DNA of 22,724 bases, taken from NCBI GenBank assembly GCA_045805065.1, contig JBJMMA010000209.1, positions 1 through 22,724 of the forward strand, in the 5' to 3' direction. This DNA is from Bdellovibrionia bacterium. GTDB lineage: Bacteria > Bdellovibrionota > UBA1018. This document shows, in pieces, positions 1 to 22,724 of the stretch. A program made the position numbers and the translations under genes. The notes below the pieces were generated by a model that saw only the letters and a list, made by a program, of their open reading frames with translations, did not search any database and was not told the origin of the DNA. How positions within the stretch are numbered: the first letter of the stretch is position 1; every line of letters begins with the position of its first letter.

Positions 1-130
1 ACTCACTCAAAGCTGATGTATGGTCGATGGGCGGCTTTCGAAAACTCCAGTAGGCTTTGCTGACAATTCCGACGATCAACGAAGCAACAAACAAAACGAT
101 CCAGATAACTGGCATTCCAAAAATCAACAT
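1..130 (-). CDS. 5' part of a probable membrane/exported protein that runs off the left edge (MLIFGMPVIWIVLFVASLIVGIVSKAYWSFRKPPIDHTSALSE...)
   Basis: Hand translation of the minus strand from ATG at 130; frame open to the window edge; hydrophobic TM-like N-terminus; GAGG 4 nt upstream. Not in the ORF track. Confidence 0.6.
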   Translation of the reverse strand, partial: MLIFGMPVIWIVLFVASLIVGIVSKAYWSFRKPPIDHTSALSE

Positions 131-137
131 AGATCCT

Positions 138-251
138 CATAAGCGTAGCGGCGTGGCCGCCTCGACATAAGCGTAGCGGCGAGGCCGCTTCGACATAAGC
201 GTAGCGGCGTGGCCGCCTCGACATAAGCGTAGCGGCGTGGCCGCCTCGACA
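138..251. repeat. Four tandem copies of the 28-bp unit CATAAGCGTAGCGGCGTGGCCGCCTCGA
   Basis: Units at 138, 166, 194, 222; copy 2 has two substitutions; each has a GCGGC-N3-GCCGC palindrome; no spacers. Confidence 0.97.
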
Positions 252-362
252 ATAGCCATGTGCTGATGGCTGAACGAGTGTTCTTGTTCGCCAAAGGGCA
301 GACGAACACTCACCGTGGCTCACAAAGCTTGTGCGCCCTAGAAATGCATCTACAGCGTGCTT

Positions 363-770
363 TTAGACACGCGAGACGGTAATGGGCGGTCGAAGCAGCG
401 CGAATTGATCAATATGCCGATAATTCCAGACGTACCTGTGTTCCACACGATTTACACTCTGTGGAACGAAGTGAATAAAGCTTGAGGCAGGTCCTGAATA
501 ATGCCCCATGGAATAGACCACTGTAGCCTTGGTGCGTTTGGATGACTTTTCAGGGGATTGATCTGAGGAGATGCTCTTAACTACCAAATGATCGGACGAG
601 CTCGACGAAACGGTCAAATTTGCCGAATTTGCGGAACTTGCCGAATCCAGCACAACGACTAAAGGTGAGTCGCTTTGAGAAGCAGAAATACGAACGAAAG
701 AATTTGTACTATCGAACGAAAGTTCGACGATGAGGGAAATCAGGCAAAGAAGTGCGAAAAAAAGCCTCAT
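363..770 (-). CDS. Exported/membrane-targeted Ser-rich small protein with an LRPP motif near the C-terminus (possible regulatory leader ORF)
   Basis: MRLFFALLCLISLIV hydrophobic N-terminus, Ser-rich middle, ...FALLRPPITVSRV end; start ATG 770 (or GTG 776). Confidence 0.6.
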   Translation of the reverse strand: MRLFFALLCLISLIVELSFDSTNSFVRISASQSDSPLVVVLDSASSANSANLTVSSSSSDHLVVKSISSDQSPEKSSKRTKATVVYSMGHYSGPASSFIHFVPQSVNRVEHRYVWNYRHIDQFALLRPPITVSRV

Positions 771-866
771 TCTCACATCTTATTAATCCCATATTTCAAT
801 GAACTTGGCAACTTGAAGGCTTTAACGCAAGCTTGAGTCTCATAATCCATTTAGGGAGAGAGAAAT

Positions 867-1268
867 ATGTATCAAGTGCGATTAAGGCATGAGCAAGGAA
901 AGCTCAGGCAAGAGCTTACTATCGGCCGTCATCATCTGATTGCTGACGAACCCACCTCGATGGGCGGCGATGATGAAGGGCCGTCCCCGTTTGAGTATCT
1001 TGCCGCAGGCCTTGCCTCCTGTACCGCCATCACGCTCCGCATGTACGCGCAGAGAAAAAACTGGCCACTCGAAAATGTTGAAGTTCAGGTCACAGTCGAA
1101 CACGGCACGGAGGCGACTACCTTCTCACGGCAAATTGAACTCATTGGCCAGCTTCTTCCTGAGCAACGTGAGCGCCTGATCGATATTGCCGGCCGCTGCC
1201 CCGTTCACAAAGCTTTGACCGGCAAAATTGAAATTAACACCGCATTCATCACAAAGGCAGATCAATGA
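867..1268 (+). CDS. OsmC/YhfA family protein
   Basis: ADEP...GGDDEGPSPFEYLAAGLASC and CPVHKAL motifs with both conserved Cys; GGAG upstream. Confidence 0.92.
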   Translation: MYQVRLRHEQGKLRQELTIGRHHLIADEPTSMGGDDEGPSPFEYLAAGLASCTAITLRMYAQRKNWPLENVEVQVTVEHGTEATTFSRQIELIGQLLPEQRERLIDIAGRCPVHKALTGKIEINTAFITKADQ

Positions 1269-1807
1269 AAGTCCTGGCATTTGCTGCATCGCTGAGAAAA
1301 GACTCTTACAATCGCAAACTCATCGCACAGGCCGTTGAGATTCTTAAGGCCATGCCTGGCCTTGAAGTCGATCACGCTGACTATCGAGAGTTTGAAATGC
1401 CCATTTACGATGGCGATCTGGAAGACAGTTCAGGAATTCCCACGGGCGGTCAGGAGCTCATCAAAAGGGTTCAGGCTGCGGACGGCATCGTGATCTCGAC
1501 GCCCGAATACAATGGAAGCATTCCTGGCACTCTGAAAAACGCCATTGACTGGGCATCCAGAACGGACCCCATTCCCTTTGATGGGAAACCGGTACTACTG
1601 ATCGGCGCGTCTCCGGGCGGATTTGGCGCTGTTCGCGGACTTTGGCATACACGCGTGCCTTTTGAAGCGATGGGATCTTTTGTTTATCCGGAGATGTTTG
1701 GATTGCCTCGCGCACACCAGGCGTTTGATCCGAGCGGGAACTTCGTGGACGCTAAAAACAAGACCAGACTTCAGGAGCTGATCGAGTCGTTTCTGAAGAA
1801 GATCTGA
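1265..1807 (+). CDS. NADPH-dependent FMN reductase (ChrR/SsuE-like flavodoxin fold)
   Basis: SLRKDSYN, TPEYNGSIPGTLKNAIDW, GASPGGFGA motifs; ATGA overlap with upstream gene. Confidence 0.93.
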   Translation: MKVLAFAASLRKDSYNRKLIAQAVEILKAMPGLEVDHADYREFEMPIYDGDLEDSSGIPTGGQELIKRVQAADGIVISTPEYNGSIPGTLKNAIDWASRTDPIPFDGKPVLLIGASPGGFGAVRGLWHTRVPFEAMGSFVYPEMFGLPRAHQAFDPSGNFVDAKNKTRLQELIESFLKKI

Positions 1808-1813
1808 CCTTTG

Positions 1814-1861
1814 AAAATAAAAAAGGATCCACCCGGAAAGGATGGATCCTTCTTATTTTTT
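1814..1861. terminator. Bidirectional intrinsic terminator
   Basis: AAGGATCCA (1823-1831) / TGGATCCTT (1843-1851) stem flanked by A- and T-rich tracts, between convergent genes. Confidence 0.8.
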
Positions 1862-1879
1862 AAGAAGACTAAATCGCAA

Positions 1880-2242
1880 TTACCAGTTCTTCTTGTTTGC
1901 GAAAGTTTCCTTGAGGGTCTTAGGGAAAGACCAGCGTGGCTTCTTGGTAGCTGGACGTGCCTTGGTGACCATTGGTTCGCCAGTGAATGGGTTCGTGGTC
2001 TTCACGCCACCCTTCTTAGCAGCAACTTCCTTGCGGACGAGTGCGCCGATGACTGGGAAACGAATGCGCTCGCCAGAAGCAGCGCGCTTTGCAGCCGTGG
2101 TGAAAGCGTTCTCAATGAGACCCTTCACATCGGAGCGCTTCAACTTAATAGCGCCGTTGCGGCCGACTTGAGCGGTCTTCATGAGACCTTCGTGAATTTC
2201 GTTAATGATATTGAACTTAGCAGCAGTTTTTTTCTTGGCCAT
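1880..2242 (-). CDS. HU/IHF family DNA-binding protein (divergent, N-terminally extended)
   Basis: GERIRFPVIG and NPFTGEPM arm motif, Lys-rich; ATG 2242 preceded by GGAGG, so the start is revised from the track's 2305. Confidence 0.85.
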   Translation of the reverse strand: MAKKKTAAKFNIINEIHEGLMKTAQVGRNGAIKLKRSDVKGLIENAFTTAAKRAASGERIRFPVIGALVRKEVAAKKGGVKTTNPFTGEPMVTKARPATKKPRWSFPKTLKETFANKKNW

Positions 2243-2337
2243 AGGCCCTCCTAATATGCACGCAGTTTTGCAAGACAAGCGGCAATAAGCAAGTACGTAC
2301 TTCAAAAAATCTCGGTTTTTTGTGATAAAATCACTCT

Positions 2338-3018
2338 ATGTGCGGACGAGCCTATGAAACATACACGGATGAGGAACTCTTTCTTCGCTACATGAACAAG
2401 CAGCGCGTTAAGATTCCCTCTCTCAAACCCAACTACAATATTGCACCGACCCAAAATGTTCTGGTGCTCAGAAATGTCGATGGGGATAAGCAATTTGACT
2501 TGTTTCAGTGGGGTTTGATCCCGGTTTGGGAAAAAGAATTCAAGACCAAGCTCTCAACGATCAACGCCAAAGCTGAGACTGTTTTTGAAAGCAAGCTCTA
2601 TAAAGGACCCGTCACCAAACGCCGCTGCATCGTTCCCCTCTCGGGATTCATCGAATGGAAACGCGAAGGAGACACGAAACGCCCGTTTGCGATTCACTTG
2701 AAAGATGAACCGATCATGAGTGTGGCCGGCATCTGGGAAACTTGGAAATCAAGTGGGAAAGGCGAAGAATCCGAGCGCCACTCCTTTTCCATCATTACTA
2801 CCGCGGCCAATGAGTTCATGGAGAAAATCCACGATCGAATGCCGGTCATTCTCGCGCCAAAAGATGAAGACGCATACCTTGATGCTACGCAAAAACCCGA
2901 AGCCATCGCGAAACTACTAAAACCTTGTCCGAAAAGCTGGCTTGCGGCTTACGAGATCTCAACTCTCATCAACAGCCCCAGAAACAATCGGCCTGAGGTG
3001 CTTGAGCCAATCGCGTAA
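2338..3018 (+). CDS. SOS response-associated peptidase (SRAP/YedK/HMCES family, abasic-site processing)
   Basis: N-terminal MCGR, YNIAPTQ, WGLIP, INAKAET, RRCIVP, GFIEW, IHDRMPVIL motifs. Confidence 0.95.
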   Translation: MCGRAYETYTDEELFLRYMNKQRVKIPSLKPNYNIAPTQNVLVLRNVDGDKQFDLFQWGLIPVWEKEFKTKLSTINAKAETVFESKLYKGPVTKRRCIVPLSGFIEWKREGDTKRPFAIHLKDEPIMSVAGIWETWKSSGKGEESERHSFSIITTAANEFMEKIHDRMPVILAPKDEDAYLDATQKPEAIAKLLKPCPKSWLAAYEISTLINSPRNNRPEVLEPIA

Positions 3019-3092
3019 GCTTTTGCCGCATTGCCTGTTGCGACTTGGGACCTTGGATTGCAACCTCGAATTCGTCATCCAGAGGGCAAGCC

Positions 3093-3977
3093 ATGGCTCA
3101 AAGTGCTAGAAATCTGGCTATAATCACTTCCATCACTTTCATTGGGGCATCTTCCATGAATGCCCGGGCGCAACAACTCGTCCTTCCCGCTCCGCCTAAA
3201 CCACCCGTTCCGGGACTTGAAGAGCTTGCACGCAAAGCTCAAAATCCCCTCAGCGATCTGACAAGCGCATTGCTCGAAAACAACTTCGGCTTCGGTTTTG
3301 GTTTATCGAATGGGCTGCAGTACAACGCCAATCTGGAAGAAATCTATCCCGTGAGACTAGTGGACCAGCTCGGGCTGGTTCAGCGATTTATCGTGCCTTT
3401 CATTGCTCAACCTGAGACCGTACCCGGCCAGGGCAGCAATGGCGGATTGGGTGATATTCAATACCAAGCCTATTTCACGTCCGTAAATCAGACTGGTTTT
3501 ATTTTCGGGCTCGGCCCGATTGTGTCCATACCCTCTGCCTATCCTCATGAACTTGGCAGCGGCAAATGGAGCGCTGGCCCGACAGCATCCGCCGTTGCCG
3601 TTGTTGGAGATTGGGTGGCCGGAGTGCAGGTCAATCAATTGTGGTCCATCTCAAGCTACAATGACCGACCTTCCGTGAGCCAAATGCAGCTTCAGCCCTT
3701 CATCAATCTCAATCTTCAATCTCAATTTCTGGGCGCCTGGTACCTGACGAGCTCCCCGCTGATGACGGCAAACTGGAAAGCCGGAATCCATGATCGCTGG
3801 ACTGTGCCTTTAGGTGGCGGAGTCGGAAAAGTATTTCGAATCTCAAAACAAGCCGTCAAAACGGAACTCCAGGCGTTTGATGCTCTTATTTCACCTAACC
3901 AGGGGCCGGATTGGTCGATCCGCCTTCAATTTCAATTTCTGTTTCCATCGCAAAAAGAAAACAAGTCGTCGCTCTAA
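3093..3977 (+). CDS. Putative outer-membrane beta-barrel protein (family often mislabelled 'neuromedin U')
   Basis: Signal peptide ending ARA, LARKAQNPL, GGLGDI, LGSGKWSAGP, WTVPLGGGVGK, C-terminal alternating strand; start revised to ATG 3093 after GAGGG. Confidence 0.75.
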   Translation: MAQSARNLAIITSITFIGASSMNARAQQLVLPAPPKPPVPGLEELARKAQNPLSDLTSALLENNFGFGFGLSNGLQYNANLEEIYPVRLVDQLGLVQRFIVPFIAQPETVPGQGSNGGLGDIQYQAYFTSVNQTGFIFGLGPIVSIPSAYPHELGSGKWSAGPTASAVAVVGDWVAGVQVNQLWSISSYNDRPSVSQMQLQPFINLNLQSQFLGAWYLTSSPLMTANWKAGIHDRWTVPLGGGVGKVFRISKQAVKTELQAFDALISPNQGPDWSIRLQFQFLFPSQKENKSSL

Positions 3978-4068
3978 TGATTGTCAGCTGATCGATATCA
4001 TCCGACAGGCCCAAACTATGCACTTCGAATGAGTTGCGTCAAACTCAGTGCACAATGGGCATACATCT

Positions 4069-4575
4069 ATGCGGCTTAAACGGTTGCTCGATCTGAAAAT
4101 TCAATGGCGACTTCAACGTTACTCAAGACTGGGCCTGATTTTAATCATTTTCCAGGCCTGTGCCAGCTCCGATGTTCAGACGCAAAAGTCACCCAGCGCG
4201 GATCTTTGGACGTATCACACCTATGCATGGAGAGCCCAAGGATCAACTGCTGATCAAGTCGATGCCGCCGATCAAGCAAAAGAAAGGACCGATCTCGATC
4301 TTGCGAAGCATGGAATGATACCCGTGCCGTACGAAGGAAATCCAGACATCTGGATTCTCCAGCAAACAACCCCTTATGGCATTGCCATAGAATTGCGAGA
4401 CGCGCATACAGGCCAAACGCATTGGAAGGGCGAATCGCATTTTCAGTCAAGCAACGGAAAACCCAACCCGAACATGATCAATGCCGCGGTCGATGCACTT
4501 GTGGATCGATACATGTCCGATCGAGACTGGAAGAAATTCTCCGGGTGGGACAATAACGATATCAAAAAGGGATGA
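4069..4575 (+). CDS. Putative lipoprotein, DUF4136-like
   Basis: Hydrophobic stretch plus FQAC lipobox; YHTYAW and IELRDAHTGQTHWKG resemble DUF4136; start uncertain (4048-4069). Confidence 0.6.
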   Translation: MRLKRLLDLKIQWRLQRYSRLGLILIIFQACASSDVQTQKSPSADLWTYHTYAWRAQGSTADQVDAADQAKERTDLDLAKHGMIPVPYEGNPDIWILQQTTPYGIAIELRDAHTGQTHWKGESHFQSSNGKPNPNMINAAVDALVDRYMSDRDWKKFSGWDNNDIKKG

Positions 4576-4639
4576 GGCCGGAATAGCTCGCTTTGACTTG
4601 CCAAATCATGGGATCCAGAATAGGGTCGATTACGCCTTA

Positions 4640-6562
4640 ATGTCGAAGTATTTGGCCTCACTTTTTACAGCTGTCTTTTGTGTCTTTGCTCATGCGTGGG
4701 CTGCGCCTGCGCCTGCTCCAAGAGCTACACTCTCTTCTCCCGTCGAAATCACTTCCTCGTTCACGAGCTTAAAACTTGATCCCTACGTCGACGCCTGGGA
4801 CGAAGGCACGAATGGAAAGTCTCCACAGGATTTTCTTCATGCGAAACCTGAGCGAACCGGCGAGATTCGCTTTGGCTATGTCAAAAAGCCGGTGTGGCTG
4901 AGATTTGGCCTGAAGAATTCTGCTCCATCAGCTCGAGACCTTGTACTGACGATTGATCCTCCCTTGGTGGATGAGTTGACGCTGACCGAAATGACTTCCT
5001 CAGGACAAGTCATCCGAACGGTGAGCTTTGCCTATCGAAATCGTGTGGCAGCTGGGGCTCTTTTTCGGAGAAAACCCACCTTCATGATCACAGCGCTCCC
5101 TCAAGAGGAGACCTATGTGATTCTGAGACTGGACTCCACACACAGCCTGGATGTGCATCTCAGTCTGGCGACTCCCGCGGTCGAGAGCCAAACAGCAGTC
5201 AATGACAACCTTGCCATGGGTGCCTATTACGGGATCTGGTTCGTCATTCTCGTGCTGAACATCCTGGTCTACCTCGCGACATTGGATCGGCTTTATCTGA
5301 TTTACGCAGGCTTCTTGCTCATGCTGGGGATCCAGCTTCCTTGTCTGAATGGCTTTCTGGATTTCGCCTATGAAGGATCCTTTATCTTCTCCAGACACAT
5401 GGCCAGCTGGAGTGCCGCCGTCCTGATCCTTGCGCATCTGTTTACGAGAGACTTCCTGCAGACTCGCATTTATGTTCCTAAACTGGATCGAATTCACCTT
5501 TTGATCGTGCTGATTGCTGCAGTGATCGGCGTTCTTCACTTCACGCCGCTTTATCATGGCTATGCTGCAGAGTTTGGTCACGCGATTGATCTGACCATCA
5601 GCTTGTCCTTGCTATTGATCCTCACATCCACGTTGATCGTGTTCAAAAAAGGCTATCAACCCGCCAAGTTTTTTCTCATTGCCTGGGGAATGTTCCTTGG
5701 CATGATCGCGCTCTATTACTCGGCAACCTATGGACTGATTCGAGGAAGTTCATTCACACACTACGCTATTCAGATCGGATCATCGGTTGAGATGATTCTT
5801 CTGACCATCGCCCTTGGAAATCGTGTCTATCTTTTGAAGGAAGCAAAAAACGAGGCTGAAAAGAAAGCCCGTGAAACGGATAATCTTCGCTCATTGATCC
5901 ATGTGATCTGTCATGATCTCAGAAACCCGCTCACCGTCATCTCAGGCCTTGCACAATCCTACTCTCAACGCGGCCAAAAGGAATGGAATCCGATCATGCG
6001 CGCCGTTCAAATCCAGCAGGAGATCCTGGACTACGTGCGCCTCAAGGAAGCCATTCAGCTTGGAAAACATCGCCTTGAGATGGTTCCGGTCTCAATCTCG
6101 GAAGCTGCTGAAAATGCCCGCTTTGTCTTTGATCGCAGAATTCAGGAAAAGAAACTGCAATGGCATTGCGAGATCGAAGATGGATGCTCTGCTCTCGCGG
6201 ATCGAACCCTTCTCATTCATACCGTCATTGCAAACCTGGTTTCAAATGCCGTGAAGTTCACGCCTCCTGGCGGGCGAATTGACATTCAAGCTTATACTTT
6301 GGGCAAGAAAGTTCAGATTGAGGTTCGCGACAGCGGGATTGGCATTCCATCCCAGTTGTTGCCGCATCTCTTCTCCAGCAATGCCATCACCACCCGCCTT
6401 GGCACCGAGGGCGAGCGCGGCAACGGATTTGGAATGCCCTTAGTCAAGACCGTCGTCGAATCCTTTGGTGGAACTCTTACCGTGCAAAGCATCAGTGCTG
6501 AAGAAGCAGGAGATGGAGCAATCACCGGAACGCGGATGATTTTGTCTCTTAAACAAGCCTGA
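4640..6562 (+). CDS. Sensor histidine kinase with 7TM-DISM extracellular and 7TM domains
   Basis: Signal peptide, FGYVKKPVWLRF, seven hydrophobic segments, H-box HDLRNPL, NLVSNAVKFT, DSGIGI, GNGFGM; start revised to ATG 4640. Confidence 0.92.
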   Translation: MSKYLASLFTAVFCVFAHAWAAPAPAPRATLSSPVEITSSFTSLKLDPYVDAWDEGTNGKSPQDFLHAKPERTGEIRFGYVKKPVWLRFGLKNSAPSARDLVLTIDPPLVDELTLTEMTSSGQVIRTVSFAYRNRVAAGALFRRKPTFMITALPQEETYVILRLDSTHSLDVHLSLATPAVESQTAVNDNLAMGAYYGIWFVILVLNILVYLATLDRLYLIYAGFLLMLGIQLPCLNGFLDFAYEGSFIFSRHMASWSAAVLILAHLFTRDFLQTRIYVPKLDRIHLLIVLIAAVIGVLHFTPLYHGYAAEFGHAIDLTISLSLLLILTSTLIVFKKGYQPAKFFLIAWGMFLGMIALYYSATYGLIRGSSFTHYAIQIGSSVEMILLTIALGNRVYLLKEAKNEAEKKARETDNLRSLIHVICHDLRNPLTVISGLAQSYSQRGQKEWNPIMRAVQIQQEILDYVRLKEAIQLGKHRLEMVPVSISEAAENARFVFDRRIQEKKLQWHCEIEDGCSALADRTLLIHTVIANLVSNAVKFTPPGGRIDIQAYTLGKKVQIEVRDSGIGIPSQLLPHLFSSNAITTRLGTEGERGNGFGMPLVKTVVESFGGTLTVQSISAEEAGDGAITGTRMILSLKQA

Positions 6563-6612
6563 ATCGACTTTAGCACTTTTCAAAACCACACCCCGGACAT
6601 ACAACTTGAGGT

Positions 6613-7056
6613 ATGAAAAACGCGCTTCTCTCCTTTCTGGTAATGGCTGTTTTCGGGATTTCAACCGCTCATGCATCCATTCTGGGAGAATGGAACGGCT
6701 GGGGTGAATGGAAGTTTGATGGCAGCGGCATGGCCTGCCGGATGATTCATTTCAAGTTCAATGAAAACGCGAAGCAGCTGGTTCGCGCAGTCGGGAACTT
6801 CAGCTGCGATCAGGTCAATATGCAGGCGCCTCCTCTGACGTTGCAAAAGATTGGAAAGAACCTTGTTCTGGATCAGAAGATCGTCGGTGACTTCACTGAG
6901 AGCCGCTATCACTGGATTGAGCCATATAGCGCCACCGTGAACGTCGAAGTGTTCATCGAACGCTCCGCGCGCCACCTCGATTATCAGGAACACTGGATTA
7001 ATCTAAAGGGCGAGCTGATCTATGATATCAACGCTCGCCTCTTTCTTCACGAGTAA
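6613..7056 (+). CDS. Hypothetical secreted beta-rich protein
   Basis: Signal peptide ending AHA, Cys pair, GAGGT immediately upstream. Confidence 0.75.
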   Translation: MKNALLSFLVMAVFGISTAHASILGEWNGWGEWKFDGSGMACRMIHFKFNENAKQLVRAVGNFSCDQVNMQAPPLTLQKIGKNLVLDQKIVGDFTESRYHWIEPYSATVNVEVFIERSARHLDYQEHWINLKGELIYDINARLFLHE

Positions 7057-7072
7057 GATCAAAGAGTAATCG

Positions 7073-7672
7073 ATGACGTACTCACTTCGGATTCTCCTCG
7101 TTTGCGCGGTCTTGAGTTTGTCGACCTGGGCCTGTTCCACGGGTCAGAAGGCCAGCAATAGCCCGAACCAATCGGGGCGAAAAGTCGCTGTGACCGTGGA
7201 TGCTGTCAGCAAAGAGAACATCAAAGGAAAGACCTACTTTTTCCCTGATGAAGAAAGCGCCGACAACGCTGAAAGCATTCGCCAACTCCTGCTCGTCAAA
7301 AACGCGCTCAAGCTCGCGGGCCTCACCGAAGCAAACGCTGCTGACAAGGCAGATTACATCATGACTTTAGGCTTTGAGACCAAAAAGCCGGTCTTGGGCA
7401 TTTCGGTTGGCGCGTTGAATCCTTACACTCACTCAGTCTCTTTGACCGCCAAGCGGAACGACAAACTCGTTTGGCAGATCAAAGCATCGGGTCCAAGCGA
7501 ATTTGAGAGACAGAGCCGTTTTCTTGCCATGCTTTTAGGAGCCGCCGAAGAATACATCGGTGAAACGACCAATAGCCCGGTGCGAGTCAATATCTCAACC
7601 AACGACAGTCGCGTTGAAGAAGTCATCAACGGCGAGAGACAAACCGAATCAGACGACTCGACTCAAAAGTAA
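7073..7672 (+). CDS. Putative lipoprotein
   Basis: TWAC lipobox after a hydrophobic core; 199-aa ORF 16 bp after the previous gene. Confidence 0.75.
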   Translation: MTYSLRILLVCAVLSLSTWACSTGQKASNSPNQSGRKVAVTVDAVSKENIKGKTYFFPDEESADNAESIRQLLLVKNALKLAGLTEANAADKADYIMTLGFETKKPVLGISVGALNPYTHSVSLTAKRNDKLVWQIKASGPSEFERQSRFLAMLLGAAEEYIGETTNSPVRVNISTNDSRVEEVINGERQTESDDSTQK

Positions 7673-7689
7673 GCGCTTCCGGATCGCGC

Positions 7690-8301
7690 TTATTTGTACC
7701 ATCTTGAAGTCAGAGCGCGGATCTTTTGATCAGCCTCGATCAGGCGTCCATCAGCAAGACTAGGATCACGAAGCGAAGTGGCAATCACCTCGGCCTCATC
7801 AAAGCCCATGAAGGTGAAGTTAATCTTGGCGTTCAAGCTCAGCGTGTCCCAATTCGGGTACTGTAGATTCGCGATGTCGGGCGTATAGAGTCCGCCTGCA
7901 GTGTAAAGCGTCAGCGCCTTCTTCCCTGCCATCATTTTCTCGCCCATCTTAAAAGTTTCGCCATGTAACATGACGGCGTCAAAATAGGTTTTAACGACTC
8001 CTGGCATGCCAAAGTTGTGCATCGGATAAGCCATGACAACCACGTCAGCAGATTTGAGCTGCTTGGCCAGGCGATCATGCTCGAGCAAGCTTTGCTTTTC
8101 TTTCTCACTCAAACTCAGGCCAGCGTAGTTTCGCTTACCGTATGCCGCCATGCTTTCTTCAGTAAAAAACGGCAATGGCTCCTTCAGAAGATCGACCACT
8201 TCATAAGGGCGATCGCCCAGCTCCTTGATATAGAGGTCCAAAAGCTTCTTTGTGTTGGAGCGCTCACCGGACGGCAGATACTTTACAATCAGTGTTTTCA
8301 T
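7690..8301 (-). CDS. FMN-dependent NADH-azoreductase / Flavodoxin_2 family oxidoreductase
   Basis: ADVVVMAYPMHNFGMPGVVKTYFD, GETF, TAGGLY, FMGF motifs. Confidence 0.85.
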   Translation of the reverse strand: MKTLIVKYLPSGERSNTKKLLDLYIKELGDRPYEVVDLLKEPLPFFTEESMAAYGKRNYAGLSLSEKEKQSLLEHDRLAKQLKSADVVVMAYPMHNFGMPGVVKTYFDAVMLHGETFKMGEKMMAGKKALTLYTAGGLYTPDIANLQYPNWDTLSLNAKINFTFMGFDEAEVIATSLRDPSLADGRLIEADQKIRALTSRWYK

Positions 8302-8340
8302 ATCTCAGAGATTACCTCTGAAAAGCGTATCCGATAAGAC

Positions 8341-8364
8341 CGGATAATTCGGAAACATTATCCG
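8341..8364. promoter_or_regulatory. Probable LysR operator
   Basis: CGGATAAT-N8-ATTATCCG inverted repeat containing T-N11-A, between divergent azoreductase and LysR genes. Confidence 0.6.
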
Positions 8365-8397
8365 CTCAACCGTACAATCTCGTGGTATGATCTCAGT

Positions 8398-9294
8398 ATG
8401 GATCTCAATTCCACTCATTATTTTGTCCAGGTCGTCCAGGCAGGAAGTTTCGCACAAGCTTCGCGCATGCTTCATGTTCCCAAATCCACCTTAAGCGACA
8501 AGGTTTCCGAGCTCGAAGAAGAGCTGGGCGTTGCGCTGCTTACCCGCACCACAAGAAAGCTCAGCCTTACGGAAGCCGGAGAGAACTTTTACAAAAAGAT
8601 CAGACCCGCGCTCCTGGAGATTGATCAGGCGCGCGATGAGACCTCAGGACTTCAGACTGCGGTGCGCGGGAGACTGAGAATTACCGCGGTCGCGGGCCTC
8701 GAAGCCACAAGCATCGTGGATGTGCTCGTTAAGTTCAGAAAGAAATATCCTGAGATCAAGCTGGATCTGCTCTTCACGGATCGCGTCGTCGATCTTGTGG
8801 GAGAGGGTTTTGATATCGCCATCCGCGGGGGAACCCTTGAGGACTCAACGCTCATCTCTAAGAAGATCGGAACTTCAAGCTTTGGTCTTTTCGCGAACCC
8901 TAAATACATCAAGGAGAATGGTGTTCCCAGGTACCCCAAGGATTTAGAAAAGCACTCTTGCATTCACTTCACCGCACTTGGTCCAGAACCTATCTGGGAA
9001 CTTGAAAGTGAAGCAGGGAAAAAGGCAAAAATTGAGATCTCAGGATCTGCATCCGCAAATTCAGTCGCTTCACTCAAGCGCTTGGTTGAGCTTGGCGAAG
9101 GCATCGCGCTTTTACCGATCTTTCACGGCAAAAAAGAAAACGGTCGCGGCGCCTTGGTTCGAGTGCTTCCTGATTGGACAACCGAGTCCATGCCGGTGCA
9201 TCTGGTTTATCCAAAGCAAAAGCATGTCAACCCGCGCATTCGCGAAGTCATCCCCTATCTTGAGGAAGGACTTCGCGAGCTGTCGCTGATTTGA
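8398..9294 (+). CDS. LysR family regulator (CrgA-like)
   Basis: N-terminal HTH GSFAQAS...LEEELGVALLTRTTRKLSLTEAG; DRVVDLVGEGFDIAIR. Confidence 0.95.
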   Translation: MDLNSTHYFVQVVQAGSFAQASRMLHVPKSTLSDKVSELEEELGVALLTRTTRKLSLTEAGENFYKKIRPALLEIDQARDETSGLQTAVRGRLRITAVAGLEATSIVDVLVKFRKKYPEIKLDLLFTDRVVDLVGEGFDIAIRGGTLEDSTLISKKIGTSSFGLFANPKYIKENGVPRYPKDLEKHSCIHFTALGPEPIWELESEAGKKAKIEISGSASANSVASLKRLVELGEGIALLPIFHGKKENGRGALVRVLPDWTTESMPVHLVYPKQKHVNPRIREVIPYLEEGLRELSLI

Positions 9295-9295
9295 T

Positions 9296-9556
9296 TTATC
9301 GAGCTGCTGCGCAACCAGCCGCAACTTGCATCACAAATTCATGTTGTGAGTATTTGCAGGTATAAAGGAGCTTATTGATCTGCTCAACAGAGCGATCTTC
9401 AAACATACCGCTGTTATATCGTTCAAGAAAACCGGCAATACAGACGTAATCCACTTTGCCTTCGTAGATCGGGCAAGCTGGAGCGCAGTAACCTGCTGCC
9501 TGAGCGGTAGTGATCATCGACATTGAGGTGAGAATCAGAGCTGTCAGGGTTCTCAT
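9296..9556 (-). CDS. Small secreted Cys-rich hypothetical protein
   Basis: MRTLTALIL...AQA signal peptide; GGAG upstream of ATG 9556; five Cys. Confidence 0.6.
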   Translation of the reverse strand: MRTLTALILTSMSMITTAQAAGYCAPACPIYEGKVDYVCIAGFLERYNSGMFEDRSVEQINKLLYTCKYSQHEFVMQVAAGCAAAR

Positions 9557-9693
9557 AAAATACTCCATGAATTCGGGTTATTTGGGGCGCGGCCCTTATA
9601 GCTTATCTGACACTTTTAGTCACCAATTTAATAAATTCTATTTAATTACCATAGTTTAACTTTGCCCTGACACTCAACTCTGGAACGAATGAA

Positions 9694-10434
9694 TTAAAAC
9701 TCCTCAACCAGATTGACCGAGTTACCGTTCATTGAACGGATATGGATAAGGTTCTCACCTGCTTCGGCCGCGCCCACCGCGACACGCGCTTCAAAGGGAC
9801 GATTGTGTGGCGTGCAAGGCACTCCTGGTTTTTGAGTCGCAAGTGGAAGGATTTCGATGATGCGTGAAGCGCGATGGAGCGTGACAACTCTCTGCAGATC
9901 GATGCAATCGCTTGAGAAGACACCGCTCAGGTGAACCACGGCCTGATTCCCATTTTTTTCAACGATGGCCGACTTGACTGGAGCATAGAGATTTTCGTCA
10001 GGTTGGGCAGTTCTTGTCGTTGCAATGGGAAGCGCACCGCGCGGCGTGTTCTTTCCGTCACCATTCACTTCAAAGATCTGATAGGCGCCAGCCGACATGA
10101 CTCCTAAGTCAACCGTATGAGAAAATGGCGTCATGACTGCAAGACAGAAGCAGCCTGTGTACACATAAGCCATCGCTGAGATGTAGATTCGATGAGAGCT
10201 GTGATCCACTCGAACAGCAGGCTGAACTGTCTTGTAGCAAGTACTTGGCAGCAGCCCAGAGATGACGATCTGTGCGTTGTCGTTATTGTCAAAGCCAGGA
10301 GGGGCAAAGATATAATCAGATTGAATGCTGATCAGCTTGGGAGGCTGGATGGTCTGGGCCGCAGAAGCAGTGGATGGAGCATTTAAAGAAATCGATGCCA
10401 GTACGGTAGACATCATCACGTAATTCAGCTTCAT
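9694..10434 (-). CDS. Secreted two-repeat beta-sandwich-like hypothetical protein
   Basis: Signal peptide; two similar halves (ISGLLPSTC / LSGVFSSDC) each with paired Cys; GAGGGG upstream. Confidence 0.8.
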   Translation of the reverse strand: MKLNYVMMSTVLASISLNAPSTASAAQTIQPPKLISIQSDYIFAPPGFDNNDNAQIVISGLLPSTCYKTVQPAVRVDHSSHRIYISAMAYVYTGCFCLAVMTPFSHTVDLGVMSAGAYQIFEVNGDGKNTPRGALPIATTRTAQPDENLYAPVKSAIVEKNGNQAVVHLSGVFSSDCIDLQRVVTLHRASRIIEILPLATQKPGVPCTPHNRPFEARVAVGAAEAGENLIHIRSMNGNSVNLVEEF

Positions 10435-10496
10435 AAACTTTTACCCCTCATTTGCATTTGAATGCGTTTTTAACTTCGTTTGATGACGTCGCCATG

Positions 10497-10513
10497 AGCA
10501 TCGGTTGTGCCAG
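10497..10513 (-). promoter_or_regulatory. Candidate sigma-54 promoter
   Basis: Minus strand CTGGCACAACCGATGCT, GG-N10-GC, about 63 bp upstream of the 10434 start. Confidence 0.55.
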
Positions 10514-10634
10514 CCGTCCGCTGCGATTTAGAGGCGTCTGAGCGCCAAGACGAGCCGAGCACGAGACAGAAACCGACTGAGAATGGGACAAAACGTCCCA
10601 GTGGAGCAGAAAGTGCATCGAGCTCATAACACCC

Positions 10635-11426
10635 ATGAGCTCAAATGCGTTTTTAGACCAGATTGACGAATTCTGGATCGCGTTAGCTTTCTTTGTCGTA
10701 CTCCTTGTCGTCACGCATCTATGGCACCGCCTCGGAATGAGGCGGCAAAATAAATATCCCGACGAAACAACCCACATCCTCGTGGGATTTATGCCGGGGG
10801 CCCTGGTCACACTATTGGCCTTGTTTTACGCCTTTGTCCTTTCGATGGCAGAAGTGCGCTTTGAAGCGAGAAGGCAGTTCATCGTCGATGAAGCAAGTTC
10901 CATCGAAGTCACCTACCTCAGAGCCAGGTTATTGCCTGAGCCCCAGCAAAGAGCACTGATTCCGCTCTTAAAGGATTACGTGAGATCAAGGATTGATTTC
11001 TACGGAGAGGATCGGACAGATGCAGAGATCAATGAGATTCGCACCCGAGTTACCCGACTTGAACTGCAGCTTTCCGAGCTGGCAAGTGATGCTGGAAATG
11101 CTCACCCTGCCAGTGTGCCAGTAGGACAATTCAATGATTCATTGACTCGAGCTTTTGTCGATCGCGAGGAACAGGTCGGGGCTTATGAGAATCGCGTCCC
11201 CAGCGTTGTGATCATCTTGCTTTTGATCGTGTCCACTCTTGTGATGGCATCTGTAGGCTATGCCGCTGGCGTCAGCGGTGGGAGACATCTGCTTTTCACG
11301 ACAACGCTTTCAGTTATTTTAGCGCTCACGCTCTTTGCGATCCTGGATATTGATCGCCCACGAAAAGGTCTGGCTCGGCTCGACCACAATAGCCTGATTC
11401 GAATCCGAGATGAGATCGTTCAATGA
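10635..11426 (+). CDS. DUF4239-like (bestrophin-like) membrane protein
   Basis: Four TM segments; RFEARRQFIVDEASSI and ILDIDRPRKG motifs. Confidence 0.8.
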   Translation: MSSNAFLDQIDEFWIALAFFVVLLVVTHLWHRLGMRRQNKYPDETTHILVGFMPGALVTLLALFYAFVLSMAEVRFEARRQFIVDEASSIEVTYLRARLLPEPQQRALIPLLKDYVRSRIDFYGEDRTDAEINEIRTRVTRLELQLSELASDAGNAHPASVPVGQFNDSLTRAFVDREEQVGAYENRVPSVVIILLLIVSTLVMASVGYAAGVSGGRHLLFTTTLSVILALTLFAILDIDRPRKGLARLDHNSLIRIRDEIVQ

Positions 11427-11453
11427 GGGCGGCATTTATATAAAGTGCCGCCC
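11427..11453. terminator. GC-rich hairpin between convergent genes
   Basis: GGGCGGCA / TGCCGCCC 8-bp stem right after the stop codon; no adjacent U-tract. Confidence 0.5.
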
Positions 11454-11481
11454 CCGGCTTTGTATTTACAGCTCTGAAAGA

Positions 11482-11826
11482 CTACTGATTCTTAACTTCT
11501 TCCTTCTTATCTTCTTTCTTTTCTTGGCGATCTGCTTTCAGGCGGCGCTTGGCTTCATGGCGCTTGCGACGGGCTTCTTTAAGAGCTTTCTTGTCTTTTT
11601 TGAGCTCTTCCCTATTTCCTGAAGCCTTGTCTTGAGCAACCTTCTCTTTTGCGGCCTTGACGTCTTCTTTGGCCTTGCTCAGGTCTTGCTTATCCTGATT
11701 GACCTTCTGCTGGTCAGCGCTCACAGCGCCGTCCTGAGCAAATGCTTGAGACATCATTGCGGGGCCAAAGGCCAGGCCCAGAACCATCATTGCTACTCTG
11801 ACTTGGGTTTGGATGGAGACTTTCAT
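11482..11826 (-). CDS. Secreted highly charged coiled-coil small protein
   Basis: Signal peptide ending AFA, K/E/D-rich; AGGAG upstream of ATG 11826 (start revised). Confidence 0.8.
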   Translation of the reverse strand: MKVSIQTQVRVAMMVLGLAFGPAMMSQAFAQDGAVSADQQKVNQDKQDLSKAKEDVKAAKEKVAQDKASGNREELKKDKKALKEARRKRHEAKRRLKADRQEKKEDKKEEVKNQ

Positions 11827-11997
11827 ACTGCTACTCCTTTTGAATCCAGGTTGATTCAAGTTGGTTTCAGGAAGAATCGCTCTTCCTGATATCCATTCAA
11901 CACCCGTTCTCGGTGTGCGCGCAAGACGGGAAAATTTCAACACTTTTTAGATAAGAAGTGTTTCGTTTTGCATCAGTGTGTCGCTGCGGACACAGCG

Positions 11998-12555
11998 CTA
12001 GCGCCGCCTAATTTCGTGCGGAAGAAGAACGCGACGTACTTGCTCCGATCCTTCTGGCGTCAGTCGATGAGACAGATCCAGGTGAATCCGCTGTTTCAGG
12101 AGCGCAAGATTGGGCCTGCCGCTTTTTTCCTTGGGAAAGCTTCGCTCGCGAGCAATCTGCATCAGGTAATAAATCGGCTCTTCCGTAATGAGCTCTTTCT
12201 CGTGATCCGTGTGCGAGCGCGAAATGAGCTCATTGAAGACAATGGAGAAATGATGATCGAGATGCCTGCGAATCCGCTTCTCACGCTTGTAATAAGTGAC
12301 AGGGATCACGCGCGCATCATAAAAGAGATGCGTGTACTGCGAAGAGATTTCCTCGGCAAAATAAATCGCGCGCTCCAGCGAGTCGGTATCCCACTCCTTT
12401 GCAGTGGAGAGATCAAAGCGGGCAAAGCGATCCGGCTTCCATTCAAAAAGCTCTTCCCAAAGCTGATCGACATGACCCGGTGGCGTCAGCTCGGGATTTT
12501 GGAGTGCCCGATTCAGTTGAAAGAGGACGCGGAGTTGTACGTCAGAAAATGCCAT
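11998..12555 (-). CDS. Hypothetical protein
   Basis: 185-aa ATG ORF co-oriented with neighbours and with natural composition; no family recognised. Confidence 0.6.
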   Translation of the reverse strand: MAFSDVQLRVLFQLNRALQNPELTPPGHVDQLWEELFEWKPDRFARFDLSTAKEWDTDSLERAIYFAEEISSQYTHLFYDARVIPVTYYKREKRIRRHLDHHFSIVFNELISRSHTDHEKELITEEPIYYLMQIARERSFPKEKSGRPNLALLKQRIHLDLSHRLTPEGSEQVRRVLLPHEIRRR

Positions 12556-12574
12556 GAGGCTTTATAGACCTGCG

Positions 12575-12610
12575 AAAAAAAGGCCAGCCGGCACTTGATA
12601 CCGACTGGCC
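12575..12610 (-). terminator. Intrinsic terminator
   Basis: Minus strand GGCCAGTCGG-loop-CCGGCTGGCC followed by T7. Confidence 0.85.
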
Positions 12611-12632
12611 CATTACTTTTGAAAAAGGCAGC

Positions 12633-12881
12633 TTATTTGGATTTCACATCAATGTCGGTTGCCGTCATCGTGTACTTGACGGTGGCCTTGGCTCCGACCT
12701 TCAGCTCGCCTTTGACCTTGGTGCTGGCGTCCTTCGCGATTTCCCACTTCTCATCACCTTTTTGAATCACAAGCTTCGTGTCCGATGCTTCAAGCACAGG
12801 ACCAGTGACTTGGTAGGTCTTGGTTGCGGCGAAAGATGCGCTGGCTGCGAAGGCAAGAGCGACGATTGCGAATTTTTTCAT
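12633..12881 (-). CDS. Small secreted OB-fold-like protein
   Basis: MKKFAIV...SFA signal; YQVTGPV...LKVGAKATVKY pattern; GGAG upstream. Confidence 0.85.
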   Translation of the reverse strand: MKKFAIVALAFAASASFAATKTYQVTGPVLEASDTKLVIQKGDEKWEIAKDASTKVKGELKVGAKATVKYTMTATDIDVKSK

Positions 12882-12948
12882 GATGTCTCCCGAATCAGTA
12901 AAAGTTAGAGTGAAAAACTGAATTCAGAATTACTTAGCCGAAGGAGCG

Positions 12949-14052
12949 TTATTCTGTCGAGCGCCGAATCCCTAAAGATCTCAGCAAAGAGTTCTCCAGG
13001 CATTCAAGAATGACGTGAGGAGCGACACGAGCCCGAAGCTTCCATCCCGTGGCGACGTATTGAATGATTCGCCTTTCTTCTGGAAAGGTTCCAACCTCAG
13101 GATGAAACTGAGTCGCAAAGCCTGCATTGCCAGGAAAATCGATGGATTTCACGATACGGCCGCGAGCCCCATTCGGCTCGATGTTATAGCCAGTCACTTT
13201 GAAGCGCGGCTGAATCTCCGACGAGTAAGCAGAATCAGAATTCACCGCGGCATGATGCGCATTCGTTGTCTTGAACCGCCGAGCTCCTGCTGCCGCCGCA
13301 AGCTCGCTTCCCTCTTCGGCAATCACTTCCACCGTTGAAAACTTTCCATTGAGGAACCGATGCTCATCTTCCGTCAGGTGCGCGATGTCGTCATGAAGCT
13401 CCGCTCCCTCCATGACTGCTGCGCGCTGAAGGGCGCCGCAGATATAAAAGACGCGACCCTTGCCGTTCTTAAGATATTCACGAAAGTAAGCGATGATTTC
13501 TTGATCCCGCTCCATACTGAGATCTCCCAGCGCCCGCCCGACCTCATTTCGCCCATACATCGCCGGGTGAACATCATCGCCCCCCATGCCGAGCTGGCCA
13601 TCCATCGTGTTCAGCCAAGAACGAAACGCTTTCATGTCTTGATCGCTGAGTACCGTTTCGAGTCCGATGGGGATCGCGTAAAGCCTTGGGCCTTCTTTCT
13701 CGAAAACTCCTGCCGCCATCGCAAGAAAGGTGGGTCCATCAGCCATTTGGGCCGGTCGGTTTAGTACAACAGCAACATTGGGATGCTCTGCGGTAGAATC
13801 AGGTAACTTTTTAAAAGACCCGCCTTGTACCGGAAACCCGAGCTCTTTCGTGCCTTCCATCGATGAATAAACAGGGCTGGATTTTATCGCTTTTGTGTAT
13901 CGGCGGACAAACTGACTGAGCGCCATGTTGCGGATTTTTGGGAGAATGAACTTTACGCCGTTCGCATGAGGCTGCCAAACAACGACGCCTTCCATTTCGG
14001 CGTGCGCAGTGAGCGTGAAGACACAGACGATGAATAAAAATACGAACCTCAT
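12949..14052 (-). CDS. Peptidase C26 / PuuD-like gamma-glutamyl hydrolase with N-terminal signal peptide
   Basis: GGDDVHP, RD...E, ICGALQ (Cys nucleophile), NAHHAAV, QFHPE motifs. Confidence 0.8.
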   Translation of the reverse strand: MRFVFLFIVCVFTLTAHAEMEGVVVWQPHANGVKFILPKIRNMALSQFVRRYTKAIKSSPVYSSMEGTKELGFPVQGGSFKKLPDSTAEHPNVAVVLNRPAQMADGPTFLAMAAGVFEKEGPRLYAIPIGLETVLSDQDMKAFRSWLNTMDGQLGMGGDDVHPAMYGRNEVGRALGDLSMERDQEIIAYFREYLKNGKGRVFYICGALQRAAVMEGAELHDDIAHLTEDEHRFLNGKFSTVEVIAEEGSELAAAAGARRFKTTNAHHAAVNSDSAYSSEIQPRFKVTGYNIEPNGARGRIVKSIDFPGNAGFATQFHPEVGTFPEERRIIQYVATGWKLRARVAPHVILECLENSLLRSLGIRRSTE

Positions 14053-14213
14053 CGATAGCTCTTCGGCGCTTTTTCACGTTTTTGAGAGCTTCTTTGAGGT
14101 TCTCAGAAAATCACATCGCGTCATTCACAAAGATCGCTCAATGACTGGCCGCATTGGCGGAGCGCATCCATAGCTTTTTCTCGCTATGCGTCGGGCCTCG
14201 GATCGGCAAAACT

Positions 14214-14260
14214 ACTCAACATTTTGTGTGTCCAAACTTTTGTACCACTACTAATTGACA
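14214..14260. promoter_or_regulatory. Tandem NrdR boxes
   Basis: ACTCAACATTTTGTGT (14214-14229) fits acaCwAtATaTwGtgt; weaker CCACTACTAATTGACA (14245-14260) lies 31 bp downstream; upstream of nrdA. Confidence 0.65.
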
Positions 14261-14284
14261 GTTCGTCGGGCGGTCGTCTAAATT
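14255..14284 (+). promoter_or_regulatory. Sigma-70 type promoter of nrdAB
   Basis: TTGACA (14255-14260), 18 bp, TAAATT (14279-14284). Confidence 0.6.
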
Positions 14285-14296
14285 TAGAGTTACAAG

Positions 14297-14538
14297 AATT
14301 CGTAGTCGGAAGGCATGAAACTCAGTGAAAATTGAGGCTTTTCGACGCGAGTTTAAGTGGGGACCAGTAGGGAAATGTGGAGACTGCCTCCGGCCTTTCG
14401 ATGAGTCAAGAACGATTCAAAAGATTCGGCTAACGCAGCATTTCAAAGGCCTGTCTGACTTTCCCAAACATTGAGCAGTACCCAGCAGTTTCAGAAGTAC
14501 CCGTAGAAGTTGAAGTTGAGTTGTCCTTATGCCCCCAC
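14297..14538 (+). ncRNA. Structured cis-acting leader RNA upstream of nrdA
   Basis: Long G-U-containing hairpin with GAAA loop (14297-14353) and a nested multi-stem domain (14357-14538), paired by hand. Confidence 0.6.
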
Positions 14539-14543
14539 CCCGT

Positions 14544-14597
14544 GGTGAGTCAGGTGAGTCAGGTGAGTCAGGTGAGTCAGGTGAGTCAGGTGAGTCA
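14544..14597. repeat. Six perfect tandem copies of GGTGAGTCA
   Basis: Read directly; 54 bp. Confidence 0.98.
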
Positions 14598-14708
14598 CGT
14601 AAGGGCAGCAAGTAGTTAAGAGCAGAGCAGAATTAGTGAAGCGAGTTGTAGGGCGTCAAAAGTTTGTCAGAATTTCGAAAGATTTGAGATTCAAGGAGGA
14701 AAGTTAAT

Positions 14709-17051
14709 ATGCAGGTCGTCAAAAGAGATGGCACCAAAGAAATCGTAAAAATTGAAAAGATTCTCCACGCGGTCAACGAAGCGTGCCGTGGGCTTGAGAA
14801 TGTTGAAGCCATCGAAGTCGCCAAGCGCACGATCAATGGCCTGCATGACGGCAGCACCACTCAGGAACTCGATAATCTTTCGATCTCAAACGCAGTCATG
14901 CTCATGGCTGACGAGCCGAACTACTCCAAAGTGGCAGCTCGCATGCTTTCGGAAGGCATCCGCAAAGAAGTCGGCCGCGACGTCGCCTTCCGTGATTATA
15001 TCCGCACGGCTGCTGAGCACGGACTCCTCGCCTCCAACGTCCTTGAGCTCGCTGAACAAGACCTCAACTCGATCGAGTACGCCATCCGCCACGAGCGCGA
15101 TGACCTTTTCGAATACTTCGGCCTTAAGACCGTGGCAGATCGCTACCTCCTTCGTCACCCAAAAACCCGCAAGCTGATTGAGCGTCCACAATGGCTCTAC
15201 ATGCGCGTGGCTTTGGGTCTTTCTCAGAATGTTTCTGAGGCGATCGAATTCTACGACGTCATGAGCCAGTTCTATTACTCGCCAGCGACGCCTACCCTCT
15301 TTAACTCCGGCACTCGCCATCCTCAGATGAGCTCCTGCTACCTTCTGACGGTTGCCGACGACAGCCTGGAAGGCATCTATAAGTCTTTCGCCGATTGCGC
15401 GATGCTCTCGAAGTTCTCCGGCGGCATCGGCATCGACTGGACGCCTGTGCGCGCTTCGGGTTCCTTGATCCGCGGCACGAACGGTCTCAGCAACGGCATC
15501 ATCCCATTCCTGAAAGTTTTCGACTCTTCCGTTCATGCTGTGAACCAGGGTGGTAAGCGCAAAGGCGCCGCAGCCGTCTACCTTGAGACATGGCACGCTG
15601 ATATCGAGACCTTCCTTGAGCTCAGAAACAACACCGGCGCTGAAGAGCGCAGAACGCACAACCTCAACCTCGCTCTCTGGATCTCCGATCTTTTCATGAA
15701 GCGCGTTGAGACTGACTCTCAATGGTCACTCTTCTCACCAAGCGATGTGCCAGAGCTTCTCAATACTTTTGGCGAAGAGTTCGAAGGCCACTACGAGCGC
15801 TATGAGCGCGAAGGCAAGGCTCTCAAGCAAGTCTCCGCTCGCCAACTCTACGCTCGCATGATGCAGACTCTGGCAGAAACCGGCAACGGCTGGATCTGCT
15901 TCAAGGACAAGGCAAATCTTCGTTCTGCGCAAACCGCAGCTCGCGGAAACGTCATTCACAGCTCCAACCTCTGCACCGAGATCTTGGAAGTGACTTCTGC
16001 TGATCAAACGGCAGTCTGTAACTTGGGAAGCCTCAATCTCTCGTCTTTCGTGAACGCGAACGGCCAGTTCGATTATGAGCGCCTCCGCGTTGTGACCAGG
16101 ACCGCTGTGAAGTTCCTCGATCGCGTCATCGATCTGAACTTCTACCCAACTCCGGAATCCCGCGCTTCGAACCAGAAGTGGCGTCCAGTGGGCTTGGGAG
16201 TCATGGGACTTCAAGACGCGCTCTTCAAGCTTCGCATGCCTTTCACGAGCGATCAGGCAAAGATGGTCTCTGCCAAGATTTCTGAGACGATCTATGAAGT
16301 CGCGATCCGCACCAGCATGGAACTTGCGCAAAAGCATGGCTCCTTCCCTGCATTCAAGGATTCGCGCTACGCTGATGGCCAGCTCCAAGTCCAACTCGCT
16401 CAGAAGTATCAAGCCTTGATGCCTGAGACGACGGTGGATTGGGATCGTCTGGCTCAAGAAGTCCGCCAAAACGGCCTTCGCAACAGCTTGCTCATCGCAG
16501 TTGCTCCTACGGCAACGATCGCTTCCATCATGGGAAGCTATGAGAGCATCGAGCCGCAAGTGGCTAACGTGTTCAAGCGCGAAACGCTCAGCGGCGAGTT
16601 CTTGCAAGTGAACCGCTACCTGATCAATGATCTCAAGCGCATCGGTCTCTGGACCCCAGAAATGCGCGCAAAGATCATTTCGGCCGACGGATCGATTCAA
16701 AACATCGAAGAAATCCCATTGGAAATGCGCGATCTTTACAAGACGGCTTGGGAAATCTCCCAAAAAGACCTGATCGACATGGCAGTCATGCGCTCCGCGT
16801 TCATCTGCCAATCGCAGTCGCTCAATCTTTTCATGGAAGATCCAAACATCGGAAAGCTCTCCTCGATGTACATGTACGCCTGGAAGCAAGGTGTGAAGAC
16901 GACCTATTACCTTCGCTCCCGCGCCCGTACCTCCATCAAGAAGACGACCGTGGAAACGTCAACTGCTGCCGCTCCAAAGCCTGAGTACACGGCAACGGAA
17001 GCAGTGACCTGCTCCCTGGAAAATCCGGCTGCTTGCGAAGCCTGCCAATAA
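14709..17051 (+). CDS. nrdA: Class Ia ribonucleotide reductase alpha subunit
   Basis: ATP-cone VVKRDG, PATPTLFNSG, SSCYL, NQGGKRKGA, SNLCTE, APTAT, QSQSLN, KTTYYLR, C-terminal CEAC; AGGAGG SD. Confidence 0.97.
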   Translation: MQVVKRDGTKEIVKIEKILHAVNEACRGLENVEAIEVAKRTINGLHDGSTTQELDNLSISNAVMLMADEPNYSKVAARMLSEGIRKEVGRDVAFRDYIRTAAEHGLLASNVLELAEQDLNSIEYAIRHERDDLFEYFGLKTVADRYLLRHPKTRKLIERPQWLYMRVALGLSQNVSEAIEFYDVMSQFYYSPATPTLFNSGTRHPQMSSCYLLTVADDSLEGIYKSFADCAMLSKFSGGIGIDWTPVRASGSLIRGTNGLSNGIIPFLKVFDSSVHAVNQGGKRKGAAAVYLETWHADIETFLELRNNTGAEERRTHNLNLALWISDLFMKRVETDSQWSLFSPSDVPELLNTFGEEFEGHYERYEREGKALKQVSARQLYARMMQTLAETGNGWICFKDKANLRSAQTAARGNVIHSSNLCTEILEVTSADQTAVCNLGSLNLSSFVNANGQFDYERLRVVTRTAVKFLDRVIDLNFYPTPESRASNQKWRPVGLGVMGLQDALFKLRMPFTSDQAKMVSAKISETIYEVAIRTSMELAQKHGSFPAFKDSRYADGQLQVQLAQKYQALMPETTVDWDRLAQEVRQNGLRNSLLIAVAPTATIASIMGSYESIEPQVANVFKRETLSGEFLQVNRYLINDLKRIGLWTPEMRAKIISADGSIQNIEEIPLEMRDLYKTAWEISQKDLIDMAVMRSAFICQSQSLNLFMEDPNIGKLSSMYMYAWKQGVKTTYYLRSRARTSIKKTTVETSTAAAPKPEYTATEAVTCSLENPAACEACQ

Positions 17052-17083
17052 GTTTACCGATTAGTTTAAAGGAATAAACAACT

Positions 17084-18091
17084 ATGATTCTAAATCAAGA
17101 ACTCGACTTAAATCTCAGACCGATGAAGTACCCGCAGTTCTTCCAGCTCTATAAGGACTCGATCAAGAACATCTGGACCACCGATGAGCTGGATTTCTCT
17201 GTCGATTTCGAACACCTTCGGGACAAGGTCACTCCTCAGGAAGCGCATTTGATTCGTCGCCTGGTGGCGTTCTTCGCAACCGCGGACAACATCGTGGCGC
17301 ACAACCTCGTTCTGAACTTCTACAAGCATGTGAACTCTCCGGAGTTTCGTATGTTCCTGGGTAAGCAGCTTTTCGACGAAATGCTTCATGTCGAAACCTA
17401 TTTGCTCCTGGTCGACAACTACATCCCAGACCCGGACGAGCGCCGCGAAGCTTTCCAGGCCTTTCAGACCATTCCATCCGTGAAGAAGAAGGCTGACTTC
17501 TGCTTCAAGTACATGGACTCGATCGACAAGCTCGATAAGCTCGACACCGATGAGAAGCGCCGTCAGTTCGTTGAGAACCTGATCTGCTTTGCAGGTTGTG
17601 TTGAAGGGCTCTTTTTCTTCGGATCCTTTGCTTACGTCTACTTCCTCCGCAACAAGGGCCTGCTCCCAGGCCTGGCTGCGGCAACGAACTGGGTCTTCCG
17701 CGACGAAAGCATGCACATCGAAGGCGCTATGGCCGTGATCGATGTGATCCGCAAAGAATATCCAGAGATGTTCGACAAGGCGATGGAAGAGCGTGTCTTC
17801 AAGATGATCGAAGAAGCCATCGAAGTTGAGATGAACTTCTGCGAGGACGCTCTCTCCTTCGGAGTGACTGGCCTTTCGGCAACACTGATGCGCCAGTATC
17901 TGGAATATGTGGCAGATCAGCGCCTGACGCAGCTTGGATTCACCCGCCGTTACATGTCGAAGAACCCATTTGCATTCATGGTTCTTCAAGACGTACAGCC
18001 GCTGACGAACTTCTTTGAAAAGCGCGTGACCGAGTACTCCAAGGGCTTTGAGTCCAAAGGCTCTGCGGTCGTCTTCAACGAAGCGTTCTAA
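17084..18091 (+). CDS. nrdB: Class Ia ribonucleotide reductase beta subunit
   Basis: FFATAD (Asp first ligand), EMLHVETY (radical Tyr), VEG, RDESMH, NFFEKRVTEY. Confidence 0.96.
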   Translation: MILNQELDLNLRPMKYPQFFQLYKDSIKNIWTTDELDFSVDFEHLRDKVTPQEAHLIRRLVAFFATADNIVAHNLVLNFYKHVNSPEFRMFLGKQLFDEMLHVETYLLLVDNYIPDPDERREAFQAFQTIPSVKKKADFCFKYMDSIDKLDKLDTDEKRRQFVENLICFAGCVEGLFFFGSFAYVYFLRNKGLLPGLAAATNWVFRDESMHIEGAMAVIDVIRKEYPEMFDKAMEERVFKMIEEAIEVEMNFCEDALSFGVTGLSATLMRQYLEYVADQRLTQLGFTRRYMSKNPFAFMVLQDVQPLTNFFEKRVTEYSKGFESKGSAVVFNEAF

Positions 18092-18115
18092 ACCTGAATT
18101 GAAAAGTCTGAATCG

Positions 18116-18150
18116 AAAAGGCTGGATAGGAAACTATCCGGCCTTTTTTT
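18116..18150. terminator. Intrinsic terminator of nrdAB, likely bidirectional
   Basis: AAAAGGCTGGATAG-GAAA-CTATCCGGCCTTTTTTT. Confidence 0.9.
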
Positions 18151-18367
18151 CGTCCTCGATCTCATCAGGACTGAAATTTTCACGTCCAACATATCCGCCA
18201 AGTCGATCTTCAATCGACTTCAAGGCATCGAATTCTTGCTGGAGACCGGTCCTGTAATTCAAATCGTCCGTCCGAGAGATTTCGAGTCGAAGATTGCTTG
18301 TATAGTTCTTCAACACCTTTTGAAGCATCCCCGCCTCATTCGAATTTATAAGAAACTTGAATTTCAT
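18134..18367 (-). CDS. Small hypothetical helical protein
   Basis: 77 aa; GGAGG 7 nt before ATG. Confidence 0.7.
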   Translation of the reverse strand: MKFKFLINSNEAGMLQKVLKNYTSNLRLEISRTDDLNYRTGLQQEFDALKSIEDRLGGYVGRENFSPDEIEDEKKAG

Positions 18368-18393
18368 TTCAGTGCCTCCGGCCCAATTGAAGC

Positions 18394-18409
18394 TGCATCG
18401 CGTATGCCG
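18394..18409 (-). promoter_or_regulatory. Candidate sigma-54 promoter
   Basis: Minus strand CGGCATACGCGATGCA, GG-N10-GC, just upstream of the SD of the 18367 gene. Confidence 0.4.
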
Positions 18410-18432
18410 CTCAAGCGAGGAACTGAAAGCGA

Positions 18433-18750
18433 TTACTCGGCCTCTTCAGCGTCTTTATCGGCCTTTTTAGGAGCGGTTTTCTTAGGAGGATTCAGATCAA
18501 ACTGAACTCCTAAGCCCATTGAATTTGCATTGATGGGGCTAAGCGCGGTGGAGGTATTCACTTTGCCATTCTGAGTTGGGTCGGCTGCTTGAACTCCAAC
18601 CGGCTTGGCATGCTTAGGCTCTCCCATTTTTGCTCGCACGTTCCTACCTCCAGGAGCTGCAGGAGAAGGACTTGGAGAAGGCGCCGCAGCAAGCGCGAGG
18701 GCACTCACCGATAAAACTGAAACACAAACCAGCACGTTGAATTTCATCAT
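18433..18750 (-). CDS. Secreted Pro/Ala/Lys-rich low-complexity protein
   Basis: Signal peptide ending ALA, then APSPSPSPAAP. Confidence 0.7.
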   Translation of the reverse strand: MMKFNVLVCVSVLSVSALALAAAPSPSPSPAAPGGRNVRAKMGEPKHAKPVGVQAADPTQNGKVNTSTALSPINANSMGLGVQFDLNPPKKTAPKKADKDAEEAE

Positions 18751-18793
18751 TCTCTCTTAATCTCCCTGACAGCGCCGTCAGCCGCTGAAGCCA

Positions 18794-20842
18794 TTAATTG
18801 CTTAAACAGGATAACAGGGCTTTACCGTACTTTTCGCAAAGCTTAGGCCCTAGACCATGGATCTGAGTCAACTCATCCACCGACCCAGGTTTTTCCGCAG
18901 CAATCGCCCGAAGGACGCGATCACTTAAAATCCTGAAAGCAGGAACCCCTTTTTCGCGGGCTTCCGTGAGCCGCCAGCTTCGAAGCTTCTCAAAAAGTTC
19001 CGCAGCCACCGTATCGCTTTCAGGAGACACATCGGCGCTTGGTCCGGAGTGGCGAGAAGCTTTGGAGGCTTTAGTCGACTTTGACTTCTTGGCTTTCGCA
19101 AAGGTCGACTCGACGATTTCAAGCTCAGCGATATCTTCGCGCGTGGCTTCACTGCCTTTTTGAGTCACGTTAATCTTACGATACGAGATCTGCTTTCCAT
19201 CTTTCTCAAAGGACTCGTCGTGGATCTTGATCCAATGTTCGGAGGCCAGAGTCTTCAGAAGGCGCTCAAACTCAGCACGCTCCAGCTTAGGCTCACTGGA
19301 TTTCAGATCCTCAAAAAGCCGTCCAGCTGCAAAAGAGCCCGACTTTCCAAGCGTTGCCATCAATTGAATGACACGTCTCTGCTCGATTGGACCAATCTTT
19401 CTGCAAGAGCTCAAAAGATGCGCATCGTGCTCAGATCCACAGCGATCGCATAGGCCACACGCTTCAGAGTTACCCGTACGATCACCAAAGTGTTTCAGAA
19501 AGTAAACCATTCGGCAGTTCTGAGACTCAGCAAATGAAACCATCTGCCTCAGCGAATCTTCGCGATGCCCGCGCTGCTTGCGATAAGCGCTCTCCCACTC
19601 CGATGGTCCTAGAGCCACATTCTCTTCCGGGTCAACCAGCGCTCCACCCAGCGCCCAAAGCTTTTCCAGAGCCTTATCAAAGATATCCGCATCGATCTTG
19701 GACAAGCGATCCTGCAGCCAGCGTTTCGGAACCGGCTTGTTGGATAAGAGACGGTGAATCTTTCCAAGCGTGTCGGCTTCCGGATAGTCGCGCTCAAAGA
19801 AAAACTCATGCGTCTTCTGATCTGAAAAGGAGTAAAGCAGAATTGCTTTTGACGGCTTTCCATCACGTCCTGCGCGACCAATCTCCTGATAATAACCTTC
19901 AACGCTTCCGGAAAGGCCCGCGTGAATCACCGTGCGGACATCTGCCTTGTCGATCCCCATTCCAAACGCAACCGTTGCAACAATCACATCGCATTTGCTT
20001 TGAAGGAATCGAGTCTGCACTTTTTCACGCGAATCAGGAGTCATGCCCGCGTGATAGCAATCCGCGCGAAACTCAGTTTTGAGATCCGCGGCGATTTCTT
20101 CCGCGATTTTTCGAGTCGGCGCATACACGATTGCGGGCAGCCTGCCCTCTTCGCGAAGAAGCGTGATGCAAGCACGACCGCGGCTACTGCGAGGCACTTC
20201 ATGAGCTTGGATCGCGATATTGGTCCTGCGGAAGCCTTGAATGAAGCGAGTCGCATTGGGAATCGCAAGCTGTTGAACGATATCATCTTGAACCAGAGGA
20301 GTCGCCGTAGCCGTCAACGCGACAATGGGACAAGGCCTGAGTCCAGCAAGACGCTCACCCAGCTTTCGGTACTCCGGCCTGAAGTCATGTCCCCACTGAG
20401 AGATGCAGTGAGCCTCATCAATCGCGATCAACGCGGGCTTTCGCTTTCCCAGAAGATCGAGAAAGCCAGGCACCGCCAGCCGCTCAGGCGCAACAAACAA
20501 AAAGTCGATCTCGCCTCGCAGATACTCACGACACGCGGCACGTGCCTGCTCGCGCTCGATGCCCGAATGAATTGCAAATGCCCGGAGTCCGCGCTCCTTG
20601 AGCTTTGCGACTTGATCATCAATCAACGCAAGCAGCGGACTGATTACAAGAGTTGCTCCGCCTCGAGCCAGTCCTGGAATCTGATAGCAAAGCGATTTGC
20701 CTGCCCCAGTCGGCATGACCAGAAGAACATCCTGGCCTGCTGAGACAGCCTGGCAGACTGCTTCCTGCGAGGGCCTGAAATCATCAAAACCAAAAACTTT
20801 TCGGAGCAGATCGCGAAGGTTTTGATTCACTGTGGCACTCAT
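18794..20842 (-). CDS. recQ: RecQ family DNA helicase with HRDC domain
   Basis: [57 protein letters not shown], Zn-binding Cys, C-terminal HRDC. Confidence 0.95.
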
Positions 20843-20930
20843 GACGAGGAGACATCCTCGTCCGAACGAGTCAAAATGTCCACAGCTGTTTCGCTCTGCT
20901 CCGAAAATCAGACCTAACGACTATTTCCGG

Positions 20931-21236
20931 TTATTTATTTCCGACGTCGTTCAGCTTATCGCCTGCGTCATGAGCGGCATCGCCGGTCGCATGAGCGGCG
21001 TCCTGGCCGGATTTCTTGGCTTTCTTGCTAGCTTTTTTAGAAGATTTTTTAGCCTTCTTGCCGGCCTCTTGAGAGCTTTCCTTAACGTTATCGCCGACTT
21101 TTTTGGAGTCGGATTTTACTGCGTCATCCGTCTTGTAATCATCTGCCAAAGCTCGCGTGGAATGTACAAGAGGAGCAGAGACAAAACTCATAAGAGACAG
21201 ACAGAAGAACGTGCTGAGAAGAGATAGTTTTTTCAT
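20931..21236 (-). CDS. Secreted charged LEA-like small protein
   Basis: MKKLSLL...ALA signal; K/D/A-rich repeats; start revised to 21236. Confidence 0.7.
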   Translation of the reverse strand: MKKLSLLSTFFCLSLMSFVSAPLVHSTRALADDYKTDDAVKSDSKKVGDNVKESSQEAGKKAKKSSKKASKKAKKSGQDAAHATGDAAHDAGDKLNDVGNK

Positions 21237-21261
21237 GAAGGAACGGCTATGCAAAAACCGA

Positions 21262-22215
21262 TCACTTCTCGCTTCCAAATCGGGCCGTAGCGGTAAGCGC
21301 CAGCATCATTGGCGCAGCGCTCAGCTTTTGAACCATCAGCGTGGTATTGCTGTCTTCATATTTGAGCTGACGCGCAAGGAGCGCCCCAATGTCACCGCGC
21401 ACCGAGAAATAATTCGAAACCTCGTAGCCTGCTCCTACGCCGAGTTCAAACGCACGCGCCTTGATTTTCACGCTTGAGTCCGAAGTATCAAAGCGTTGAT
21501 TGTTTGCGATTTCCGATTCAAAGCCCGATGCTTTGAGAAACCCTGCAAAGCTCCACTGATCAACAGGGCGCCAGCTAAATTCCGTGACCACCGGAAGAAT
21601 CGTCGTAAAAGTCCACTCGGACGAAAGTTTCGAAGTGAGTCCTAAAACAGGCACAGGAAAAAAGAAGCCAAAACTCGTCGAGAACGCCGCACCATAGATC
21701 AGCGCTGTGTCTCGATTAAAATGATGAGTTGCTGCGGCGTAAACGCTTGGTACCCAAAGAGAGGCTCCGGATGGGCCTGCTTCGCCTGAATGAGAGATCC
21801 CCGCGCCAAAGAAGTACGCTTCCTGGGATTTTGATAGATGGAATCCGCTCACTCCTACCCCTTGTGTATAAAGAGTCGCGTCCCGATTCACAGCACCCAA
21901 GCCCGAGAGCATTCTGCGATCGAGTTGTGGCTGCACCGAAAACTTCGTGATGCTGAACGTGTCTTTTTCCACATGAACATTGCTGGAGACTTCAAGACTT
22001 CCCTTCAGAGAGAGACTCCGCTCACCATAAGTCCCGTTGCCATCGCCAGCGTTTCGGCTTGGAATCGCATGGGAAGAAAGCGTAGCGCGATAAGGCAGCT
22101 TCTCTTCGGATGGATCAAAATCGAATTCAGCATAAGCCGCTCGCGAGAGCAAACTCAGGGCTCCGATCGTAAGCACAGCAAGCGTCGTCAACGTGGCAGC
22201 CGTTGAGCGCCTCAA
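21262..22215 (-). CDS. Outer-membrane beta-barrel domain (DUF6268-like), in frame with upstream CobB
   Basis: Signal-like LRRSTAATLTTLAVLTIGALSLLSRAAYA, alternating beta strands, FGFFFPVPVLG, terminal strand LTATARF; possible internal TTG start at 22215. Confidence 0.7.
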   Translation of the reverse strand: MRRSTAATLTTLAVLTIGALSLLSRAAYAEFDFDPSEEKLPYRATLSSHAIPSRNAGDGNGTYGERSLSLKGSLEVSSNVHVEKDTFSITKFSVQPQLDRRMLSGLGAVNRDATLYTQGVGVSGFHLSKSQEAYFFGAGISHSGEAGPSGASLWVPSVYAAATHHFNRDTALIYGAAFSTSFGFFFPVPVLGLTSKLSSEWTFTTILPVVTEFSWRPVDQWSFAGFLKASGFESEIANNQRFDTSDSSVKIKARAFELGVGAGYEVSNYFSVRGDIGALLARQLKYEDSNTTLMVQKLSAAPMMLALTATARFGSEK

Positions 22216-22724
22216 GAGTTCCTGAACAAACTTTGGAACTTCCTGACTGGCTGATCCAATGCGATGTTCCTGAAATTCCGTGCTCACCATCGAGGGCTCC
22301 TTATTGATCTCAACGGACTCGGCCCCAGGTCGAATCTGAGACACAAATCCTGCGGCCGGATAAACATTTCCTGAGGTTCCGATCGATATGAAAATCGAGC
22401 AGCGCTCCAGAGCTTCTGAAATCCTCTCCATTTCAAGTGGCATCTCGCCAAACCAGACAATATGAGGACGAAGCGTTCCAGCTTTTTGACAACAAGGACA
22501 AAGGGTTGCAGGTTCAATGGTCTGTGTCCACTCAAAAACCTGCTCGCTCTCCATGCATCTGACCTTCAAAAGCTCACCATGCATGTGAATCAAGTTTTTT
22601 GAGCCCGCGCGCTCATGGAGATCATCGACATTCTGAGTGACCAAAAGAAATTCGCCTGGCCAGTTCTTCTCAAGTTCAGCAAGCGCAAGGTGCGCAGGAT
22701 TCGGTTTGATCTCCGGCGAAAGAA
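22216..22724 (-). CDS. cobB: NAD-dependent protein deacylase (Sir2/CobB), 5' end outside window, no stop before the barrel domain
   Basis: PNPAHLALAELE (hand-translated upstream of the track ORF), VTQNVDDLHERAG, HMHGEL, CPCC, LRPHIVWFGE, IGTSGNVYPAAG. Confidence 0.92.

Follow-up and report, generated by a model that had tools for sequence, protein, structure and literature searches.

The class Ia ribonucleotide reductase genes of this Bdellovibrionia bacterium lie in a window of 22,724 nt, the whole stretch of DNA analysed here (contig JBJMMA010000209.1). The nrdA gene (14709–17051, + strand) encodes the large subunit with an ATP-cone (Pfam Ribonuc_red_lgC, 668 bits; Ribonuc_red_lgN; ATP-cone), and nrdB (17084–18091, + strand) encodes the small subunit (Pfam Ribonuc_red_sm, 271 bits). 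A Peptidase_C26 gene is divergent from nrdA, with its start at 14052, and the leader element under study sits in the 656-nt divergent intergenic region between the two. The assembly to which the window belongs (G000; 4.2 Mb, 94% complete) also encodes NrdR (TIGR00244, 192.9 bits; cut-off, 124.65) and, alongside NrdAB, a class II, B12-dependent NrdJ (681 bits; cut-off, 400). The nrdJ gene is found on contig C55 (locus L073), directly 3′ of a putative dnaA gene with a spacer of about 110 nt. A single congener genome (G001) is available for comparison, and it is the sole match in a search of the leader DNA against 61 relatives, with 76% identity over 14137–14415 and 87% over 14655–14707.

A sigma-70-like promoter is predicted at 14255–14284 (+ strand), where TTGACA and TAAATT are separated by an 18-nt spacer and 10 of 12 positions match the consensus. 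Three promoter-like sites are found, versus 0.7 expected in shuffled sequences, and the −35 and −10 hexamers are both invariant in the congener. From this promoter, transcription is predicted to start near 14291, which would give an nrdAB leader of about 418 nt. The predicted −10 hexamer ends at 14284, and the hairpin described below begins 12 nt further on, at 14296.

Two putative NrdR boxes, which we read as such from their likeness to boxes upstream of nrd genes in relatives, are located at about 14214–14229 and 14245–14260, with centers about 31 bp apart. The second site overlaps the −35 hexamer. The segment 14207–14290 is 92% identical to that of the congener, as against 66% at the third codon positions of nrdA, and 14207–14261 is the sole intergenic piece that matches three genomes of another family (82–84% identity), in which it is located upstream of an nrdB-like gene. 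With an NrdR gene present and tandem conserved boxes recurring in other lineages, the nrdAB leader probably follows a promoter under NrdR control, and because a box-like site overlaps the −35 hexamer, we infer that the main control is probably repression by NrdR at the DNA level. A transcription attenuator would call for an intrinsic terminator in the leader, and the number of terminator-like sites in 13900–14800 is zero.

The exact promoter-box pattern occurs at five loci in genome contigs and at one in metagenome contigs. These loci are the congener and nrdB leaders of the other family, with no further copy of the nrdAB leader among them. In that other family (L067, L069–L072, and L003–L005), about 230 nt of highly conserved sequence lie between the shared NrdR-box promoter and the nrdB-like gene. 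These leaders are too similar to one another to show covariation, and they give chance rows only in Rfam at E up to 10; their predicted consensus fold is strong (−64 kcal/mol, 68 pairs, one compensatory pair).

The leader and nrdA, whose joint transcription the preliminary description had presupposed, are bridged in contigs from four root-metagenome RNA-library runs, of which small shares were used and which contain relatives at 88–99% identity. In record 1 of the X1 library, a 389-nt contig from a relative of about 90% identity extends from 67 nt before 14366 to 14727 and runs from the leader into nrdA, skipping 36 nt that correspond to four units of a repeat array (see below). Its length puts the start of the contig at about the base of the hairpin. 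A contig of the X5 library passes from 14418 to 14673 and omits 254 nt, with other letters possibly present at the junction. Such contigs show what is bridged, and neither RNA ends nor expression; the zero depth over 14060–14353 in all four runs carries no weight.

A hairpin at the predicted 5′ end of the leader

The 5′ stem-loop of the nrdAB mRNA (14296–14354, + strand) is built of three stacked helices of 8, 10, and 6 pairs (24 in all), with a 6-nt bulge on the 5′ side and a GAAA loop. Direct computation on 14294–14357 gives −26.5 kcal/mol for the + strand, versus a mean of −11.4 kcal/mol for shuffled sequences (z −7.03; none of 200 shuffles folds as well); the minimum-free-energy (MFE) structure accounts for 75% of the ensemble. 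For the − strand of the same segment, the value is −9.1 kcal/mol (z −1.03), which 34 of 200 shuffles match. The hairpin thus folds on the + but not on the − strand, and its G–U pairs mark it as a + strand RNA, in agreement with the preliminary description. The complementary segments on which that description was built are all present at their positions, those of the hairpin and those of the region downstream alike.

The hairpin of the congener is also more stable than its shuffles (z −3.91), and its own fold keeps the basal stem as well, interrupted by one bulge. All of the upper 16 pairs are kept, with three compensatory double changes, two one-sided compatible changes, and no broken pair, so that the covariation by which the hairpin was to be judged is present. 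The sequence of the hairpin is 70% identical between the two genomes, which is near the level of nrdA third codon positions (66%); as the pairs are kept, it is the structure and not the sequence that is conserved. In the X1 contig, the last 30 letters of the unaligned 5′ part are a recognizable copy of the hairpin loop and 3′ strand. This copy has three substitutions within the two upper helices, each of which would still allow pairing with the 5′ strand, taken here as unchanged. The comparisons draw on a single congener genome and on parts of a single RNA contig, so that the covariation represents very few independent events.

Sequence conservation peaks at the loop, the 3′ strand, and the stem base, and the bulge differs between the congeners (AUGAAA in the window, UCAAAA in G001). 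Of 116 genomes of the order, two contain the core pattern of the hairpin (with up to three mismatches), namely the window's own and the congener, once in each. The hairpin is specific to one genus.

Stabilizer stem-loops occur at the 5′ termini of bacterial mRNAs, for example in the E. coli ompA leader. The nrdAB hairpin resembles these elements in that it is very stable, would lie a few nucleotides from the predicted 5′ end, and is conserved in structure above sequence; its strand specificity and its maintenance through compensatory change agree with such a role. On balance, we lean towards a genus-specific 5′-terminal stem-loop, probably mRNA-stabilizing, within a fast-evolving, repeat-rich nrdAB leader that follows a probably NrdR-controlled promoter, the nested fold farther downstream being due to chance. 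According to this reading, transcription would begin at the sigma-70-like promoter near 14291, with NrdR repressing it at the DNA level, and the first 60 nt or so of the nrdAB RNA would fold into the single very stable stem-loop, the structure of which selection would maintain as its sequence drifts. The stem-loop is proposed to shield the 5′ end of the mRNA from 5′-end-dependent RNases and thereby to set nrdAB mRNA stability, and it could additionally dock a protein or a small RNA. The region 14355–14654 would serve as a fast-evolving, repeat-rich spacer, and the final 55 nt or so, which are conserved, would carry the ribosome-binding site.

Cobalamin riboswitches and the origin of the hairpin

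The comparison with known RNA families called for by the preliminary description gives no family match for the leader. Rfam 15 at gathering thresholds has no match in the whole window and, at E up to 10, nothing in 14286–14500; the sole row at that limit within 14040–14760 is CRISPR-DR24 (20.1 bits, E 0.43), a chance match. The cobalamin clan (RF00174, RF01482, and RF01689) has no match at E up to 10 in the leader or in the congener locus (L011). Purine and 2′-deoxyguanosine riboswitches occur before ribonucleotide reductase genes, and their models likewise have no match in the leader at E up to 10. The same holds for the NrdJ RNA motif (RF03034), to which the preliminary description had suggested a relation, provided that it is among the 4227 families searched.

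Rfam was also run on relatives (18 loci at gathering thresholds, 5 loci by E-value). Among 28 nrdA leaders of the family (27 and that of G031), four bear cobalamin-riboswitch-like elements, and these belong to four other genera: G031 (RF00174, 32.2 bits, over the cut-off of 31.5), G097 (RF00174, 25.8 bits), G091 (RF01482, 27.1 bits), and G072 (RF01482, 22.4 bits; family riboswitch HMM, 39 bits, E 7e-12). The family HMM was built from 31 riboswitch cores of the same bacterial family, and nhmmer with this HMM finds nothing in the nrdA leader of the window or of the congener at E up to 100; weak matches elsewhere in the window, at 9706–9767, show no riboswitch core on inspection. An invariant core that follows P4, and with it the 3′ box, is kept in 29–31 of the family riboswitches; the nrdAB leader has neither, and its best score with a full-core weight matrix is one that 2e-3 of genome positions attain. 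The statement of the preliminary description that a canonical cobalamin core is lacking here therefore stands, neither Rfam nor the family HMM matching the leader. The leader shares with the four riboswitch-bearing leaders, and with those of Streptomyces, its gene context, its position, and the setting of NrdAB together with NrdJ, and the top of the hairpin weakly resembles the P4 loop region in sequence; it differs from them in being without the B12-binding core, the 3′ box, and any Rfam or family-HMM match, and in a stem register that is off by one nucleotide.

This partial likeness raises the possibility, which we regard as doubtful, that a cobalamin riboswitch formerly governed nrdAB and, having lost its B12-binding core, persists in remodelled form as the hairpin. 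The top of the hairpin (GAA, stem, and GUGAAAAU-type loop) would then descend from the P4 arm, an origin that is compatible with a stabilizer role. The occurrence of riboswitch-like elements in 4 of 28 leaders of the family is consistent with such descent, and a precedent for decay in place may be seen in G006 (L012), where about 70–110 nt before the nrdA start codon there is just the 5′ half of a riboswitch (P3–P4), the B12-binding core being missing (HMM positions 13–39, 7.5 bits, E 0.041); this element looks like a riboswitch that is decaying where it stands. The hairpin top of the congener contains an 11-nt run identical to the family P4 consensus, with a P4-matrix score that 6.4e-5 of genome positions equal (about 0.02 per leader), and the best P4-matrix match in the leader of the window is at the homologous position, 14318. 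The score of the window's own match, however, is ordinary and not significant, with 2e-3 of genome positions doing as well, which amounts to about 0.9 per leader; GAAA-type loops are common; and the hairpin stem is, in our reading of the alignments, shifted by one nucleotide relative to P4. The silence of nhmmer (E up to 100) and of Rfam (E up to 10) also counts against descent. In a tree of NrdA (25 rows; G091, G086, and G031 left out as divergent or partial), the genus groups with genera whose leaders show no riboswitch (94/98 support), but with its backbone unresolved the tree neither supports nor refutes a relic. Taken together, the sequence comparisons weakly suggest a relic origin of the hairpin.

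Independently of its origin, the hairpin might specifically bind a regulatory protein or a small RNA by which nrdAB translation or decay is tuned, and so be more than a passive cap-like structure at the 5′ end; we consider this unlikely. Such a function would fit the pattern of sequence conservation, which is highest in the loop, the 3′ strand, and the stem base. A hint at trans-acting factors comes from a 10-mer, GCAGTACCCA, that is common to the nrdA leaders of four genomes in three genera (G000, G001, G030, and G097). Sites of this type are located in the window at 14475–14484 and 14497–14503 and also in the nrdA leaders of L011, L021, and L026. The 10-mer occurs six times in the G000 genome, in which words containing GTACCC are about 3.5-fold under-represented (582 found versus about 2061 expected), and it may be a shared binding site. 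Against a binding site in the hairpin, the element is confined to a single copy per genome and to a single genus, so that no regulon can be drawn. The stabilizing stem-loop remains the reading that we prefer for the hairpin.

The variable middle of the leader

Downstream of the hairpin, the middle of the leader (14355–14543, + strand) is the region for which the preliminary description had claimed a large nested RNA domain. Its fold does not differ from chance: on the + strand, 14357–14540 has z −0.03, and 101 of 200 shuffles fold as well. The inner part (14368–14467) has z −1.64 on the + strand (14 of 200 shuffles) and −1.07 on the − strand (31 of 200), and for the whole span of the described structure, hairpin included (14290–14545), z is −1.38 on the + strand (19 of 200 shuffles) and −0.33 on the − strand. 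The whole leader (14291–14711, + strand) does fold better than its shuffles (z −2.65; 1 of 100 as good), but its excess of 15.5 kcal/mol is about that of the hairpin (15.1 kcal/mol) and is thus the hairpin's own.

Comparison with the congener leads to the same result. Identity is 57% over 14355–14468, with 21 gap columns, and 32% over 14469–14543, with 38 gap columns, as against 66% at the third codon positions of nrdA; the nested domain changes as fast as synonymous sites or faster, and it does so with insertions and deletions. In the congener, the 3′ strands of the proposed helices GTGGGG/CCCCAC and GGCCTTT/AAAGGCC fall in alignment gaps, two of six pairs are broken in each of GGGAAA/TTTCCC and TGAGTC/GATTCA, and one of four pairs is lost in GGAG/CTCC. 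A one-nucleotide slip would restore GGGAAA/TTTCCC there (GCGAAG/TTTTGC). The covariation score of the whole described structure is reached by 33 of 500 shuffles, for which two sequences are a weak control, and this signal stems from the hairpin. RNAalifold was applied to the full leader pair, and the pairs that it gives beyond the hairpin, where the alignment is unreliable, were not used. The large nested domain, with its chance-level z, its broken or gapped helices, and its fast evolution, is therefore not upheld: the nested fold is a chance fold, and most of what had been described is ordinary. Of the proposal that the leader is an orphan regulatory RNA, the + strand hairpin, real and conserved, survives and the nested domain does not, while nothing points to a ligand: conservation of the unpaired bulge, expected of an aptamer, is not seen between the congeners.

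The middle region is not uniform. Short patches around 14381–14391, 14404–14416, and 14459–14468 are conserved, and degenerate 10–12-nt repeats containing GTACCC follow them. After these comes a perfect tandem repeat of the 9-nt unit GGTGAGTCA (14544–14597, + strand; 6.0 copies, 100% matches), an array that is unique of its kind in the G000 genome. Its copy number varies, with one unit in the congener and four fewer in the X1 contig of the relative; an essential operon here carries a microsatellite of variable length within its leader. A further tandem repeat of the window is located at 138–251 (28-nt unit, 4.1 copies, 95% identity). The three conserved patches, the re-formable GGGAAA/TTTCCC helix, and GCAGTACCCA are not accounted for by the term spacer. 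A leader peptide was considered and rejected: small open reading frames of the leader are not conserved in the congener, since the indel lengths are not divisible by three and the repeat array is absent there. Conservation returns in the ribosome-binding-site-proximal block (14655–14708, + strand), which has AAGGAGG 7–13 nt before the ATG and is 85–87% identical to that of the congener, with a weak consensus fold (−5.6 kcal/mol).

We regard it as very unlikely that the hairpin and the nested domain together form an orphan riboswitch that senses a ligand, perhaps a corrinoid or a nucleotide, on nrdAB. The leader is long and begins with a conserved structure, and NrdAB and NrdJ are both encoded in the genome, so that B12-dependent switching of nrdAB would be useful. 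In the MFE model, an anti-Shine-Dalgarno-like word, GACUUUCC (14457–14464), would pair with GGAAAGUU (14698–14705) or, alternatively, with GGGAAA at 14370, an arrangement that resembles an expression platform. The conserved patches, and the identity of about 90% that the X1 relative keeps over 14366–14543, would also fit a functional domain. These points are opposed by the z value and evolutionary rate of the domain, by its gap columns and its missing or broken 3′ strands, and by the lack of an Rfam match. The anti-Shine-Dalgarno-like word is itself mutated in the congener (TTTGCC), the hairpin bulge is not conserved, a variable microsatellite is located within the leader, and the X5 contig passes from 14418 to 14673 (possibly with other letters between). 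In addition, the one canonical cobalamin core of G000 is found elsewhere, on contig C74. A related idea, that an ancestral nrdAB cobalamin riboswitch was rebuilt into a minimal hairpin-based sensor for a corrinoid or another metabolite, coupled through alternative pairings among GGGAAA, CUUUCC, and the Shine-Dalgarno sequence, is highly improbable, although if true it would mean that a known riboswitch class had given rise to a new one.

Comparison with other nrd leaders

The closest parallel in architecture is the unexplained long nrdAB leader of Pseudomonas aeruginosa. In this species, nrdAB has a 5′ UTR of 408–411 nt behind NrdR sites, and this UTR changes both the level and the stability of the mRNA (PMC12528414). 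The same study reports no response of the leader to B12, a doubtful likeness to cobalamin riboswitches, and no ligand found (PMC12528414). Strain PAO1 and the present bacterium are alike in having class Ia nrdAB with a leader of similar length (about 410 nt, versus about 418 nt predicted here), a sigma-70 promoter with NrdR sites, a class II NrdJ in addition, and a weak, partial resemblance to cobalamin riboswitches. They differ in that the P. aeruginosa leader lowers mRNA stability, whereas a stabilizer is proposed here, a point that counts against our preferred reading. The comparison is one of leader architecture and not of sequence similarity, the hairpin in the window being confined to one genus.

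Two statements of background made in the preliminary description are found in print. Cobalamin riboswitches on nrdABS of Streptomyces, in hosts that have both NrdAB and NrdJ, are cited in PMC12528414, and the orphan NrdJ RNA is listed as RF03034 in PMC8079986. Like the nrdAB hairpin, the latter motif is a structured orphan RNA that precedes a ribonucleotide reductase gene, but it is reported before nrdJ in Streptomyces and not before nrdA.

The main effect of the present result is to remove a false lead, in that one short, genus-specific 5′ hairpin is real and the nested fold is due to chance. Within one family of predatory-bacteria-like metagenome-assembled genomes, nrdA leaders range from short ones with NrdR boxes only, through those with a cobalamin riboswitch and the half-decayed one of G006, to the long, repeat-rich leader with a hairpin. 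This range makes the family a useful natural series for the gain and loss of riboswitch control over the choice between class Ia and class II enzymes.

The sole canonical cobalamin riboswitch core of G000 is located at about 3869–4045 of contig C74 (− strand; locus L079), with a weight-matrix score of 65 and only 20.4 bits to RF00174. It is upstream of an open reading frame of 599 amino acids (L079 2085–3884, − strand) that has no Pfam family and is followed by a DUF1360 gene; the 599-amino-acid product could be B12-related and of unknown kind. In the family as a whole, RF00174 is matched at E up to 0.01 in 34 of 75 genomes and over its cut-off in 9 of 75, with an almost invariant core. Because most cobalamin riboswitches of the family are below the gathering threshold of RF00174, standard annotation under-calls them.
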